A program made the translations under genes and the position numbers. The notes under the pieces are model-generated. The model ran no database searches and had not been told where the DNA came from. It was given only the letters and a program-made list of their open reading frames with translations. A DNA stretch of 64,000 nt from Candidatus Micrarchaeaceae archaeon (GTDB lineage: Archaea; Micrarchaeota; Micrarchaeia; Micrarchaeales; Micrarchaeaceae): the NCBI GenBank assembly GCA_050013715.1, contig JBEKES010000001.1, forward strand, positions 8,889 to 72,888, written 5' to 3'. This document shows, piece by piece, positions 1-64,000 of the stretch; positions within the stretch are counted from its first letter, which is position 1; every line of letters begins with the position of its first letter.

Positions 1-792
1 GTAGATGCTGCTGGAATGCTGGAGCATCTGCAGAAAGCAGTAAACGACATGGAAGGAAAGAGCAAGATAGAAAGAAGATTGATAGCTGTTAAGACGCTGC
101 TTTCAATGAACAAGTTCATAGACAAGAAAAAGCAGCCAAAGAGCGTAAACTTCATGAAGCTGCTTATGTCAGTGCTATTGAAGCACGATTTCGCATCAAT
201 GGGCACCTTCCAGATGAAGACATTATTCCTAGGAATGATGCACTTCCAGGACGAGTATACTTACGACATACACAGAGTAGAAAAGTGCGACATCCACTAT
301 GCAATGCCTGACGGAGAGGTACTTCCATTCTGTACATTTAACGTATTTCCAGAAGTGTACAGAGACAAAGTCCAGAAGCAATACAGCATACCAGCAAAGG
401 AATGGGAAAAGACACATGCAAACTGGGCCTACTCAAAGGACAAATACACAAGAAATGTAAAGGAATTAGAGGCAAGCGAACTTTACAAGAAAACTTACGG
501 CACAATGATTGATTACTTCGCATTGCCAGTAAACGGAGGAAAAGCAGTTAAGAATTTCTCAAATCCGGCACAGCCGGTAGCAGTAACTCCAAAGCAGGTT
601 GTTGAGCCGATAAAAGTGACAATAAACAATGCATCAGCCGCAACAAGCCACACCATAACGGCAAAACTTGAGGAAAAGGAAAGCAAGGAAAGTGAAACTT
701 CAGGTTCATGCGGTTGCGGAGGAGGAGGCTGCGGATGCGGAGCCAATGAGAAGGAAAGCTCATGCGGTTGCGGCGGAAGTTGCGATTGCTAA
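1..792 (+). CDS. Radical-SAM-family enzyme, C-terminal part (5' end outside the window), with a Cys/Gly-rich tail
   Basis: Frame 1 is open from base 1, with no stop before the listed Met at 16. The core CDIHYAMPDGEVLPFCTFNVFPEVYR resembles, from memory, the C-terminal domain of archaeal Tes/GDGT-MAS-type radical SAM proteins. The tail reads SGSCGCGGGGCGCGANEKESSCGCGGSCDC. Confidence 0.55.
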   Translation, partial: VDAAGMLEHLQKAVNDMEGKSKIERRLIAVKTLLSMNKFIDKKKQPKSVNFMKLLMSVLLKHDFASMGTFQMKTLFLGMMHFQDEYTYDIHRVEKCDIHYAMPDGEVLPFCTFNVFPEVYRDKVQKQYSIPAKEWEKTHANWAYSKDKYTRNVKELEASELYKKTYGTMIDYFALPVNGGKAVKNFSNPAQPVAVTPKQVVEPIKVTINNASAATSHTITAKLEEKESKESETSGSCGCGGGGCGCGANEKESSCGCGGSCDC

Positions 793-810
793 ATAAACAA
801 AAATGATAAA

Positions 811-1119
811 ATGGGGGCAACAGCCACAGCACCTAGTAGGGGAAAGAAGAATTTAGTAGAATATGATTTGAGCGAAGTTGCAGCAGTAACTTTCTATGAA
901 CCAACTGGTTTTAAAAAGGCCCTGGAAAGATTCTCAACAGATAAGAATCTTTATGGTGTTCCACATTTGATTGACGATATGAGAACAATCATAATGCCAA
1001 AGGAGGCAGTTCAGCATTTAGATGATTTGAAGTTTGTTGCAGGTAATATCGATTCGAGCGAATTTAATCGATGGCACATAGAAGGAGGAGGTGTCATTAT
1101 AACAATTAGAACAGCATAG
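811..1119 (+). CDS. Hypothetical protein (102 aa)
   Basis: ORF on the same strand, 18 nt after the upstream gene. No motif recognised. Confidence 0.4.
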   Translation: MGATATAPSRGKKNLVEYDLSEVAAVTFYEPTGFKKALERFSTDKNLYGVPHLIDDMRTIIMPKEAVQHLDDLKFVAGNIDSSEFNRWHIEGGGVIITIRTA

Positions 1120-1128
1120 GGTATTTTT

Positions 1129-1821
1129 ATGGACCATAGCAATGTTGATGTGAAAGTAAAACAAGAGGATAACGCCAATTCGGACTATGATGAATACATA
1201 ACCGAAGACGGCAAGAGGTACAGAGTTCCCTACAAGATAATAAAGGAGGTAACATTCACTGAACTCAGCAAGCAGGAACTGATAGACATACCTCATGCGG
1301 CAAGATTGCAGTATAGATTGATGCTTCTCGATCCGATAATAAAGGCAAGAGTGGATTACACAAAAGCAAAGATAACAATAATATTCAATCCAAGGGAAGC
1401 AGATAACATAAGGGAGAAGATGAGCTTTGACGAGGTAAAGGACTTCCTTGCAAAGCAGGGCATACATGTCGATGAAAAGAATACAAAACTGGAAGATTAC
1501 GATTACTACAAGAACTTCTATACCTATGCATACAATCCCCCTTCCATAAGGGAAAGGGCGCCCTATGCCTATACAAAAGAGGAATGGCAGAAGATGAAAC
1601 CGGCCTATGAGGAAAAGCTAAAGGAAGGTGAAAAGGCAAAGATAGAAAAGTTCAAGAAATTCCAGGAGGATTACCTTGCCGCAAATCCGGAAATGGCACC
1701 TAAGATAGTAGAGGGCTACAAGGCCCAACCGGTTGAGGTCAAGAAAGGAATGCTAGGTAATCTTTTCGCAAAGAAGAAAAAGCAGAGCAAGGAAAAGGGC
1801 TTCTGGTTCCACGGAGTGTAA
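1129..1821 (+). CDS. Hypothetical protein (230 aa) with a Lys/Glu-rich C-terminus
   Basis: ORF 9 nt after the previous gene. The central segment LLDPIIKARVDYTKAKITIIFNPREAD is reminiscent of an HMA/ferredoxin-like strand pattern but lacks CxxC. The C-terminus is charged (KKKKQSKEKG). Confidence 0.5.
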   Translation: MDHSNVDVKVKQEDNANSDYDEYITEDGKRYRVPYKIIKEVTFTELSKQELIDIPHAARLQYRLMLLDPIIKARVDYTKAKITIIFNPREADNIREKMSFDEVKDFLAKQGIHVDEKNTKLEDYDYYKNFYTYAYNPPSIRERAPYAYTKEEWQKMKPAYEEKLKEGEKAKIEKFKKFQEDYLAANPEMAPKIVEGYKAQPVEVKKGMLGNLFAKKKKQSKEKGFWFHGV

Positions 1822-1881
1822 GTGCTCTTTTTCCACAAGCTTCTTTAAATATTATTGAGAATATAGGGTTAATGTGAGTAT

Positions 1882-2562
1882 ATGCCGGAAATAGCAGTGC
1901 TTTTTGATGTTGAGAATACGCTCATAAAGGAGAAGAAGAATGTTTCCGATTACTATTTTGAAGCCATAAGGTTCGTTTATGGGCTTTCCATAGATGACAT
2001 AAACCTTGCCGATTATGAGGGTCTTACGGTGCAGGAAACGCTCATTGAAATACTGCAAAAACAAGGACTCAAAAAAGAGGAAATACTCGAAAAGCACGAG
2101 CAGTTTCTCGAGGAACTGCCCTATGCGCATTACAATGTGGCCGGGCATGACAGCGCGGTGCTTGTGGATGGGGCTAAAACAATACTTAACAATCTGAAGG
2201 ACAACAACAGGTATGTGATCGGAGCTGCGAGCGGCCAATTGGAAAGGATACTTTCAAACATGTTCGACAGGGTGAACATGAAGTATGATAATTATTTCAA
2301 ATTCGGAGCCTATGGCAATGTTAGCGAGAACATGTCAAAGATACTCGATTCCGCAATGGCAAAAGCCGGCAAGGAATATGGAATTGACAAGCACGGCATA
2401 TATTTTGTTAGCAATGTGAAGAATCATGTGCATGCTGCGCATGCGCTTGGCATACGTGCTGTTGGAGTGATAACAGATCCATTCTCTGAAAAGGACCTTA
2501 AGAACTTGGGAGTAATACACATCGCCAAGAATCTGAAGGACTGCGAGCGCTTCATCAAGTAG
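1882..2562 (+). CDS. HAD-superfamily hydrolase-like protein (degenerate motifs)
   Basis: N-terminal VLFDVENTLI matches HAD motif I with Glu in place of the second Asp. The length and alternating pattern are typical of PGP-like HAD proteins. A GTGAG SD-like sequence lies upstream. Confidence 0.55.
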   Translation: MPEIAVLFDVENTLIKEKKNVSDYYFEAIRFVYGLSIDDINLADYEGLTVQETLIEILQKQGLKKEEILEKHEQFLEELPYAHYNVAGHDSAVLVDGAKTILNNLKDNNRYVIGAASGQLERILSNMFDRVNMKYDNYFKFGAYGNVSENMSKILDSAMAKAGKEYGIDKHGIYFVSNVKNHVHAAHALGIRAVGVITDPFSEKDLKNLGVIHIAKNLKDCERFIK

Positions 2563-3345
2563 CTATTTGGTTGCCCTCATGTATATATATACTATCGACA
2601 GTATTATCACAATTGCAAGTAGCACATACATGAAAATGCCGAACGTTTTGTATATGGAATTGAAGAACGATTCAACTTCTGTCTGAAGTCCCTGCTTTAT
2701 AACGAAATCAAAGCTGAATTTCGACAATGGCTCTCCGTAAAGCCACGATACTTGAGTAATGTTCTTGTAATTGTTCTCAAAGGCAAATACTGGAAGGTCC
2801 GGCAATGGATATACGGAAGTTATGGTTGCGCCATTTGGAACTATAAATGTAAGAGTAGTATTGGAGGTGAGCACCTCGCCGCTCTGGCCGTGCTCGAAAT
2901 TGAATACCTTTGGATTGAACTTGTAGCTGAATACCCTTGGCGCTGTTTCATTGACCGTAGTGACGTTGTTGACGTTGTAGCTAAGTATTATATAAGCGAA
3001 GCTCTGCCCATTCTGCTTGAATATGGGTCCGGGCAGGAATTTGAAGTTGTATATGCTTGAGCCCGAATTGATTATGTGCTCAACCAGCAACGGGCCTATG
3101 GCCTTCTGCCAGGAGCTCAGACTCAGATTAAGCGCAAGCCTGTTGGTGGAGTATTGGCTTACTGATTGATTGCTTATTAGAACAGTAAGAACTTCAGTGA
3201 CCTGAGTGCTTGTATTCTGATTGAGATTAAGCGTAACGTTAAGATTTGTTACAGTATAGGATGCGTTGGCAACATGCAGAATAGGAATGAGTGAAAGAAG
3301 AGCAAATATTGCAATTATGCGGCTGAATTTTATCAATTGTTGCAC
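2563..3345 (-). CDS. Secreted or surface protein with an N-terminal signal/TM segment, a C-terminal TM anchor and many N-x-S/T sequons
   Basis: N-terminal IIAIFALLSLIPILHVANA and C-terminal FGIFMYVLLAIVIILSIVYIY. At least 8 N-x-S/T sequons (NAS, NVT, NTS, NQS, NLS, NVT, NET, NTT, NIT). Confidence 0.6.
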   Translation of the reverse strand: MQQLIKFSRIIAIFALLSLIPILHVANASYTVTNLNVTLNLNQNTSTQVTEVLTVLISNQSVSQYSTNRLALNLSLSSWQKAIGPLLVEHIINSGSSIYNFKFLPGPIFKQNGQSFAYIILSYNVNNVTTVNETAPRVFSYKFNPKVFNFEHGQSGEVLTSNTTLTFIVPNGATITSVYPLPDLPVFAFENNYKNITQVSWLYGEPLSKFSFDFVIKQGLQTEVESFFNSIYKTFGIFMYVLLAIVIILSIVYIYMRATK

Positions 3346-3420
3346 CTACCTAAAATCTCATTATATCTATAAATAATTAAGTGTTTTATCAAATTCCTAG
3401 CGTTGTTTAAGATCCATTAT

Positions 3421-3840
3421 TTACTTTGTAAATTCACTAAAATGTCTGACGAATTTAATTTCTTTGACTTTTGTAAGCAATTTCTGATCAGCAGTATAAA
3501 ATATTGCTTCAATATCCTCTGCGTATGCTATGAAAGTGGCATCATAAGCAGAAATATCATAATCTATTGAAATTTCAGCTATTTTATCAATTATTTTATC
3601 ACTTAATTCTGATATAAGAAACCCATAATCTCTTATTACTTCTAGAGCCTCAATTATTTCATGTTTTGTATAATTCTTGTATTTTAATGCGTTAATTAGT
3701 TCATATTTGACAAGATTTGGCATCAGTATATCTATTTTACCTTTAATGTGTTCATCTTTTAGCGCAATTGCTATGTCAGATCCATCTTCTTTCAGAAATA
3801 ATTTTGCTATTACGCTCGTATCAAGTACTATTTGGGCCAT
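3421..3840 (-). CDS. vapC: PIN-domain ribonuclease toxin (VapC-like)
   Basis: N-terminal IVLDTSVIAKLFLKE carries the first PIN acidic residue, and YDATFIAYAE and FYTADQKL follow later. It overlaps the upstream small gene by 20 nt, as is usual for TA pairs. Confidence 0.8.
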   Translation of the reverse strand: MAQIVLDTSVIAKLFLKEDGSDIAIALKDEHIKGKIDILMPNLVKYELINALKYKNYTKHEIIEALEVIRDYGFLISELSDKIIDKIAEISIDYDISAYDATFIAYAEDIEAIFYTADQKLLTKVKEIKFVRHFSEFTK

Positions 3841-4063
3841 ATCTTGAATCCCTCATTTTTCTTATTATTTCAGTGCTCTCAGTGCCTTTTGCACTTCTAA
3901 ATAATTTCGCCCTTAATTTTTCAGCTTTAGCAATATTTCTTTTATTACTGATTTCCTTTTGTATAAATTCCCTTATGGCTTCTGACCAATTAACTTTTAC
4001 ATTTCTCATCCTTCTTTTAGTATTTTTATCAATCTTTACAAGAATTGCCTCTTCATAGACCAT
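3821..4063 (-). CDS. VapB-like antitoxin (80 aa)
   Basis: Small basic ORF immediately upstream of, and overlapping, the PIN gene (AILVKIDKNTKRRMRNVKVNWSEAIREFI). Confidence 0.6.
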   Translation of the reverse strand: MVYEEAILVKIDKNTKRRMRNVKVNWSEAIREFIQKEISNKRNIAKAEKLRAKLFRSAKGTESTEIIRKMRDSRYGPNST

Positions 4064-4117
4064 AGAATCACGTATATACTATATATACCTTAGGTAATAA
4101 ATACCTTTCGTAAAGTA

Positions 4118-4363
4118 TTATTTCAGATTGAAGGCATTTGCTAATGCATGCAATATGCTATTTATGAAGTTCTGAATCGCAACAATGAGATTGTTAATGC
4201 TTTTAGTGCTGGTACCGAACTTGCTTGAGTTTACAGTATAGTTGATGGTGCCGCTGGCATTTATTGTGCTGGAGGAATTGGCAGCATGGGCATTACCCGC
4301 AGCTAAAATGAAAAGGACAAAAATAGCAATTAACGAAAAAATAAGAAAGTATCTTGCAACCAT
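4118..4363 (-). CDS. Small secreted protein (81 aa)
   Basis: N-terminal hydrophobic signal YFLIFSLIAIFVLFILAAGNAHA, followed by a Ser/Thr/Asn-rich mature part. Confidence 0.4.
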   Translation of the reverse strand: MVARYFLIFSLIAIFVLFILAAGNAHAANSSSTINASGTINYTVNSSKFGTSTKSINNLIVAIQNFINSILHALANAFNLK

Positions 4364-4427
4364 TCAATCATCCAATACGTATTTGAATTGGTAATTATTT
4401 ATAGTTATCGAGATTTGATGATGCAAC

Positions 4428-4694
4428 ATGCTGGCCCATATGAAATGCAATAACTGCAGCAAGGAATTCGATTACTCGTTTTTTCCTCTTGTGTCCATAA
4501 CTTCCATAAGATTGGGCTCGAGCAGGTACTTCAAATGCCCGTTTTGCAAAAAAACCCAGACCTTTGACTTGAAAGACCGCATTGAGGAGAGGCACCCTTC
4601 AGAAATGCTTGTAAATGATAGGATACCCACGTTCTTGTTCATATTTACACTCGTTGCCCTATTTGCCATAATAATTGCTTTGGTGCTGCTGTAA
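4428..4694 (+). CDS. Zinc-ribbon protein with a C-terminal TM helix (88 aa)
   Basis: CNNC and CPFC pairs, followed by IPTFLFIFTLVALFAIIIALVLL. The start could instead be the Met at 4440. Confidence 0.45.
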   Translation: MLAHMKCNNCSKEFDYSFFPLVSITSIRLGSSRYFKCPFCKKTQTFDLKDRIEERHPSEMLVNDRIPTFLFIFTLVALFAIIIALVLL

Positions 4695-4774
4695 CTGGCA
4701 AAATAGGCAGCAACTGCCTCAATTCGCTGAATTGCGGAACTGTGCCCATATAGTTAAATACTTTCTCTCTATAA

Positions 4775-5215
4775 ATGTTGATAAGTGATTACATGATAAC
4801 AGGCTTCTCCATACTAAACGTAGAAGGCAAGATAGACTCTTCGGAAGTGCTAGCAAAGCAAAGGTTCCCAAGACTGAACATAAACATAGACAAGGTAACT
4901 GCCGAAGGCAGCAAACTAAACGTAGAATATTCCTTCCAGGCTGATTACAACGAAAGCGATGCAAAGGATGCAAAGGCGGTTGGATTCATCAAGCTAACAG
5001 GAAACGTCGAAGTTACAGAATCCAAGGAAGAAATATCAAGCATTGTAAAGAAATGGGACAAGGAGCACATGCTTCCAGTACAGCTTGCTGAAGAGATAAT
5101 TAACGGTTTGAATTTCAGGTGCAGCGCCACAGGAACGCTTGTTGCGTATTCATTGGGGCTTATTCCTCCACTAGTGATAAGCACAACAAAGATACAAGAG
5201 CAGCCCAAGAATTAG
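4775..5215 (+). CDS. Hypothetical protein (146 aa)
   Basis: Clean ORF directly upstream of polB on the same strand. No motif recognised. Confidence 0.5.
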   Translation: MLISDYMITGFSILNVEGKIDSSEVLAKQRFPRLNINIDKVTAEGSKLNVEYSFQADYNESDAKDAKAVGFIKLTGNVEVTESKEEISSIVKKWDKEHMLPVQLAEEIINGLNFRCSATGTLVAYSLGLIPPLVISTTKIQEQPKN

Positions 5216-5274
5216 TTAGCTAATTCCGGCGCTTATTTTAGTCTTTGATGCACATAGCTTATGCTGTTTAATCG

Positions 5275-7722
5275 ATGAGAAGCATGGAGACTAAAGTCAA
5301 TGAAAAGATAATACACGGATCTATGCTTGAAGTCGATTACCTAAACAAGAATGAAGACTCAATCATAAGACTGACAGTAGCTGCAAAGGACGGCAAAAGA
5401 TACGAGATATTCGATGAATCCTTCAAACCCTATTTTTATCTCATAGCATCGAAGAACATGGAAAAAGAATTCATAGAAAACATATCAACAGTGGACAATG
5501 GGAAAGTGATAAAGGCAAGGGAAATCGTTGAAATTGAAAGGTCATTGTACGGAAAAAGCACAAAGGGATTCAAGGTAATAGTAAGCAACACCTCAAGCGT
5601 GCCGAAGCTGAGCTCGGCATTGGGGCAATACGGCACCTGCTACGAATATGACATACCATTCGCAAAAAGATACTCAGTTGATAAGCAGATTGTTCCGTTG
5701 GTAAATTACAGGATTGATGTTGAAGACAGGAACGGCATTCTTTTCCTGAAAGGCTTTGAAAAATCAGATGAGTCATTCTCCGAATTAAGAGTCATGGGTT
5801 TTGATATTGAGACCTATAACCCGTTAGGCGTTCCAAGATCCGATAAAGACCCGATAATAATGATAAGCTACCTTTACACAAACGGTTCTGAATTAAAAAA
5901 AGGTGTCATTACCTTCAAGAAGATAGATCTGCCGTTTGTAGAAGTTGCTAAGAACGAAAAGGACATGATAAAGAAATTCATTGAAAAGATAAACGAATTA
6001 GACGTTGACGTAATAATAGGATACAACTCAGCTAATTTTGACATAAGATATTTGATAGAACGTGCCCGTGCCATAAAAGTAGATTTCAACATAAGCAGAT
6101 ACGAAGGAGACACAAAAATAGAAAGCCACGGGTTAGTTGACAAGGTAAAGATAGCAGGGCGAGTTCACGTTGACATGTATGTTGTTATAAAGTTCATAGC
6201 AACAGTAGGTGCATCTGAAAGCATACTGAAGCTAAACAGCAAAACGCTGAAGAACGTATACGAGGCAATAACAAACGAGAAGAAGTTCGCAGTGGAAAAG
6301 ATGGACATCTTCAAATTATGGGACGGAACAGAGGAAGAATTGAAAACTCTTGCAACCTACAATCTTGCAGATGTAGAGGCACTGCAGAAAGTGTATGAAA
6401 CATTCATACCCATTATGATTGAACTGACACGAGTGACATACAACGTGCTCAGCGACGTTTCGGTTTCAACAACAGGACAGCTTGTTGAATTTATGCTGAT
6501 GCACAACGCAGTAAAATTCAATGAGATAATACCAAACAAGCCATCCGACTTCGAAATGAAGGAGCGATTGACCAATCCGATTGAAGGCGCATATGTAAAA
6601 ACCCCTGAGCCTGGAATCTACAGCAATTTGGTAATGTTTGACTTCAGGGGATTGTATCCTTCGATAATTATTTCCTACAACATAGACCCTTCATCGATAT
6701 GCAGGGATTGCACGGAATATTATGAAACACCTGATGGAACAAGATTCGATAAAAACAGGAAGAGCATAATACCTACAATACTCAAGGAACTGATACAAAG
6801 AAGAGCTGAAGTAAAAAAAGCTTACAAGAAGAATCCGGATGACATGTTCCTAGGAGCAAGGCAGCTTGCTTTGAAGATAGTGTCGAATTCGTTCTACGGT
6901 TATCTAGGCTATGCAAGATCAAGATGGTATTCAAGAGTCTGCGCTGGTGGAGTAACCGCACTGGGAAGGCAATACATACAGGAAAGCATAGAAAAGGCAG
7001 AAAAATTCGGGCTTAAGGCGATATACGGTGACACAGATTCCATTGTTGCGTTGGTTGGAGACAAGACAAAGGATGAAATACTTGCATTTCTCAAGGATTT
7101 CAATACAAAGTTACCTGAATCCATGGAACTGGAACTGGAAGATTTCTATAAGAATGGAGTATTCGTAGGAAAGAAGAACGACAAGGAAAGCTCTGGTGCA
7201 AAGAAGAAATATGCATTGATATCGGAATCGGGAAGAATAAAGATAAGAGGATTCGAACTTGTAAGAAGAGATTGGTCGAAGATAGCAAGAGACACACAGA
7301 GGCTCGTTCTTGAAACAATTCTAAAAGAAGGAGATCCACAAAAGGCTGCTGACATAGTAAGAGATGCAGTAAAAAGGCTCAAGAGCGGAACCATGCCACT
7401 TAGCGAGCTTGCGATAAGCACGCAACTGAGAAAAAGCATAGATGGATATGACGTAAAGTCACCAGAAGTAGGAGCTGCAAAGAAGGCAGTAAAAGATGGA
7501 CTCAAGACAAGAGAAGAATTAGAAGGCGCAGTAATATCGTTTGTGATAACAAAGCATGGAAGCACAATATCAGACAGAGCAACACTCGAAGAGTTTGCAA
7601 CAGATTATGATGCAGATTACTACATAAATCATCAGGTGATACCGGCAACAATGAGAATATTGAAAGAACTTAATTTCGATGAAGATGACCTAAAAGGGTT
7701 AGGCACCCAGAAGAAATTATGA
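5275..7722 (+). CDS. polB: Family B DNA polymerase
   Basis: Exo I FDIETY, Exo II YNSANFDIRYL and Exo III YNLADVEAL. Pol motifs are DFRGLYPSIII, KIVSNSFYGYLG and IYGDTDS. Confidence 0.95.
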   Translation: MRSMETKVNEKIIHGSMLEVDYLNKNEDSIIRLTVAAKDGKRYEIFDESFKPYFYLIASKNMEKEFIENISTVDNGKVIKAREIVEIERSLYGKSTKGFKVIVSNTSSVPKLSSALGQYGTCYEYDIPFAKRYSVDKQIVPLVNYRIDVEDRNGILFLKGFEKSDESFSELRVMGFDIETYNPLGVPRSDKDPIIMISYLYTNGSELKKGVITFKKIDLPFVEVAKNEKDMIKKFIEKINELDVDVIIGYNSANFDIRYLIERARAIKVDFNISRYEGDTKIESHGLVDKVKIAGRVHVDMYVVIKFIATVGASESILKLNSKTLKNVYEAITNEKKFAVEKMDIFKLWDGTEEELKTLATYNLADVEALQKVYETFIPIMIELTRVTYNVLSDVSVSTTGQLVEFMLMHNAVKFNEIIPNKPSDFEMKERLTNPIEGAYVKTPEPGIYSNLVMFDFRGLYPSIIISYNIDPSSICRDCTEYYETPDGTRFDKNRKSIIPTILKELIQRRAEVKKAYKKNPDDMFLGARQLALKIVSNSFYGYLGYARSRWYSRVCAGGVTALGRQYIQESIEKAEKFGLKAIYGDTDSIVALVGDKTKDEILAFLKDFNTKLPESMELELEDFYKNGVFVGKKNDKESSGAKKKYALISESGRIKIRGFELVRRDWSKIARDTQRLVLETILKEGDPQKAADIVRDAVKRLKSGTMPLSELAISTQLRKSIDGYDVKSPEVGAAKKAVKDGLKTREELEGAVISFVITKHGSTISDRATLEEFATDYDADYYINHQVIPATMRILKELNFDEDDLKGLGTQKKL

Positions 7723-7783
7723 CTAGTTTCCTTGGAAAGATATCTATAAATATTTGAATAAACAGATAAAATTGAGTGATTAG

Positions 7784-8371
7784 ATGAGTGAAACATCAGC
7801 ATTTAAAAAAGGTAGTGCAGTTGCTCCTTTACTTAAAGGAATTAATTCAGGCATATCTTTGCCTTTAATTAGACATACGAGAGACGAAAAAGAAAGTGAC
7901 TATTTTTTTGTAGTACAGTCGAATAAAATCATATCAGTTTCAATATTTGATGGTGTTCTTAATCATCCACAATATTCATTTAGTGAAGGGTTTGAAATTG
8001 CTGCGCCATTTACATTATACGCAACTAAACTTGCTGATGACAAATTCGGATATTTATATTCAGATAAGAATGGTTTGATAGTGACTCAAGATTTTATTGC
8101 TTCAGTTACAACCCATATGGCTTTTATAATTACTGATTTAGAAACACGTGGAACTATGAATTGTAAATTAAATGGTAACAGGTTATCTGTATGCAGCGGT
8201 TCTGATCCTCTTTTTAGTTTAATACAGAAAGAACCAGGTCGTGCTTATGTTGAAAGTGTAGTAGATAGTAGAAAAGAGTATGAATATATTGGCGCTCTTG
8301 GTATATTATCATCAAGCGCAAGTCCATGTGTTTTTGTTTCGTCGGATTCACATGAAATACTTAGATTATGA
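7784..8371 (+). CDS. Hypothetical protein (195 aa)
   Basis: ORF with GTGAT-N3-ATG (GTGAT at 7776-7780). No motif recognised. Confidence 0.5.
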   Translation: MSETSAFKKGSAVAPLLKGINSGISLPLIRHTRDEKESDYFFVVQSNKIISVSIFDGVLNHPQYSFSEGFEIAAPFTLYATKLADDKFGYLYSDKNGLIVTQDFIASVTTHMAFIITDLETRGTMNCKLNGNRLSVCSGSDPLFSLIQKEPGRAYVESVVDSRKEYEYIGALGILSSSASPCVFVSSDSHEILRL

Positions 8372-8446
8372 GAATTTAGTGATTATATAACCATAGAAAA
8401 ACCAGCAACATATGGAAACCTGAGTCCTCTAACTGCAATATCACCT

Positions 8447-9799
8447 TTGGACGGACGTTATAGAAGAAAGGTAGAAACTCTCGTTCCTTTTGCTTCTGAA
8501 ATGGGTTTGATAAAAACTCGAATAGAAGTAGAGGCAAAATATTTAATAGCACTTTCTCATGTTGGTTTGGTAAGAAAATTACAACCTAAAGAAATTGTTT
8601 TCTTAACGGATTTAGGACATAATCTTACATTAAGACAAGCAGAAAGAATAAAAGATATTGAGGAAACTACGAAACATGATGTCAAAGCAATGGAAAGGGC
8701 ATTTCGTGAATTTGTAGCAGGAACAAGTCTGGAAGATGTAACAGAAATGATTCATTTTGGACTTACTTCTGAAGACGTGAATAACCTTTCTTATAGACTT
8801 ATGCTCACGAGAGGTTTGTACGAGGTGTGCATACCTGCAATGGATTTGATAGTTGATGATCTTTATGAAAAGGCAAGAAAGTATAAAGGAACCCCTATGC
8901 TTGCAAGAACGCACGGTCAACCTGCAATTCCAACAACGTTAGGTAAGGAATTCGCTAACATGGCCGTACGTCTCAACAGACAGATAAGAAGATTGGAAAA
9001 ACTGGAACTTACAGGAAAGCTTAACGGAGCTGTAGGAAACTTCAATGCACTTAGTTTCGCTGCACCTGAAGTTGATTGGATAAAATTCTCTAATAAATTT
9101 GTTGAATCTTTTGGTCTTAAGCTTAATTTAGTAACAACTCAGATAAATCCATATGAAGATATGATAGAAGTATTCCAAGGTGTTCAAAGAGTTAATAACG
9201 TCTTATTGGACATAAATCAAGACATGTGGAGATACATAAGCGATTATTGGATTGCTCAAGTTCCAAAACCAGATGAGGTAGGATCATCTACCATGCCACA
9301 AAAAGTAAATCCGATAAATTTCGAGAATAGTGAAGGTAATATTCAAATTGCAAATAGTTTATTTGAGGGAATGAGCAGAAAACTCGCAGTATCAAGACTG
9401 CAAAGAGATTTGTCAGATAGCACAACACTAAGAAACGTTGGAAGTGCATTGGCCTATAGTCTTCTTGCATACATTAATACTTTGGAGGGATTAAACAGGA
9501 TAAATCCGAATATAGCAGTAATTAACAGCGAATTAAACGACAATTGGAATATACTCACAGAGGGTGTACAAACACTTTTAAGGCGTGCAGGTGTGACTGA
9601 TCCTTATTCTATGGTTGCAAGCCTTTCTAAGGGTAAAATAAAACAGACTGAATGGGAAGACTGGATAAATAAACTTGAAATAGATGGAGATTTAAAGAAA
9701 AAATTATTGATAGGACTTAAACCAGGATTATATATCGGATATGCTCAAACACTTACAGAATTAGCTCTTGATGAGATAGCTAATCTTAGAAGAAAATAG
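8447..9799 (+). CDS. purB: Adenylosuccinate lyase. The listed TTG start is probably too far downstream (see findings).
   Basis: DGRY, TTKHDVKAME, HFGLTSEDVNN, SRTHGQPA-like ARTHGQPAIPTT and GSSTMPQKVNPINFENSEGN. The conserved N-terminal LSPLTAISP is encoded in frame upstream of 8447. Confidence 0.9.
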   Translation: MDGRYRRKVETLVPFASEMGLIKTRIEVEAKYLIALSHVGLVRKLQPKEIVFLTDLGHNLTLRQAERIKDIEETTKHDVKAMERAFREFVAGTSLEDVTEMIHFGLTSEDVNNLSYRLMLTRGLYEVCIPAMDLIVDDLYEKARKYKGTPMLARTHGQPAIPTTLGKEFANMAVRLNRQIRRLEKLELTGKLNGAVGNFNALSFAAPEVDWIKFSNKFVESFGLKLNLVTTQINPYEDMIEVFQGVQRVNNVLLDINQDMWRYISDYWIAQVPKPDEVGSSTMPQKVNPINFENSEGNIQIANSLFEGMSRKLAVSRLQRDLSDSTTLRNVGSALAYSLLAYINTLEGLNRINPNIAVINSELNDNWNILTEGVQTLLRRAGVTDPYSMVASLSKGKIKQTEWEDWINKLEIDGDLKKKLLIGLKPGLYIGYAQTLTELALDEIANLRRK

Positions 9800-9806
9800 T
9801 GATTAA

Positions 9807-10166
9807 ATGGCAACAAAATGGACCGTAAAAACGCATGAAAGATATTTAGTTGAGGCTGCATCTTTCTCATTTAGGGCCCATCAAACAGATACAGCAACGC
9901 GGCTTTTAAGACTAGTTGATATTACTGATCCGATTGAAATAAGCCAGATAAGGAAAAGTGCAAGAAAAACCAGAACCCATAGAGATACTCAACATTCGAT
10001 GTTTGTAGCTGTAGGGAGAATAGATGTATATACCCATATAGTAAATTCTGGAGAGGTGAAGATGCCACCTAAAAAGTTTTTAGCTTCTCTTGCTTCCATA
10101 AGGGAAAATCTAGAAAGCCGCGCATTGGATTATAACATAATTTTAAGGAGAATTTTAGCTGCCTAA
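9807..10166 (+). CDS. Hypothetical protein (119 aa)
   Basis: ORF with GTGAT at 9799-9803, 3 nt before the ATG. No motif recognised. Confidence 0.45.
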   Translation: MATKWTVKTHERYLVEAASFSFRAHQTDTATRLLRLVDITDPIEISQIRKSARKTRTHRDTQHSMFVAVGRIDVYTHIVNSGEVKMPPKKFLASLASIRENLESRALDYNIILRRILAA

Positions 10167-10222
10167 AGCCCAATAAATGCTTATTTATATATTCATTCTA
10201 GACAATATACTAGTAGATATTC

Positions 10223-11140
10223 ATGGCTGAAAACGAGAAGGAAATAGATATAACTCTACTCAAGGACATAGGAAAAGCTTCAGCGGAAGCCATGGAATAT
10301 GCGGCAAAGCAGGTAAAGCCAGGAGCAAAACTCCTTGATGTTGCCGAAAGCGCAGAGAAATTCCTCAAGGACAAAGGCTTCGGCCTTGCATTTCCAATCA
10401 ATTTATCAGTAAATGCTCAGGCTGCGCACTACACGCCAAGCCTTGATGATGACAAGGTATTCGGTGCCAATGACATAGTAAAGGTTGACTTCGGTGCAGA
10501 GAAAGATGGCTGGCTGGGCGATGGGGCCATAACCGTTGACCTTTCAGGAAAGCACCAGGAAATGGTCGAGTGTGCCAACAAGGCGCTGGACAATGCGATA
10601 AGCGCAGTAAGGCATGGAGTAAGCGTATGCTACATAGGCCAGGCAATTGCAGAAACAGCGGATTCCTACGGATTCAATGTGATAAAGAATCTCGGGGGCC
10701 ATGGCATACACCAGCATGAGCTTCATGCAGAGCTCTTCATACCAAATTACGATAATGGGGATTTCACAACCCTTGAAGAGGGCATGGTAGTTGCGATAGA
10801 ACCATTTCTCACCACAGGCAAGGGAATCGTAACTGATAGTGATTTGTGCGAGATATACAGCTACTCGTCCAATGAACCAACAAGATCCCAGGAAGCAAGA
10901 AAGCTTCTCCAGCATTTGGAAAAGCAAAACAGCAGGGAACCGTTTGCAGTAAGATGGTTCTCTAATTTATTTGAATCGAAATTCAGGCTCTATGCTGCGG
11001 TCAAGGAACTGGCACGAATAGGAGCAATAGAGCCGCATCCAACCCTTGTGGAAATAAGCGGAGGAGATGTGGCACAGGCGGAAGCGCAGATAATGGTAAC
11101 GAATGAAGGCTGCGAGATAATAACAAGAGCCAAGATTTAG
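10223..11140 (+). CDS. map: Methionine aminopeptidase, type 2 (archaeal)
   Basis: AAHYTP, VKVDFGA, GGHGI, and the insert and length typical of archaeal MetAP2, ending in AQAEAQIMVT. Confidence 0.9.
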   Translation: MAENEKEIDITLLKDIGKASAEAMEYAAKQVKPGAKLLDVAESAEKFLKDKGFGLAFPINLSVNAQAAHYTPSLDDDKVFGANDIVKVDFGAEKDGWLGDGAITVDLSGKHQEMVECANKALDNAISAVRHGVSVCYIGQAIAETADSYGFNVIKNLGGHGIHQHELHAELFIPNYDNGDFTTLEEGMVVAIEPFLTTGKGIVTDSDLCEIYSYSSNEPTRSQEARKLLQHLEKQNSREPFAVRWFSNLFESKFRLYAAVKELARIGAIEPHPTLVEISGGDVAQAEAQIMVTNEGCEIITRAKI

Positions 11141-11190
11141 CTACACAGAATACTATAAATATCTCCTTTAACAGAGCTAAATGTGATTGA

Positions 11191-12612
11191 ATGGCAGATA
11201 AATTTGACTATGATTCAGCAATGGCAGTAGCCCAAACACAGTTCGAGAAAACGGTAGATAATATCTGGCCATTTGCAGTAAAGGCCCTTGGAGACAAAAA
11301 CACTGAAAAGTATAAAACTGCTAAAGACAAATCAGAAAGAGTTTACTTGTTAGATATAGAAGGTGTAACTAAAAATGACCATTCCAGATTAGTCATGTTG
11401 TACGAATTAAATCATGGGAGATTCTGGCGTGCTATTCCAGCTTGGAAAGCAATTTCAGATTTCAGCTGGGATGATAAGGTACTCTATGCAAATATTATAC
11501 TTGAAAAAGCTAAAACCGCACACAAAATAAAAAAGGAATCCCAATATCCTGGAGATTCTTTCGGCCATGTCATAATAGTGGAAAACTACAACAATGGAGT
11601 TTTAAGGGACTTCATATCAGATGACCTGCTTAAAGAGGCAGCAGGCAGGGGTTTTTGGGAAGTTGCCAATGAATATTTCACCAATAGTCTTGTTAATAAT
11701 TTGCAAATGATAGGAGGTGCAAGGGAAAGGTACCTGACAATTATGGAGCATCACGAGCTGATAGATTTAACCCATGTGGATGAATTGTATGAAAATCCCC
11801 TTTTGGGAGGTTACTGGATAACTGATAAATACATTAAAGCATTTGAAAGGTCTAAAAGTAAATTAAGTGAAGAATCTGCAGCAAAACTCGTACGTCCAAT
11901 AATAGAAAAGGTATTCATTGATGCTTTTTATGTTGATCCTGATGGTACAGCAAAAACAGACAATCCTGCCAAATTCATAGCCGAGAATTTATTGCCATAT
12001 GAAGAGTACATGAAAACAGAAGCTGTTCAGCTAATGCTGAAAGAAAGACTAAAAATTCACGCCAAGGATTATCATACATCCGGAATCGTAACTGTATTGC
12101 ATTATATTGAGGCATCTGAAGCAGAAAAAGCCGAAATTGTAAGTGCGGCGTTGCCGAAAATCTATCCGCACGATGCAAAGAAACTCATCGATTACAAATT
12201 TCCAGGATCCCTGCTTAATAATGGTAAAAAAGAGGAAGTGGAAAATGCAATAATGGCGTTTCTTCAGGAACAATCAAGAAGCCCATTAGGATGTTGTGCT
12301 GGTGCAATGGAGGAAGTAATCAAACCTGTGTGGTTTGCACAGAGGGCAATGAAATATGGATTGCTTGATAGAGAAAAAGGTAGCAAATTTATAGGGGTAA
12401 AGGTAACTAATTACCTTAATGCATCATCGCACACGATTAAATTCACAATAGCATGGGAAAATACGCTTGATCCTGGTTACGTAAACCATGAATTATACTC
12501 CAGATTTTCGAGCAGAATCAAACTTGAGACAGAAACAGAGCAAAGAAGAAGTGAACTCAGGAAAATGCAAAGAACGGAAATACATGTAGGTAAAAACAAA
12601 ACAAAAACCTAA
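11191..12612 (+). CDS. Large hypothetical protein (473 aa)
   Basis: Long uninterrupted ORF with GTGAT-N3-ATG (GTGAT at 11183-11187). No motif recognised. Confidence 0.6.
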   Translation: MADKFDYDSAMAVAQTQFEKTVDNIWPFAVKALGDKNTEKYKTAKDKSERVYLLDIEGVTKNDHSRLVMLYELNHGRFWRAIPAWKAISDFSWDDKVLYANIILEKAKTAHKIKKESQYPGDSFGHVIIVENYNNGVLRDFISDDLLKEAAGRGFWEVANEYFTNSLVNNLQMIGGARERYLTIMEHHELIDLTHVDELYENPLLGGYWITDKYIKAFERSKSKLSEESAAKLVRPIIEKVFIDAFYVDPDGTAKTDNPAKFIAENLLPYEEYMKTEAVQLMLKERLKIHAKDYHTSGIVTVLHYIEASEAEKAEIVSAALPKIYPHDAKKLIDYKFPGSLLNNGKKEEVENAIMAFLQEQSRSPLGCCAGAMEEVIKPVWFAQRAMKYGLLDREKGSKFIGVKVTNYLNASSHTIKFTIAWENTLDPGYVNHELYSRFSSRIKLETETEQRRSELRKMQRTEIHVGKNKTKT

Positions 12613-12649
12613 AGATTTATCTTTCTGCTTAACGCTTAAACCGTTTCTT

Positions 12650-13813
12650 TTAGCCTAATAATTTTTCAGAGAACCCATATTCCACAATATCCGCAAGCTG
12701 CTTCAAAGAGGTCCTGCCTAATCTGTTTGCAGTTGAGTAGAAAAGAGATTTTAGCAAATCATCAACTTCTTCTGATGAAAAAATTATAGGTTGTCTATCA
12801 ATTTCCTGCTTTTCGTATTGCATTACCAGTTCGTTCTTTGAATTTATGTAGAAACTATAGGATGTTGATGGACAGAGGGTTGTAACTACCCTGTACGCCG
12901 AACGTTTAGGTTTTGAACCATCTTCGCTCAGTCTTGGTATCTCGTTTCTCCATACTACAAGGAAGTGTATTGGATCCTCTTCTGTACCAGTATATTTTGG
13001 GTTTGTGTTTTCATAAAAATCAGGTGCAATGGATTTGAGCCATTCTTCAAAGCCAGCTTGTTTTCCTCCAATAACTTTCGAATCCAAATGACATTGGTCT
13101 ATGTACTTAAGAATTGCAACAAGCATGTAACCTTCTTGAGAGTGGTCCAATGATGCGGTTCTGCAATCGCTGTCGGTTTCAGGCCTATAGGAAACCACGT
13201 TTCCAAAAGGATCTGTTGTTTCATATGCAGTAAAATCTTTTTGCTTTATTATTAGATTGCCATACGAAGCGCCTGCAGTTATTATATTTTGGAAAATTGA
13301 ACCGTCAGGTCTTGGTCTTGTGATTTCCCATTTCAATCCTTCATCAATGCTTTTGCTGATATGCTGTATTGCTGCACCTACAGTTCCAGTAAATTCAAAT
13401 ATGTCAGAAAAACCGAATTTCCTGTAATCGAAAAATTCCTCTTGTCTTAGAAGTCCCATCATACTATGACCAGACAATGCAAGAAGATCGTCTTGCTCTA
13501 AAGGTATTGTATGAATTTGCTCTGGCATTTCAACACACCAACAGGAGCGATCTGGGCAGTCTCTTAGCTTGTATAGATTTTGAAAAGACTCAAAGAAATA
13601 AATTTTATCTTTTAATGGTATTGATGCAAAAAGTTTGTTTTCCTGCATAGTTATTATTGCAGATGGAATTATGTCCATTATCGTGAAACTGTTATCTTTT
13701 CGTAATGCTCCGCTTTTGTATGCTTCACTTATGCGTCTATCAAGTCCGGATTCCCTTAGCATTTGCCTTGCTTTCGGATACAAAATCCAGTTTTCTCTTT
13801 GAAATTCCCCCAC
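12650..13813 (-). CDS. Large hypothetical protein (387 aa; GTG start as listed)
   Basis: Long uninterrupted ORF convergent with 11191-12612. No motif recognised and the start codon is uncertain. Confidence 0.55.
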   Translation of the reverse strand: MGEFQRENWILYPKARQMLRESGLDRRISEAYKSGALRKDNSFTIMDIIPSAIITMQENKLFASIPLKDKIYFFESFQNLYKLRDCPDRSCWCVEMPEQIHTIPLEQDDLLALSGHSMMGLLRQEEFFDYRKFGFSDIFEFTGTVGAAIQHISKSIDEGLKWEITRPRPDGSIFQNIITAGASYGNLIIKQKDFTAYETTDPFGNVVSYRPETDSDCRTASLDHSQEGYMLVAILKYIDQCHLDSKVIGGKQAGFEEWLKSIAPDFYENTNPKYTGTEEDPIHFLVVWRNEIPRLSEDGSKPKRSAYRVVTTLCPSTSYSFYINSKNELVMQYEKQEIDRQPIIFSSEEVDDLLKSLFYSTANRLGRTSLKQLADIVEYGFSEKLLG

Positions 13814-14029
13814 AAATAAGCTTTCTAATGCTCATAATATATATAAGTTTCTTCTAGGGAATTCAAGCAAAAGCGCAATATACTTAAAGCTTGTCAAAAA
13901 AGATATTTCCTTGATTTCACAATGATGTATTTCATTATAAATACGATGATTGTCATACCATGCTAAGAAGGTATTTAAACATTAACAACACAAACCTTTT
14001 TTACTGCTGAATTTTGGGGATTGGTTTTC

Positions 14030-16954
14030 ATGGCAATAAGAAAGATAAGGAAAAGAGACGGATCGCTGGTTGATTTCGACGAGACAAAGATAGGTGTTGT
14101 TATAAGCAAGGCGATAATTGCCGTTCGAGGGAGAGCCAACAATTTAGAGATCAAAAATCTTACCGATAAAGTCGTAAATAGAATAGCTGAACTCTACGGC
14201 AGCGCAGGCGCAGCTGACGTTGAGGGCGTCCAGGACATAGTAGAGCAAGTATTAATGAAGGAGAATTATTTTGATGTTGCCCGCGCCTATATACTCTATA
14301 GGGAGAGGCACAACGAGATAAGAAGAGAAAAAAGAAGTGAAATACTTAAGAAGATAGATGCAAGGCAGTTGTTCGTAGTAAACAGGGAGGGCCAGAAGGA
14401 AATATTCGACGAAAATGTGCTAAGGAATTACATACGCGCTGCATGCAAGGGCTATGAAGGAGTTATAAACATGGAAAGCCTGCTCAACGCCTGCGAGCAG
14501 GGCATTTACGAGGACATCCAAACCAAGGACATAGCAAGAACTGCAGTTCTTACCGCAAGAAGCTTGATAGAAAGAGATCCATCCTATTCAATAATAACTA
14601 CAAAATTATTCCTTGCAGCGCTTTACAGGGAAGTTCTCAACGCAAGGTTCTCGCCAACCGAGCTTGCCGATGCATACTCAAAGAGCTTCATCTCTAATGT
14701 TAAGGAATGCGTCAAGAACGGCAAATTATCCGAGAAGATGCTTGACTATGATCTTGAAATGCTTGCATCTCATTTGAACATAAAGCGCGATGAACTGCTT
14801 CCATACAGAGGATTGGAGGCATTGTATGATGATTATCTGATAAAGGACATAAAGAACGGGAAGAGCGGCAAGCGCTATGAAACACCGCAGGCCTTCTGGA
14901 TGAGAGTGGCAATGGGCCTTGCTCTCAATGAAAAGGACAAGAATGAGAAGGCATTGGAATTCTATGAAGTGCTTTCCAATTTAAGATTCGTAAGCTCAAG
15001 CCCAACGCTTTACAATACAGGTAGTCCTCGTCCTCAATTGAGCTCTTGCTTTTTAACAACAGTGGCAGATGACCTCAATTCAATATTCAAGAACTATAAT
15101 GACAATGCATTACTATGCAAATGGAGCGGAGGCATGGGCAACGACTGGTCAAGTTTAAGGGCAACTGGCGCAATAGTAAAGACAACTGGCGTTGAAAGCC
15201 AAGGATTAGTTCCATTCCTCAAGATAGCAAATGATGTCAATATCGCAATTAACAGGAGCGGCAGGAAAAGAGGCGCAACTTGCGCTTACTTGGAAGTCTG
15301 GCATTACGACATAGAGGATTTCATAGACCTTAGAAGAAACACAGGAGATGAGCGAAGAAGGACCCATGACATGAACATAGCGGCATGGATACCCGACCTT
15401 TTCATGAAAAGAGTCATAAGCGATGAGGATTGGACACTATTCTCACCGGATGAGACCCCTGAGCTTCATGACCTTTACGGAAAGGCATTCGAAGACAAGT
15501 ACATTGAATACGAGAAAAAGGCAGCCAGCGGAAATGTTAGGCTATTCAAGACCATGAAGGCACTGGCTCTATGGAAGCGCATGCTTACTTCGCTCTACGA
15601 GACAGGACACCCATGGATCAATTTCAAGGACCCGTGCAACATAAGATCACCTCAAGACCATACAGGTGTTATCCACAGCTCGAACCTATGCACAGAAATA
15701 ACGCTTAACACATCAAGCGATGAGATTGCTGTATGCAATCTAGGCTCGATAAACCTTGCTCCCCACATAAAGGAAGGCGTTCTTGATGAAGATCTTCTTA
15801 GAAGCACTGTAAACACTGCCATGCGCATGCTTGACAATGTAATAGATTTATGCTACTATCCAGTTAAAGAGGCCAAGAACTCGAACATGAGGCACAGGCC
15901 AGTAGGAATGGGACTTATGGGCTTCCAGGACGCGCTCTACATGCTAGGCATTAGCTTCGATTCGGAAGAAGCTGTTAAGTTCGCAGATGAGAGCATGGAA
16001 TTCATATCCTATCATGCGATACTTGCATCTACTGAATTGGCAAAGGAAAGAGGTTCCTATGAAAGCTTCAAAGGATCAAAATGGGACAGAGGAATACTTC
16101 CAGTTGATACGCTTGACATGCTGGAAAAGGAAAGAGGCATGAAGATAGATGTTTCAAGAACAGGGAAAATGGACTGGGCACCAGTTAGAGAAGCGATAAA
16201 GAAGCACGGAATGAGAAACTCAAACTGCCTTGCGATTGCTCCAACAGCTACCATTTCAAACATTGCCAATTGCTTCCCTTCCATTGAGCCAATATACAGC
16301 GACATTTACGTAAAATCAAACAAGAGCGGCGAATTCACAGTAATAAACCAGTACCTTGTAGAGGATTTGAAAGCACTGGGCATGTGGAACCAATCAATGC
16401 TCGATGAGATAAAAGCGCATGACGGAAGCATACAAAGAGTTGCATCAATTCCATCAAAATTAAAGGACAAGTACAAGAACGTTTTCGACATATCTCCAGA
16501 ATGGCTTATGAGAATCGCAGCCTACAGGGGCAAATGGATAGACCAGAGCCAATCGCTCAACATATTCACAACTACTACTTCAGGAAGATACCTGTCAGAC
16601 AATTACATATATGCATGGAAGATAGGATTGAAGACTACCTATTATCTTAGGACCATGGGCGCAAGCTCAGTTGAGAAGAGCACGGTAGGAATATCAACAC
16701 AGCAAACAGCAGCATTCAAGGAAACGCAAATGGAGGAGCAGCCAATCAGCACATCAACAAGAGTGGAAGAGGTAGTAGTGCAGATATACGATGGCCAGAA
16801 ATACATGGCAGAATCCCAGCAGAAAAGCCAGATTGAAGAGCAAGTGCCAACAACTCAAGTGAAATCAAATTCAACAATAGACTTCTCAAATGTAAAAATA
16901 ACAAGAAATGGAGACATCTGCAACAACGAGCCTGACTGCGAAGCCTGCCAGTAG
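14030..16954 (+). CDS. nrdA: Ribonucleoside-diphosphate reductase alpha subunit (class I) with an ATP-cone
   Basis: N-terminal ATP-cone IRKRDGSLVDFDETKI, catalytic region SSCFL, NLCTEI and the C-terminal redox pair CEAC. It is followed by an nrdB-type gene. The start is placed at ATG 14030 rather than TTG 14021. Confidence 0.92.
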   Translation: MAIRKIRKRDGSLVDFDETKIGVVISKAIIAVRGRANNLEIKNLTDKVVNRIAELYGSAGAADVEGVQDIVEQVLMKENYFDVARAYILYRERHNEIRREKRSEILKKIDARQLFVVNREGQKEIFDENVLRNYIRAACKGYEGVINMESLLNACEQGIYEDIQTKDIARTAVLTARSLIERDPSYSIITTKLFLAALYREVLNARFSPTELADAYSKSFISNVKECVKNGKLSEKMLDYDLEMLASHLNIKRDELLPYRGLEALYDDYLIKDIKNGKSGKRYETPQAFWMRVAMGLALNEKDKNEKALEFYEVLSNLRFVSSSPTLYNTGSPRPQLSSCFLTTVADDLNSIFKNYNDNALLCKWSGGMGNDWSSLRATGAIVKTTGVESQGLVPFLKIANDVNIAINRSGRKRGATCAYLEVWHYDIEDFIDLRRNTGDERRRTHDMNIAAWIPDLFMKRVISDEDWTLFSPDETPELHDLYGKAFEDKYIEYEKKAASGNVRLFKTMKALALWKRMLTSLYETGHPWINFKDPCNIRSPQDHTGVIHSSNLCTEITLNTSSDEIAVCNLGSINLAPHIKEGVLDEDLLRSTVNTAMRMLDNVIDLCYYPVKEAKNSNMRHRPVGMGLMGFQDALYMLGISFDSEEAVKFADESMEFISYHAILASTELAKERGSYESFKGSKWDRGILPVDTLDMLEKERGMKIDVSRTGKMDWAPVREAIKKHGMRNSNCLAIAPTATISNIANCFPSIEPIYSDIYVKSNKSGEFTVINQYLVEDLKALGMWNQSMLDEIKAHDGSIQRVASIPSKLKDKYKNVFDISPEWLMRIAAYRGKWIDQSQSLNIFTTTTSGRYLSDNYIYAWKIGLKTTYYLRTMGASSVEKSTVGISTQQTAAFKETQMEEQPISTSTRVEEVVVQIYDGQKYMAESQQKSQIEEQVPTTQVKSNSTIDFSNVKITRNGDICNNEPDCEACQ

Positions 16955-16961
16955 TGATTCC

Positions 16962-17969
16962 ATGAAAGACAACAAGCAAATACTTAATTCATCGGAAACA
17001 GATCCAAACAAGATACTGCCAATTAAGTACCAGTGGGCAAGGACATACTACAAGACAGGTGTAGCAAACAACTGGGTTCCAGAGGAAGTGCCAATGCAAC
17101 TGGATGTTGAGCTTTGGAAGAAGCCAGATGGATTGTCACCGGATGAAAGACGATTAGTGCTAAGGAACTTGGGATTCTTCTCGACTGCGGAAAGCCTTAC
17201 AGCAAACAACATAGTGCTCTCAATTTACAGGCACATAACAAACCCGGAATGCAGGCAGTATTTGCTAAGGCAGGCCTATGAAGAGGCAGTTCATACTGAA
17301 ACATTCATCTACTGCTGCGATTCATTGGGACTTGATCCTGATGAAGTATACAACATGTACTTGCAAATACCAAGCATAAAGAAAAAGGACGACTTTGTAA
17401 TCAGCATAACACAGAGCATACTTGACCCTAATTTCACAACGGTTGGCACAGACAACATAAGAAGATTCGTGAATGATTTGATTGGCTATTATGTAATCAT
17501 GGAAGGCATATTCTTCTATGCAGGGTTTGCAATGATGCTATCATTCATGAGGAACAACAAGATGGTAGGAGTGGGAGAACAATTCCAGTTCATACTTAGA
17601 GACGAGTCAGTGCATCTCGCGTTTGGAACAGACCTCATAAACGCAATAGTTGCTGAAAACCCGGAAATATGGACAGATGAATTCAAAAAGGCAACGATAG
17701 ACAACATAACAAAGGCAGTTGACCTTGAATGCGCATATGCGCAGGATTGTCTTCCAAAAGGAATCAGCGGGCTTAACGCAGAAACGATAAAGCAATACAT
17801 GGAATACATAGCTGACAGAAGACTAGAGAGAATAAACCTTCCGCAAACCTACAATGCAACTAATCCGTTTCCATGGCTCAGCGAGATAATAGACTTGAAG
17901 AAGGAAAAGAACTTCTTTGAGACAAGAGTCACAGAGTACAAGACAGGAGGCCAATTGGACTGGGACTAA
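16962..17969 (+). CDS. nrdB: Ribonucleoside-diphosphate reductase beta subunit (di-iron/tyrosyl radical type)
   Basis: EEAVHTETF and RDESVHLAF iron-ligand motifs. The start is taken at ATG 16962, just after the nrdA TAG (16952-16954). Confidence 0.92.
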   Translation: MKDNKQILNSSETDPNKILPIKYQWARTYYKTGVANNWVPEEVPMQLDVELWKKPDGLSPDERRLVLRNLGFFSTAESLTANNIVLSIYRHITNPECRQYLLRQAYEEAVHTETFIYCCDSLGLDPDEVYNMYLQIPSIKKKDDFVISITQSILDPNFTTVGTDNIRRFVNDLIGYYVIMEGIFFYAGFAMMLSFMRNNKMVGVGEQFQFILRDESVHLAFGTDLINAIVAENPEIWTDEFKKATIDNITKAVDLECAYAQDCLPKGISGLNAETIKQYMEYIADRRLERINLPQTYNATNPFPWLSEIIDLKKEKNFFETRVTEYKTGGQLDWD

Positions 17970-18011
17970 TTATCCATTAGACAGGTGCTATTTAACCAAT
18001 TAGGTAATTCT

Positions 18012-18824
18012 ATGGTAGGCACTTCAAATGGCAGACAGACATTTCTTGATGCGAAAGACACAATAGTTAATACCCCATTTGATGGCCAGATAAAATGCCT
18101 TAATTGGAATATACAGAACCCTTCTCCCCAAAGAGCCATAAAACAGATTAATTGGATAGAACGAAGCAATTTTGACGTAATTATTTTAACAGAATTCAAA
18201 TGCTCCAGGGCAGGGCTTTACATAATTGATCGATTGAAGAGCAAGGGCTATGTAGTAAAATATCCCGAATTAGACAAGGATTATGGAGTTCTTTTGGCAG
18301 TAAGTAAAGATAATGCAATGGATTCAAAAATCAATAAGGAATTATTATCCAATAGGATTTCTTCAATTGTTTATAAAGCAGCAAATGAAAAGCTCTTATT
18401 GTTAGGGGTTTATGCACCTATTTGGAATACAGATAAGCAAAGGGCTTTTCTTGAATTTTTTGCAAAATCCATAGAGGACATATGCTCAAATGAAAAATAT
18501 GATAAAATAATCATATTAGGAGACATGAACATGCTAGAACCGAACCATACTTCAAAGTACCAGTTTCTGGAAGAATGGAGAGCTTTTTACAAAACGCTAG
18601 ACAAACATGTATTTGTAGATGCATTCAGGCTAATTTATCCAAATAAGGAAGAATATTCCTGGTTTACTAATGGAAGAGATCATCAAATAGACCAAAGGAT
18701 TGACCATTGCTTTGTTTCAAAGAACTTGACAGATTGCATTAAAGATTGCAGTTACATTCATGAAGTCAGATTGGAGAAACTTAGTGACCATTCGGCAATG
18801 TGCCTTGAAATAAAAAAAGATTAG
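18012..18824 (+). CDS. Endonuclease/exonuclease/phosphatase family protein (ExoIII-like)
   Basis: LNWNIQN, ILTEF, LGDMN, DHCFVS and LSDHSAM are typical EEP motifs. The start is either ATG 18012 or GTG 17985. Confidence 0.7.
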   Translation: MVGTSNGRQTFLDAKDTIVNTPFDGQIKCLNWNIQNPSPQRAIKQINWIERSNFDVIILTEFKCSRAGLYIIDRLKSKGYVVKYPELDKDYGVLLAVSKDNAMDSKINKELLSNRISSIVYKAANEKLLLLGVYAPIWNTDKQRAFLEFFAKSIEDICSNEKYDKIIILGDMNMLEPNHTSKYQFLEEWRAFYKTLDKHVFVDAFRLIYPNKEEYSWFTNGRDHQIDQRIDHCFVSKNLTDCIKDCSYIHEVRLEKLSDHSAMCLEIKKD

Positions 18825-19264
18825 TTATTTTGGAATACAAGACTGCATCCATTGTTTATGCAACTGCAGCTTGCAGTCCCGGCAAGAATAAACTGTGGGC
18901 ATGGTTGACTAACATTTCTAAATTGATTAAAGTAATTAGAATAGCTATTTTCATAGTTTTGGTTTATGCAGGCTTGTTGAGAAGGCTCGTTGTTGAAGCA
19001 TGCTGAAGTATGTACAATGGTGCATTGTGACGAAGTAGTGCAATAGAATGTGCTTATATTTGCATTAGGATCCACTTTTTGTACGTTGACTAATTCTTGC
19101 TGCGGCGTATATACTGAACCGTTTGCAGTAGAGTTTATTGTGGATGTTGATGCAGTATTTGTTCCATAAATACCGCTTGAATTATTTGTAGTGACTAAAA
19201 ATAATGCTGCAAGTACAATTATACCAAAGATAAAACCGATTAACAGCTTACTTTTTTCATCCAT
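18821..19264 (-). CDS. Secreted Cys-rich protein (147 aa)
   Basis: N-terminal TM/signal LLIGFIFGIIVLAALFLV, eight Cys in the mature part, and several N-x-S/T sequons. Confidence 0.5.
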   Translation of the reverse strand: MDEKSKLLIGFIFGIIVLAALFLVTTNNSSGIYGTNTASTSTINSTANGSVYTPQQELVNVQKVDPNANISTFYCTTSSQCTIVHTSACFNNEPSQQACINQNYENSYSNYFNQFRNVSQPCPQFILAGTASCSCINNGCSLVFQNN

Positions 19265-19285
19265 ATGATCATTTACTCTTTTTAT

Positions 19286-19714
19286 TTATGCTCTTTGAAC
19301 TCGAATTCCATCGCATTCCTCATTGAATTGCTCTTTTAATACGCACCATGCCTTTCGATATGTTTCACGAGTATTTTTTTCGGGAATGTTTGTTAAAAGC
19401 CATGTAGAGAATAAGTTATCTCTTATATTGATGCAGGAAACTTCCTGTATGTCCGTGTTTCTTACCAATTTCCATTTCTTTTCAGATGCAAGCTTATATT
19501 CATTCTTAACTTCAGAAGAATTAAATGCATTTATATTTCCTTCAATTATCGCTTTTGATGTTTGCCATGAATGAGCTGGAGAAAAAGATACGATTATGGT
19601 TGCTCCTGCCTTAGTTATCTCCTCGTCTTTGTCTAATGTGCCTTTCTTTTGCGCAAGATCGTGAAATTTTTCTGCGAGTATATCATATTTTGTTAAATTA
19701 TACTTAATTGGCAT
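19286..19714 (-). CDS. Hypothetical protein (142 aa from Met at 19714)
   Basis: The shorter start avoids overlap with the divergent gene at 19815. No motif recognised. Confidence 0.45.
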   Translation of the reverse strand: MPIKYNLTKYDILAEKFHDLAQKKGTLDKDEEITKAGATIIVSFSPAHSWQTSKAIIEGNINAFNSSEVKNEYKLASEKKWKLVRNTDIQEVSCINIRDNLFSTWLLTNIPEKNTRETYRKAWCVLKEQFNEECDGIRVQRA

Positions 19715-19814
19715 ACAACGTTCCCAACAAACCAATCCAATCCTTACATAAATATACAACAATAAAGTATATAAGCATATCAAGTTAATAAAATTATTAA
19801 TCAGAGATGAGGAA

Positions 19815-20228
19815 ATGGGAATTCTTAATATTTTTGGAAAGAAAGACGCAACATCAGACATCGCAAAAGGACCGCCATACAGTGTGGTTACAGAACTTGT
19901 GCCCTACAAATTGTATGCAAAGAAGAACAGTTCTGCAACTCTAAGAATAAAAGTAAGAAACCTTACAAAAGAGGTTCTCTTGACATCATTAGTAGGAGAA
20001 GTTCCGAACCATTTGGGATTTGATGAGATGATAATGTCAAAGCAAAGGGAAATAAGAGTAGGTGAAATGCAGCCCAACGAGGAAAAGGAACTGAAGATGA
20101 ATTTGTACACAAGCCTAGGTTCGGAAAAGGGAGAATACACAATGACTCTTACAACAATAGCACACTACAGGGATTATGGCCATGTGCTTAATGCATTGAA
20201 GAAAAGAATAGCAATTGAGCTAGTATAA
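19815..20228 (+). CDS. Hypothetical protein (137 aa)
   Basis: ORF with a GAGGA SD-like sequence upstream. No motif recognised. Confidence 0.5.
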   Translation: MGILNIFGKKDATSDIAKGPPYSVVTELVPYKLYAKKNSSATLRIKVRNLTKEVLLTSLVGEVPNHLGFDEMIMSKQREIRVGEMQPNEEKELKMNLYTSLGSEKGEYTMTLTTIAHYRDYGHVLNALKKRIAIELV

Positions 20229-20525
20229 TTATTTAGGCGTTTCTGGAGGACGTTGCTGTTCAGCAATAGTAAGCTCGGAATTTATGCTTATGATTAGGTT
20301 AGTAATGCGAAGTCCTTTGTCAGTAAGTTTTATTATTTTTAATTTACCGTGCTTTTCGCTTGTTGTGATACCATTATACTCGCAGGTTGCAAGAAAATTG
20401 CATACGTGAACATAAGTAGTATTGGAAAGCTTTGATATCGTGGACATGCTAAGATCCTGAGCGCTGTTTTTAATTAGAATAAGTATTTCAGTCTGCTTCT
20501 TCTTGAGTATCAGGTTATCCATCAT
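20229..20525 (-). CDS. Small winged-helix-like DNA-binding protein (98 aa)
   Basis: QTEILILIKNSAQDLSMSTISKLSNTTYVHVCNFLATCEYNGIT has the helix-turn-helix plus wing layout of small ArsR/MarR-like regulators. Confidence 0.45.
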   Translation of the reverse strand: MMDNLILKKKQTEILILIKNSAQDLSMSTISKLSNTTYVHVCNFLATCEYNGITTSEKHGKLKIIKLTDKGLRITNLIISINSELTIAEQQRPPETPK

Positions 20526-20700
20526 AAAGTATTATTGCAAAAAGAGGATTATAAACCTTTATAATTCACATTCAGGGAAATTTATTTTCAACACTATTAT
20601 TATTGTAGTATTTTTCACATTTATGGAAATCATTAGATTTAATGAGATAATTTTCATATTAATCACTTTTCTGGAATCTCGGCAATCCTGAACACAATAA

Positions 20701-21306
20701 CTAACTTCTTTTTATGTCATTAACAAATTTTAATGCAATATCCGGATAGGCTTTTTTCGCAAGATCCAATACAGATGCCCCAGTCCAATCTTTTGTATCT
20801 GAAAGAAGTTTTATACCATCTTCTGTTTCTGTGAGTTTGTTTGCTACGCTTTCGTGGTAGTTAACAGCAACATGAAGAGAGCTCCAATTAGTATTGTTTT
20901 CTTTTGTACTTGCAAGCAGGTTTTTCCCCTCTTCTTTTTCTATTAGCTTAAGCGCTACTTTTTCATATAATTCAACAGCAGCATGAAGTATAGTTCTGCC
21001 ATCAAATCTAGTTTCCACAAGAAGATTAATCCCTTCTTGCGTTTCTATAAGTTTAAGTGCAACACTTTCAAAGTTTATAACAGCAAGAAGAAGAGCACTT
21101 GGCCCCTCATTTTTGACAAGATCTCCACTATCATGTGGTTTTACTGTTTCGGCAAGCAGTTTTCTGCCATATTGTGTTTCTACTAATTGAAGCATGAGTT
21201 GTTCATTTTCAACAAATTTTAAAACATTATTAGTGTTAACTACACCGTATCCATTAACAGTTATACTTATTTTAGATACATCTATTGCCATTGGCTTTGT
21301 CGCCAT
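20701..21306 (-). CDS. Ankyrin-like repeat protein (201 aa, about 5 repeats)
   Basis: Repeats of about 35 aa with an ANK-like pattern, for example DGRTILHAAVELYEKVALKLIEKEEGKNLL, NWSSLHVAVNYHESVANKLTETEDGIKLL and PSALLLAVINFESVALKLIETQEGINLL. Confidence 0.6.
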   Translation of the reverse strand: MATKPMAIDVSKISITVNGYGVVNTNNVLKFVENEQLMLQLVETQYGRKLLAETVKPHDSGDLVKNEGPSALLLAVINFESVALKLIETQEGINLLVETRFDGRTILHAAVELYEKVALKLIEKEEGKNLLASTKENNTNWSSLHVAVNYHESVANKLTETEDGIKLLSDTKDWTGASVLDLAKKAYPDIALKFVNDIKRS

Positions 21307-21409
21307 ATTATCACATCATATTATATATCAATAAAGGAATTATAATCTGAATCTCTCATTAAAGCTACTTTTATATACTTTTCTAAACTTCTTTTCAAAG
21401 GCTTGCTAA

Positions 21410-21943
21410 TTACATAAATTCATGGCTTTCTTCTAGTTCTGCGGTTCGCAGTGCTTCTAAGAACACAGGTGTTTCATGATAATTGGCATCTCTTGCCCCC
21501 TGAGCTATTTTGTATATCATTCTAATAAGAGCCGCTTCCTGTGAAGCATATGCAGATCTAACTAATCTTTCTTTGTTTTCAGTGATAGAGCTTTCTTCTC
21601 TCATAAAAATTGATAAAAGAGACTTTGATTGCCTTTGCTCTAACCTATGCCTTTCAAGCTCCAATAATGTTGCAGATAAAAGAAATTCTGAGGTTTCTAT
21701 TACTAACAAACCAGAGACGCGTGCTTGGGCTTCTCCATTTACAAAGTTTGAGGCTTCTACAGCAGTATCGTGTGATTTACGAGCCATTCTAAGATAATCA
21801 AGGTGGTATTTTCCACCATCATTGTAACGGTAGTGCCCTTCAATTATTCTAGTAAATTTTGTGTATGAATCATCTATTTTCCCAGCAATAGCCAAACCTA
21901 ATGCTAATGTAGTTTCTGCCATTGGAGATACGGTTTTGTTCAT
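21410..21943 (-). CDS. Hypothetical protein (177 aa from Met at 21943)
   Basis: The start is chosen at the ATG preceded by GTGATAAAA. Predicted helical, no motif recognised. Confidence 0.5.
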   Translation of the reverse strand: MNKTVSPMAETTLALGLAIAGKIDDSYTKFTRIIEGHYRYNDGGKYHLDYLRMARKSHDTAVEASNFVNGEAQARVSGLLVIETSEFLLSATLLELERHRLEQRQSKSLLSIFMREESSITENKERLVRSAYASQEAALIRMIYKIAQGARDANYHETPVFLEALRTAELEESHEFM

Positions 21944-22072
21944 TTTTATCACATTATAATTATGACTTAGGAAATATTTATACCTGATTATGTTGTACGT
22001 CACTTGTCTTTCAAAAAACCAGGAACCTTAACAAAATGATAATGTTAATAATTTATATTGCTTATTTTACTT

Positions 22073-22234
22073 ATGGAAAAGAAGAATTTGCCAAGAGCCG
22101 AGAAAGACACTGAATGTGGCTACTGCCACAAAATCATAAAGAAAGGGGAATTAATCTGCGCTTATTCAAATCGTGACCCTAAAGGAATACACCATCCAGA
22201 GCATAATTGCAAAAGCTTAGCAGGACTTTTCTAA
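22073..22234 (+). CDS. Possible small Cys/His protein (53 aa), below the ORF-track threshold
   Basis: Hand translation gives MEKKNLPRAEKDTECGYCHKIIKKGELICAYSNRDPKGIHHPEHNCKSLAGLF. It carries CxxC plus additional Cys/His and lies in an otherwise empty 278-nt gap. Confidence 0.25.
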   Translation: MEKKNLPRAEKDTECGYCHKIIKKGELICAYSNRDPKGIHHPEHNCKSLAGLF

Positions 22235-22281
22235 ACTACGCCCAAAATCGCAATATATAAAATTAATGGGAATATGTTTGA

Positions 22282-22662
22282 TCAAGAAGCTTTTTTCTGT
22301 TTTCTGAGAAGTCTTTCTCTTTTAACGCTGTCTAAATCATGAAAAAGCCGGCGCCCTGATTCAGTTAATTCGTATAAGCAATTTACCCCTTTTACAAAGC
22401 CAAAGTGCTCTAATTCATAAAGCCCTGCAACGTTTTGTTTTTCTATATATATCTTTTTGTCTCTGTCTAAACGTTCCAAAACCTTTATCATTATACTAGC
22501 TACACTAGTTGCTTGAGAAGTATCTTTTACATCAGCATCATGTAATAGAATAGCTGCACACCTCTTTGTAAAAGCGTTCTTTTGGGCTTCAAATGCCTGT
22601 TCAGCTCTACCTAATTTTTGCCATGTTGATTCTTCAACTCTTATAGTTTTTGTTCTATCCAT
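22282..22662 (-). CDS. Hypothetical protein, possible ribbon-helix-helix N-terminus (126 aa from Met at 22662)
   Basis: The ATG at 22662 is preceded by GTGATGGA. KTIRVEESTWQKLGRAEQ looks RHH-like and the C-terminus is basic. Confidence 0.5.
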   Translation of the reverse strand: MDRTKTIRVEESTWQKLGRAEQAFEAQKNAFTKRCAAILLHDADVKDTSQATSVASIMIKVLERLDRDKKIYIEKQNVAGLYELEHFGFVKGVNCLYELTESGRRLFHDLDSVKRERLLRKQKKAS

Positions 22663-22815
22663 TCCATCACTCATTTAGCTCTATTTTAAGAGATATATAT
22701 ACTTTTTCTACAACTTCTTTTCAAAAGCCTAAACTACTAATAACATAATTCCGCTATTCGCGAATATTGCCTAATTTTAAAAGGCTTGTCTTTGCTTGAT
22801 TTAGCGGCGATCAGC

Positions 22816-23055
22816 ATGGAAGTGAGAACACCTACCATAGACAAGTACTGCAGAAAGCAGATAAAGGCTGTTGAGAAGGCCTATCAAGAGTTAGAAGAAT
22901 CAAGGAATGCCTGGAAAGAAGCATATCAGCTTCAGGACATAGAAAAGCTCGATTCCTTGTACAAGAATCTGGACAAGGCTATCAGGAACATGGGCAAAAC
23001 AAGCCATAATGCTGATACATTCCTGAAGGAAATATACAGCATATGGAAAGTTTAA
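22816..23055 (+). CDS. Hypothetical helical protein (79 aa from ATG 22816; listed TTG start 22786)
   Basis: ORF only. No motif recognised. Confidence 0.35.
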   Translation: MEVRTPTIDKYCRKQIKAVEKAYQELEESRNAWKEAYQLQDIEKLDSLYKNLDKAIRNMGKTSHNADTFLKEIYSIWKV

Positions 23056-23077
23056 TCAACGCCCCATAAGAATTGGA

Positions 23078-23767
23078 CTAAGACCTTAACCTCTTAAATA
23101 GTCTTTTCATAAGACTTGGTTTTGGTTCTGCATAACCAGCTAGAGTTACGAATGCTTCTCCAGTTGGAAAGGTTATTGGCTCTTCTCCTGATACGAAAAC
23201 GTGTTTTTCGTGATCCAGAACACAATCTCCTCTTTTAAGAGAAAAAATGGCATGCTTTGTAACCAAAAGACCTGTAGAGTATTCACCTTTTAATTTTTTG
23301 ATAAATTCATAAGTTACAACCATCTTGGCAGTAGCATCTTCCTTTCCAAGCGACATGCCCGGGCGTAATATACTGATACCGACCATTTCGCCTTCCATAA
23401 CATAATACCATCCAGAAAGATTTGAACTATTTTCAGCATCGGAATACGTAGCCGGAGCTGAATCTCTGTCGAAAAATCTAAATGATATGAGAGATTTGTT
23501 GAAGTTTGGAACATCATATACGGTAGGCATTGTTATGTTAGAGCGTCCTTTCAGATACGTATCACGCAGATGCGTCAAAACAAAAACAGGATCCCTACAA
23601 CCTATTTCTCTACCAATGGTTGTTTCAGAAGATCCATCAATACCAGTAAATGCAGTACACGAATGATATTGCACATAGGTCTTAGTCTTTCTCATTTCTA
23701 AGTTTGCAGAAGGGTTTGGTTGGAATCTTCCAGGTTCGTTTTTTTGCACATTACTTGTTGTTGTCAT
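23078..23767 (-). CDS. ORFan operon gene 5. Distant member of the GxC-IRI family with a unique C-terminal domain (229 aa).
   Basis: GTGATAATATG start context. The N-terminal RKTKTYVQYHS...IGREIGCRDPVFVL parallels HKTKITGYKHT...LGKESGACGIRIKM of the neighbouring paralog. Confidence 0.6.
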   Translation of the reverse strand: MTTTSNVQKNEPGRFQPNPSANLEMRKTKTYVQYHSCTAFTGIDGSSETTIGREIGCRDPVFVLTHLRDTYLKGRSNITMPTVYDVPNFNKSLISFRFFDRDSAPATYSDAENSSNLSGWYYVMEGEMVGISILRPGMSLGKEDATAKMVVTYEFIKKLKGEYSTGLLVTKHAIFSLKRGDCVLDHEKHVFVSGEEPITFPTGEAFVTLAGYAEPKPSLMKRLFKRLRS

Positions 23768-23793
23768 ATTATCACGCTATAATTGTAACATTT
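23765..23793 (-). repeat. Gene-junction repeat copy A (stop of paralog + SD + ATG of the next gene)
   Basis: catattatcacgctataattgtaacattt. The 25-nt core ttatcacgctataattgtaacattt is identical to 24556-24580. Confidence 0.9.
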
Positions 23794-24205
23794 TATTTAT
23801 CTTTTTACCGATGGCAATGAGCTCGTTTTGCATTTGCTCGTTGAACTCCAATTTGTAAACGTAATATTCGAATTGCCCGTACCCCATCATATTATGATTT
23901 ACCTCCGCATCTACTGGAGTATCATATTTTGCCGCACGGCTTTCCATTTCCTGCTTTATTAGTTTATTTATCTCTTCGAATTGTTTCCTTGACATTTTTA
24001 TCCTTATGCCGCAGGCACCTGACTCTTTGCCCAACAGTATATAGCTTGCTGGTCTGCCAGCCATAGTATGTTTGTAACCAGTTATTTTGGTTTTGTGATG
24101 AATTCTGGCCTGCTTTTGGACTGTCTGGCTTTCCCTGATCCATAAACCGTTTATGGCTAGCCTTGGAGGCACTGGAATCTGTTTTGGTTCTGCAGATGCT
24201 AGCAT
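23777..24205 (-). CDS. ORFan operon gene 4. GxC-IRI family paralog (142 aa).
   Basis: GACGIRIKMSRKQF core and ELIAIGKKINKMLQL tail. GTGATGATATG start context. Confidence 0.65.
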   Translation of the reverse strand: MLASAEPKQIPVPPRLAINGLWIRESQTVQKQARIHHKTKITGYKHTMAGRPASYILLGKESGACGIRIKMSRKQFEEINKLIKQEMESRAAKYDTPVDAEVNHNMMGYGQFEYYVYKLEFNEQMQNELIAIGKKINKMLQL

Positions 24206-24209
24206 ATCA

Positions 24210-24554
24210 TCACAATTGCAGCTCTTTCTTCACATCGGATCCGATAAAAAGAAGGGCCTCTACCACTAAAGCGTCAACCTCTGCCTCATAGCCGGAGCAC
24301 CTAATTTCTGCAAATCCCTGTTCATCATAGATATAATTAATCCTTGGAAGCACGGCAAGCCTTGCAGGATTTCCTTGTGGGTTCTTGACTTCCCTTAGAT
24401 TGTTGAATTGGCTTTCTGACATTTTTATTCTTATGGCGCAAGTACCGATCCCTTTATAGCTTATATAATGGTGGCTTGCCCCAAAATTAGGGACTATTTC
24501 TTCTTCGTAGCCTTTCAGCCTTGTTGTTCTCGGATTGTTTATTGTTGCTGGCAT
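24210..24554 (-). CDS. ORFan operon gene 3. GxC-IRI family paralog (114 aa).
   Basis: GTCAIRIKMSESQF core and LLFIGSDVKKELQL tail. GTGATAACATG start context. Confidence 0.65.
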   Translation of the reverse strand: MPATINNPRTTRLKGYEEEIVPNFGASHHYISYKGIGTCAIRIKMSESQFNNLREVKNPQGNPARLAVLPRINYIYDEQGFAEIRCSGYEAEVDALVVEALLFIGSDVKKELQL

Positions 24555-24580
24555 GTTATCACGCTATAATTGTAACATTT
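24552..24580 (-). repeat. Gene-junction repeat copy B
   Basis: catgttatcacgctataattgtaacattt matches copy A at 28 of 29 positions. Confidence 0.9.
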
Positions 24581-24980
24581 CCTTTATTTTGGCGCCTATG
24601 CCAATAAGTTCATTTTGTGCTTGTGTATTGTAGCTTTCTGTATAAGCTCCATAGGAAAATGTGCCGAACCCTTTTTCACCATAAGTAACGCATATTTGTT
24701 GAATTGGTGTTGTTTTTGGAATGGCCTTTTCCATTTCTAGCTCAATTTGGTTTTTTATGCTATCAAATTGTTGCCTTGACATAAGTATTCGTATACCACA
24801 GGCGCCAAAATGGTTACCTAAGGTTACATAGCTAGCACCAGTGCATTCAACAACATTGTGCTCATATCCTTTTATAGTTCTTTTGCATGTTTGTGCTGCA
24901 TGTGTTTCCTCCCATTCCGGTGATTGCATTCTATTTTCTACTGGAGGTGCAGATCTAGGAATGGTTTGCATTTTACTCAT
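24564..24980 (-). CDS. ORFan operon gene 2. GxC-IRI family paralog (138 aa).
   Basis: GACGIRILMSRQQF core and ELIGIGAKIKEMLQL tail. GTGATAATATG start context. Confidence 0.65.
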   Translation of the reverse strand: MSKMQTIPRSAPPVENRMQSPEWEETHAAQTCKRTIKGYEHNVVECTGASYVTLGNHFGACGIRILMSRQQFDSIKNQIELEMEKAIPKTTPIQQICVTYGEKGFGTFSYGAYTESYNTQAQNELIGIGAKIKEMLQL

Positions 24981-24992
24981 ATTATCACAGTA

Positions 24993-25340
24993 TTATTGCA
25001 TTTTTATACCCTGAATGCTTTGCTCCCTTAGGAATTCAAGCCAAGTTTGGAAGTTTGCGACAACAATTTCTCTTGAATCGCGCAAACTTGTTAGTTTATA
25101 TAACAAGAGAGTTACTGCAAATTTTGTTGCTGTAGAATCGTTATCAAATATTTTTGGATCTACAATTCTGACCATTTTAATGTAAGAATCGAGAAATATT
25201 TTCATTTGCCCTAGGTCTGTTATTTCCTTTACAGCAATTTCAGCTACAGAACCTGAAGTTCTGCCGCGCATTAGACCATCTATAAATGGAACTCTGCCAG
25301 TTATGTCTACTCCTCTAACTACTGTTTTTAATGCATCCAT
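24993..25340 (-). CDS. ORFan operon gene 1 (115 aa), unrelated in sequence to the paralogs
   Basis: GTGATAATATG start context and a TATA-like box about 33 nt upstream. It lies 12 nt upstream of the next gene. Confidence 0.55.
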   Translation of the reverse strand: MDALKTVVRGVDITGRVPFIDGLMRGRTSGSVAEIAVKEITDLGQMKIFLDSYIKMVRIVDPKIFDNDSTATKFAVTLLLYKLTSLRDSREIVVANFQTWLEFLREQSIQGIKMQ

Positions 25341-25367
25341 ATTATCACATTATTATTGCAGCTTTCC

Positions 25368-25379
25368 AAATATATATAG
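25368..25379 (-). promoter_or_regulatory. TATA-like box upstream of the ORFan operon
   Basis: The minus strand reads CTATATATATTT, centred about 33 nt upstream of the ATG at 25340. The same geometry is seen upstream of the ATGs at 59787 and 28247. Confidence 0.3.
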
Positions 25380-25413
25380 CTTATTGTGCCATCGATTATT
25401 GACGAATTAATAA

Positions 25414-26070
25414 TTAGGTAATGTTAAGGTCTGAAAGCTGGTATGCCAATAACTGCTTTGCCTGGCTTAGCTGCAGTGCCGTGCCCTGGTTGAATATTAA
25501 TATAGCATAAGGGCCGTCATGGGCATAGATTACAGCTGCAGCCTGTCCTTTGTTGATTGCATCGCCAGAATAGAACATATAGGTTGAATCTCCCTGCAAT
25601 CCTGTTGTTACGTTTGATGCATTGGGAAACATTGATTTTAATGCTGAATTTACGTAATTATTTGCATCAATTGGATTATAGAATGCTACCCATTCCGTGG
25701 ATAGTAATTCTCCTCCGTTGCTGAAGCTTTCTGATCCTAATGCCTTTACCATTACCTTTGAACCGTTCGGATAGGTTAGGTTTGTATTGTTGCTGCTGTA
25801 TTGCGCAGCTGAGGTCCAGCCGGTTCCCAGTGAAGATATTACTTGCTCTACGGCAAGCGACTTGTTTCCTCCGCTGATTTGATATATCGTTGTTGTGCAT
25901 GTTGGATTTGCTGTTGTTGTATTAGAATTGGTTATGGTGGTATAGGATGAGCCTGTGCTTATGCTGATAGAAGATGAACTGCTTCCGAATTTGCCAGATG
26001 TTACGATGTAAGCCAATGCAACTATTGCAATGATTATAACTATTGCAACTACAATAGAACCCGCTTTCAT
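25414..26070 (-). CDS. Secreted or anchored Ser/Thr-rich protein with many N-x-S/T sequons
   Basis: N-terminal TM GSIVVAIVIIIAIVALAYIV, followed by an SSSSSISISTGSSYTT linker. Sequons are NTT, NKS, NNT, NLT, NGS, NAS, NVT and NIT. The start is taken at the Met at 26070 (listed 26103). Confidence 0.55.
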   Translation of the reverse strand: MKAGSIVVAIVIIIAIVALAYIVTSGKFGSSSSSISISTGSSYTTITNSNTTTANPTCTTTIYQISGGNKSLAVEQVISSLGTGWTSAAQYSSNNTNLTYPNGSKVMVKALGSESFSNGGELLSTEWVAFYNPIDANNYVNSALKSMFPNASNVTTGLQGDSTYMFYSGDAINKGQAAAVIYAHDGPYAILIFNQGTALQLSQAKQLLAYQLSDLNIT

Positions 26071-26135
26071 AGAACTACCCAAGTTATTATTATAAAACAG
26101 CATAAAGTTATATAAATTTGTTTTATTCCTGAATT

Positions 26136-26330
26136 TTATTTCTTCTTTTGAGTATTAGTTAAACGGAACATTTTCCTGAAAGTAAGGTATATTATGTAAA
26201 CTACCAGGATGAAAAGCACGAGTATGGTAATATCGCCAAGCACACGGGGCAGATACCCGAATGCAAAGCCCAAAGCCAATAATACAAGGAAAATCGTAGC
26301 AACTATTGATACTTTGACAGATTTTTCCAT
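26136..26330 (-). CDS. Small two-TM membrane protein (64 aa)
   Basis: VSIVATIFLVLLALGFAFGY and ITILVLFILVVYIIYLTF hydrophobic segments. Confidence 0.4.
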   Translation of the reverse strand: MEKSVKVSIVATIFLVLLALGFAFGYLPRVLGDITILVLFILVVYIIYLTFRKMFRLTNTQKKK

Positions 26331-26334
26331 TTAA

Positions 26335-26904
26335 TCACTTTTCTATTGATTTTAATACATTATCCAACTGCCTTTCAAGATAATCCACTGTTTTTGTGTT
26401 TTTAAGGGTATAGTTCGCATGACTCATTATCACTACCGGGCCGTGCTTTTCCTCGCTTTTGTCGGACATGAATCCTCTTTTCTCCCTTGTATTCAGCCAT
26501 CTGAAATCCGCAAGGTTCTTCGGATCCTCTGGTTTTCCTCTTGTAGCTAAACGATTGTATCTTGTATCAAATGAGGATTGTATTGCAATTATCACTATGC
26601 CCTTAAGGTGCTTTTTAAGATAATTTAGTTCGTAGGTGCTTCTGACGCCCATTACAACTATTTTATTCATCGATTTGTTGATTTTCTTGACAACGTATTT
26701 GGCGTATATGTCTTTTCCCTGCTCTTCCCTCAATGTTTTTGTGAATTCCCTTGTAGCCCTTGGATCATTACGCGGAATGTTGGCTTTCTTCAATAATTCG
26801 CGCCATATGTCACCTATTTCTATTACAGTGAATTCTCTTTCTTTCAGTAATTCGGCAACTGTGCTCTTTCCAGAGCCGGGAAGCCCGACTACAACTAGTA
26901 TCAT
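26335..26904 (-). CDS. P-loop nucleotide kinase (archaeal UPF0200 / dephospho-CoA-kinase-like)
   Basis: Walker A GLPGSGKST at the N-terminus. The 189-aa size and layout match small archaeal NMP-kinase-like proteins. Confidence 0.7.
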   Translation of the reverse strand: MILVVVGLPGSGKSTVAELLKEREFTVIEIGDIWRELLKKANIPRNDPRATREFTKTLREEQGKDIYAKYVVKKINKSMNKIVVMGVRSTYELNYLKKHLKGIVIIAIQSSFDTRYNRLATRGKPEDPKNLADFRWLNTREKRGFMSDKSEEKHGPVVIMSHANYTLKNTKTVDYLERQLDNVLKSIEK

Positions 26905-26939
26905 TTTTTAACCTTCAAATTTCATAAATTAAACATTAA

Positions 26940-28106
26940 TCAAATATTAAAGGTTAATTCTTTCTGCTCTGAATTATTAATGCCCATATTTCTTAATGTA
27001 ATCGTTGGTTTTTTTATTACAGCACCAAGTTGTTTTGCTTCTATCCCATATTCTCTTGCAACTTGTATTACTTTATTTGGTTGTGGAGTAGCAATGATCA
27101 TTCCTTGCCCCATATTCCATGTGCGGTAAGCTTCCCTGTCAGTAACAGCACCCTTCTCCTGAGCATAGGACATAAGATAAAATGGCCTGAATAAATCTTC
27201 TAAATGAGCGCCCATTTTAGTAGGTCTAAGCATTCTGCCTAATTTCTCTGGTATTCCGCCTCCAGTTATATGTGCGATTCCGTGTATCTCTGCTCTTGGT
27301 TCATCACCTAATGAACCAAACATTGCCACAACAGCAGCACAGTAAATTCTGGAAGGAAGTAATGCAGCTTCTGCCAGATTTTTGCCGCTGTATTTTTCTT
27401 CGTGCCAGTTTTCGCCATGTGCAGATTTCATTATTTTCCTGTATAAGGATAATCCGTTGGATCTAAATCCGTATTCCCTTAGGCCAACTAGTGCATCTCC
27501 TACTTTTATATCATAACCAGTTAACATCTTTTCCTTTTTCGCGAACCATACAACACCTGCGGACCAGTTATAATTGAATTTGCCATAACCGCTTACTCTT
27601 GCACCCAACTCTGCAATTTCCCCATTTACAATAACGACGTTAGCCTCTTTTGCTGCCCCGACATACCCTATGGCTAATTGTTTAACTAGTTCTATGTTTG
27701 AAGCATTTTCCACTCCTAGACTATTAACGTCTAAAACAGAACCTATCAGTACAGGCTCTGCGCCTCTAAGTACAGCATCATCGCAGGTCATACCAAAAAG
27801 ATCGTATCCTGCCGTGTCATGCTTCTCTGATCTTTCACCAAGCTCAACTTTTGTTCCTATACCATCAAAATTGAGACTCATGTATGTGCCTTTAGGCAAA
27901 CCACCAACGTGAATTGCTCTAAGTCCAGAAAAATCAGGAAATAATTCTATCACTTCTCCTAGTTTACCTTTTCTGTTGATCCAACTTAGTTTTGCTGCCT
28001 CATAAAGAACTTTTGAAGCCTCATTACCAAATTCGACACTGACTCCAGAACTTTTATAGTCAGTATGTACTGAAGTATTTGCACGCTTTTTACTAGACTT
28101 CATCAT
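26940..28106 (-). CDS. purM: Phosphoribosylformylglycinamidine cyclo-ligase (AIR synthetase)
   Basis: DGIGTKV, DDAVLRGAEP, HITGGG and TWNMGQGM are typical PurM motifs. Confidence 0.85.
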   Translation of the reverse strand: MMKSSKKRANTSVHTDYKSSGVSVEFGNEASKVLYEAAKLSWINRKGKLGEVIELFPDFSGLRAIHVGGLPKGTYMSLNFDGIGTKVELGERSEKHDTAGYDLFGMTCDDAVLRGAEPVLIGSVLDVNSLGVENASNIELVKQLAIGYVGAAKEANVVIVNGEIAELGARVSGYGKFNYNWSAGVVWFAKKEKMLTGYDIKVGDALVGLREYGFRSNGLSLYRKIMKSAHGENWHEEKYSGKNLAEAALLPSRIYCAAVVAMFGSLGDEPRAEIHGIAHITGGGIPEKLGRMLRPTKMGAHLEDLFRPFYLMSYAQEKGAVTDREAYRTWNMGQGMIIATPQPNKVIQVAREYGIEAKQLGAVIKKPTITLRNMGINNSEQKELTFNI

Positions 28107-28127
28107 TTAAACACTTTTTAAAGAGAA

Positions 28128-28247
28128 TCAGATAATTTTGCGCAGCATTTCCATTATTTGCCTAATTCTTTGTGTTTGGTTTGTAGAGTTATAACTTCTT
28201 AATAATGGAGTCTTGATTTCATGCATGTTGTAGTTTTGAATCTGCAT
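28128..28247 (-). CDS. Possible small ORF (39 aa) upstream of purM, not in the ORF track
   Basis: The GTGATGAGATG context and a TATA-like aaatatatat (28275-28284) lie about 33 nt upstream. Hand translation gives MQIQNYNMHEIKTPLLRSYNSTNQTQRIRQIMEMLRKII. Confidence 0.25.
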   Translation of the reverse strand: MQIQNYNMHEIKTPLLRSYNSTNQTQRIRQIMEMLRKII

Positions 28248-28409
28248 CTCATCACAATAAGCCTTTATTTTGCCAAATATATATGCCTTTTGGTGGCTTT
28301 CTCTTGAGGGTTTGGCAGTTGTGCCTTAGGGCTTTCTTTATCTCGTTACTGTTGCCTTTTTATTCCTTTACTACCTAATAATTATACTGCTTGTTAATCG
28401 TGTGATAAC

Positions 28410-29153
28410 ATGTTCGAAATAAAGATAGATGATGCAAGATATTGGAAGAATTGCGTAGACTCAATAGTCAGTCTTATAGACGAAGGTTCCTTCTCCATTA
28501 CAAAGGAAGGCATATCGCTCAAGGCGATGGATCCTTCAGGCATAAGCATGATCTCATTTTTCATGCCCAACAAGGCATTTGCCAAGTATGAAGTGGACAA
28601 ACCAGCTTCAGTCGGACTCAATCTTGAGAACTTCGGAAAGATACTTGCAAGCTCAAGAATAGAAGAGCAGGTAATAATGAAGGAAAGCGGCAACAAGTTT
28701 ATGCTCGAATTCGTAGGCAAGAACAGCAGAAGACGTTATAAATTGCCAATGATAGAAGTAAAGAAAGATGCTGATAAAGAGCCTAAGATTGAATTCGATT
28801 CAGTTGTAGAGGTAAAGTCAGATTCGCTTAAGGAAATATTAAAAGATGCAAACCTTCTTTCAACGCACATAGGATTCAAAACAGAAAAGGACTCATTCAT
28901 GGTGCTTGCAAAGGGAGATGCAGGAGAATTAGAGGAAGAGCACATGAACAATGCTGAAGTAATCAAGAAGATAAACAGCTCAAAGGCATCAATGGCTACA
29001 TTCAATCTGGATTATCTTGAAAGAATGATAAGTGCATGCCCATCCAATTCAACAATGACGCTTTCCATAAAGACAGAGGATCCTATAAAAATCGAATACA
29101 ATATAGGAGATGCAAGCGTTTCATACTTGTTGGCGCCGTATATGGAGTCATAA
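28410..29153 (+). CDS. pcn: DNA polymerase sliding clamp PCNA
   Basis: MFEIKIDDARYWKNCVDSIVSLIDEGSFSITKEGISLKAMDPSGISMISF. The 247-aa length is typical, and GTGAT (28402-28406) lies 3 nt before the ATG. Confidence 0.92.
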   Translation: MFEIKIDDARYWKNCVDSIVSLIDEGSFSITKEGISLKAMDPSGISMISFFMPNKAFAKYEVDKPASVGLNLENFGKILASSRIEEQVIMKESGNKFMLEFVGKNSRRRYKLPMIEVKKDADKEPKIEFDSVVEVKSDSLKEILKDANLLSTHIGFKTEKDSFMVLAKGDAGELEEEHMNNAEVIKKINSSKASMATFNLDYLERMISACPSNSTMTLSIKTEDPIKIEYNIGDASVSYLLAPYMES

Positions 29154-29162
29154 AGTGATTTA

Positions 29163-29687
29163 GTGAAGTTCCTTATCTTCATACCTCCTAAGGATTTCAG
29201 GGATGAGTCGCTTTCATTGGTGAAACTATTCTTCGACAAGTGGGGCATACGCTACGACATTACCAGCTATACGTCCAATGAATGTATAGGAACCCATGGA
29301 GCTGCAGTAAGGCCGGATATCCATACCTCAAAAGTGAACAGCAATTACTATGATGGCATAGTGCTAATTGACGGAAAGGGCATTGAGGATTACAAGCTAT
29401 TTGATTACAGGCCATTGCTTGACATAATGTACATATTCAACGAAAGCCACAAGCAGATAATAAGCATAAGCAATTCGATAAAAATTCCTGCAAGGGCCAA
29501 CATAGTGAGGGGCAAGAAAATCTCAACTGACATGAGCGACCCTGAATCAAGACGATTGATCCTTCTTTTCCATGGTGAATTGTCGGACAACGCCTATGAG
29601 ATGGCAGGCAATCTGATAAGCATTAGAAACGGAACTGACATAGAAGAGACAATGCCTCAGATACTGGAGCATATTGGAGCAACATAG
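29163..29687 (+). CDS. DJ-1/PfpI-fold protein lacking the nucleophile Cys
   Basis: Layout KFLIFIPPKDFRDESL...YDGIVLIDGKG...KQIISISNSIKIPARANIVRGKKIS. ISISNS stands where the family has AAIC-H/G. GTG start 10 nt after PCNA. Confidence 0.5.
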   Translation: MKFLIFIPPKDFRDESLSLVKLFFDKWGIRYDITSYTSNECIGTHGAAVRPDIHTSKVNSNYYDGIVLIDGKGIEDYKLFDYRPLLDIMYIFNESHKQIISISNSIKIPARANIVRGKKISTDMSDPESRRLILLFHGELSDNAYEMAGNLISIRNGTDIEETMPQILEHIGAT

Positions 29688-29689
29688 CT

Positions 29690-29989
29690 ATGGCAATAAA
29701 GAAGAACGCAACGGTAAAGAGGATAGCAAACGAGCGAATTATAATACTCTACAATCTTGCAAAAGAGGAAACTGATCCTAAGCTTTCGAAAAGATATGTA
29801 AAAATCCTAAAGCAGATAGGCCGTCACTACAAGATAAAACTACCAAAGCAGATAAAGAGGGCATTATGCAAGAAATGCAATTCGGTGCTAATACCTGGAA
29901 AGAGCATGACAGTACGATTGGCAAGCAGTAAAAGATACCTAGTCTACAAATGCACAGAATGCGGAACCGAAAGGCACATACACTACTAA
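29690..29989 (+). CDS. rnp4: RNase P protein component 4 (Rpp21/Rpr2)
   Basis: ANERIIILYNLAKE...RYVKILKQIGRHYKIKLPKQIKRALCKKCNSVLIPGKSMTVRL...YKCTECG zinc ribbon. Confidence 0.8.
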   Translation: MAIKKNATVKRIANERIIILYNLAKEETDPKLSKRYVKILKQIGRHYKIKLPKQIKRALCKKCNSVLIPGKSMTVRLASSKRYLVYKCTECGTERHIHY

Positions 29990-30381
29990 TTACTCAGCAG
30001 TTTTTTGAATTCAATCTCTTCTTTTTCAGTTAATTCCTGATGTTTTACGAATCCTTCCTTTGCATTGACGTATTTTGGTATTACATGAATATGGAAATGA
30101 AATATTATCTGCCCTGCCTCTTTTCCTGTATTTGTCGATATTACAATGCCATCTGAGCCTAGTTTCTCTTTTAGCTTTATGCCTAGTCTTTTTGCAACAA
30201 GAAACATGTGAGAAACAGTATCATCTGGGGTTACAAGAATATTCTCATGGTGCTTTTTTGAGATTACGAGCAAATGCCCGTGCCCTGAGGGATACTTGTC
30301 CATCTTCGCATAGCAAATATCATCATTGTATATGTTGTGCTTGTCTTCAATTAATTTGCAGAATATGCAGTCGTTTTCCAT
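29986..30381 (-). CDS. HIT-family (histidine triad) nucleotide hydrolase
   Basis: CIFCKLI N-terminus and the histidine triad HFHIHVIP. Confidence 0.85.
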   Translation of the reverse strand: MENDCIFCKLIEDKHNIYNDDICYAKMDKYPSGHGHLLVISKKHHENILVTPDDTVSHMFLVAKRLGIKLKEKLGSDGIVISTNTGKEAGQIIFHFHIHVIPKYVNAKEGFVKHQELTEKEEIEFKKLLSN

Positions 30382-30437
30382 GCAATCAAAACATATAAGT
30401 ATCTAATAATATTTAAACATTAATATAGAGTGATAAT

Positions 30438-30914
30438 ATGATGAAAGAACAATTAAGAGATAGTAGAGTTAATTCTTCAATACATGCAGAAAAATTATTT
30501 CCTGCTATTGAAATAGAATATGCTCGCCTTAGGAGAGGCATGCAAAGGAACCTGAATTTACCTTCAAGATACGTAAAAAAAGTTGATTGTTTATTTTATC
30601 GTGATGCTTTCCTAACAGCAGATAATGCAATGTTTTGTGAAGACCAGAATAGGTTTTTAGATGCAGGAATAGAATTCGAAAAGCTCGCAAAATTGCTTAG
30701 AATATTAAACCATTCTACTGAATTAATAATTAAAGCCCATCAGCGTGCTGCAGAAAATTACAGCAAAGCTGCAGATGCGATGCTTGAAAGATATGGAGCT
30801 GCTGAACCGTCCAGAGCAAGACTTGATGCAGTAATGAATATACTTGAGCTAGAGCTCCGCAACAGAATAGCTGCCTTTTACAGTAGTTGGAACAGCACTG
30901 CAGAGCTAGAATAG
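30438..30914 (+). CDS. Hypothetical helical protein (158 aa)
   Basis: GTGATAATATG start context. No motif recognised. Confidence 0.5.
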   Translation: MMKEQLRDSRVNSSIHAEKLFPAIEIEYARLRRGMQRNLNLPSRYVKKVDCLFYRDAFLTADNAMFCEDQNRFLDAGIEFEKLAKLLRILNHSTELIIKAHQRAAENYSKAADAMLERYGAAEPSRARLDAVMNILELELRNRIAAFYSSWNSTAELE

Positions 30915-30947
30915 ATGGGCCTGGAGATTTCCGAACTTTAGTTAAAA

Positions 30948-31172
30948 TTATTCCCTGAGAAACTCTTCTTGGAGAATTCTTATAAAATCCCTTACTTCAG
31001 TCGCAGTTAAATTAGGTGTAATGGCTGAGTTATATTTTGGAACTACTTCAATCGACATTGTATTTTTAGTTTCTGTAGCGGGACGCCTAAGTTCTATTCT
31101 AGCATCATTATATTCCAAGATTCTATGCGCCGTTGGCGATTCTTTAAATTCTTTCAATTCAGTTCTAGTCAT
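30948..31172 (-). CDS. Hypothetical protein (74 aa from Met at 31172; listed ORF extends to 31247)
   Basis: The ATG at 31172 is preceded by GTGGTATT. No motif recognised. Confidence 0.35.
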   Translation of the reverse strand: MTRTELKEFKESPTAHRILEYNDARIELRRPATETKNTMSIEVVPKYNSAITPNLTATEVRDFIRILQEEFLRE

Positions 31173-31277
31173 AATACCACAAATTAACTCTGTTTTAAGA
31201 GATATATATACCTTCTTGGTAGGAAGTTCAAAAATACAGGGGCTCAAAGGCTTAGCTGGATCGCAACACGTTACTTA

Positions 31278-31390
31278 TGGGCCTGGAGAGATTTGAACTC
31301 TCGACATCTGGCTTTCTTCTTGATAAAACTTCTTTTAAAGAAGTTCTCAATTATAAGACCAGCGCTCTGACCAGGCTGAGCTACAAGCCC
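31278..31390 (-). tRNA. tRNA-Ile, anticodon UAU, with a 38-nt intron at the canonical 37/38 position
   Basis: Hand fold: GGGCTTG TA GCTC AGCCTGGTCA GAGC G CTGGT CTTATA[38 nt]A GCCAG ATGTC GAGAG TTCAAAT CTCTC CAGGCCC A. The mature tRNA is 75 nt with no long variable arm, and a BHB-like fold is present. No CCA is encoded. Confidence 0.8.
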
Positions 31391-31435
31391 ATTAAAGTAA
31401 AGAATTGTTGACGGATTAAGTATTTAACCTTATAG

Positions 31436-34400
31436 TTACGGCATTGTGTCGTTGTTGTGTATCCAGGGCTCTTTTGCAGGAACTGTCACATTGCCGCTTG
31501 AGTAGTTGTTCACTTCATATATTCTTACTGGATATGTGCCGTTGACGTAATTGATTGATCCTACGGTTGAATTTACAGGATACACTTCAGTGAATCCAGG
31601 AAGATTACCCAATATGAATCCTTTGTAGTAATTGGATTCGTAGAACTGCGATGGCGCATTTGTTATGGAGCCGTTTGCAGCATTGGGAGTGTAGAGCATA
31701 AGGAACTCAACATATAGGTTTCCTTGGATGTTTTGCACTCCCTGATAGTCAGTTGACTGTATGTATGCATTTATCTTGGTCCCATTCTGATTGTAGATCT
31801 TTAATACTCCATTGGATGTTGGAGTCGCATCAACACAATCAGTTGCGTTTTCCACATTGTTGCCAAGTATTAGATATGCCTTGATGTATATGTTGCTGCC
31901 GTTTGATATTTGACAATAGTTGTTGATGCTCTGTGAGCTTGAATTGGTTTGTATCAATGCAGATAATGGAAGCAGGGCGAATTGAGGGTCATGCGCAACT
32001 TCACAGGCTGATGTTCCCAGCAAGTAGGGCACTGCCGGACTTTGCGTCTGACCTTGCGCTACTGCATATTGCATTGAAGTGCCATTGACGTTTACGCACC
32101 CTAGGAAGTCCAACGCACCCCATTTGGATATAAGGTCTTGATCGAATAGCACATACTTGGTTTGATTGCCTTTCATGTAGCTTGCAAGTGTTTGAGGAGT
32201 TGCAACGCTTACTGCACCAGATGCAGTTGTTATGGGCTTTGGACCGAGCACATATTGTGCTGCAACTGCATAGTCTTCGCTCGCTACCGAATTATCGCCT
32301 CTTAATACGGCATTGCTGTTGCCGAACCAGTTGATCCAGTCGCCATAGTCCCACCAGGCAAGTATTCTTGGCGCATTGGGACCCACGTTATTGCGTATCC
32401 ATGTCATTGAGTTGAGCCAATAAGCAGGTATTGTATTACAATAGAGATTGTACCCAAGGCTGTTTCCTGCATTGGAAAGCGTTGTGCATGCAGTAGCTGG
32501 GTTTAGCGAATAGGTTATTTGGGCAGAGAATGAATCGATGAATGCGCTGCTTTCGCCATAGAAGAACATGTGCGATGAAAATGAATACAGTGCAAGCAAT
32601 ATGCAAAGTACGATCAGTGTTTGGTTTACCTTGTCCTTGCTTTGCTTTATTCCATATCTGTAAATCAGAATGAATGCAAGTGCGGCAATCGCGAACACGA
32701 AGCCGAATATGAAGAATAATCCTATGATTATTACAGATTGCGCAGCAAGCGGATGATCATGATAAACATTCTTGCTGAAATGCAGTGCCTTGCCGGCATC
32801 ATTTGTCGTTCTTTTCACTAGCTTGAAATTATCTTCGGCTAGGTAGAGAACTTCTCCCAATATTATGCAGAATAATAGTATGTAAGCTGCTCCGAAATGA
32901 GGAAGATATTTCACTTCAAGGAAACCTGCTACCATCAGCGGAATTGCCGCAGCGATGTACAATACACCGGTCTTGCTCCTTCTGAATATTATGCTTATGA
33001 CTATGAAGGCCAGTCCGAGCGCACATACGGTCCATACAAGATACGGAATGTTGAATATTCCTGCACCAACTGCGCCGAATCCCTGTGCCCCGAAGTTGTA
33101 TATCAAGCCAGTGGGTATGTATTCCTGCACTGTCATGAACAATGGTTTCGATGCTGTTGTAAATCGTGCGCTAAGGTTTATGTAGCTCTTGATGGGTTTT
33201 CCCAATGGAGTAAATAGAACTGCAACTATTGCAAGAACTATTACAAGTATCATGAATACAAGATTTGTCTTGCGGTTTACTTCCTTTATCACTATCTTGC
33301 TTTTTGCCAATAATTTAGGCACGTAGTCCAGTATTGCTATAAGCATAAGCGCAAGCAACGGCCCTGATATTACGATTGGAATTCCCAGTATGCTTGACAG
33401 ATTGCTCTGCAGCGTTGCCTGGTAAGGTGCATACAGCGCATAGAATATTATTATTGTTGCAAGTATTATGATGTTCATCTTGTAGAAATCCACAAGTGAT
33501 TCATTTCTAAGAATGTCTATTATCCCTTCAGCGACTATGTAGATGACCAGAACTCCTGCTGTTACTGTGTAGTAGTGAGCGCTCAGGAAGTTGGATGCGA
33601 ATGCAATTCCAGCAAGAACTGCAAGTCTCTTGTCCTTCATGTTTCTTATGGCAAGCATGTAAGTTGCTATGAAGAAGAATATTGCGAATATTCCAAACGG
33701 TTCCACAAGCTGCTCTCCGGAAATAAACGTTGTGAACAATACAGGCATCATTGCGGTAAGCGCTGCACCGATAAGCCCTATTTTTTCATCATACTCATGG
33801 TAAAGCAGCATGAATATTACGAACACAAGAAGCGCTGCAGTTATTGGGGGGTATATGCTTCCAACATAGGACATTAGAGAAGAGCTGAATACAATGTGAT
33901 GAGTGCTTAGCGAATTGACAAGCTGATACCAATAGGCCTCAAGATATGGGACCAGTGGCTGCAATCTATGGTTTGTGCCTCCAGGAACAACAGGCCATGC
34001 TGCAGGGTCGAGCAGCAACTGTTTTCCATAGGTCAATATGTAATGAGCGTCAATCATGTCGAAATAGGGATCGAACTCGAAGAATTTTGGTGCAGTTACA
34101 ATGCTCTGCAGTCTTGTGTAGAAGGTGAGCATCATAAGTATAATCAGTATTGCCCAGACCCACCACGCAGCTTTGAACTTGTGCGTTGAGATTGGAGCCG
34201 CTGCGGCATCAAGCTGTTCTAGGAGTATTCTCTCCTCTTTTAATTGGTTTTCGCGCAGATGCTCCCTTGCTTCGCTGTGAAGATTCTCTATTTTTGAACG
34301 TTCTTCATCAGTTAGTTTTGAGATTGAGCTGCGCTCGCTCTCCTGCTTTGATTTTAATAAATGTTCTTCCTCATTGTGCTTTTTCACTACCTCTCTGCCG

Positions 34401-34795
34401 GAACCATACCTGTTGAGCCTTGACCTAACGGCATCAAGTGAAAGATTGGTTGTGTCTTCTTTCTGCTTGCTGCTTGAGCTTGAAAACATGGAGCTTAGAT
34501 TCAAATCGTTGAATACCCCTTCCCTCCAGCACAGTATTGCTCCTATTATGGTAAGTGCAAGTGCGTTGACTTCGAAAAGCCAGAGAGAGAAGCTGAACGC
34601 ATGAACATATTTCATTAGATAGGATTCAAGCCATGTCATGGTTGCCGGTGCAATGAGACCGAATATGAAACCGATTACAATTGTCTCAAAGTGATTGAGT
34701 TCGGTTTTGTCAAGCAGTGCGTAGGCGAGCAGAACCCCTGGTATGAACATTGAAAAGAATGCAATTATAATTGCAGCTATTAACCCCAATACCAT
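31436..34795 (-). CDS. aglB: Archaeal oligosaccharyltransferase AglB (STT3 family), 1119 aa
   Basis: There are many TM helices, followed by the WWDYGDW catalytic motif (ILAWWDYGDWINWFG) and a large C-terminal domain rich in N-x-S/T. A coiled-coil insert follows the first TM block. Confidence 0.9.
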   Translation of the reverse strand: MVLGLIAAIIIAFFSMFIPGVLLAYALLDKTELNHFETIVIGFIFGLIAPATMTWLESYLMKYVHAFSFSLWLFEVNALALTIIGAILCWREGVFNDLNLSSMFSSSSSKQKEDTTNLSLDAVRSRLNRYGSGREVVKKHNEEEHLLKSKQESERSSISKLTDEERSKIENLHSEAREHLRENQLKEERILLEQLDAAAAPISTHKFKAAWWVWAILIILMMLTFYTRLQSIVTAPKFFEFDPYFDMIDAHYILTYGKQLLLDPAAWPVVPGGTNHRLQPLVPYLEAYWYQLVNSLSTHHIVFSSSLMSYVGSIYPPITAALLVFVIFMLLYHEYDEKIGLIGAALTAMMPVLFTTFISGEQLVEPFGIFAIFFFIATYMLAIRNMKDKRLAVLAGIAFASNFLSAHYYTVTAGVLVIYIVAEGIIDILRNESLVDFYKMNIIILATIIIFYALYAPYQATLQSNLSSILGIPIVISGPLLALMLIAILDYVPKLLAKSKIVIKEVNRKTNLVFMILVIVLAIVAVLFTPLGKPIKSYINLSARFTTASKPLFMTVQEYIPTGLIYNFGAQGFGAVGAGIFNIPYLVWTVCALGLAFIVISIIFRRSKTGVLYIAAAIPLMVAGFLEVKYLPHFGAAYILLFCIILGEVLYLAEDNFKLVKRTTNDAGKALHFSKNVYHDHPLAAQSVIIIGLFFIFGFVFAIAALAFILIYRYGIKQSKDKVNQTLIVLCILLALYSFSSHMFFYGESSAFIDSFSAQITYSLNPATACTTLSNAGNSLGYNLYCNTIPAYWLNSMTWIRNNVGPNAPRILAWWDYGDWINWFGNSNAVLRGDNSVASEDYAVAAQYVLGPKPITTASGAVSVATPQTLASYMKGNQTKYVLFDQDLISKWGALDFLGCVNVNGTSMQYAVAQGQTQSPAVPYLLGTSACEVAHDPQFALLPLSALIQTNSSSQSINNYCQISNGSNIYIKAYLILGNNVENATDCVDATPTSNGVLKIYNQNGTKINAYIQSTDYQGVQNIQGNLYVEFLMLYTPNAANGSITNAPSQFYESNYYKGFILGNLPGFTEVYPVNSTVGSINYVNGTYPVRIYEVNNYSSGNVTVPAKEPWIHNNDTMP

Positions 34796-34839
34796 AACAA
34801 TTCAACTATTATACCTGAATATTTGGATAGCAATGCTTA

Positions 34840-35463
34840 TTAGCTATTCAATATGGACTTCGGTATTTCGATTGCCTTTAATTCTCTGTCAGGGAATACC
34901 GTTCCCGGTGGAACTATTCTTACATACACTCCTATTGCACCGTATTTTGGATACGCAGTTGCGTGAGCCGCCCTTACCAGTTCAACAACATCACCAGCTT
35001 TTGGTATGTATCCTAGGCTTTTTCTTATTGTTTTGGCGCGTGCCCCCTTTGCTGCCAATTTGCCGCTTGTGACTATTTCAGCGCCAAGCGCTCCATTTTC
35101 TATGATTTCCCTAAGCGTTGTCTGTATGATTCTTCTTGCGTTTATTCCTCGTTCAAGCCTTTCTGCAATGCTCTTTGCAACCAGAAGAGGCTCAAGCATC
35201 TTGTTGTCCACTTCCATTACATTGATTTGAGGATTTTCAACCTTGAACTTGTTCTTTATTGTTTCAGTCACAATATCGATTGTTCTTCCTCCTCTTCCGA
35301 TGACTCTTCCGGGATTAAGCACATATACAGTTATTCTTGTGAGTATTGGCGTTTTCTGTATTTCAACTCTGGAGAATCCTGCACGGGCAAGCTCCTTGCT
35401 GAGATACTTTGATATGTTCAGTTTTATTATCGCATCATTTATGAATTTTGTTTCTATTGCCAA
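34840..35463 (-). CDS. rps3: 30S ribosomal protein S3 (uS3)
   Basis: KH-domain N-terminus KFINDAIIKLNISKYLSKELARAGFSRVEIQKTP, at the expected position after uL22. Confidence 0.93.
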   Translation of the reverse strand: MAIETKFINDAIIKLNISKYLSKELARAGFSRVEIQKTPILTRITVYVLNPGRVIGRGGRTIDIVTETIKNKFKVENPQINVMEVDNKMLEPLLVAKSIAERLERGINARRIIQTTLREIIENGALGAEIVTSGKLAAKGARAKTIRKSLGYIPKAGDVVELVRAAHATAYPKYGAIGVYVRIVPPGTVFPDRELKAIEIPKSILNS

Positions 35464-35476
35464 TTCTACACCTTGA

Positions 35477-36244
35477 TTATACCTTTTGACTGTCCTCTTT
35501 TAATTCCTGCTTGTCTTTATTTGATTCCTGCACGTGCTCCTTTAATTCTCTTTTTTCCTTTGGAAATTCCTTTATTGGCTGTTTTGTCTCTGGATTTGGC
35601 ATTGCCTGCGGTGCTGCAACTGGTTTTGGCACAGCTGCTGCTGTTGTCTTTGGTTGAGCAGGCTTTGCTGCGGTTGTCTTCTTCTTTTGAACTGTTTTCA
35701 ATTCAACTGGTTTTTCCTTCTTGCTGATTGCCTTGAGAACCCTTTTCATTCTTGCACCCAATTCCTTTGAATCCTTGTTGCCAACTGCGATTTCTATCTT
35801 TGCGAGCTCAAGATTGCTTCTTCTTGCTGCTCCGTAGCCATAGCCTCCGCTTATGGACCTTATTCCTTTTGAAGGAGACCTTGGAATTATTTGAGTCTTA
35901 TTTGCAGTTGCATGCACAACATAAAGCATTTCAGGGTCCTGGCCCTTGTTCTTTGCATTGGCAGCTGCGTTAACAACAACCTTCCTTACAAGTGCTGCGC
36001 ATTTTATCGGGTATCTGCCTTTCTTGCCTCCCAATTCGTGCCTTGATCCCATATATCTGTTGTGCCTTCTGAATTCGATTGGCCTTCCGTCATTGATTAC
36101 GCTGTCGAGTATTTTCAATGCCTGCGGAATGGAATGGTATCTAACCGCATCGCACACTACGCATAAATCCTTGTAACTGGCGTTAATGTCCTTTGCATGG
36201 GCGAAGACCAGTTCCTTTCTTTCCAAATTGTATGAGTATTTCAA
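35477..36244 (-). CDS. rpl22: 50S ribosomal protein L22 (uL22) with a roughly 100-aa Lys/Pro/Ala-rich C-terminal extension
   Basis: The core RYHSIPQALKILDSVINDGRPIEFRRHNRYMGSRHELGG...LYVVHATANK is followed by KKEKPVELKTVQKKKTTAAKPAQPKTTAAAVPKPVAAPQ... Confidence 0.9.
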   Translation of the reverse strand: MKYSYNLERKELVFAHAKDINASYKDLCVVCDAVRYHSIPQALKILDSVINDGRPIEFRRHNRYMGSRHELGGKKGRYPIKCAALVRKVVVNAAANAKNKGQDPEMLYVVHATANKTQIIPRSPSKGIRSISGGYGYGAARRSNLELAKIEIAVGNKDSKELGARMKRVLKAISKKEKPVELKTVQKKKTTAAKPAQPKTTAAAVPKPVAAPQAMPNPETKQPIKEFPKEKRELKEHVQESNKDKQELKEDSQKV

Positions 36245-36637
36245 TTATTTCACCGCTAAGAACTTGCTTCCTCTTGTTGCCCTTATTCCTGGCGCAGAGT
36301 GAAGAACTCTTTTTGTTGTGTATGAATATTCGCCAAGCCTGTGGCCAAGCATGTTTGCCGCTATTACAAACTGCTTGAATTCCTTGCCATTATGCACTGC
36401 GAATGTCATTCCTACCCAGGGCATGACTATTACCGCTTCTCTTATGTGTGTTCGTATCGGCTTTGCGTTGTTGTTTTTCTTGTATTTTTCAACTTTCTGC
36501 AAAAGCTTTTTGTACGTGAGCGAATTCCTTTTGATGCTTCTTCTCTCTCTTGAATTGACTAATTTTAAATATTCATCCATTTGCATGTTTGTTGCTTCCG
36601 TTGCGTATTTTCCTCTATAAGCTATTCTTTCTACCAT
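36245..36637 (-). CDS. rps19: 30S ribosomal protein S19 (uS19)
   Basis: VGMTFAVHNGKEFKQFVIAANMLGHRLGEYSYTTKRVLHSAPG. Confidence 0.93.
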   Translation of the reverse strand: MVERIAYRGKYATEATNMQMDEYLKLVNSRERRSIKRNSLTYKKLLQKVEKYKKNNNAKPIRTHIREAVIVMPWVGMTFAVHNGKEFKQFVIAANMLGHRLGEYSYTTKRVLHSAPGIRATRGSKFLAVK

Positions 36638-36641
36638 GATT

Positions 36642-37352
36642 TCATCTCTTTCTTCTGCCTACCCTGCTTGCGGCTATGTGCCCTACCTTTCTTCCTGGAG
36701 GTGCATTTCTCGATGTCATGCTGCTCTTACCCTTGTGGTGCTGTTTTCCTCCGAACGGATGGTCAACAGGGTTCATCTTGACACCTCTCTGCACAGGCCA
36801 GGTTCTGTTCTTCGCATGCATTATATAATGATTCTTTCCTGCCTTTACAAGCGGTTGATCAGTTATTCCACCGCTGGCAACTACGCCCAATTGGGCCCTG
36901 CATTCATTCTTGAATATTACCATTGCCTTGGATGGCATTGTGATTGTTGTTGTGTTTCCAATGTGAGCTGCAACATAGGCAGCGCTTCCTGCCGCGCGGA
37001 CATACTTGCCTCCATCTCCAGGATACGATTCAATATTAAATATTGGAATTCCTTCTGGGATGTCTCCCAATCTTAGGACGCTTCCCAATGAATATATGGG
37101 CTTTTCGCTTATGTGTATCTTGTCGCCTATTCTTATGCCCTCTGGAGCAATAAGATAGCCTGTTGAAAGATCCTCGTACATAACTTCTATTAGTGGAGCA
37201 GTATGACCGGTATGGTTTATCATGTTTACGACTTCGCCTATTCGTTCAGTTCTCGTGTTAGGATAGCTTACGCTGATGTCGAAGGTATTGGGTAATTTCC
37301 TGTAAACGTTTGAACCCTTTCCTCTTCTTTGTTGCCTTAGCTTCTTTCCCAT
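36642..37352 (-). CDS. rpl2: 50S ribosomal protein L2 (uL2)
   Basis: HTGHTAPL, GDIPEGIPIFNIE and NPVDHPFGGKQHHKGK. Confidence 0.95.
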   Translation of the reverse strand: MGKKLRQQRRGKGSNVYRKLPNTFDISVSYPNTRTERIGEVVNMINHTGHTAPLIEVMYEDLSTGYLIAPEGIRIGDKIHISEKPIYSLGSVLRLGDIPEGIPIFNIESYPGDGGKYVRAAGSAAYVAAHIGNTTTITMPSKAMVIFKNECRAQLGVVASGGITDQPLVKAGKNHYIMHAKNRTWPVQRGVKMNPVDHPFGGKQHHKGKSSMTSRNAPPGRKVGHIAASRVGRRKR

Positions 37353-37354
37353 AA

Positions 37355-37606
37355 TTACACCAGTTTGAGTTTCACTGCAACATCAGTCGCGTTGAAGCCC
37401 TTTGCCAATTTTATAAATGCCTTTTTCGTGTTTTTCGGAAGATTGATTGTATTTATGCTTTTTACTTTCACGTTGAAGCTCTTCTCGAATTCCTTCTTGA
37501 TTTCTGTTTTCGATGACCTTGAATCCACTATAAATGTTATGATGTTGTTTTTGTCAACTATTCCTACAGATTTTTCTGTTGTCAGTGGATATTTCAATAT
37601 GCTCAA
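37355..37606 (-). CDS. rpl23: 50S ribosomal protein L23 (uL23)
   Basis: ILKYPLTTEKSV...NVKVKSINT, between uL4 and uL2. Confidence 0.9.
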   Translation of the reverse strand: MSILKYPLTTEKSVGIVDKNNIITFIVDSRSSKTEIKKEFEKSFNVKVKSINTINLPKNTKKAFIKLAKGFNATDVAVKLKLV

Positions 37607-37610
37607 TTAA

Positions 37611-38402
37611 TCACGTAAGATTTTGCTTCTTTAAAGAAGCGTCTAGCTCTTTTATTGCAGATTCGCTCCACACTGTCATTCTTCCGGGAACTCCTCCGGG
37701 CGCAAGCAGATTTGCAGTGAGATTTGAGACTTCGCAGGCATCAACACCGGCAATATTTCTTGCAGCTTTTATTGCACGTGCGTCCTTTCCAGTTACCAGA
37801 AGAACGGATTTCTTGTAATGCTTCCTTATGGAAGATCTCCTAAGCCCTTTCTTTATTCTTACTTGCTTGTCCTCTTTTATCTGCTCAAGTAGATTTATGC
37901 TGCTGAATATTTTCAATAATTCCTTTGTCTTTTTTATTGATTCGATTTCGTTTGTAAGTATTATTGGTGATTTTGATTTATTTGTTTTGAAGGTGTTTGT
38001 CGCAGAGACTGCGCTTGCCAATGCTTTCTGGTATTCCCTTTTGTTTATGTTCTCTTTTATTATCTTTTCTGCAAGGTGCGGATGCGCCCTCTTACCCTTC
38101 ACTGCTGATGGAACCACTCTTACCTGGCCTTGGACTCCTCCTCCTAGTTTCTGCCTTGGCCTTATCGCAATTCCCATGTGACGTCCCGATCTGTAGGAAT
38201 TCATTGCACCATAGTACATTGCAGATGTGTTCATTCCTGCAAGAGGATAATGCGCCTGAGGCTGAAGCTTCCTTGTGTTTTCTGCAACTACCGCTCTTTG
38301 TATAAGCTCGGGGCGTACAAGCTCGTCGAATGCCTTTGGTAGTTCGATCTTGCCCTTTACTTTTCCATCGAGAGATAAAATTTCAGCTTCCATAAATATC
38401 AT
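37611..38402 (-). CDS. rpl4: 50S ribosomal protein L4 (uL4)
   Basis: Its position and AMNSYRSGRHMGIAIRPRQKLGGG, GRMTVWSESA. The ATG overlaps the uL3 TGA (ATGA). Confidence 0.9.
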   Translation of the reverse strand: MIFMEAEILSLDGKVKGKIELPKAFDELVRPELIQRAVVAENTRKLQPQAHYPLAGMNTSAMYYGAMNSYRSGRHMGIAIRPRQKLGGGVQGQVRVVPSAVKGKRAHPHLAEKIIKENINKREYQKALASAVSATNTFKTNKSKSPIILTNEIESIKKTKELLKIFSSINLLEQIKEDKQVRIKKGLRRSSIRKHYKKSVLLVTGKDARAIKAARNIAGVDACEVSNLTANLLAPGGVPGRMTVWSESAIKELDASLKKQNLT

Positions 38403-39370
38403 TCAATTGATGTATAATTTATTTTCGGCTCCTTTATTCCTTTCCTGTTCCTGTTTATTGTTTTTCTTATTCGTACCAATCTTTTTACAGGGCCGCCAAC
38501 TGAGCCTTTTATTATTATATAATCGTTTTTTACGTTTCCATAATTGAGGAAACCTGCCTTAGGATTTATTTTCTGGACTTCAGAGGAATTGCCTATTTTC
38601 AATAAACGCTTGTTGGTTTCAGTTCGATAGTTGAATCCTAGCTGACCAGCTTGGGGAACAGTGAAAAGCACTTTTCCAGGAGACATTGCTCCAAGAGCAC
38701 CAACGTGCCTTACTTTTTGGGTTGCCTTGTGTGAAAGACGCGCTGTTCCGAATCTCTTTATGGTTCCGGCCCAGCCCTTTCCTTTTGTTATGGCAGTAAT
38801 ATCTATGAATTCTCCGTTCTTGAACACTTCATTGACCTTTAATTCCTTGCCGAGCTTTGCGCTTGCAAAATTGAATTTGTCTTCAATATTAGAGCCTCCG
38901 ATTTCGGATTCAAATCGTATGTGCCTGTGCTGATCCACACTAAGCCCTTTCGGATAGGCAACAAGAAGCGCAGTTATGTTTGAATATTCATTTAATTTTT
39001 CTTTAATGGAATTGAGTTTTGATTCATCATTCTTTACGTTTTTCCTTTTTAATTTCTTTGCGGATTCTGCATGATGTATTTCGAATGATGCTTTCTTGTA
39101 GCCGTTTATGTCCTTTGAATAGCAGCGTATTCCATACATTTCAATATGAGGGATTTCAAGAATAGTGCAAGCTGTTGTTATTTCCATGTTCTTTGAGGGA
39201 GAATCAGAATCGTCGTTCATTCCAATATGTGCCATTCCAACTTTGTATGCAACCATGTTCAGAGGAACGCTTTCCTTTATGTTTATGGGAGCATGGCGCA
39301 CCCTAGGAAGACGCTTCTGTGCTCTTCGATGATGCCAATATTGTAGTGAACCTCTGTGCATAATAGACAC
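38399..39370 (-). CDS. rpl3: 50S ribosomal protein L3 (uL3)
   Basis: HRGSLQYWHHRRA, TKGKGWAGTIKRFG and HKATQKVRHVGALG. Confidence 0.95.
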   Translation of the reverse strand: MSIMHRGSLQYWHHRRAQKRLPRVRHAPINIKESVPLNMVAYKVGMAHIGMNDDSDSPSKNMEITTACTILEIPHIEMYGIRCYSKDINGYKKASFEIHHAESAKKLKRKNVKNDESKLNSIKEKLNEYSNITALLVAYPKGLSVDQHRHIRFESEIGGSNIEDKFNFASAKLGKELKVNEVFKNGEFIDITAITKGKGWAGTIKRFGTARLSHKATQKVRHVGALGAMSPGKVLFTVPQAGQLGFNYRTETNKRLLKIGNSSEVQKINPKAGFLNYGNVKNDYIIIKGSVGGPVKRLVRIRKTINRNRKGIKEPKINYTSIE

Positions 39371-39531
39371 TCAAATTTGATGTAACCTAGAAGAAGATCC
39401 TAGACGAATCTTTCCGCTACCGCTACTGTATACAACGTCTACAGTTAATATATTCTATTGTATGCTTTTATAAAGGTTTGCATGACGTTAACGCACTCTG
39501 AGGATTAGCGGAAGCTTTAAAAGCAAAAATA

Positions 39532-40125
39532 TTATTGGTGCACTGGCTCTTCCCTTAACAAACCATGACGGGCAATCCCTTCAAGATGTTCCGTAAAGTT
39601 AGCAGATATGGCATTTATGCCGCCAAGCAATAAAGCTGCAGCCCCGACAAGCTCTTCATAGTTTTTCTTGTCTGGTAAATTTTTATCGAAACTTAAGAGC
39701 AGTTCTTTTATGCCCTTTGTATGAAGGACAACATCCTCTTCGATTAAAGACATCACGTCGTCGAATTTAGCAACTGACCATGTTTGTTCCTTTGCAATGC
39801 TCTGTTGATTGTCTATTGCACCTTTTATCATTTCATAATAATTTTTTAAAGATTCGTTGATTTCTTCGACAATTTTGAGACCTAGACTGTATTTTGTTAT
39901 TTCAGTATGGTATGGTTCATAGGTATGTGTAGTTGGTACGAGGATATGGAGGTCATTTCTATGTAGAACATACGTTTGAAGAAGCTGACCTTTAAGTTTA
40001 AAGGACAGTTTACCAGATGCATATGACAGTTCTTCATGAAGAGGTTGCCTTATTTTTCTGCTCCATTCAACAGACGCTACCCCTATGGTTCTGTTTAGTT
40101 CCATTTGATCACTAGGAACATACAT
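39532..40125 (-). CDS. Hypothetical protein (197 aa from Met at 40125)
   Basis: The shorter start removes the overlap with the divergent gene at 40197. No motif recognised. Confidence 0.45.
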   Translation of the reverse strand: MYVPSDQMELNRTIGVASVEWSRKIRQPLHEELSYASGKLSFKLKGQLLQTYVLHRNDLHILVPTTHTYEPYHTEITKYSLGLKIVEEINESLKNYYEMIKGAIDNQQSIAKEQTWSVAKFDDVMSLIEEDVVLHTKGIKELLLSFDKNLPDKKNYEELVGAAALLLGGINAISANFTEHLEGIARHGLLREEPVHQ

Positions 40126-40196
40126 ATTTTTAGATATAAATAAGTTTTGTTTAACTTTGTACAAAGACTTAAATAAAAGAAATCCGATAGTAAAGC

Positions 40197-40982
40197 ATGT
40201 ATTTTGTTGGGATAGATCTTGCATGGTCCGGCAAGAATAGAAGTGGTATTGCAATAATAGATGGTAATGGTAAAAATGGTTCTTTGATAGTAGCGAATAC
40301 AGTACTTACAGATGAGGAGATATTGGATTTTGTATCAAAAAACGTAAAAGATGAGCCTGCACTCATTGCCATAGATGCACCATTAATAGTACCAAACAAG
40401 AAAGGCAGAAGGCTTGCAGAACAGCTTGTTGGTGATCTATTCAGAAGATACGATGCTGGTGCACATCCATCAAATAGAGAAAGATTAGGTGCCTGGTCAA
40501 ATGGAAAAATAAGAGGAGAAGAAATTACAAAGTCATTGCAGAAATTAGGTTTCATGCACGACCCATATGTAAAAAAACATGAAACTTCAAGAAAGCTTTT
40601 CGAGGTTTATCCGCATCCATCAATGGTTGTATTATTTAATCTTAACAAAATACTGAGATACAAAGCAAAACCAAACAGAGATAATGCATTTAGAGTGAAA
40701 GAATTCGAAAGGTACAATAACTATCTTAAAGCACTAAATAAAGCATCACCTGCTCTAAAAATAGAGAAAAAGTTCTTGAATAATGATTTGAAAAAGTTAC
40801 GATTATCCGAATTAAAAAGTTATGAGGATACTATTGATGCGGTGTTCTGTGCGTACATTGCTTATTATTATTGGGCAAACCCACAAAATTGCTCAGTTCT
40901 TGGCAACATGAAAGCAGGATACATCATGACGCCTGTTTTCGAATCAATGAGAGGAACACAAAAAGCACTTACAGCAAAATAA
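40197..40982 (+). CDS. DUF429-like protein (predicted RNase H-fold)
   Basis: N-terminal YFVGIDLAWSGKNRSGIAIID and AIDAPLIVPN resemble the DUF429 family (assignment from memory). Confidence 0.55.
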   Translation: MYFVGIDLAWSGKNRSGIAIIDGNGKNGSLIVANTVLTDEEILDFVSKNVKDEPALIAIDAPLIVPNKKGRRLAEQLVGDLFRRYDAGAHPSNRERLGAWSNGKIRGEEITKSLQKLGFMHDPYVKKHETSRKLFEVYPHPSMVVLFNLNKILRYKAKPNRDNAFRVKEFERYNNYLKALNKASPALKIEKKFLNNDLKKLRLSELKSYEDTIDAVFCAYIAYYYWANPQNCSVLGNMKAGYIMTPVFESMRGTQKALTAK

Positions 40983-41029
40983 TTGCACAAAATGATTTAA
41001 TACATTAAATTTTATATTAAAGTGATTAG

Positions 41030-41809
41030 ATGGAAACAAAATTGTTATCAAAAATGAGCGACAAAGAAATCAAAATAATAAAAATGGTTGTTTTTGATGT
41101 TGATGGAGTAATAATACCGAAAGGCAGCAACCTACATGAAAGTAATGATGGCACTCAGTTGTCTATGAAAACACACAGTTTGTCTCCTGAATTTGTGAAG
41201 AATATTAAAATATTGAAAAAATCTGTTAAAGTTGCATTTTCTTCAGGAAGAAACCTTCTTTATATGAGAACATTAGTTAAGGACATTTTTGATAAGAATG
41301 TAATAATACAAACAGAAAATGGCGCAGTTACTTTTATGGATGGCAGAATAATTCATGAAAATTATCCTAACGAATATTTCATGTCACTCTACAATATAAG
41401 AAATGATGTAATTAAGAATAGTAAAAAGGTTCATCTTATGGGTTTTGAACCAAAACTATTCAACCTTGCAATTCATACTATAATAGAAAAACCATTCGTG
41501 TGTGACATAGTAAAAAGAAACGATCCAAAGGATATGCTTTATTGCATTTGGACTGGCGAGGCGTACGATGTGGGATTAAAAGGAGTTACTAAAGGTTCTT
41601 CCCTTAAGAAACTATCTAAAAAATTAGGATTAAAAAGAAACGAAATTATTACTACAGGAAATGCGCTCAATGACAAAGAAATGCTTGAGTTTGGTGTTGG
41701 AGTAACAGTTGAGCCTAAAGTTGTTTGGGGCAAATACAAAACAAGTGGTAAAGGGTTAGGAGGAGAAGAGCTTGCTGCCTTCCTAGTAAAAAAATTATGT
41801 AAAAAGTAA
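41030..41809 (+). CDS. HAD-superfamily phosphatase, Cof/IIB-like
   Basis: Motif I VVFDVDGVII, motif II FSSGRN and motif IV TGNALNDKEM. GTGAT (41022-41026) lies 3 nt before the ATG. Confidence 0.75.
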   Translation: METKLLSKMSDKEIKIIKMVVFDVDGVIIPKGSNLHESNDGTQLSMKTHSLSPEFVKNIKILKKSVKVAFSSGRNLLYMRTLVKDIFDKNVIIQTENGAVTFMDGRIIHENYPNEYFMSLYNIRNDVIKNSKKVHLMGFEPKLFNLAIHTIIEKPFVCDIVKRNDPKDMLYCIWTGEAYDVGLKGVTKGSSLKKLSKKLGLKRNEIITTGNALNDKEMLEFGVGVTVEPKVVWGKYKTSGKGLGGEELAAFLVKKLCKK

Positions 41810-42043
41810 TTATAGTTTAGTTGCTTCAATTACCTGCAGGTCCCTTAGTATTGAATTTGCAGATGCACGAAGCGCAGTTGCATCTTTTGCACTTATTTCT
41901 ATGAATAGTGTGCCCTTTATCTCCTTCAATTTTATGTTGCTTCTTTTATGCTCTGTTTTAATGCTCAATATTTTCGAGTATTCTAGAGCCTTCTCTTTGT
42001 TTATAATTAGTTTAAGTTGAAACTTCTCTCCTTGCTTGGGCAT
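41810..42043 (-). CDS. pcc1: KEOPS subunit Pcc1-like protein (77 aa)
   Basis: Size and the pattern LFIEISAKDATALRASANSILRDLQVIE, typical of Pcc1/CTAG. Confidence 0.65.
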   Translation of the reverse strand: MPKQGEKFQLKLIINKEKALEYSKILSIKTEHKRSNIKLKEIKGTLFIEISAKDATALRASANSILRDLQVIEATKL

Positions 42044-42047
42044 TGGA

Positions 42048-42869
42048 TCATTGGCTTGTGCCTTCTGGCGTTGCGACCTTCTTGTTTATGAGCACTTCCA
42101 CTTCTTCCCTGTTCATTCTGTTTAGTCCTTTCCCGCAGTTGTTGCATTTAAATGAATTTTCAAACGCAGAATCGAACGTAAATAAGAACTTGTCTGTTTT
42201 GTAGCATGCATCACAAAGGAAATAATCGTCGCACTTTTCGTTTATTATTGATTTTTCCCTTTCCATTCCATCTACATATTCAAGGAAAGGAGTTAACTTA
42301 CTTGTATTGATATACCATGCAAATGAAAGCCAGCCTTTTGTGTTCTTTGAAATGTAATAATTAGTAATTCCATAACCCTGCATTATGTTCAATATACGCC
42401 TTATGGCGTTTATCTTCATGCCTAATTGCTCTGCAAGGTATTCATCTGTTTTCGGTGTTGAAAGCATGTCAACAACGTCAACAGCTAATTTGCTCACGTT
42501 CTTCTTGAGGTATTCAACAGCTCTTTCGTTTGATAGCAAGCTGGTTATTGCAACCTTCGCCTCTTCCGGCTGAGGTATGCTTATGTTTGTTTTCTTCCTA
42601 AGATTTGCCTCCTTCTCCTTGAGCTTTGCGCTGTCCAGCATTTTTATCTTCTGCTCGTTTTGATATAATGTGTTTTTCGGACTTGCTGGTTTTGTTGCAG
42701 GTATTATTGCCTTCTTTTGAACACTAGGTTTTGATTTTACCACTTTCTTTATTGCGATTTTCTTTGCCTTTGCCACAGCCTTATGCATTACTTTGACAGG
42801 TGCCTTCTTGGCACTGGCCTTTTTTGCGTTAGACATCTTAAAGTTCTTAGTTTTTTTAGTTTTAGTCAT
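42048..42869 (-). CDS. tfe: Transcription factor E (TFE-alpha) with a Lys/Ala-rich N-terminal extension
   Basis: The wHTH VDVVDMLSTPKTDEYLAEQLGMKINAIRRILNIMQGYGI and the zinc ribbon CDACYKTDKF...CNNCG. The N-terminal ~95 aa are KKASAKKAPVKVMHKAVAKAKKIAIKKVVKSKP-like. Confidence 0.8.
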   Translation of the reverse strand: MTKTKKTKNFKMSNAKKASAKKAPVKVMHKAVAKAKKIAIKKVVKSKPSVQKKAIIPATKPASPKNTLYQNEQKIKMLDSAKLKEKEANLRKKTNISIPQPEEAKVAITSLLSNERAVEYLKKNVSKLAVDVVDMLSTPKTDEYLAEQLGMKINAIRRILNIMQGYGITNYYISKNTKGWLSFAWYINTSKLTPFLEYVDGMEREKSIINEKCDDYFLCDACYKTDKFLFTFDSAFENSFKCNNCGKGLNRMNREEVEVLINKKVATPEGTSQ

Positions 42870-42984
42870 AGGACACACCAACAGGAACGCTCGTCGTTAT
42901 GGTAGATAATATTACGCATTTGAAGTATATATAGGTTATGCTTTTGCACAAATTTCCCGCTTTTGTTTGGGATTATGGTACGCT

Positions 42985-43548
42985 TTAGGTATTCATGTAC
43001 TTGTTTTTGCTCGGCCTGAATTTGTGCGAGCCGTATCTTTTCCTGGATATTCCCCTGTGCTTTCTTCCTGCAGAAGTCAATCCACGGAATGCGCGTCCCC
43101 TTTGCTTTACTACGTTTTTATAATCTGAATTAATTATTGTGGGATTGTCCCTTTCCAGTAATATCACTTCGTAAAACTTTTTCGATCCTGCTGCGCCTAC
43201 AAAATAGGAGTTCAGCACTTCAAAATTCGAGAATTTTCTTGAGGCCCTTTCCTCTGCTATTTTCTGCAGTGATTTTACCATTGTGAAGTACCTTCCGCTT
43301 TTCGAGGGTTTTCTTCCTCCTGCGTTCTTCTTCCTCTTCTTTGATCCGCCATTGACTTTTACTCTTGCCACTATTACACCTTCCTTTGCCTTGTATCCTA
43401 ATTCCCTTGCCCTGGCAATATTGGTTGGCTTTTCCACACGAGTAATCGTTGATTCTGTGTTCCATTTTATTATGCGGGCCTTGTATATATCGGATCTGCC
43501 TTTGTATTCGGATATAAACGTTTGCTTCATTTGCTTGTACATGCTCAT
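42985..43548 (-). CDS. rpl15e: 50S ribosomal protein L15e (eL15)
   Basis: MYKQMKQTF...PTNIARARELGYKAKEGVIVARVKV...GGRKPSK. Confidence 0.92.
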   Translation of the reverse strand: MSMYKQMKQTFISEYKGRSDIYKARIIKWNTESTITRVEKPTNIARARELGYKAKEGVIVARVKVNGGSKKRKKNAGGRKPSKSGRYFTMVKSLQKIAEERASRKFSNFEVLNSYFVGAAGSKKFYEVILLERDNPTIINSDYKNVVKQRGRAFRGLTSAGRKHRGISRKRYGSHKFRPSKNKYMNT

Positions 43549-43641
43549 TGACTATCAACTCCGCTAGACATTATTGTAATGAATAATATTAACACCTTCA
43601 AATTTATAAGAGTATAGGGTAATATTTGTGGCACAAAGAGA

Positions 43642-44349
43642 TCATCTGGACTTGAGGAACGCATCTGCTTCGTTTATGTCCTTTTGATTATTGACGCTTA
43701 CCCAGGTTTCCTTGTCGTTGAGTATGTCGCCGATTATCCTGCCGTTGTTCTGCTTTGCAAGACTAGTAAACAGTTTGTCTTCTATTGAGCCAGTTTCAGG
43801 TATCAGGTCTATGACATCCTTGTTGAATGCATAAACACCCATGCTTACGGGAGTTGTCCAAAGTTTTTCGCCGTATTTGAATTCATTGACATTGCCGTTC
43901 TCGTCAGTTTTCACCACGCTGAATCTGCAGTAGAATGGCGACAGTGCCATGGTTATGAGCGGCTTTTGGGATTCATGCTTTGCCATAAGCCTTGAGAGAT
44001 CCATGTCCGTAAGCTCATCGGCATTCATACCGATAAAATTATCATCGTGAACGTTGCCCCCTATGGCGCACTTGAAGGCATGTGCTGTTCCTCCTTTCAC
44101 TATTCTGTCTTCGCTGAAATCCACGCTTAGGCCGAAATTATTGTTTTCTTCCATGTACTCGATTATCTTTTCCTTCTTGTAGCCAACACCAAGAACTATA
44201 TGCTCGATGTTGTATTTTTTTAGCCAGTCTATTATCCAGTACAGTATCGGCTTTCCGTTAACATTTATCATTGTTTTCGGCTTGTCGTCAGTAAGGGGCT
44301 TTAGTCTTGTGGATTCGCCTCCCGCTATTATTATCGCTGTTTTAATCAT
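43642..44349 (-). CDS. Sugar-phosphate nucleotidyltransferase (NDP-sugar pyrophosphorylase)
   Basis: N-terminal IIIAGGESTRLKPLTDDKPKTMINVNGKPIL signature. Confidence 0.85.
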   Translation of the reverse strand: MIKTAIIIAGGESTRLKPLTDDKPKTMINVNGKPILYWIIDWLKKYNIEHIVLGVGYKKEKIIEYMEENNNFGLSVDFSEDRIVKGGTAHAFKCAIGGNVHDDNFIGMNADELTDMDLSRLMAKHESQKPLITMALSPFYCRFSVVKTDENGNVNEFKYGEKLWTTPVSMGVYAFNKDVIDLIPETGSIEDKLFTSLAKQNNGRIIGDILNDKETWVSVNNQKDINEADAFLKSR

Positions 44350-44446
44350 ATTTACTGTTTTGTTAGTTTATAATATATTAATTGTGTTTGCGACAAAATC
44401 GTTTCTTTAGACAGGGAAGCAAATGCAATACACTCTTTTCTACTCG

Positions 44447-44644
44447 TTATTTTACGTTTTCCTTTATATAATAGGCTATTACGCTTGTCACCCAGGCAAT
44501 TACCAACCCTACTCCAACTCCCCTAAAGTATATGTTGCCGGTAAGATATCCGATCAAAATGAATATCACACTCAAAACTAACTCAAATAATATGAGCGTT
44601 GTATCTAAATGATGTTCTAAAAGATTTTTCCTCCATTTCTCCAT
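44447..44644 (-). CDS. Small two-TM membrane protein (65 aa)
   Basis: Hydrophobic segments TTLILFELVLSVIFILIGYL and GVGLVIAWVTSVIAYY. Confidence 0.35.
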   Translation of the reverse strand: MEKWRKNLLEHHLDTTLILFELVLSVIFILIGYLTGNIYFRGVGVGLVIAWVTSVIAYYIKENVK

Positions 44645-44751
44645 ATTTCCACCTTTTATAGTAATGATATACCTCTACTTAAATATCTGTCCTTTGGTGA
44701 TATATTTTTACGATTTTATAGGTTATTTTATATGTGGGTTTATCAGGAAAC

Positions 44752-44759
44752 TTAAAATA
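44752..44759 (+). promoter_or_regulatory. TATA-like box upstream of the initiator tRNA
   Basis: ttaaaata is centred about 30 nt upstream of tRNA position 1 (44785). Confidence 0.3.
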
Positions 44760-44784
44760 GAGGTTGCTTCTTAATATTACACAT

Positions 44785-44859
44785 AGCGAGGTAGGGTAGT
44801 CTGGAGTGCCCGCCGGGCTCATAACCCGGAGATCGATGGTTCAAATCCATTCCTCGCTA
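44785..44859 (+). tRNA. Initiator tRNA-Met (CAU), no intron
   Basis: Hand fold: AGCGAGG TA GGGT AGTCTGGAGT GCCC G CCGGG CTCATAA CCCGG AGATC GATGG TTCAAAT CCATT CCTCGCT A. The A1:U72 pair and three G:C pairs at the base of the anticodon stem are initiator hallmarks. Confidence 0.9.
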
Positions 44860-44986
44860 TTTTGACCATGCAGTTCCACTAATCAAAAAGAAACAAAAAC
44901 AAAGTAAACAATAATATTAAATTGGTTGAAATAATAACATAATATATATAAGGAAGGCGATTACCGGAACTGCGGGGTGTAGTATA

Positions 44987-45478
44987 ATGGATGAAAATAT
45001 CACTTATGATTATTTATGGCAGGCATACCAGAAGGAGAAGCAAACAAATCAATTACTACTAATACCTAAAACATTTTATGAAGATATATTCAAATTTGTA
45101 AACAATGTTCAAACAAACACAAACTTCAACCAAACAACAAAAGACAACACAATAATGCTTGTAAATGATTTTTTCGAAAAAAGGAAGCAGAAGATACTGA
45201 TATACATAGCATACAACAAGCAACTTCCCCAACCCATAAGCAACAACGAACTAGAATTTTACAACAAACTACTTCAGATTGTCAAAGAGGAAAAGCTAGA
45301 TTTTGCAGTACAAACAAAAACAAACACAAATTCACTGAAATCAACAAAAGACATTCCAGAGATAATACTACCTTCTGGAAATAAGATAGGACCTCTTGCA
45401 AAGAACCAGATAATAGAAATAGAAAATCAACAGGACAAGTCATATTTGCTGGAAAACACAATATGTGAAATTTATTAA
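44987..45478 (+). CDS. Possible GINS subunit (Gins51/15-like A-domain protein, 163 aa)
   Basis: YLWQAYQKEKQTNQLLLIPKTFYEDIFKFV...FFEKRKQKILIYIA...ELEFYNKLLQIV fits the helical GINS A-domain pattern. It lies upstream of L44e and aIF2-alpha, a neighbourhood I recall as conserved in archaea. The family call is tentative. Confidence 0.45.
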   Translation: MDENITYDYLWQAYQKEKQTNQLLLIPKTFYEDIFKFVNNVQTNTNFNQTTKDNTIMLVNDFFEKRKQKILIYIAYNKQLPQPISNNELEFYNKLLQIVKEEKLDFAVQTKTNTNSLKSTKDIPEIILPSGNKIGPLAKNQIIEIENQQDKSYLLENTICEIY

Positions 45479-45488
45479 AGTGAAGAAA

Positions 45489-45773
45489 ATGAAAATCCCA
45501 AAAAACATAATGGTTTATTGCCCAAAGTGCAAAAAACACACAACACACACGGTGAAAATGCCGTCCAAAGGGCCACAGCGCGAACTTAGCAAAGCAACCA
45601 GAAGGCACAACCGCGCCATAAGAGGTTATGTTGGTAGCGTAGAACCCAAGATACACACCAAGAAACTTGGCAAAAGGCAGAGAATCCTGTTGGAATGCAA
45701 AGAATGCAAGTATGTAATAGGAAGAACCATGGGCAACAGGACAAAGAAGAAAATAGAAATAAAGCAGCAATAA
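45489..45773 (+). CDS. rpl44e: 50S ribosomal protein L44e (eL42)
   Basis: MKIPKNIMVYCPKCKKHTTHTV...CKECK zinc ribbon. The start is taken at ATG 45489. Confidence 0.9.
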   Translation: MKIPKNIMVYCPKCKKHTTHTVKMPSKGPQRELSKATRRHNRAIRGYVGSVEPKIHTKKLGKRQRILLECKECKYVIGRTMGNRTKKKIEIKQQ

Positions 45774-45791
45774 GCTGCTTGGTAAATTTTT

Positions 45792-46592
45792 ATGGAACAA
45801 CAAAACGTGCCGAAAGTAGGGGAAATAGTAATAGCCAATATATCTAAGATAAGCAAATTCGGTGCATACTGCAGATTGCCAGAATACAACGACCTGGAAG
45901 TGTTTCTGCCAGTTAGGGAAGTCTCTTCAGGATGGATAAAAAACATAAGAGAGAAAATACATGAAGGGCAGAAGCTTGTTTGCACTGTAATATTTTACGA
46001 CAAGGAAAAAGGCGCGATAGACGTTTCACTGAAAAGAGTATCTCCAAACGTCTCAAAGGAAAAGATAAGGGTATATAATCTTGAGAAAAGACTTTCCGCT
46101 ATTTTCCTTCAATCCCTCAAAATGGCAAAGGAGCAGCCTAACAAAGAGGAATTGATAAAAACAGCATTGCAGGAATTCGGCACATACACTAATCTGATAG
46201 AAAATGCAACAACCGATACAAAAGAATTTACTCAATCGAAGCTGCCCAAAAAACTCAAAGAGGCAATAATGAAGGTGCTTGAAGCAAACAAGAAGCAGAA
46301 GCGTCATATTGTCTCATACATTGCAACTCTTTATACCTACAATACGCTTTCCGGCGCAACAGAATTAAGGGGCATAATAACTGCGATAAAGGAAATGGGT
46401 GTAGATGTGAATTATATAGGTGCACCAAAATACAGGCTCATATCCGAGGGTGCCGATTATTCAATTGCTGAAGACAAGATAAACAAAGTAAAGGAATTGA
46501 TAAAGGAAAAATTGAAGAAAGGCGTTTTCGAAATAGAAAAAGAGAAGAGAAGAAAGGAGAAAGAAGATATAATGGCGACAATAAGTGTTTAA
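45792..46592 (+). CDS. eif2a: Translation initiation factor 2 alpha subunit (aIF2-alpha)
   Basis: S1 domain PKVGEIVIANISKISKFGAYCRLPEYNDLEVFLPVREVSSGWIKNIRE. The 266-aa length fits. Confidence 0.9.
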   Translation: MEQQNVPKVGEIVIANISKISKFGAYCRLPEYNDLEVFLPVREVSSGWIKNIREKIHEGQKLVCTVIFYDKEKGAIDVSLKRVSPNVSKEKIRVYNLEKRLSAIFLQSLKMAKEQPNKEELIKTALQEFGTYTNLIENATTDTKEFTQSKLPKKLKEAIMKVLEANKKQKRHIVSYIATLYTYNTLSGATELRGIITAIKEMGVDVNYIGAPKYRLISEGADYSIAEDKINKVKELIKEKLKKGVFEIEKEKRRKEKEDIMATISV

Positions 46593-46593
46593 A

Positions 46594-47397
46594 ATGATAA
46601 CTAAAACTGTAATAAAAAGGAAAAAAGGAATAAAGGCAAACAAGTCAATACTCGTGGTTGGCCTTCCTGGAATAGGAAACGTAGGGAAGCTCATTGCAGA
46701 GCATCTTAAAAAGGAATTGAATGCAGAAAAAATAGCAACGCTTTACTCTCCTCATTTTCCACATCAGGTAATAATGCTAAAGAACGGGAAGATACGCCTT
46801 GTGAACAACAGATTCTATATTATAAAAGCAAAGAAGCCGAATACCAATGACATAATATTATTGACGGGGGACGCGCAGGCGCTTTCATCTGAAGGGCAAT
46901 ATGAAGTTAATGCAAAGATAGTCGATTTCTTCAAGCAGGAACTTGACGGGCAATTCATATACACAATAGGTGGATACAACATCGGCGAAAATATGGCAAC
47001 CAAGCCTAGGGTTTTTGCCAATGCGACAAGCAGTGAAGTGATAAAGCAGTTCAAGGGCAGCGATGTTATATTCGGAAAGTCAAAAGGAGTTATCTTCGGT
47101 TCAGCTGGTCTTATAATCGCTTTTGCGAAGATGCAGAAAATAGACGGAGTTTGTCTAATGGGCGAAACAGGATTTCTTGAAGTCGATGCAAGCGCAGCAA
47201 AGGCTGTATTGCTCCAATTGTCAAAAAGACTTAACATCAAAACAAACACAACAAACCTTGACAAGATAATAGAGAAAACAGCAAAAGCAGTGAAGGAATT
47301 AGAAGCCCAGATGGGTGGCAGCATGGGCCAGCCGATGCCCTACCCTATTGGCGGAAAAGCAGAAAAGGACGCGCCGCACCCTTCCTATATAAGATAA
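46594..47397 (+). CDS. PAC2-family proteasome assembly chaperone-like protein
   Basis: SILVVGLPGIGNVGKLIAEHL N-terminal motif, at the position after aIF2-alpha. Confidence 0.7.
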   Translation: MITKTVIKRKKGIKANKSILVVGLPGIGNVGKLIAEHLKKELNAEKIATLYSPHFPHQVIMLKNGKIRLVNNRFYIIKAKKPNTNDIILLTGDAQALSSEGQYEVNAKIVDFFKQELDGQFIYTIGGYNIGENMATKPRVFANATSSEVIKQFKGSDVIFGKSKGVIFGSAGLIIAFAKMQKIDGVCLMGETGFLEVDASAAKAVLLQLSKRLNIKTNTTNLDKIIEKTAKAVKELEAQMGGSMGQPMPYPIGGKAEKDAPHPSYIR

Positions 47398-47542
47398 TTA
47401 TCTAGTGGCGGTATGGTATTATAGTATAATATGGCAAAACATACGATCTATAATTAATTATGGTGCTAATCGGACGTCTGATCTGTGATATCTCAATTGA
47501 ACCCGTAGTAAATATTATAAGTTTATAATCACCAAATTACTC

Positions 47543-48322
47543 ATGCATAGATTAACCTCTGAAGATAAGAAGATAATCATCGAACCATATAAATCTGGAA
47601 ATAGTCTTGCAAAAATATCTAAATTAATCGGCAGAAGGAAAACTGTTATATATTATCATACAAGGAAACAGTTCGGCAGGAAATATAAACTAATAAAATT
47701 TAGAATTTCCTCATTTGAAGATTTAGGCGAGTTTTTAGGTGCATTTATAGGTGACGGTAACTTCTATCAAGAAAAAGACTTTAAATATAATATAAATTTT
47801 TATTTATCTATACACGAAACAAAGCATGCAAAGCACTTATCAAAGGTTATAAAAAGACTTTTCAGTAAAGAACCTAACCTATGGGTTTACACAAAAGGTA
47901 ACATCATTCGGTTAAAAATAATGGGGAAACAAGTATATATTAAACTAAAAGAGTATCTTGACTGGTCGAACGAAAAATATTATACAATTCATCTTAAATC
48001 CAATCTATTAAAACATCCCAACTATGATCTTCTTAAAGGAATCATTAAAGGTGAATTAGCCACAGACGGATCTGTTTATGTACCAAAAAATAGAATAGTA
48101 TTAGGTACCTGCTCAAAATTGCTTAGCGAGCAAAACAGAAGGATTTTGGAAATGTTTGAAATAAATCCATACACATATCCTGTATTCTCAAGCAAAAATA
48201 AACCATTTTATCACATGCACATAACAGGAATAGATAACGTCTCTAACTTCTATGAACGAATAGGTGTCACAGAACCATTACGTAAATCTAAGATAAAGTT
48301 AATATTAAAAAAGCGTCAGTGA
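47543..48322 (+). CDS. Free-standing double-motif LAGLIDADG homing-endonuclease-like protein with an N-terminal HTH
   Basis: LAGLIDADG motifs FLGAFIGDGNF and IIKGELATDGSVY lie about 100 aa apart. The N-terminal SLAKISKLIGRRKTVIYYH is HTH-like. The stop codon (48320-48322) lies inside the tRNA gene that starts at 48313. Confidence 0.8.
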   Translation: MHRLTSEDKKIIIEPYKSGNSLAKISKLIGRRKTVIYYHTRKQFGRKYKLIKFRISSFEDLGEFLGAFIGDGNFYQEKDFKYNINFYLSIHETKHAKHLSKVIKRLFSKEPNLWVYTKGNIIRLKIMGKQVYIKLKEYLDWSNEKYYTIHLKSNLLKHPNYDLLKGIIKGELATDGSVYVPKNRIVLGTCSKLLSEQNRRILEMFEINPYTYPVFSSKNKPFYHMHITGIDNVSNFYERIGVTEPLRKSKIKLILKKRQ

Positions 48323-48400
48323 TCCAATCTGGTTAAGATTCCAGCTTCCCATTTTTTAAGGAAAAAGCTGGTCATCCGGGTTCAAATCCCGGCTGACGCA
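48313..48400 (+). tRNA. tRNA-Gly (CCC) with a 14-nt intron at the canonical 37/38 position
   Basis: Hand fold: GCGTCAG TG ATCC AATCTGGTTA AGAT T CCAGC TTCCCA[TTTTTTAAGGAAAA]A GCTGG TCAT CCGGG TTCAAAT CCCGG CTGACGC A. UUCC (32-35) pairs with intron GGAA, leaving 3-nt bulges CA|U and AA|A, which is a BHB-like fold. Confidence 0.8.
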
Positions 48401-48520
48401 TCTAAATATTCTAAATTTATCTTTTTAATCACTGATCTGTTTTTAATTGTACTATTTCTACAAGACCTAAACAAACAAAAGGTCTAAATATTAGGCAATA
48501 AAAAATAATTATGTGATAAA

Positions 48521-48805
48521 TTGACAGTAAAGATAATGATTAGCGGTGCAATAAGCAAGGAACTGCCTCTTCCGGAATGTCTATCTAGGCAAGAATCACT
48601 TAATTTACTTAGGGACATGCACAGAGGAGAAAGTTATACCCTTAAAGAGCTGGAAGAGACCATAGGCAAGTTATCCCTGCGTGTAGAGGAAATGCACAGA
48701 ACCCCAAAAAATCACAACACACAAAGAAATTATATTATTAAAATGCGCTCAGTTATAAGGGACATGACTCTTGGAAAAATAAGAATTTATATGGAAAAAA
48801 AGTGA
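48521..48805 (+). CDS. Hypothetical protein (94 aa, TTG start)
   Basis: The TTG is preceded by GTGATAAA with the same spacing as the ATG genes. No motif recognised. Confidence 0.4.
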   Translation: MTVKIMISGAISKELPLPECLSRQESLNLLRDMHRGESYTLKELEETIGKLSLRVEEMHRTPKNHNTQRNYIIKMRSVIRDMTLGKIRIYMEKK

Positions 48806-48827
48806 AATGTGCTCTTAAAATGCTAAA

Positions 48828-49721
48828 TTAAAAATCATAATTGCACAGGCAGAATTTCGATCTTATCTTCAGATTCGGGTTATTGTCAAACACCCACCCA
48901 GGATTTGAGTATTCGCTATCGAAAAGATGATCCGATACCTGAGCAATCTCATCGTGCTGCCTATCGCTCATATTTAAAATTTCATTGGTATTCAATATTC
49001 TGTTCAGCATCGCATTCATAAATTCTATTTTATACTCGTTTAGGTCGACTTTCTTCGCCTTTGCGACTTGGCTGATGTTAGGAAGATGCCCCAATGCTTC
49101 ATAATCTTCATCGCATATTCTAAGAACGCTTCTTATCTTGTCCGGGTCCCATTTGCCTATGGCGACAACACCCTGGTATAAAAATGCATAATGCTTTTCG
49201 TCCTTTTCTATGTCCCATCCGTGCGTATTCTGAGCATGCGCTGCAACTGGCCCATCGTTTAATCTTATGCTGTTGTGTTTTCCTAGTTCTACTATGTTGT
49301 CATTCATTACAATTCCCTTTATTGCATCTGCAACTATCGGGCCTAAATTATTGTGGACAAAGCCCTTGAAGTCAAAACCAAAAGAATCACTTGAGGAAAA
49401 CCTGCCACTAATGCTGTAAGAAAATGTGCTGATATCATCCAGATAAATCGGATCCCCTCCGCTTTTCCTTCTTGAGACTCCAACATCGCTGAGATTTTCC
49501 CTGTTTATGCTGTCCGGATGATCGAATCTCGCAAGTATGATTGACGGCCTGTCAAAATCGTAAAATCGCAGGAAGAATTGGCCGGTTTCAATGGAATTAA
49601 GAAAGAGGGCATCATCTATTGCCATATTTCTTGCAGCATCATGTCTCCCATAACCGAAAAATATTACTTTATTGCTTCCTAGCAAGGAAAGTTCTTTGCT
49701 TCTTGCTGTTTCTTTCATCAT
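48828..49721 (-). CDS. Lipoate-protein ligase A-like (BPL/LPL family)
   Basis: AARNMAIDDALFL, FLRFYDFDRPSIILARF and SRRKSGGDPIYLDD match the RRxSGGGAVYHD region. Confidence 0.6.
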   Translation of the reverse strand: MMKETARSKELSLLGSNKVIFFGYGRHDAARNMAIDDALFLNSIETGQFFLRFYDFDRPSIILARFDHPDSINRENLSDVGVSRRKSGGDPIYLDDISTFSYSISGRFSSSDSFGFDFKGFVHNNLGPIVADAIKGIVMNDNIVELGKHNSIRLNDGPVAAHAQNTHGWDIEKDEKHYAFLYQGVVAIGKWDPDKIRSVLRICDEDYEALGHLPNISQVAKAKKVDLNEYKIEFMNAMLNRILNTNEILNMSDRQHDEIAQVSDHLFDSEYSNPGWVFDNNPNLKIRSKFCLCNYDF

Positions 49722-49728
49722 TTGACCA

Positions 49729-50436
49729 TCAAATAATCATAAAGATCAATATCGCGACAAGTGCGCCCGCAATGCCGCATATGAAATTGGACGTGTATTT
49801 GTTTCCAATGCCTTTTTCCTCATAATAGCCGAAAATTGAATCTACCAAACAGCCAATGAATCCTGCCATGCCTATTACAAGAATTGCCTTTGCTATGGTA
49901 AATCCGTAAATTCCTGCGAATGTGCCCAAAGGTGCTCTTACCACCAACACAAGCGCAGCTATTATGAAAGAACCTATCAATCCGGCAACAAGGCCCAGCC
50001 AGGTAATTGCTCCAGAGGTTCCTTTCTTGACTTTCCTGAAGCCTAGCAGCATTGTGGGCTGGCCGTCTAATATGCCTATTTCACTGCTGAACTTGTCTGA
50101 AGTAATTGCAGCAACGCTTGCCATGAAGCCTATGGCTGCAAGCAATGCATAGGTGCTGTTGTTGCTTATCATGAACAAATAGAATATAACTACCATTATA
50201 ATTGGTGGCAATCCGTTGGCCAAGACATTCTTGAATCCTCTGGACGATTGCCCAAGGTTGCGCTTCTTCTTGTAGTTCCATCCCATATATGTCACTATGG
50301 CCGACAGAACAAGGAACGCTATCATCAATCCAAGGAAGAAATAGCCAAGCATAAGCCCTAAAACTATGAATATGACACCGAAGACAAGCGCAAGCATTAC
50401 TCCTTTCCAGTCCAAAGTTAAGAAATCCATATACAT
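49729..50436 (-). CDS. DUF92/TMEM19-family integral membrane protein
   Basis: Multi-TM protein with KKGTSGAITWLGLVAGLIGSFIIA and GCLVDSIFG motifs, as in the TIGR00297-like family (assignment from memory). Confidence 0.6.
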   Translation of the reverse strand: MYMDFLTLDWKGVMLALVFGVIFIVLGLMLGYFFLGLMIAFLVLSAIVTYMGWNYKKKRNLGQSSRGFKNVLANGLPPIIMVVIFYLFMISNNSTYALLAAIGFMASVAAITSDKFSSEIGILDGQPTMLLGFRKVKKGTSGAITWLGLVAGLIGSFIIAALVLVVRAPLGTFAGIYGFTIAKAILVIGMAGFIGCLVDSIFGYYEEKGIGNKYTSNFICGIAGALVAILIFMII

Positions 50437-50545
50437 TCCATTTTAGTGAAATTATTCCGCTATTTAGAAAGATTTTTAAACCTGCATTTCCTTACCATAT
50501 TACGGGTTCTCTACTGTAGGAAGGTCGTGAAAAACTGGTCGTCTT

Positions 50546-50568
50546 GCCAGCATGTATTCCATGCTGGC
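50546..50568 (+). repeat. Perfect 9-bp inverted repeat (hairpin) in a divergent intergenic region
   Basis: gccagcatg tattc catgctggc, followed by the T-rich acttcttctttg. It lies between the divergent starts of the DUF92 gene and radA. Confidence 0.85.
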
Positions 50569-50735
50569 ACTTCTTCTTTGTTATAAATCTTTCACTAATA
50601 GATAAACCTTAAGCTATTTATTAAAATACCCTAATTATTTAACTAGGGAACATTTAGTTTCTGCTTATGCATAGGCACTGAAAGCCCAATTTAAATACTT
50701 ATTTGTTCATAATTATAACGTAACAACTGATTTTT

Positions 50736-51686
50736 ATGGCTAAGGAAAAAGCAATAAAAGAATTAGAGGACTTGCCAGGCATAGGTCCGATAGCAGCAGA
50801 AAAGCTGAAAACTGCTGGAATAGATTCACTGGACAAGGTTGCTACGCTTGCACCCCATGACCTGAAGGAAATGACGGGAATAAGCGTAGATGCGGCAAAA
50901 GGGGCAATACAAGCAGCTAGGGAGTCAACAACAGTGGATTATCAAACAGGAAGCGATGTCTACAAGAAAAGAAAGGATGTTGGGAAAATAAGTACTGGAT
51001 CAAAGGAACTTGACGAGCTTATTGGAGGTGGATTAGAGACATGCTCAATTACTGAAACCTATGGCAGATTCGCAAGCGGGAAATCTCAAATTGGATTTCA
51101 AGTAAGCGTTGATGTCCAATTGCCAAAGGAGAAGGGCGGATTAGATGGTAATGTACTATTCCTTGACTGCGAAGGTACATTCAGACCAGAAAGGATAGAA
51201 TCCATAGCAAAGGCAAAAGGATTAGACCCAGAAAAAACACTGGAAAACATATTCGTAATAAGAGTTACAACAACAGAACAGCAGGTTCTAACTTTGGAAC
51301 GTGCAGACAAGCTGATACAGGAAAAGAACATAAAATTAATAGTTGTGGATTCGCTTACTGCATTATTCAGATCTGAATTCATAGGAAGAGGTGCACTGGG
51401 TGAAAGGCAGCAGAAGCTGAACCAGCATATTCATAGATTGCAGATACTTGCCGATAAATATAATCTTGCAGTTTACATAACCAATCAGGTAATGGACAAT
51501 CCTGGAATATTGTTTGGGGATCCTACCACTCCAATAGGAGGAAATGTGCTTGCACATGCTGCAACCACAAGACTATACCTAAAAAAGAGCAAGGAAGACA
51601 AAAGAATTGCAAGGCTTGTGGATTCGCCAAACATGCCTGAAGGCGAAGTAGTAATCAAGATAACACCTAACGGGATAAAAGACTGA
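50736..51686 (+). CDS. radA: DNA repair and recombination protein RadA
   Basis: HhH LEDLPGIGPIAAEKLKTAGI, Walker A GRFASGKSQ and Walker B LIVVDS. Confidence 0.95.
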   Translation: MAKEKAIKELEDLPGIGPIAAEKLKTAGIDSLDKVATLAPHDLKEMTGISVDAAKGAIQAARESTTVDYQTGSDVYKKRKDVGKISTGSKELDELIGGGLETCSITETYGRFASGKSQIGFQVSVDVQLPKEKGGLDGNVLFLDCEGTFRPERIESIAKAKGLDPEKTLENIFVIRVTTTEQQVLTLERADKLIQEKNIKLIVVDSLTALFRSEFIGRGALGERQQKLNQHIHRLQILADKYNLAVYITNQVMDNPGILFGDPTTPIGGNVLAHAATTRLYLKKSKEDKRIARLVDSPNMPEGEVVIKITPNGIKD

Positions 51687-51690
51687 TAAA

Positions 51691-52455
51691 ATGCTTTTTC
51701 TAGTTGGACTCGGGCTTTCTGAAAAAGAAATCCCGATTGGAGCAATAGATGTTTGCAAAAAGTGCGACCTTTTCATAGATAGGTACACAAGTAAAATAAG
51801 CATAAGCACAACAAACAAGATAAAAGAATTGACAAACAAAGAAATTCAAGTGCTATCAAGACAGGAAATGGAAGAAGGCGCAAAAACAATTATAAAAAAC
51901 GCATCAGCAAAAGATGTAGCAATACTCTTCGGAGGAGATCCGCTTATAGCAACTACGCACAAAATATTCTACATAGAAGCGAAGAAGCAGGGTGTGAAAA
52001 TAGAAACAATACATGCAAATTCGATAATAACTGCAGTAATAGGCGAGAGCGGACTTGACTTCTACAGATTCGGGAAGACGTGCACCATACCGAGATGGAG
52101 CGAACATTATTCCCCAATATCTTTCTACGAGAAGATAGAAACAAACGTGAGAAACAAGGAGCATTCGATTCTTCTGCTGGATTACGACCAAAATTCAGAA
52201 TCAACGCTAAGCGTAAAAGAGGCATTGGTTTCACTGGGAATGGCAGAAGAGAAATACAAAAAGGGAATAATAGCAAACTCAACAAAAATAATGATAATGC
52301 ACAACATTTCACTGGAAGACCAGAAAATAATATTCACAACAATAGAAAAGGCATCAACAACGGATTTCGACGACGGTGTAAACGTGCTCATACTGCCGGC
52401 AGAGCTTACGGAAATAGAAAAGGAAACTGTTGATTCAATTGCAAAGGTAATATGA
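51691..52455 (+). CDS. dph5: Diphthine synthase
   Basis: MLFLVGLGLSEKEI, GGDPLIATTH and a 254-aa tetrapyrrole-methylase fold. Confidence 0.88.
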   Translation: MLFLVGLGLSEKEIPIGAIDVCKKCDLFIDRYTSKISISTTNKIKELTNKEIQVLSRQEMEEGAKTIIKNASAKDVAILFGGDPLIATTHKIFYIEAKKQGVKIETIHANSIITAVIGESGLDFYRFGKTCTIPRWSEHYSPISFYEKIETNVRNKEHSILLLDYDQNSESTLSVKEALVSLGMAEEKYKKGIIANSTKIMIMHNISLEDQKIIFTTIEKASTTDFDDGVNVLILPAELTEIEKETVDSIAKVI

Positions 52456-53625
52456 ATGACATTGCTGACAATTTTTGACAAGAGTGCTAAGAAAGCCTAT
52501 GTAATCGACCAATCATCTAAGGACATACTCAAGGGAAGCTTTTTCGGAACCATGGAAAAGGACAGGTTAATGTTGAAGATAGAGGAGCTTCTTTATTTAA
52601 TAGATGCAAGGCGCGCAAAATGCGTATCGCAGAATGACGAAGAGCTTACTTTCAATGACGTTGCGTTAGCATTTACCACAAACAAGAAGTTCATGGCAAG
52701 GTATTTCACATACAAGGACTGGAGGGACCGCGGATTGATAATAAAAGAGCCTGACAACTCTTCAAAGGAAAGCGGCAAATCACAAACACAAATTAAAAAA
52801 TATAATTCCCAGCAACTTAAGCTCAAGAATTATAATCTCAACGGAATATTCTTCACAGAGGATCTTACTACCGTAGTTGATAATGAGCAAAAGGGAAAAG
52901 AATTATACAACGATCATTGGTTTGGGCAGTACGGAACCTATAAGGTAAAAGAGCATGGGCAGCTCAACAAGCTTGACATTTACGAGACGTTATTCCTGAT
53001 AAACAACAACGTATTAAAAGTTTCAAACTTCACAAAAAAGCAAATAATTGAAATCGCAAGCAAAAGGCGCTCTGACTTCTACAAGCTTTATGAAGTTTAC
53101 GAAGACTGGAGAATCAAAGGATATGTGATAAAAACAGGATTCAAATTTGGAACGCATTTCAGGGTGTATTTTCCAGGAGCGCAGCCGAACAAGACAGACA
53201 ACTCATGGATACACTCAATGCATGTCATACATGTATTTCCAAGAGACACAAAATTGCTCATATCGGAATGGGCGCGTGTAATAAGAGTGGCACATTCCGT
53301 AAGAAAGACATTCATACTTGCAATACCTGGAAAGACAAGAAAGAAAAGGCTAGCAATTGATTTTGTTCTTTATCATAGGAAGAACAACGAGATAGAAAAC
53401 CCCGATAAGATAAAGCCACGATTTGGAATGCTTTCACTGAGCGAAGAGGAATATCTTGGGGGAAGTGAATTATCTGCCATAATAAATGAGGCGAAATCAA
53501 ACAGGCAAGAGTTAATAATCGCAATAGCTGACAGGGAAACTGCTGTTACCTATTACAAGGTAAAAAGAATAGAACTTCAGGGCAGCGATTATGAATACTA
53601 TGAAATAGACTGGCTGCAGCCTTAA
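52456..53625 (+). CDS. endA: tRNA-splicing endonuclease, long multi-unit form (389 aa)
   Basis: The catalytic unit reads GFKFGTHFRVY...HSMHVIHV...AHSVRKTF (Tyr/His/Lys). The pre-catalytic motif is duplicated as YFTYKDWRDRGLIIK (aa 83-97) and YEVYEDWRIKGYVIK (aa 212-226), and there is an extra ~90-aa C-terminal unit. Confidence 0.88.
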   Translation: MTLLTIFDKSAKKAYVIDQSSKDILKGSFFGTMEKDRLMLKIEELLYLIDARRAKCVSQNDEELTFNDVALAFTTNKKFMARYFTYKDWRDRGLIIKEPDNSSKESGKSQTQIKKYNSQQLKLKNYNLNGIFFTEDLTTVVDNEQKGKELYNDHWFGQYGTYKVKEHGQLNKLDIYETLFLINNNVLKVSNFTKKQIIEIASKRRSDFYKLYEVYEDWRIKGYVIKTGFKFGTHFRVYFPGAQPNKTDNSWIHSMHVIHVFPRDTKLLISEWARVIRVAHSVRKTFILAIPGKTRKKRLAIDFVLYHRKNNEIENPDKIKPRFGMLSLSEEEYLGGSELSAIINEAKSNRQELIIAIADRETAVTYYKVKRIELQGSDYEYYEIDWLQP

Positions 53626-54509
53626 TAGTCATACAACTCTATCTTTGCTTTAAATGTCTCTTTATCTCCTTTACGCATGAGTTTTCTGTAATCATCACGT
53701 TTTAAAATATTAACACCACCTCCTCTTTTTCCCTTTGAAAGCGAGACATTGCTTATCGGTTCTAATCCAAGAAGGCCATCTCCACTATTCCATACCTGAA
53801 TTCCCCAGGGAAAATCGTGCTCAAGCGACAGCCTAAAATCACAAGTACTATAATACATTATATTTGCATTTTTGTAAAGCTGCACGTCTCCGTTTTGTGT
53901 TCTTATATCCTCAAGATGTGCTGCATATACAATGGAATTATGTCTAGGACCGCCAAAACTATCAATCGAAGCACCTTCATATGCCTTAAATGTCGGGTGC
54001 CATCCTACAGCATAGGGCAAAACATCATCGGATCTGTTTTCTATTTCTAATGTGAAAAAAAGCTGGCTTCTGCCCTCATCATTATCATCTATGCAATAAG
54101 TTTTTGTTAATTTATAGGATAAAGGAAAAACAGAAATCATACTCTTTCCTGGCACTCCAGTAAATGCATCATATGTTTGTGTTGCCACAACCTGCGTGTC
54201 AGTTGCACTTTCTATATCCCAGTGCACATGCCTCGCGATACCGTGTTTTCCCATGGTAAAACGCCGATCTCCTAAAACGAGACTATCTTTGATTCCTTTA
54301 TCGTCAATTGCCTGTCCCACGATGGGAAACATTACGAATTCACTAAATTTACGCCCCTCTTTTGGACGAAGCTCAGCTGGTGCTCCTCCTTCCCACATGA
54401 CATTCAAATCAGATCTTGCAAAAGAAAATAACTCTCCTGTTTCACTGTTTATCGCTGCGCTTGTGTATCTCTTGCCTAAATTAATAACGGAACTCTTTTC
54501 AGCCAACAT
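53622..54509 (-). CDS. Aldose 1-epimerase (galactose mutarotase)-like protein
   Basis: FPIVGQ, GKHGIARHVHW and AVGWHPTF resemble the mutarotase-fold signatures. Confidence 0.55.
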   Translation of the reverse strand: MLAEKSSVINLGKRYTSAAINSETGELFSFARSDLNVMWEGGAPAELRPKEGRKFSEFVMFPIVGQAIDDKGIKDSLVLGDRRFTMGKHGIARHVHWDIESATDTQVVATQTYDAFTGVPGKSMISVFPLSYKLTKTYCIDDNDEGRSQLFFTLEIENRSDDVLPYAVGWHPTFKAYEGASIDSFGGPRHNSIVYAAHLEDIRTQNGDVQLYKNANIMYYSTCDFRLSLEHDFPWGIQVWNSGDGLLGLEPISNVSLSKGKRGGGVNILKRDDYRKLMRKGDKETFKAKIELYDY

Positions 54510-54600
54510 CTACTTCGAAAGTAATCTATTGTGGGAAATACTTATAAGTTCCCATTAGCACAGCAAAAGCACAGTTTTATAAAATATTACGTAAATTATA

Positions 54601-55275
54601 TTGCTATACTATTGTGATCGATTGCCGCAAAATCAGGATTTGTATTCAAAATACGGTGCAAAACTGTTTGTTGTTTCGGTAATTATCTTCATTGCAGCTA
54701 TGGTAATAGCCCAAAGCAGCTACCCCTGCATGAAATCCGTATGCTACAACATTGGAACCAATCCGATAAGTGATCTGGGAAACACACTAACATCTCCAGC
54801 GTGGCCAATATTCAATTATGGGTTAATAATTTTCGGAACACTACTTTTTGCAGGATTGCTGTTTCTGAAAGACACCTTTCCAAAAGGTGTTATGGGCAGA
54901 GCAGGACTTATCTTCCTTATACTAAGCGCATTCGGTGCAATGGGTGTAGGCACTGTGCCTGAAAACACAATACTTGCAATACATTCGTTGTTTGCTTTGA
55001 TTTCATTCATGGCAGGAGGCCTTGGCGTATTATTGATCGGATTGTCAATCAAATCAGGCAATAAATTAAATGTCTATAAAGCATACACAATAATCTCTGG
55101 AATTATAACCCTAGTGGTGCTTCTGGTTTTCACATTGCCATTGGGTTTGGGTCCTTTCAAAACATCCGGAAGCGGATTCGGCTTTGGAGGAATAGAGCGA
55201 ACAGTAGTTGGTCCAGTAGTATTATGGGTATTTCTAACTGGCATAATGCTTTTAACAAAGCGCAAGCTCTACTGA
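54601..55275 (+). CDS. Multi-TM membrane protein (DUF998-like?), TTG start
   Basis: Six or so hydrophobic segments. The family assignment is tentative. Confidence 0.4.
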   Translation: MLYYCDRLPQNQDLYSKYGAKLFVVSVIIFIAAMVIAQSSYPCMKSVCYNIGTNPISDLGNTLTSPAWPIFNYGLIIFGTLLFAGLLFLKDTFPKGVMGRAGLIFLILSAFGAMGVGTVPENTILAIHSLFALISFMAGGLGVLLIGLSIKSGNKLNVYKAYTIISGIITLVVLLVFTLPLGLGPFKTSGSGFGFGGIERTVVGPVVLWVFLTGIMLLTKRKLY

Positions 55276-55289
55276 ATGATATAAGTATT

Positions 55290-55397
55290 CGGGTCCAGGG
55301 GGAATTTCCAAGCTTTTGATTGAATTCAAAAACCTATTTGAACCCCCGACCTACTGGTTAAGAGCCAGCCGCTCTGACCATGCTGAGCTATGGACCC
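55290..55397 (-). tRNA. tRNA-Lys (CUU) with a 33-nt intron in the T-loop (position 59/60)
   Basis: Hand fold: GGGTCCA TA GCTC AGCATGGTCA GAGC G GCTGG CTCTTAA CCAGT AGGTC GGGGG TTCAAA[33 nt]T CCCCC TGGACCC G. The mature tRNA is 75 nt. The intron forms a 10-bp hairpin flanked by 3-nt bulges. Confidence 0.8.
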
Positions 55398-55440
55398 AAA
55401 CAGAATAAATTATGTACAATAAGATTAATATAATAGTAAA

Positions 55441-56565
55441 TCATTCAACAAATTTCTTAACAATAGAATTAAGCTTGTTTACGTTATCCTTGTCGCATGC
55501 GACGATCAATCTTTTCGAGTTTGAAAGCACATCGATCAGCGTCTTGACAAAGGGCGAAACTTCTGTGAGCTTTCCCACAAAATTCTTGTCAGAATCAACG
55601 ATATCAAGATTGTCCTTATTACCTCCAAAATTAGATACGTTAACTATAAAGTCTTCTCTTGCGAATCCCGCTTTAATTATCTCATCTTCAAGCTTTTTCA
55701 CTTCAATATCTTTTTTTATCATTTCGTTGTATGCCCTTTTGAACAAATCTCTCTTCATTACCCTGTTTACAAGATTCACTGCTATTTCTGCATCGGAGTT
55801 TGCTATCTTGTATACTAATTCCTCATCATAAAGCATGGAGAGCTCCTGTGCATCAAAAACATTCTTTTCCAGCGCAAATTCTATCGCATTTACAAGCATT
55901 TTGTTCGCTATTGTTTTTGCATGGTGCGCGTATACGTTATAGTACATAAAATACCTTGCAATCAGCAGCGATTCTGCGCCTGAAATGCCCTCTTCAGATA
56001 TCGCAACCTTGTTTTTGTATAAAACCAATCTTGATTTAATGCGCTCGCTGTCTATTATGCCATAGGCAACGCCAGTATAGTGAGAATCTCTCATAAGATA
56101 ATCAATCCTGTCAGAGCCAAGGGGGCCTCCAACAACATCTATCTTATCAGCTTCCTTGAAGTAGCTCATTATTTTGGTGAATGATAATCCTGAATCGGAA
56201 ATTATGTCCTTGATTTCAGAATCTTTTATTATGTCTTCTCCTATCTGCTCATGCGTTTTGTTGAGATGCTTTTTTATTACACTCTCGCTTAAATGGGAGA
56301 ACGGCCCATGGCCTATGTCATGAAGCAATCCGATGTAGGAAAATTCTTTAACGTAATCATCATATATGTTGGAAACCAGTTCCCTGGTCAAGCGCATCGT
56401 TCCGAGCGAATGCTCGAATCTCGTGTGGTTTGCTCCCGGGAATATTAGATGAGTAACATCAAGCTGCCTTATGTACCTAAGCCGCTGCATCTCCACAGTA
56501 TTGATTATTTTTGCTTCAGTCTCATCCAGTTGAATATTTCCATGTATTGGATCTCTTATCTCCAA
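55441..56565 (-). CDS. HD-domain phosphohydrolase (dNTP triphosphohydrolase-like)
   Basis: HTRFEHSLGT, GLLHDIGHGPFSH and DRIDYLMRD. Confidence 0.85.
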   Translation of the reverse strand: MEIRDPIHGNIQLDETEAKIINTVEMQRLRYIRQLDVTHLIFPGANHTRFEHSLGTMRLTRELVSNIYDDYVKEFSYIGLLHDIGHGPFSHLSESVIKKHLNKTHEQIGEDIIKDSEIKDIISDSGLSFTKIMSYFKEADKIDVVGGPLGSDRIDYLMRDSHYTGVAYGIIDSERIKSRLVLYKNKVAISEEGISGAESLLIARYFMYYNVYAHHAKTIANKMLVNAIEFALEKNVFDAQELSMLYDEELVYKIANSDAEIAVNLVNRVMKRDLFKRAYNEMIKKDIEVKKLEDEIIKAGFAREDFIVNVSNFGGNKDNLDIVDSDKNFVGKLTEVSPFVKTLIDVLSNSKRLIVACDKDNVNKLNSIVKKFVE

Positions 56566-56569
56566 AAAC

Positions 56570-56968
56570 TCACAATTTCTTTTCGTATATGAAAAATATG
56601 AACATGATTACAGTAAGAGCAATCAGGACGTCAAGAACTCCGCAGTAGATACAAATGTTCTTGATTATTATCTGAGCGGTAATGGAGTAAAGGATTCCGC
56701 CAACTCCCAGTATGAGCCAGATGTTCCTTATTATCTTGTTTGGCTTGTAGAAAAATATAAACATCATCACCAAAAACCAAACGAGTCCAAGAATGGCCAG
56801 GGGAATGCCCAGAACATCAGAGAACGCACTGGTAAGTACGTTATGGCAGTTTATTACTCCTGCAATTGAAGGGCAAAAAAGTGCTCCCGGATGGAAATGA
56901 ACTATTGTAAGGTAAATCGAATCAATAATTCCTAAAATCAAAAGCACGAATACGATTTTCTGTCTCAT
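56570..56968 (-). CDS. VKOR-family (vitamin K epoxide reductase-like) membrane oxidoreductase
   Basis: Four TM segments, the loop Cys pair CPSIAGVINC, SAFSDVLGIPLAILG, and CIYC in the last TM. Confidence 0.65.
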   Translation of the reverse strand: MRQKIVFVLLILGIIDSIYLTIVHFHPGALFCPSIAGVINCHNVLTSAFSDVLGIPLAILGLVWFLVMMFIFFYKPNKIIRNIWLILGVGGILYSITAQIIIKNICIYCGVLDVLIALTVIMFIFFIYEKKL

Positions 56969-58299
56969 TTTTTCAATCCATTAACAAAATTCTTTATTAT
57001 GTTATCAAATTCGCTTGAATTTGGCTTAAGTTCATAATTCACCTGCACTATCGGCTTGTTTACATTTATTAAATTTCTTAGGTTTGTAGGTGTTGCAGAA
57101 ACTATCACATCACAATCAGCATTGTTGACGCTGGTTTCCAGGTCTTTTATCTGCTTTGGACTGTAGCCAATGGCTGGCATTTCCAAGTCTAATTTTGGAT
57201 ACTTATCAAACATTTTCTTTATTTCACCAACAGCATAGTCCTTTGCCCTTACTATCTCCTTTGCACCGTATTCCTTAGCTGCGACCATGCCTGCTCCGAG
57301 CCTCATTCCTCCGTGGGTTATTGTTGGCCCATCCTCTATTACCAAAACGCGCTTCCCTTTTATCAATTTAGGATTATCTGGTATTACAATGGAATCTGCA
57401 TATACGACTTTTGCGTTTTTGTTTAACTCTTTGATATTTTTCTCAAGAAGCCTTAATTCTTCTTTGGTTGCAGAATTGACCTTGTTTATGATTATTACAT
57501 CTGCCATGCGCGCAACTGTAGCTCCGGGATAGTAATTCAATTCATTGCCTGCACGGAGCGGATCCGTAACTGCGATGGACAAATCCGGTCTGTAGAAAGA
57601 AGTATCGTTGTTACCTCCATCCCATATTATCAAGTCAGATTCACTTTCTGCTTGGTGTAGTATCTTTTCATAGTCAACTCCAGCATAAACGATAAACCTA
57701 TTTCTTATATGCGGTTCGTAATCTTCGCGTTCTTCTATTGTTGTTTTGTATTTGTCCAGGTCTTTCATCGTTGCAAATCTTTCAACTGCCTGGTCCTTTA
57801 GTATTCCATAGGGCATCGGATGTCTTATAACGACAATTTTCAGCCCTAGATCCCTAAGCAATCTGGAAACATATCTTGCGGTTTGGCTTTTTCCGCTGCC
57901 TGTCCTTACTGCGCAAATGGAAATTATCGGTTTTGAAGACTTAAGCATTGTTCTTTCAGGTGCAATGAGCCAGAAATCTGCCCCATTCGCATTGCATAGG
58001 CTTGCCTTTTCCATTACTGTGTCGTAGGGAAGATCGCTATAGGCCATTATGCAAATGTCTACCTTGAATTTCTTTATTAGCCAAGGAAGCTCTGATTCAT
58101 CATATATCTTTATTCCGTTAGGGTAAAGCTTTCCGCTCAATTCCTTCGGATACATCCTATCTGATATGTAGGGTATCTGCGCTGCTGTGAATGCAACTAC
58201 CTCATAGGATGGATCTGCCCTGAAAAGAACGTTGTAGTCATGGAAATCGCGACCCGCTGCTCCGATTATTATAACTTTTTTCTTATCCACAAAACTCAT
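56965..58299 (-). CDS. COG2403-type P-loop protein (cyclic 2,3-diphosphoglycerate synthetase-like / predicted GTPase)
   Basis: VIIIGAAGRDFHDYN N-terminus and the P-loop VRTGSGKSQTARYV. The 444-aa length fits. Family assignment is from memory. Confidence 0.65.
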   Translation of the reverse strand: MSFVDKKKVIIIGAAGRDFHDYNVLFRADPSYEVVAFTAAQIPYISDRMYPKELSGKLYPNGIKIYDESELPWLIKKFKVDICIMAYSDLPYDTVMEKASLCNANGADFWLIAPERTMLKSSKPIISICAVRTGSGKSQTARYVSRLLRDLGLKIVVIRHPMPYGILKDQAVERFATMKDLDKYKTTIEEREDYEPHIRNRFIVYAGVDYEKILHQAESESDLIIWDGGNNDTSFYRPDLSIAVTDPLRAGNELNYYPGATVARMADVIIINKVNSATKEELRLLEKNIKELNKNAKVVYADSIVIPDNPKLIKGKRVLVIEDGPTITHGGMRLGAGMVAAKEYGAKEIVRAKDYAVGEIKKMFDKYPKLDLEMPAIGYSPKQIKDLETSVNNADCDVIVSATPTNLRNLINVNKPIVQVNYELKPNSSEFDNIIKNFVNGLKK

Positions 58300-58301
58300 C
58301 T

Positions 58302-59372
58302 CTAATATAATGCTTTGATTCCTTCGTATCTAAATACTTTTGGTGGCTTTCCAAACATTTTTATTTTTGCATGGCAGTTTTTGCATTTGTTGTCCTTGTC
58401 AAGTGCCCATTCATTTATATAAAAACCTAATCTTTTTATTACAACATTATTGCATGATGGACAGTATGTGCTTTCGTAAGCATTTCCAGGAACATTCCCA
58501 ACATAGGCATAGTTCAACCCGTTCTTTTTCGCAATTTTATAATGTGATTCAAGCGTTTTATAATCTGTTTCAACTGAATCAAGCATCTTGTAATCCGGAT
58601 GGAATCTTGTAAACTGAATTGGAACATCTGCACCGAGGTTTTCAACTATCCAGTTTGTCAATTTATCGCACGCGTCCAATGATTCGCCGACTTTCGGAAT
58701 TATAAGATCTGTAATCTCTAAATGCACTCCTGCATTCTTTAGCATTACAAGGCTTTCTTTTACCGGCTCATTTGAAAGTACTGTTTCATACTTGTTTGAA
58801 AATTTCTCATCTCCATTGCCCTTGAAATTTATTACCGCTGCATCTATCTTTCCAGTCATTTCTTTTACTGTTTCTTCTGTCATGTACCCGTTCGTAACAA
58901 AAAGATTATAAAGCCCTTTTTTGTGTGCTATTTTTGCAACATCAATTGCATACTCGATGAATATCGTGGGCTCATTATAGGTATAGGCGATGCTTTGCGC
59001 GTTGTTTTTAATCGCAAGATCTACAACCTCTTCAGGGTCAAGATCAACTCCGTTTATTTCCCTATCTCTTGATATATTATGATTCTGGCAGAAAAGACAT
59101 CCCCAATTACATGAGGAAGTTCCAATTCCGAATACGTAGCTTCCTGGCATGAAATGGTTGAATGGTTTCTTTTCTATTGGATCTACTTGCATCGCTTCAA
59201 GAGTTCCGTAATTTATAAGATGCAACTTGCCTCCTATGTTCTTCCTAACAAAGCAAAATCCTGCAGAATTTTCAGGTATTCTGCATTTTCTGGCGCAGGC
59301 AGTGCATTCTACTTTTTTATCGCTCAATCTATTCCACAGCCGTGCTACCCTGTCCATAATATGGTATTGCAT
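58302..59372 (-). CDS. AmmeMemoRadiSam-type radical SAM enzyme (PFL-activase-like)
   Basis: N-terminal CTACARKCRIPENSAGFC cluster and the radical SAM CNWGCLFCQN. The C-terminus carries CPSCN...CKNC. Confidence 0.8.
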   Translation of the reverse strand: MQYHIMDRVARLWNRLSDKKVECTACARKCRIPENSAGFCFVRKNIGGKLHLINYGTLEAMQVDPIEKKPFNHFMPGSYVFGIGTSSCNWGCLFCQNHNISRDREINGVDLDPEEVVDLAIKNNAQSIAYTYNEPTIFIEYAIDVAKIAHKKGLYNLFVTNGYMTEETVKEMTGKIDAAVINFKGNGDEKFSNKYETVLSNEPVKESLVMLKNAGVHLEITDLIIPKVGESLDACDKLTNWIVENLGADVPIQFTRFHPDYKMLDSVETDYKTLESHYKIAKKNGLNYAYVGNVPGNAYESTYCPSCNNVVIKRLGFYINEWALDKDNKCKNCHAKIKMFGKPPKVFRYEGIKALY

Positions 59373-59475
59373 TTCGGAATATTTATTAGTTCTGAATCAA
59401 TACGTACAGAACTAAATCAATAAAAATGTAAAAATAAAGTAAAGAAAAATTTAACTAATAACTGAAGGATTCCAA

Positions 59476-59739
59476 TTATGCCTTTTTCGCATCTAATTCG
59501 GGATGCAATCCTCTTAGAAATTCAGCAGGATCATCTACAATCGAAAAACTATTTATATCCTCTTTATTTCCTTTATTTGGACCGGTAATATATTTTACGG
59601 TTACATCTTCTATACTCTCTGCATGTGGGCCATAACGCACTAATTCAGCAAAGTCAAAATCACCGTCTCTGCTTTGTACCAAAACCAATCTGCTTTCTAA
59701 CTGGGTTCTTGATAAAACCTTCAATGTTCCTTTAATCAC
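59476..59739 (-). CDS. Hypothetical protein (87 aa from GTG). A better RBS/ATG lies 48 nt upstream but is separated by an in-frame TGA.
   Basis: The ORF is as listed. GTGATAATATG at 59785-59795 is in the same frame, with TGA at 59758-59760. Confidence 0.45.
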   Translation of the reverse strand: MIKGTLKVLSRTQLESRLVLVQSRDGDFDFAELVRYGPHAESIEDVTVKYITGPNKGNKEDINSFSIVDDPAEFLRGLHPELDAKKA

Positions 59740-60042
59740 TCTATCTGCTAATTCTTTTCATCCATTATCTGCTGATTTTATTGTCATATTATCACATAAA
59801 CTTTTTATCCAATATAATATATATAGATTTCTAGGAGCGTAATTAAACTAAACTCCATCAATTAATCTAAAATATACTGTTTATAGAGCAAAAAATTATC
59901 TAAATTAGGAAAATTAATATACTTTTGGGTCTCTAAAAAAAGGCCCGAAAATAAGGTATTTTTACGCTAAAATATCTCAACATAGAAAGGGTTTTAAAGT
60001 TAAAAAACAGAGTAATTATATCTAATTTGGCTACTGGTTGTA

Positions 60043-61962
60043 ATGGAAAATAACGAATATAGCGCAAAGGACATAATAGCCCTTTCCGGGACCGAGGGAG
60101 TCAGGAAAAGGCCCGCAATGTACATCGGATCTACTGGTGTGAAAGGGTTCATACATTTGCTCTATGAAGTGGTGGACAACGCAATAGATGAAGCACAGGC
60201 AGGCTACGCCAAAAGCATAATAATAACACTAATGAGAGATCAGGATGTTGATGTTGCAGAAGTAACTGATAATGGTAGAGGAATACCAACGGATATGATG
60301 GAAAAGGAAAAGAAGTCTGCGCTTGAAGTTATAATGACATCGTTGCACACCGGAGCGAAATTCGACAACAAGATCTATAAAGTATCTGGAGGGCTTCACG
60401 GTGTAGGACTTACTGTTGTTAATTCTTTGTCTGAATTTACCCAAGTCACAATAAAAAGAAACGGGAAAATATACCAGCAAACATTCGGCAAGGGAATGGT
60501 TGTAACTCCTTTGGAAACATTGGGATCAACCGAAGGAAGTGAAACTGGCACATCAATAAAATTCAAACCCGACACTACTATATTTTCTGCAAGAAGCTTT
60601 GATTCAATAGAACTTAATGAGCGTCTTAAGGAACTAGGATTTCTAAATCCTGGAATAAAATTGGTGCTTGTTGATAACAGAGATCCAACAAATCCAAAAA
60701 CAACAGATTATACGTCTCAAAGAGGTATACATGACTTTCTCGAATTTGTAAAAGGGAGCAAAGAAGCACTTACCAAGCCCATCATAGTAAGCAAGCAAAC
60801 CGATTCCATAAAAATAGATTTAGGCATGCAATACGTGAACAGCTATGCAGAAGACCTTCTTTCTTTCGTAAATAAAATAAGAACTCCAGAAGGTGGAACC
60901 CACGTAATAGGTTTCAGGTCTGCACTCACAAGGGCTATAACCAATTACATGCAGAAAAACTCCAAGAAACTAGGAAAGCAAACTGCGGATGTGCAGGGCG
61001 AAGACACTAGGGAAGGTCTTGTGGCAATAATATCCATTTCGATGCAGAACCCTGAATTCGAGGGGCAGACAAAGGAAAAACTGGGAAACAGCACTGTGAA
61101 AAGCATTGTGGACAGCACTTTATACTCAACGCTATCTACCTATCTTGAAGAAAATCCAACCGATGCTGCAAACATAATAAGAAAGATAATGAGCACAGCA
61201 GAGGCAAGGGAGGCATCAAGAAGGGCAAGAGAGCTTTCAAGGAAAAAAAGCCTTTTCGAAGGATCTGTTCTTCCCGGGAAGCTTGCAGATTGCACCGAAA
61301 GCGATCCATCCAAATCAGAAATATTTATCGTAGAAGGAGTAAGTGCGGCAGGTTCAAGCAAACAGGGAAGAGACCGCCATTTTCAGGCAATATTGCCATT
61401 GAAAGGAAAAGTCCTCAATGTGGAAAAAGCATCAGATGAAAAAATATTCAACAACTCGGAACTTCACCTTATGGTCACTGCGTTCGGCGTAGGAATCAGA
61501 GAATCATTCAATCCTGAGAATTTGAGATATCATAAGATAATACTTCTGACAGATGCAGACGTTGACGGAAGCCACATAAGAACGCTTCTTCTTACGTTCT
61601 TTTACAGATACATGCGACCTCTAATAGAAAAGGGAAATATCTACATAGCACAGCCCCCTCTTTACAGAATAACAAAAGGAAAGGAGTCAAAATATCTTTA
61701 TTCTGATGCAGAGCTCAATGTGGCAATGCAGGGCTATGAAGGCAAAGCGGCCATACAACGTTACAAAGGTCTTGGAGAAATGAATCCCGAGCAATTATGG
61801 GATACAACGATGAACCCTGCAAATCGAATGCTCAAGCGAATAACAATAAAAGATGCTAGAATAGCTGACAGCATATTCTCTATACTCATGGGCGTAGATG
61901 TGGAACAGAGAAGGCACTATCTTGAAGAGCACTCAAGTGAAGTAACATTCCTTGATATATGA
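60043..61962 (+). CDS. gyrB: DNA gyrase subunit B
   Basis: GVRKRPAMYIGS, YEVVDNAIDEA, GGLHGVG, the Toprim EIFIVEGVSAGGS-like EIFIVEGVSAAGS, and LLTDADVDGSHI. Confidence 0.95.
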   Translation: MENNEYSAKDIIALSGTEGVRKRPAMYIGSTGVKGFIHLLYEVVDNAIDEAQAGYAKSIIITLMRDQDVDVAEVTDNGRGIPTDMMEKEKKSALEVIMTSLHTGAKFDNKIYKVSGGLHGVGLTVVNSLSEFTQVTIKRNGKIYQQTFGKGMVVTPLETLGSTEGSETGTSIKFKPDTTIFSARSFDSIELNERLKELGFLNPGIKLVLVDNRDPTNPKTTDYTSQRGIHDFLEFVKGSKEALTKPIIVSKQTDSIKIDLGMQYVNSYAEDLLSFVNKIRTPEGGTHVIGFRSALTRAITNYMQKNSKKLGKQTADVQGEDTREGLVAIISISMQNPEFEGQTKEKLGNSTVKSIVDSTLYSTLSTYLEENPTDAANIIRKIMSTAEAREASRRARELSRKKSLFEGSVLPGKLADCTESDPSKSEIFIVEGVSAAGSSKQGRDRHFQAILPLKGKVLNVEKASDEKIFNNSELHLMVTAFGVGIRESFNPENLRYHKIILLTDADVDGSHIRTLLLTFFYRYMRPLIEKGNIYIAQPPLYRITKGKESKYLYSDAELNVAMQGYEGKAAIQRYKGLGEMNPEQLWDTTMNPANRMLKRITIKDARIADSIFSILMGVDVEQRRHYLEEHSSEVTFLDI

Positions 61963-61971
61963 TTGATGTGA

Positions 61972-64000
61972 ATGGCCGAACCAATAGATTCAAACATTGA
62001 AAAAGAGATGCAATCAAGCTACATCGATTACGCCATGAGCGTAATAGTTGGCAGAGCACTACCCGATGCGCGAGATGGTTTGAAGCCAGCACAAAGAAGA
62101 ATATTATATGCAATGTACAGGATAAACAACACGCATGAGAATCCGACAAAGAAGAGCGCAAGAATTGTCGGAGAAATTATCGGAAAGTATCATCCTCATG
62201 GAGATGTTGCTGCCTATGAAACGCTTGTAAGAATGGCGCAAGAGTTCTCAATGAATTATATGTTTGTCGAAGGTCAGGGAAACATGGGATCAATTGACGG
62301 AGATCCACCAGCCGCGCAAAGATACACAGAAGTAAGACTAAGCAAGATAGCCGGTGAAATGCTTGAGGACTTGGACAAGCAATCAGTAAAGTTTGTCCCT
62401 AATTTCGACAATACTGAAGAGGAACCTCTTCTATTGCCTTCAAAGCTTCCAAATCTTTTATTGAATGGAGCATCTGGAATTGCAGTTGGTGTTGCAACAA
62501 ACATAATGCCGCACAATCTTTCGGAGCTTTGCGATGCTGTAGCGGCATTTATTAAAAACAAGGAAATTACTTCTGAAGAACTGTTGCAGTATATTCAAGG
62601 TCCTGATCTTCCAACTGGAGGAATTGTATTTTATGATAATGCACTTGTTTCTTCATACATTACTGGACGAGGAAGCATTACCATAAGGGGAAAAGCAGCA
62701 GTAGAAAAAATAAAAAACAAAAATACGATAATAATTACCGAAATACCCTATACTGTCAACAAGGCAAACATGGTAGAAACGATAGCCAATCTTGTAAAGG
62801 CAAAGAAGATAATCGGCATTTCGGATCTAAGGGACGAAAGCGGAAAGGAAGGAATACGCGTAGTTATAGAATTGAAGCAGGACGCTGATCCAGACTTAAT
62901 ACTAAACTTGCTATACAAGCATTCACAACTTGAAATATCTCTTCCGGTAATGAACATAGCCGTAATAGGAAACAATCTTGTTACGCTAAACCTTAAGCAA
63001 TTCATAAAAATATTCATAGACCACAGAATCGACGTAATAAGAAAGCGAACGCAATTCGATTTCAACATCGCTTCAGATAGGTTGCACATTGTTGAAGGAC
63101 TTCTCATAGCTGTGGATGACATAGACAACGTAATAACTGCAATAAAGAAAAGTTCCGACATAAAAGAGGCAAGAAATACTCTTATGGGTAAGTATTCCAT
63201 ATCTGAAAAGCAGGCTAACGCCATACTTGATATGAAGTTAAGCAAATTGACGAACCTTGAAACAGGTTCACTTGAATCTGAAAAGAAGGAATTAGTGCAA
63301 AACATTACTGATTATAAGAAAATACTTGAAGACGAGAACAAGATCTACGAAATAATAGAAACCGAAACGAAATACCTAAAGGGAAAATATGGAAGGGAAA
63401 GACGCACAGTGATAGACAAGAACGTTCCCGAAAAGGAATTCGACAGAGAAGATCTAATTTCCGACGATGATGCAATTGTAATACTCACAAGCAATAATTA
63501 CGTCAAGAGAATACCAACAAAGAATTACAGGTCCCAGGACAGGGGAGGCAAGGGAGTAATAACGATGCAATTGAAAGAAGGGGACTTTGTAAAGGAAATA
63601 ATATCCTGCAAATTGAAGGATTATCTGCTTCTCATATCAAACAAGGGAAGAGCCTACTGGCTCAAGGCCTACATGGTTCCGGAAGAAAGCAGATACAGCA
63701 TGGGCAAAGCCGCAGTGAATCTAGTAAAGCTTACCGAAAATGAGAAAGTCGCAAACATAATCAATACAAAAATATTCGATGAAGCATATCTGACATTCAT
63801 AACAGCAAAGGGCAGAATAAAACGAGTGCGAGCAGACAAATTCTCAAGGCCGAGATCAAATGGAATACTGGCAATACCTATACCTCAAGGAGATGAGCTT
63901 GCAGATGTTTGCTTATCTGATGGAAAATCAGAATTATTCATAGCAACAAAGCTGGGCAAGGCTCTCAGGTTCAGCGAAAGCGACATAAGGCCAATGGGAA
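61972..64000 (+). CDS. gyrA: DNA gyrase subunit A (3' end outside the window; not in the ORF track because no stop is reached)
   Basis: Hand translation from ATG 61972 gives [53 protein letters not shown] and the active-site region [10 protein letters not shown]. The frame is open to the window end. Confidence 0.95.

What the first reader, a model, noticed from the sequence alone, without database searches (positions are those of the whole stretch)
23078..25340. ORFan operon built around a tandemly amplified small-protein family (best candidate for an undescribed system)
Five co-directional minus-strand genes lie at 24993-25340, 24564-24980, 24210-24554, 23777-24205 and 23078-23767. They are separated by only 4-12 nt. 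Each has a GTGAT Shine-Dalgarno 3 nt from its ATG, and a single TATA-like box sits upstream of the first gene, so this looks like one transcription unit. The three middle products (138, 114 and 142 aa) are clear paralogs. They share a basic-x-I/L-x-G-Y-K/E-H/E element followed by (A)SY-I/V-x-LG. They also share an invariant block, G-A/T-C-G/A-I-R-I-x-M-S-x-x-Q-F (GACGIRIKMSRKQF, GTCAIRIKMSESQF, GACGIRILMSRQQF). A conserved C-terminal helix ends in LQL-stop (ELIAIGKKINKMLQL, LLFIGSDVKKELQL, ELIGIGAKIKEMLQL). The 229-aa last gene carries a degenerate copy of the N-terminal half (RKTKTYVQYHS..IGREIGCRDPVFVL versus HKTKITGYKHT..LGKESGACGIRIKM) fused to a unique larger domain. There are no signal peptides or TM helices, and I can assign no known family. 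Variable Pro-rich N-termini combined with an invariant core and tail are what one expects for subunits of a hetero-oligomeric assembly or for a diversifying binding module. That function is inference only.
Basis: partly seen in the sequence, partly recalled or inferred. Interest (0 to 1): 0.75.

Follow-up and report, generated by a model that had tools for sequence, protein, structure and literature searches.

The report
Tripled orphan-like protein family in Micrarchaeota
A five-gene operon in a tiny symbiotic archaeon carries three tandem copies of a small, fast-evolving, undescribed protein family that looks like a protein-binding adaptor and is fused in relatives to a protein-deamidating enzyme; its role is unproven and the two flanking genes remain orphans.

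Summary
The five minus-strand ORFs, their 4-12 nt spacing, the GTGAT-N3-ATG ribosome-binding motif and the paralogy of the three middle genes are all real. The window comes from a Candidatus Micrarchaeaceae (DPANN) genome.

The middle genes are not true ORFans. An exhaustive HMMER search found 29 distant relative clusters (best E 6e-19). Every named source is Micrarchaeota, and none has a Pfam, NCBIfam, PHROG, PADLOC or PDB sequence match. I call this "family X".

The AlphaFold model is confident (core pLDDT >95). It shows a disordered N-terminus and a β3-α-β2-α two-layer domain, the strand/helix order of type III secretion chaperone/YbjN-like protein binders. The Foldseek support is only weak.

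In one clade, X is fused to a CheD/NTAN1-type Cys-His-Thr amidohydrolase.

X evolves fast: 28-34% identity against 51-89% for syntenic neighbours, and dN/dS of 0.4-0.9. It has duplicated independently in at least three lineages. A related genome has a single X gene behind the same promoter.

The claim that the 229-aa gene holds a degenerate X copy is not supported. That gene and the 115-aa gene have no detectable relatives.

Best reading: non-enzymatic protein-binding adaptor or regulator subunits. The mechanism is inferred.

The parts
25341..25410 (-). Promoter and leader of the operon. It contains a TATA-like box (CTATATATAT, 25370-25379) and the Shine-Dalgarno GTGAT (25344-25348).
   Evidence: Sequence read. 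About 70 nt aligns with the region upstream of the single family-X gene P0005 in the syntenic locus L014. The 28-nt leader (25338-25365) is repeated at 89% identity at the g1/g2 junction (24978-25005) (family D2).
24993..25340 (-). g1: 115-aa soluble orphan protein (pI 9.0), first gene of the operon.
   Evidence: ORF. No Pfam, PHROG, NCBIfam or PADLOC hit. No PDB sequence hit. No homolog in any non-conspecific locus. Not related to family X. It is flanked by two copies of the leader, so it is probably a lineage-specific insertion behind the ancestral promoter.
24564..24980 (-). g2: family-X paralog, 138 aa.
   Evidence: BLASTP vs g4 E=6e-28, 48% identity. Family HMM E=7.8e-45. Sister to g4 in the NJ tree.
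24210..24554 (-). g3: family-X paralog, 114 aa, with the shortest N-terminus. It is the more divergent, older copy.
   Evidence: BLASTP vs g2 E=5e-13. Family HMM E=2.4e-34. It does not group with g2/g4 in the NJ tree.
23777..24205 (-). g4: family-X paralog, 142 aa. It was used for the structure model.
   Evidence: Identical to NCBI 'MAG: hypothetical protein ABR981_00210 [Candidatus Micrarchaeaceae archaeon]'. AlphaFold2 gives mean pLDDT 84 and core >95. Residues 1-35 are disordered. The elements are strands 36-39, 54-58 and 62-70, helix 73-91, strands 99-105 and 109-118, and helix 119-141.
23078..23767 (-). g5: 229-aa soluble orphan protein (pI 8.9), last gene of the operon.
   Evidence: ORF. 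Only a self fragment was found among 5.8 billion clusters. No family hits, no PDB sequence hit and no viral contig hit. Not related to family X or to the fused deamidase domain. Only its first 4 codons and the upstream junction are shared with the g2/g3 junction (family D3).

Best explanation
The locus is a lineage-specific expansion of an undescribed protein family, here called 'family X'.

Shown by the analyses:
- Family X is Micrarchaeota-restricted, small, cytoplasmic and fast-evolving.
- A related genome has one X gene driven by the same promoter at the same chromosomal spot, next to PCNA.
- In this genome the gene was duplicated to three tandem copies. g2 and g4 are the recent pair and g3 is older.
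- Two orphan genes were recruited into the same transcription unit: g1 in front, between two copies of the leader, and g5 behind.
- Each X protein has a variable, disordered N-terminal tail and a ~100-residue two-layer alpha/beta domain.
- The element order is three strands, helix, two strands, long C-terminal helix. This is the order seen in type III secretion chaperones and YbjN/AmyR proteins, which act by binding other proteins and have no enzymatic activity.
- In one Micrarchaeota clade the X domain is fused upstream of a CheD/NTAN1-type Cys-His-Thr amidohydrolase (protein deamidase).

Inferred mechanism:
- X proteins are non-enzymatic protein-binding adaptor or regulator subunits.
- They probably act as homo- or heterodimers through the open sheet face and the long C-terminal helix.
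- They dock a client protein. In the fused forms they would target or regulate a protein deamidase.
- In this genome the three diverged copies would widen or split client specificity, with g1 and g5 as possible lineage-specific clients or partners.
- The fast sequence turnover, raised dN/dS and repeated independent duplications point to an accessory role, such as interaction or conflict, and not to a core housekeeping role.
For: Operon anatomy and the SD motif.

Paralogy.

Family:
- 32 representatives have E<=1e-3 and 15 have E<=1e-10 among 1.84 billion proteins.
- The shared signature is [IV]xGYExxVxPGVxAS[YF]...[CAS]GIR[IV][KR]M..x[QE]F...Y[DN]xxG[FY][GA]E[FL]x[YF]xx[YF]...LxxxG.
- Named sources are all Micrarchaeota: the window organism, Micrarchaeia KM4364-30 and Micrarchaeota WH2.bin153.
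- No Pfam hit for any of the 32 members, even at E<=5.
- No PDB sequence hit.

Structure:
- The model is confident.
- Foldseek hits are weak but thematically consistent. PDB top hits are TON_0450 (E=0.014, TM 0.54) and ARPC2/4. T3SS chaperones (Spa15, CesT, SycH) appear, and SpcU in the search with the fused-protein model.

Fusion:
- P0025, P0033 and P0018 (300-309 aa) carry X plus a C-terminal domain.
- The AlphaFold model has pLDDT 85-95 in the C-domain.
- Foldseek matches human NTAN1 at E=3.9e-6, prob 1.0, then CNF1/CNFy.
- CheD HMMs hit residues 151-227 at E=0.0045-0.015.
- The motif T-x5-C-x16-H in P0018 has exactly the spacing of CheD T21/C27/H44 and NTAN1 S69/C75/H92 (PMC7022378).

Synteny and promoter orthology with L014.

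Rapid evolution:
- X is 28-34% identical to the syntenic P0005, against PCNA 89%, the 137-aa gene 77%, DJ-1 69%, Rpr2 65%, HIT 64% and the wHTH gene 51%.
- dN/dS is 0.40-0.89 for the X-fusion gene, against 0.07-0.15 for its neighbours.

Independent duplications: window x3; L008-L011 x2, a sister pair; L023 x2, a sister pair.

g1 and g5 are absent from all other loci.
Against: - The fold assignment is weak. No Foldseek hit for the X model has E below 0.01. X lacks the N-terminal helix of T3SS chaperones. Archaea have no T3SS.
- No CheD/NTAN1-like domain is encoded in this 64-kb window or next to unfused X genes. The deamidase link rests on one clade of fusions.
- In that clade one copy is split by a frameshift (L012) and dN/dS approaches 1. 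This could mean decay and not function.
- Oligomerisation, binding partners and expression were not testable.
- All conspecific contigs are 100% identical, so selection on g1-g5 themselves could not be measured.
- X also sits repeatedly among replication and translation genes and next to tRNA genes. A housekeeping nucleic-acid role would also explain that.
Confidence: 0.4

Rival explanations
1. Structural hetero-oligomer. The five products, or at least the three paralogs, are stoichiometric subunits of one multi-subunit assembly. The paralogs would occupy distinct positions, as ARPC2/ARPC4 do in the Arp2/3 complex.
For: The genes are tightly coupled translationally (gaps of 4-12 nt, each with its own SD). 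The paralogs keep an invariant core and a conserved C-terminal helix ending in LQL. ARPC2/ARPC4, which heterodimerise through long C-terminal helices, are among the best Foldseek hits (E 0.02-0.09).
Against: Most relatives have a single X gene and no g1 or g5. A fixed five-part complex therefore cannot be the ancestral function. The duplications are recent and independent in three lineages. The fold hits are weak.
Confidence: 0.15
2. Conflict-system module. X proteins would be immunity- or antitoxin-like neutralisers, or effector-delivery domains, of a toxin such as a deamidase. The tandem array would resemble the arrays of fast-evolving immunity paralogs in polymorphic-toxin loci. g5 could be a lineage-specific toxin or effector.
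For: X proteins are small and cytoplasmic, diverge fast, have raised dN/dS and duplicate repeatedly in tandem. The architecture 'N-terminal X domain + C-terminal CNF1/CheD-like deamidase' resembles an N-terminal trafficking domain plus a C-terminal toxin. One fused copy lies among genes that look by eye like AbiEii/AbiEi and PIN/CopG toxin-antitoxin pairs (L022). The fused gene has lower dS than its neighbours and sits in different genomic contexts at 90% DNA identity, which suggests horizontal exchange.
Against: PADLOC gives no hit. No viral contig hit was found. No co-directional small gene follows the fused gene in L007. X is kept at a conserved chromosomal position next to PCNA/DJ-1/Rpr2 across divergent lineages, which is unusual for mobile conflict modules. 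No toxin domain is recognisable in g1 or g5.
Confidence: 0.15
3. Housekeeping nucleic-acid-associated factor. X would be an RNA- or DNA-binding protein of the translation or replication apparatus of Micrarchaeota.
For: The genomic neighbours are repeatedly informational genes: PCNA/Rpr2 (window, L014, L027), Cdc6/Orc1 (L012, L013), the ribosomal protein cluster and SUI1 (L016, L008) and RadA (L026). tRNA genes lie within 300 bp in 3 of the 9 independent non-window loci scanned for tRNAs. The conserved hairpin R-G-[FY]-[GA]-E-[FL]-x-[YF] resembles the RNP1 octamer of RRMs, and conserved R68 and K70 alternate with buried residues on the central strand (the RNP1 consensus is from my own knowledge).
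Against: The core domain is near neutral and varies in charge (pI 4.7-10, net charge -7 to +8). No RRM, KH or other nucleic-acid-binding family hit appears even at E<=5. A core factor would not be only 28-34% identical where PCNA is 89%. Informational genes make up a large share of these tiny genomes, so adjacency is weak evidence. The tRNA orientation differs in each case.
Confidence: 0.1
4. Substrate or decoy of a deamidase. X itself would be the protein that the CheD/NTAN1-like enzyme deamidates or is inhibited by, as CheC mimics the receptor substrate of CheD. The modified residue would be the conserved Gln/Glu at the start of helix 1.
For: Position 75 (before the conserved Phe) is Q in 15 members, E in 7 and A in 4 of 32. 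That Q/E interchange is reminiscent of receptor sites deamidated by CheD (my own knowledge). Both fused proteins keep Q there. CheD is regulated by a separate small alpha/beta protein, CheC, which is known biology cited in PMC7022378 only for CheD's substrates.
Against: Q/E/A/K at the exposed first turn of a helix is common and proves nothing. CheC and CheX do not appear among the Foldseek hits. No deamidase gene lies near unfused X genes.
Confidence: 0.05
5. Evolutionary debris. The extra copies, g1 and g5 would be neutral by-products of local duplication or insertion in a variable region, with little or no function.
For: g1 and g5 have no relatives. The region between PCNA and the wHTH/137-aa pair holds ~7.5 kb of extra, lower-GC, lineage-specific DNA compared with L014. 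The fused relative shows dN/dS near 0.9 and one frameshifted copy.
Against: Long intact ORFs (115-229 aa) persist in a 37-40% GC genome. All five genes keep a perfect SD at the canonical spacing. g2 and g4 have diverged to 48% identity yet keep every family-signature residue, which requires purifying selection on both copies. DPANN genomes are streamlined.
Confidence: 0.1

Closest known systems
Type III secretion class I chaperones and YbjN/AmyR family (secretion-chaperone-like fold)
   Same: Both are small cytoplasmic two-layer alpha/beta proteins. The order of elements is the same after the first helix. AmyR has a(10-20) b b b a(67-82) b b a(115-138) (PMC5398634). X has b36-39 b54-58 b62-70 a73-91 b99-105 b109-118 a119-141. 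Spa15, CesT, SycH and SpcU recur among the Foldseek hits of both models. These proteins act purely by protein binding.
   Different: There is no sequence similarity and no Pfam hit. Foldseek E-values are only 0.07-0.3 and TM scores 0.3-0.4. X lacks the N-terminal helix and has a disordered tail instead. Archaea have no T3SS. Dimerisation is untested.
TON_0450 of Thermococcus onnurineus (PDB 3UEB) and MTH uncharacterised protein 3CXJ
   Same: TON_0450 is the best structural match of the X model (E=0.014, TM 0.54 over 95 columns, 17-18% identity). Both are archaeal ~100-aa proteins.
   Different: The match is below the usual confidence thresholds. TON_0450 has no known function, and no paper was found in the library, so the match gives no functional transfer.
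CheD / NTAN1 / CNF1 (CNF1/YfiH-like cysteine hydrolases; protein Gln/Asn deamidases)
   Same: The domain fused to X in P0018, P0025 and P0033 matches NTAN1 structurally (E=3.9e-6). It matches CheD HMMs over the active-site region (E~5e-3). It carries Thr-x5-Cys-x15/16-His, the catalytic-triad spacing of CheD and NTAN1.
   Different: This domain is not encoded in the window operon or anywhere in the 64-kb window. Scores are far below the curated CheD cut-offs (16-17 bits against 240-251). An N-terminal X domain is not part of any described CheD or NTAN1 architecture. Micrarchaeota chemotaxis receptors were not seen.
ARPC2/ARPC4 core subunits of the Arp2/3 complex
   Same: They recur among the Foldseek hits (E 0.02-0.09, TM ~0.4). 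They are paralogous alpha/beta subunits with long C-terminal helices that heterodimerise, which is a model for how X paralogs might pair.
   Different: They are eukaryotic and much larger (about 170-300 aa). The similarity is weak, and there are no actin-related genes in the neighbourhood.
Tandem immunity-gene arrays of polymorphic toxin systems
   Same: Both are small soluble proteins that diverge fast and form lineage-specific tandem paralog arrays. This comparison rests on my own knowledge of such systems.
   Different: No recognisable toxin gene or secretion-associated domain lies in the operon. The ancestral chromosomal position next to PCNA is conserved. PADLOC gives no hit.

Membership tests
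Family X (undescribed Micrarchaeota family defined here) | Significant match of g2, g3 and g4 to the family profile, and presence of the signature GY[EK]..AS[YH]...C[GA]IRI[KL]MS..QF...G[FY][GA]..L..IG | tested here: met
   Family HMM E-values are 7.8e-45 (g2), 2.4e-34 (g3) and 2.2e-37 (g4).
   BLASTP finds no alignment. hhalign gives Prob 0.1%. Smith-Waterman against 2000 shuffles gives p=0.09-0.64. Six-frame HMM search gives E>=1.9.
Family X | g1 (115 aa) is a family member or a frame-shifted copy | tested here: not met
   hhalign aligns only 23 columns, which lie in the fused proteins' C-terminal extension, at Prob 1.9%. Smith-Waterman gives p>=0.17. Six-frame HMM search gives E>=4.
Single operon (one transcription unit) | Co-directional genes, minimal spacers, one promoter, no internal terminator | tested here: met
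   The gaps are 4-12 nt. The only TATA-like box lies upstream of g1 and is conserved in L014. The terminator scan is not above chance and finds none on the minus strand inside the unit. Actual co-transcription cannot be tested here.
Secretion-chaperone-like fold (T3SS class I chaperones / YbjN) | Element order alpha-beta(3)-alpha-beta(2)-alpha in a two-layer sandwich | tested here: inconclusive
   X has beta(3)-alpha-beta(2)-alpha without the first helix (compared with AmyR).
Secretion-chaperone-like fold (T3SS class I chaperones / YbjN) | Significant structural or profile match to a family member | tested here: not met
   Foldseek E is 0.07-0.3 for Spa15, CesT, SycH and SpcU. No Pfam hit to CesT or YbjN-type families in any of the 32 members.
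Secretion-chaperone-like fold (T3SS class I chaperones / YbjN) | Homodimer that binds an extended client peptide | not testable with these tools
   No multimer prediction or experiment was available.
CNF1/YfiH-like cysteine hydrolases (CheD/NTAN1) - for the domain fused to X in relatives | Alpha-beta-beta sandwich fold matching a solved member | tested here: met
   Foldseek matches NTAN1 entries 6a0f/6a0i/6a0e at E=3.9e-6 to 1.3e-5, prob 1.0, and CNF1 1hq0 at E=0.014.
CNF1/YfiH-like cysteine hydrolases (CheD/NTAN1) - for the domain fused to X in relatives | Catalytic triad Ser/Thr-x5-Cys-x16-His | tested here: met
   P0018 has T-x5-C-x16-H, the same spacing as CheD T21/C27/H44 and NTAN1 S69/C75/H92. 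P0025 and P0033 have T-x5-C-x14-H. The residues are invariant in alignment A5.
CNF1/YfiH-like cysteine hydrolases (CheD/NTAN1) - for the domain fused to X in relatives | Score above the curated CheD family cut-off (true CheD ortholog) | tested here: not met
   NCBIfam CheD models score 15.7-17 bits against cut-offs of 240-251. No Pfam hit.
CNF1/YfiH-like cysteine hydrolases (CheD/NTAN1) - in the window itself | A deamidase domain encoded in or near the operon | tested here: not met
   An HMM of the fused C-domain against all six-frame ORFs of the window and of all loci hits only the fused genes and the split L012 copy. The rest of the genome is not available.
RRM-type RNA-binding domain | Match to an RRM profile or fold | tested here: not met
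   No RRM family appears among the Pfam hits at E<=5 for the 32 members. No RRM appears among the top 50 Foldseek hits. There is only a partial resemblance to RNP1.

The most novel reading that the evidence does not exclude
Family X would be the targeting or regulatory partner of a previously unrecognised protein-deamidation pathway in DPANN archaea, built on a CheD/NTAN1-type enzyme. Examples would be an N-degron-like protein-turnover signal or an effector that modifies host proteins. The fast-evolving tandem paralogs in this genome would then be a diversified set of client-recognition adaptors shaped by the symbiont-host interaction.
Probability: 0.12. Interest if true: 0.75.

Novelty: new variant of a known kind. 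Interest (0 to 1): 0.45.

Why it matters
DPANN archaea such as Micrarchaeota live attached to host archaea. Most of their lineage-specific genes are uncharacterised, and these genes probably encode the biology of that lifestyle.

This work turns an apparent ORFan cluster into a defined family. The family now has a signature motif, a confident structural model, a phyletic range, an evolutionary history (a single ancestral gene next to PCNA, then repeated tandem duplication) and a concrete biochemical lead (fusion to a CheD/NTAN1-like Cys-His-Thr deamidase).

If the adaptor-deamidase link holds, it would be the first indication of regulated protein deamidation in DPANN archaea. It would also give an experimentally tractable handle: two small soluble domains. 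If the link does not hold, the family is still a clean new entry for family databases and a marker of rapidly evolving accessory genes in Micrarchaeota.

Tried and rejected
- Curated libraries. Pfam, PHROGs, NCBIfam and PADLOC scans of g1-g5 and their neighbours gave nothing for g1-g5. A Pfam scan of all 32 family members at E<=5 gave no recurrent family.
- PDB sequence searches with single sequences and with profiles gave nothing meaningful.
- The word-index homology search returned only self for g4 and g5. With the 32-sequence profile it returned only five proteins.
- The search for related loci with family alignments found no confirmed relatives in the genome, metagenome or viral collections. 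With the fused proteins it returned only the three known MAGs. With g5 on viral contigs it found nothing.
- A viral or mobile-element origin is not supported. There are no PHROG or IMG/VR hits, no flanking long repeats and no integrase.
- g5 or g1 as degenerate or frame-shifted X copies is rejected.
- g1 as a homolog of the tail of the fused deamidase domain rests on a 17-residue match (GVDITGRVPFIDGLMRG vs GVDALGRVYVPDKLIKG). The pairwise E is 0.011 and hhalign Prob is 1-2%. I treat it as chance.
- g5 as a cryptic CheD-like enzyme is rejected. No Cys in g5 has the T/S-x5-C-x15-17-H spacing (read from the sequence), and the HMM gives no hit.
- X as a generic basic nucleoid protein is rejected. 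The core charge is near neutral and variable.
- Population dN/dS for the operon was impossible, because all conspecific contigs are 100% identical. Within the L008-L011 population the X genes carry no SNPs.
- The L008 156-aa gene, at the position that X occupies in L026, is not a family member.
- Rfam and tandem-repeat scans of the region found nothing relevant.
- Literature searches for TON_0450 and for CheD/deamidase in DPANN found no papers.

Full report
**1. The observation**

The window encodes five co-directional minus-strand ORFs at exactly the stated coordinates:
- g1, 24993-25340, 115 aa
- g2, 24564-24980, 138 aa
- g3, 24210-24554, 114 aa
- g4, 23777-24205, 142 aa
- g5, 23078-23767, 229 aa

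The spacers are 12, 9, 4 and 9 nt. Each ATG is preceded by GTGAT at a 3-nt distance. GTGAT-N3-ATG occurs 22 times in the window against 2.7 expected (0 of 100 shuffles reach 22), and it marks many other gene starts. It is therefore the organism's Shine-Dalgarno motif and not a peculiarity of this locus.

None of the five products has a hydrophobic segment that could span a membrane. The gene just upstream (25414-26103) does have one, and it has its own upstream region.

The three middle products are clear paralogs. g2 vs g4 is 48% identical (E=6e-28) and g2 vs g3 is 30% identical (E=5e-13). The relationship is still visible in the DNA:
- Three copies of the block that encodes GIRIKMS are 71-75% identical.
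- A 76-nt stretch spanning the g4/g5 junction is 80% identical to the g2/g3 junction.

**2. What is not confirmed**

The proposal that g5 carries a degenerate copy of the family fails every test:
- BLASTP finds no alignment.
- hhalign against the family profile gives Prob 0.1%.
- Smith-Waterman scores are indistinguishable from shuffles (p=0.09-0.64).
- A six-frame HMM search finds no frame-shifted remnant.

Only the junction and the first four codons of g5 are shared with g3. g1 is likewise unrelated to the family.

**3. Origin and relatives**

g4 is identical to an NCBI protein annotated 'MAG: hypothetical protein ABR981_00210 [Candidatus Micrarchaeaceae archaeon]'. The lineage is Archaea; Nanobdellati (DPANN); Micrarchaeia. 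The same locus occurs, 100% identical at the DNA level, on contigs from several metagenomes.

The word-index search saw only the self hit. An exhaustive HMMER search of 1.84 billion representative proteins with the three-paralog profile found 32 proteins at E<=1e-3. Of these, 29 are non-self, the best has E=5.9e-19, and 15 have E<=1e-10.

The members share this signature:
[IV]xGYExxVxPGVxAS[YF] ... [CAS]GIR[IV][KR]M..x[QE]F ... Y[DN]xxG[FY][GA]E[FL]x[YF]xx[YF] ... LxxxG
Ser54 (g4 numbering) is invariant.

The N-terminal extensions vary from 4 to 77 residues. None of the 32 members hits any Pfam family, even at E<=5. There is no NCBIfam, PHROG, PADLOC or PDB sequence match. Every member whose source is named comes from Micrarchaeota MAGs. 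All other loci carry archaeal informational genes. I call this undescribed family 'family X'.

**4. Structure**

AlphaFold2 with the 32-sequence alignment gives a confident model of g4. The mean pLDDT is 84 and the core is above 95. The layout is:
- residues 1-35 disordered
- strands 36-39, 54-58 and 62-70
- helix 73-91
- strands 99-105 and 109-118
- helix 119-141

Foldseek finds nothing with E below 0.01 in the PDB or below 5e-3 in BFVD. The weak hits are nevertheless coherent:
- archaeal TON_0450 (E=0.014, TM 0.54)
- ARPC2/ARPC4
- the T3SS chaperones Spa15, CesT and SycH, and SpcU in the search with the fused-protein model
- Pcc1

The element order equals that of the T3SS-chaperone-like YbjN protein AmyR (a-b-b-b-a-b-b-a) minus the first helix. 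[quoted passage not shown] The core has no consistent positive charge, which argues against a simple nucleoid protein.

**5. A fusion gives the only biochemical lead**

Three relatives of 300-309 aa (P0018, P0025, P0033), all from Micrarchaeota MAGs, carry X at the N-terminus and a ~190-residue extension. Three independent lines identify the extension:
- Structure: the AlphaFold model (C-domain pLDDT 85-95) matches human N-terminal asparagine amidohydrolase NTAN1 at E=3.9e-6 (prob 1.0), followed by the CNF1 and CNFy deamidase domains.
- Sequence: three NCBIfam CheD models hit residues 151-227 at E=0.0045-0.13, far below the curated cut-offs.
- Motif: the alignment-invariant Thr-x5-Cys-x16-His of P0018 has exactly the spacing of the catalytic triads CheD T21/C27/H44 and NTAN1 S69/C75/H92 (PMC7022378). 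P0025 and P0033 have a hairpin shorter by two residues.

The fused domain is therefore very probably an active CNF1/YfiH-like cysteine hydrolase, that is, a protein Gln/Asn deamidase.

No such domain is encoded in the 64-kb window or beside any unfused X gene. In locus L012 the fusion is split by a frame change.

**6. Evolutionary history of the locus**

Locus L014 comes from a related genome and is syntenic with the window. Its gene order is HIT-Rpr2-DJ-1-PCNA, then a single X gene (P0005), then the wHTH/137-aa gene pair. About 70 nt upstream of P0005, including the TATA-like box and the SD, aligns with the region upstream of g1. The operon therefore uses the ancestral X promoter.

In the window lineage:
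- The 28-nt leader is present twice, before g1 and at the g1/g2 junction (89% identical). This suggests that g1 was inserted behind the promoter.
- X was amplified to three copies. g2 and g4 are sisters and g3 is older.
- g5 and about 5 kb of further lineage-specific genes follow. These include an ankyrin-repeat protein.
- PurM, a kinase and two membrane-protein genes lie between PCNA and the promoter.

g1 and g5 have no homolog in any other X-encoding locus, nor in the 5.8-billion-cluster database for g5.

Tandem or near-tandem duplication of X happened independently in at least two other lineages:
- L008-L011: P0023 and P0013, a sister pair.
- L023: P0006, a 77-aa TM gene, then P0004; P0006 and P0004 are sisters.

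The PCNA/DJ-1/Rpr2 neighbourhood recurs in a distant member (L027). Other members sit beside Cdc6-PadR-methyltransferase (L012, L013), a ribosomal protein cluster plus SUI1 (L016), or RadA (L026).

**7. Evolutionary rate**

Between the window genome and L014, the flanking orthologs have these identities: PCNA 89%, 137-aa gene 77%, DJ-1 69%, Rpr2 65%, HIT 64% and wHTH 51%. X is only 28-34% identical.

dN/dS values:

| Comparison | Gene or region | dN/dS |
|---|---|---|
| L007 vs L013 | fused gene, whole | 0.81 |
| L007 vs L013 | X part | 0.40 |
| L007 vs L013 | C-domain part | 0.89 |
| L012 vs L013 | X domain | 0.45 |
| L012 vs L013 | neighbouring methyltransferase | 0.07 |
| L012 vs L013 | neighbouring PadR | 0.15 |

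In the L012 vs L013 comparison the X domain also has a lower dS than its neighbours, and the L007 and L013 copies sit in different contexts at 90% DNA identity. This hints at exchange between genomes.

Family X thus behaves like an accessory, rapidly changing gene, not like a core informational factor. The retention of all signature residues in g2/g4 at 48% identity shows that both copies are under constraint.

**8. Interpretation**

Shown:
- the operon anatomy
- a new Micrarchaeota family
- a confident two-layer alpha/beta model with a disordered tail
- a fusion to a CheD/NTAN1-like deamidase in one clade
- the ancestral single-copy state
- recurrent duplication and fast evolution
- the orphan status of g1 and g5

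Inferred (confidence about 0.4):
- X is a non-enzymatic protein-binding adaptor or regulator module that probably dimerises.
- The paralogs split or widen client specificity.
- g1 and g5 are candidate lineage-specific partners.

Rivals:
- a fixed structural hetero-oligomer (0.15)
- an immunity- or effector-type conflict module (0.15)
- an RNA/DNA-associated housekeeping factor (0.10); this is suggested by the informational neighbours, by tRNA genes within 300 bp in three loci and by an RNP1-like hairpin motif
- non-functional debris (0.10)
- a deamidase substrate or decoy (0.05)

**9. Novelty and verdict**

The family is not described in Pfam, NCBIfam, PHROGs, PADLOC or the PDB. The X-deamidase architecture also appears undescribed: literature searches found nothing.

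The fold class and the kind of event are familiar. This is a lineage-specific tandem expansion of a small accessory protein family in a DPANN genome rich in hypothetical genes. The five-gene set is not a conserved system.

I rate it a new variant of a known kind, with moderate interest (0.45). The value lies mainly in the testable link to protein deamidation in DPANN archaea.

Noticed in passing
L014:10744-10816, L008:9803-9878, L007:9788-9862 (also L023:2649-2721): tRNA genes lie within 120-300 bp of family-X genes in three of the nine independent non-window loci scanned for tRNAs (four if the tRNA-Pro about 1.9 kb from X in L023 is counted). They are tRNA-Pro(cgg) downstream in L014, with the same tRNA about 1.9 kb away in L023, tRNA-Met upstream in L008, and tRNA-Arg(ccg) upstream of the fused gene in L007. 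Orientations differ. This could mark integration hot spots or be chance. The window operon has no tRNA nearby.
   Followed up: partly
L012:5035-5779: In this relative the X domain (P0034, 5035-5415) and the deamidase domain (5480-5779, another frame, HMM E=1.6e-19) are split. This is a frameshift, pseudogene or assembly error in an otherwise fused gene.
   Followed up: partly
L007:9908-10915 vs L013:9908-10942: The fused X-deamidase gene is 90% identical in DNA between two MAGs, but it sits in unrelated neighbourhoods: after tRNA-Arg in one and after Cdc6-PadR-methyltransferase in the other. In the L012/L013 comparison its dS (0.15) is lower than that of the flanking genes (0.25 to saturated). 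This suggests horizontal exchange or relocation of the gene.
   Followed up: partly
L022:696-2023 and 5256-5994: The fused gene of Micrarchaeota WH2.bin153 lies between ORFs that look by eye like an AbiEi/AbiEii (nucleotidyltransferase toxin, 'FKGGT...RFSEDLDF') pair and a CopG-like/PIN-domain pair. That is a toxin-antitoxin-rich context. It was not verified with profile searches.
   Followed up: no
window:18800-26300: This stretch has lower GC (0.33-0.40) than its flanks (0.42-0.45). It is filled with lineage-specific genes that are absent from the syntenic locus L014: an ankyrin-repeat protein (20701-21306), a weak wHTH 130-aa protein (22282-22674), a 197-aa orphan (21410-22003), a TM plus Ser/Thr-rich 229-aa probable surface protein (25414-26103) and a 64-aa double-TM protein (26136-26330).
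   Followed up: partly
window:25338-25365 and 24978-25005: The 28-nt leader in front of g1 is repeated (89% identical) at the g1/g2 junction, so the last codons of g1 (K-M-Q-stop) are encoded by a copy of the leader. This is consistent with g1 having been inserted, or having arisen, between two leader copies behind the ancestral family-X promoter.
   Followed up: partly
window:24181-24194 and window:23119-23132: A 14-nt exact match (blastn E=0.004) links the 5' end of g4 (coding SAEPKQ) and the 3' end of g5 (coding YAEPKP). It is too short to interpret.
   Followed up: no
family-X alignment A3, g4 residues 104-117: The conserved hairpin Y-D-x-R-G-[FY]-[GA]-E-[FL]-x-[YF] resembles the RNP1 octamer of RRM domains ([RK]G[FY][GA][FY][ILV]x[FY]). 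No RRM profile or fold match supports this.
   Followed up: partly
L011 vs L008:1905-2663: Of 63 SNPs between two population variants over 11.5 kb, 51 fall in one gene (TP_methylase: 36 synonymous, 15 non-synonymous). This looks like a recombination patch. The X genes carry none of the SNPs.
   Followed up: no
window, whole: GTGAT-N3-ATG (part of the extended anti-16S motif GGAGGTGATC) precedes many genes across the window, for example those starting at 7784, 9807, 11191, 28410, 30438 and 41030. This Micrarchaeaceae genome therefore uses strong SD-led initiation widely, including on first genes of operons.
   Followed up: partly

Follow-up and report, generated by a model that had tools for sequence, protein, structure and literature searches.

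A gene for tRNA-Lys(CUU) in a member of the Candidatus Micrarchaeota (family Micrarchaeaceae) is interrupted in the T-loop, between positions 59 and 60, by a 33-nt intron, and with a probability of about 90% it is a functional gene from whose transcript the intron is excised by an epsilon2-type tRNA splicing endonuclease (EndA). The genome is a metagenome-assembled genome (MAG) of approximately 1 Mb from peat metagenomes (0.98 Mb in 72 contigs, 38% G+C, 93% complete), and the 64,000-nt stretch of its DNA that was analysed is referred to as the window. The gene occupies 108 nt on the minus strand of the window, with exons of 61 and 14 nt, and is very probably functional, with splicing by the epsilon2 EndA encoded in its neighbourhood (Table 1).

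With the insert removed, the exons form a 75-nt product, as had been proposed in the preliminary description of this locus, and ARAGORN agrees that it is a canonical tRNA-Lys(CUU). The product has a 7-bp acceptor stem (GGGUCCA/UGGACCC), a D arm, the anticodon loop CUCUUAA, the variable loop AGGUC and the T stem GGGGG/CCCCC; in the gene, the T-loop reads UUCAAA, then 33 inserted bases, then U. The 5' exon reaches a length of 61 nt because the D-loop has two extra bases, and the discriminator base is G, with no CCA in the gene. An overlap with coding sequence is excluded, the gene being intergenic with no ORF of note across it. An A/T-rich stretch 27 to 36 nt upstream of tRNA position 1, with a similar one at equal distance in the same-genus orthologues, is a candidate TATA-box-like promoter element.

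Table 1. Features of the tRNA-Lys(CUU) locus and of other tRNA and splicing genes discussed in the text. Positions are those of the window unless a contig (C) or locus (L) is given; a slash within a bulge marks the predicted cut.
Feature	Position	Strand	Remark
Whole tRNA-Lys(CUU) gene	55290..55397	-	spliced form named tRNA-Lys(ctt) by ARAGORN
5' exon, tRNA positions 1-59	55337..55397	-	61 nt
Anticodon CUU	55360..55362	-	ARAGORN on spliced form
Intron, T-loop positions 59/60	55304..55336	-	33 nt; same site filled in orthologues
3' exon	55290..55303	-	U60, T-stem 3' strand, acceptor 3' strand, discriminator G
Central helix of bulge-helix-bulge (BHB), 5' strand	55339..55342	-	T-loop nt 54-57, UUCA
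Central helix of BHB, 3' strand	55306..55309	-	intron GGAA, pairs with UUCA
5' bulge AA/U	55336..55338	-	predicted cut after A59
3' bulge AU/U	55303..55305	-	predicted cut before U60
Intron hairpin (outer helix h')	55310..55335	-	10 bp and 6-nt loop AUUCAA
A/T-rich, TATA-box-like element	55424..55433	-	upstream sequences aligned at +1
Gene setting: DUF998 gene	end 55275	+	165-nt intergenic gap
Gene setting: HD-domain gene	end 55441	-	165-nt intergenic gap
Three-unit epsilon2-type tRNA splicing endonuclease	52456..53625	+	389 aa; 1.7 kb from tRNA-Lys(CUU)
tRNA-Ile(UAU) with canonical 37/38 intron	31278-31390	-	intron 38 nt
tRNA-Ala(GGC) with 59/60 intron	C3:4696-4807	-	loci L046-L049 set
tRNA-Arg(CCU) with 59/60 intron	C15:2064-2170	-	loci L046-L049 set
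tRNA-His(GUG) with 59/60 intron	C17:15594-15699	-	loci L046-L049 set
tRNA-Arg(UCG) with 59/60 intron	C25:14437-14547	-	loci L046-L049 set
Dubious ARAGORN calls in this genome (G000)	C11:9811-9924; C1:57201-57288 (window 48313-48400); C17:2178-2294; C2:24971-25111
tRNAs with C at T-loop position 55	L003, L006, L007, L012-L017, L019, L022, L023, L026, L027, L029; G000 C17		the G000 entry is tRNA-His

The expectation that standard annotation would overlook this gene was borne out: ARAGORN makes no call on the unspliced sequence, whether its intron option is on or off, and the Rfam tRNA model matches only the 5' part, giving it 26.5 bits where the cut-off is 29. Canonical introns at 37/38 are found by the standard tools, whereas the 59/60 intron here is missed. 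In their spliced forms, all 28 of the related T-loop-intron genes that were examined are tRNAs according to ARAGORN. Without intron-aware models, this genome seems to be devoid of tRNA-Lys(CUU), tRNA-His(GUG), tRNA-Arg(UCG) and tRNA-Ala(GGC) as well as of an Arg(CCU) gene, and such gaps would lead to false inference of decoding loss or of lower completeness in DPANN MAGs. ARAGORN also reports a tRNA-Pyl(cta), a tRNA-Phe(aaa), a tRNA-Ser(aga) and a second tRNA-Arg(cct) with a 68-nt intron, all probably mis-parsed intron-containing tRNAs.

In the predicted BHB motif, the central helix consists of the pairs U54-A, U55-A and C56-G followed by an A57.G mismatch. The pairing of T54-C56 with an intron AAG and one A.G mismatch, which had been found by hand folding, is exact on re-inspection, and the two 3-nt bulges at the junctions and the 10-bp hairpin with its 6-nt loop, described at the same time, all hold; two of the ten base pairs of the hairpin are G.U. 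The flanking helices of the motif are 5 and 10 bp long. A strict hBHBh' motif has a fully paired central helix of 4 bp, as several orthologues do, whereas the helix here has 3 bp and A57.G; in each 3-nt bulge the junction follows the second base, so that both junctions lie inside bulges, as in a relaxed BHB. The precursor has an RNAfold energy of -46.2 kcal/mol (z = -5.7), which 0 of 200 shuffled sequences equal. The ensemble probability of the central-helix pairs is approximately 3%, the BHB conformer is assigned -40.5 versus -42.4 for an otherwise identical fold without the central helix, and in the minimum-energy fold, which is without the central helix, the hairpin is lengthened by a U.G pair instead. 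RNAfold alone thus does not favour the 3-bp central helix, and therefore the term relaxed fits the motif; its description as a relaxed BHB at a non-canonical site is also supported by the relatives, with respect to both the 59/60 location and the motif.

Within tRNA-Lys(CUU) alone, positions 59/60 and 60/61 are indistinguishable, there being a U at each junction, such that the sequence of this gene would equally fit a real intron at 60/61 with an identical spliced product. This register is very unlikely to be the correct one. The introns of several relatives (G005, G006, G009, G010, G018, G019, G020 and G024) start with A or G, and because these relatives regain the U60 of all intronless orthologues only if the intron is placed at 59/60, the register is set there. 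With 59/60, moreover, each of the two 3-nt bulges is cut behind its second base, which is the symmetric geometry of BHB cleavage by archaeal EndA.

A DNA search found an orthologue of tRNA-Lys(CUU) in 40 of 40 relatives. An insert at the identical T-loop site is present in all ten same-genus genomes and in four further genera of the family; across these 14 genomes its length ranges from 14 to 44 nt and its sequence varies. The other members of the family and all 15 genomes of the sister family have an intronless gene with the T-loop UUCAAAU, UCCAAAU, UCCGAAU or UUCGAAU. Within the genus, the exons are on average 95% identical and the introns, which range from 22 to 44 nt, only 49%; the exons are 100% identical to those of the orthologue in G006, and the 5' exon is 95-97% identical to those of the other same-genus genomes.

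Pairing in the central helix was counted across the 28 T-loop-intron tRNAs by a script with a fixed register: 97 of 112 cells pair in register, compared with 82 and 57 of 112 after a slide of one base, and fewer still after further slides. Position 55 and its intron partner covary, being U-A in 20 of the 28 and C-G in seven. The test for covariation was made on a subset of 12 sequences with one common register, because a MAFFT alignment of all 28 T arms opened gaps inside the BHB. Of the cells in this alignment, 94.6% are paired, changes on both sides occur in four pairs, and slid registers score far lower; the covariation score is reached by 0 of 500 shuffles, a significance that is overstated because the 12 sequences share ancestry, and the comparison with slid registers is the safer control.

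These patterns bear on the possibility that the gene is a pseudogene, i.e. a tRNA-Lys killed by the 33-nt insertion, for example by integration of a mobile element of which a remnant is left in the T arm. Its rejection by standard detectors, the imperfect and thermodynamically weak central helix, and the failure to see spliced RNA in four sequencing runs would all be compatible with such a fate, which is nevertheless very improbable: the exons are strongly constrained while the insert drifts, 14 genomes preserve the site and, through compensatory changes, the BHB geometry, and inserts of this type occur in four further tRNA genes of the genome, those for Ala(GGC), Arg(CCU), Arg(UCG) and His(GUG). 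This is, moreover, the sole Lys(CUU) gene found, for a codon in heavy use, since AAG accounts in long ORFs for 45% of the codons for lysine and has a frequency of 36 per 1000. Another intact tRNA-Lys(CUU) had been named beforehand as a finding that would speak against a functional role of this locus; searches of the 93%-complete assembly with ARAGORN, Rfam and BLAST found none. The tRNA-Lys(UUU) gene (contig 7, 1597-1672) is intronless. In five other genomes of the genus (G003, G005, G007, G008 and G009; loci L033-L037), tRNA-Lys(UUU) has an intron of 40 to 44 nt at 59/60.

Four public sequencing runs were examined for RNA, three of which are metatranscriptomes and the fourth a run whose kind is not recorded. 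Four contigs from these runs map to the locus, all of them from relatives and all covering the 5' exon: two enter a different intron, one ends at the junction, and the fourth has the 3' exon directly behind the 5' exon, followed by a genomic trailer, and therefore derives from the gene of an intronless relative; a splice joint was seen in none of the four. Such RNA libraries capture short, modified tRNAs poorly, and therefore the result from the four runs speaks neither way on splicing.

Less probable still is retention of the insert, in which the mature tRNA would keep a 33-nt hairpin jutting from the T-loop. The self-contained hairpin that RNAfold places on an intact T stem is what such a molecule would look like, and the unspliced contigs from the RNA libraries of relatives would agree with it, these being equally explained by carry-over of DNA or by precursor. 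However, the contacts of the T-loop/D-loop elbow (T54-A58, G18-U55 and G19-C56), which are required by all elongator tRNAs, would be lost. The variation in the length of orthologous inserts and the many relatives without one also argue against retention, as does the placement of both junctions in BHB bulges, where a splicing endonuclease cuts. In ARMAN-2 (Candidatus Micrarchaeum acidiphilum), furthermore, the homologous enzyme removes a 59/60 T-loop insert in vitro (PMC3239211). On inspection by eye, the intron has no C/D boxes and at 33 nt is not long enough for a box C/D guide RNA, and its size also speaks against a group I or group II intron.

The catalytic domain of the endonuclease was searched for in the genome and matched by a single gene, that near tRNA-Lys(CUU). 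Its product contains two PF01974 stretches and PF02778 (the N-terminal domain) and aligns end to end with the epsilon2 EndA of ARMAN-2 (PDB 4FZ2; E = 3e-170, residues 1-389 on 1-387). It retains Tyr, His and Lys at positions 238, 253 and 284 and the loop Tyr-Lys at 162/163, which is +2 relative to ARMAN-2 numbering, and the motifs GTYKV, RVYFPG, WIHSMH and SVRKTF are at the expected positions with the same offset. The protein thus has the features of the epsilon2 class: a length of approximately 390 aa, three units (pseudo-catalytic, catalytic and structural), the catalytic triad and the ARMAN-specific loop. The genome accordingly encodes one of the EndA types, (alpha-beta)2 and epsilon2, that are fit for relaxed or non-canonical motifs. 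What the catalytic and loop residues do is known from mutagenesis and a co-crystal structure (PMC3488258, PMC12397907). Fujishima et al. (2011) reported that the tRNA genes of ARMAN-2 are heavily interrupted and that its epsilon2 EndA, as a recombinant enzyme, excises a 59/60 intron in vitro (PMC3239211), and Hirata et al. (2012) that the loop lysine is needed for cleavage of a 59/60 intron (PMC3488258).

The epsilon2 EndA is present at full length in 39 of the 41 genomes of the order that were searched, including those in which tRNA-Lys(CUU) is intronless, a distribution that fits the published idea of the broad-specificity enzyme having come first and the introns later. In nearly all genomes of the family, the EndA gene and tRNA-Lys(CUU) are 8 bp to approximately 2 kb apart; this proximity occurs also with intronless Lys(CUU) and may simply be conserved gene order. 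One genome of the genus, which is only 73% complete (G010), has its EndA match in three separate frames or ORFs of 332, 113 and 127 aa (C2:186416-187587), which could be due to frameshifts or assembly errors. Full-length three-unit relatives of EndA with approximately 40-46% identity are located on contigs labelled Aenigmatarchaeota and Nanoarchaeota (L105, L110 and L114-L129), and therefore the epsilon2 architecture is not limited to Micrarchaeota.

As for ligation of the exons, an archease gene was found in this genome. RtcB was not found in the assembly (93% complete, 72 contigs), which is taken to be an assembly gap, since nine of ten same-genus genomes possess RtcB. In four relatives (G004, G008, G026 and G032), the match to RtcB comes in two pieces (profile positions 1-50 or 1-67 and approximately 45-426) within one open frame of 971 to 1049 aa, which looks like an intein insertion.

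A pathway for expression of the gene may be proposed from its sequence and by analogy with ARMAN-2. Transcription would yield a pre-tRNA of approximately 108 nt plus leader and trailer, in which T-loop positions 54-56 and the 3' end of the intron, with the T stem below and the 10-bp hairpin above, form the relaxed BHB, as the sequence and its relatives show. By analogy with in vitro cleavage by the ARMAN-2 enzyme, the epsilon2 EndA, a predicted homodimer, would cut behind A59 in one 3-nt bulge and in front of U60 in the other. With a central helix as weak as this one (three pairs and A.G, with a probability of approximately 3%), recognition would have to rely on the tolerance of EndA for relaxed motifs. 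The exons would then be joined by an RtcB-type ligase with archease, the elbow between the T-loop and the D-loop could presumably form only after splicing, and CCA, because it is not encoded in the gene, would be added post-transcriptionally.

The intron of tRNA-Lys(CUU) is one of a family of mutually related 59/60 introns, which interrupt five or more tRNA genes in this genome. The five tRNAs found with a 59/60 intron are Lys(CUU), Ala(GGC), Arg(CCU), His(GUG) and Arg(UCG); the introns of the last four are 32 to 40 nt long and have a core in common with the Lys intron, including the sequence of its hairpin stem. ARAGORN found none of these four genes, and with the Rfam tRNA model three of the four are below the cut-off and tRNA-His(GUG) is unlisted. 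A scanner for T-arm inserts gave hundreds of false positives with permissive settings; with rules for the D arm, the acceptor stem and the central helix it gave 47 matches, of which five were true tRNAs. A covariance model of the T arm and intron recovers exactly five copies here and three to seven copies per genome in the genus, and it has matches in 28 of the 41 genomes of the order, the weaker matches being counted as scored.

The introns were compared without the part that is bound to pair with the T-loop. The Lys intron shares 83% identity with the Arg(UCG) intron of its own genome and at most 70% with the orthologous Lys(CUU) introns; Ala and Arg introns of different genomes are up to 91% identical, while shuffled introns used as controls reach 44% on average and 63% at the maximum. 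The non-Lys introns of other genomes were recruited by their likeness to the Lys gene or intron and are therefore a biased sample, whereas the five of this genome came from a search that used structure alone. The likeness of introns across tRNA genes suggests copying or conversion between genes. That the 59/60 introns of the Micrarchaeaceae are one mobile family, which spreads or is homogenised between tRNA genes at a single T-loop site, is a tentative proposal with slightly less than an even chance of being right; possible routes are a transposition-like copying or gene conversion via near-identical T arms. If true, this would be the first spread of tRNA introns outside the Thermoproteales, and one bound to a single site. 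The likeness of introns within one genome offers a small, testable handle on the spread of archaeal tRNA introns.

The closest known cases are the pre-tRNA-Cys(GCA) and pre-tRNA-Pro(GGG) of ARMAN-2, which belongs to the same phylum and has introns at the same 59/60 site that its epsilon2 EndA cleaves (PMC3239211, PMC3488258). Both there and here, a BHB-type motif is built on the T stem and an epsilon2 EndA is encoded; the tRNA differs, being Lys(CUU) in the present genome. The ARMAN-2 Cys intron is 13 nt long and of the hBH type with one bulge lost, whereas the Lys intron, with 33 nt, both bulges and an outer helix of 10 bp, is nearer to hBHBh' with one mismatch. Features of this kind have thus already been published, at this position, from this lineage and with this enzyme, and tRNA-Lys(CUU) is a further instance; an intron family common to several tRNAs at one site goes somewhat beyond the literature found. 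The 59/60 introns are thereby extended from one acid-mine ARMAN-2 genome to peat Micrarchaeota, and 59/60 is a recurrent, order-wide intron site.

Non-canonical tRNA introns are also known from the Thermoproteales (Crenarchaeota), in which transposition between tRNA genes has been proposed (Fujishima et al. 2010, as summarised in PMC4033280). Going by that summary, the two systems resemble each other in having relaxed BHB motifs at non-canonical sites and similar introns across different tRNA species of one genome, and differ in that the Thermoproteales have an (alpha-beta)2 EndA and introns at many sites, whereas the present case concerns a DPANN archaeon with an epsilon2 EndA and the single site 59/60. 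A comparison within the genome is provided by the canonical intron of tRNA-Ile(UAU), whose helices and 3-nt bulges are arranged alike and for which cleavage by the same enzyme is predicted, but which is situated in the anticodon loop rather than the T-loop. Its central helix (C32-G, U33-A, U34-A, then A35.G) has 3 bp and an A.G mismatch just as in tRNA-Lys(CUU), a construction that appears to be the usual style of this lineage.

T-loop position 55, near-universally U, is C in many of the tRNA-Lys(CUU) orthologues and in the tRNA-His of this genome, with the T-loops UCCAAAU and UCCGAAU, and in those C55 tRNAs that have an intron the partner base is changed from A to G. The tRNA-Cys(GCA) on contig 5 and the tRNA-Ala(CGC) on contig 9 of this genome have the T-loop UGCGAU.
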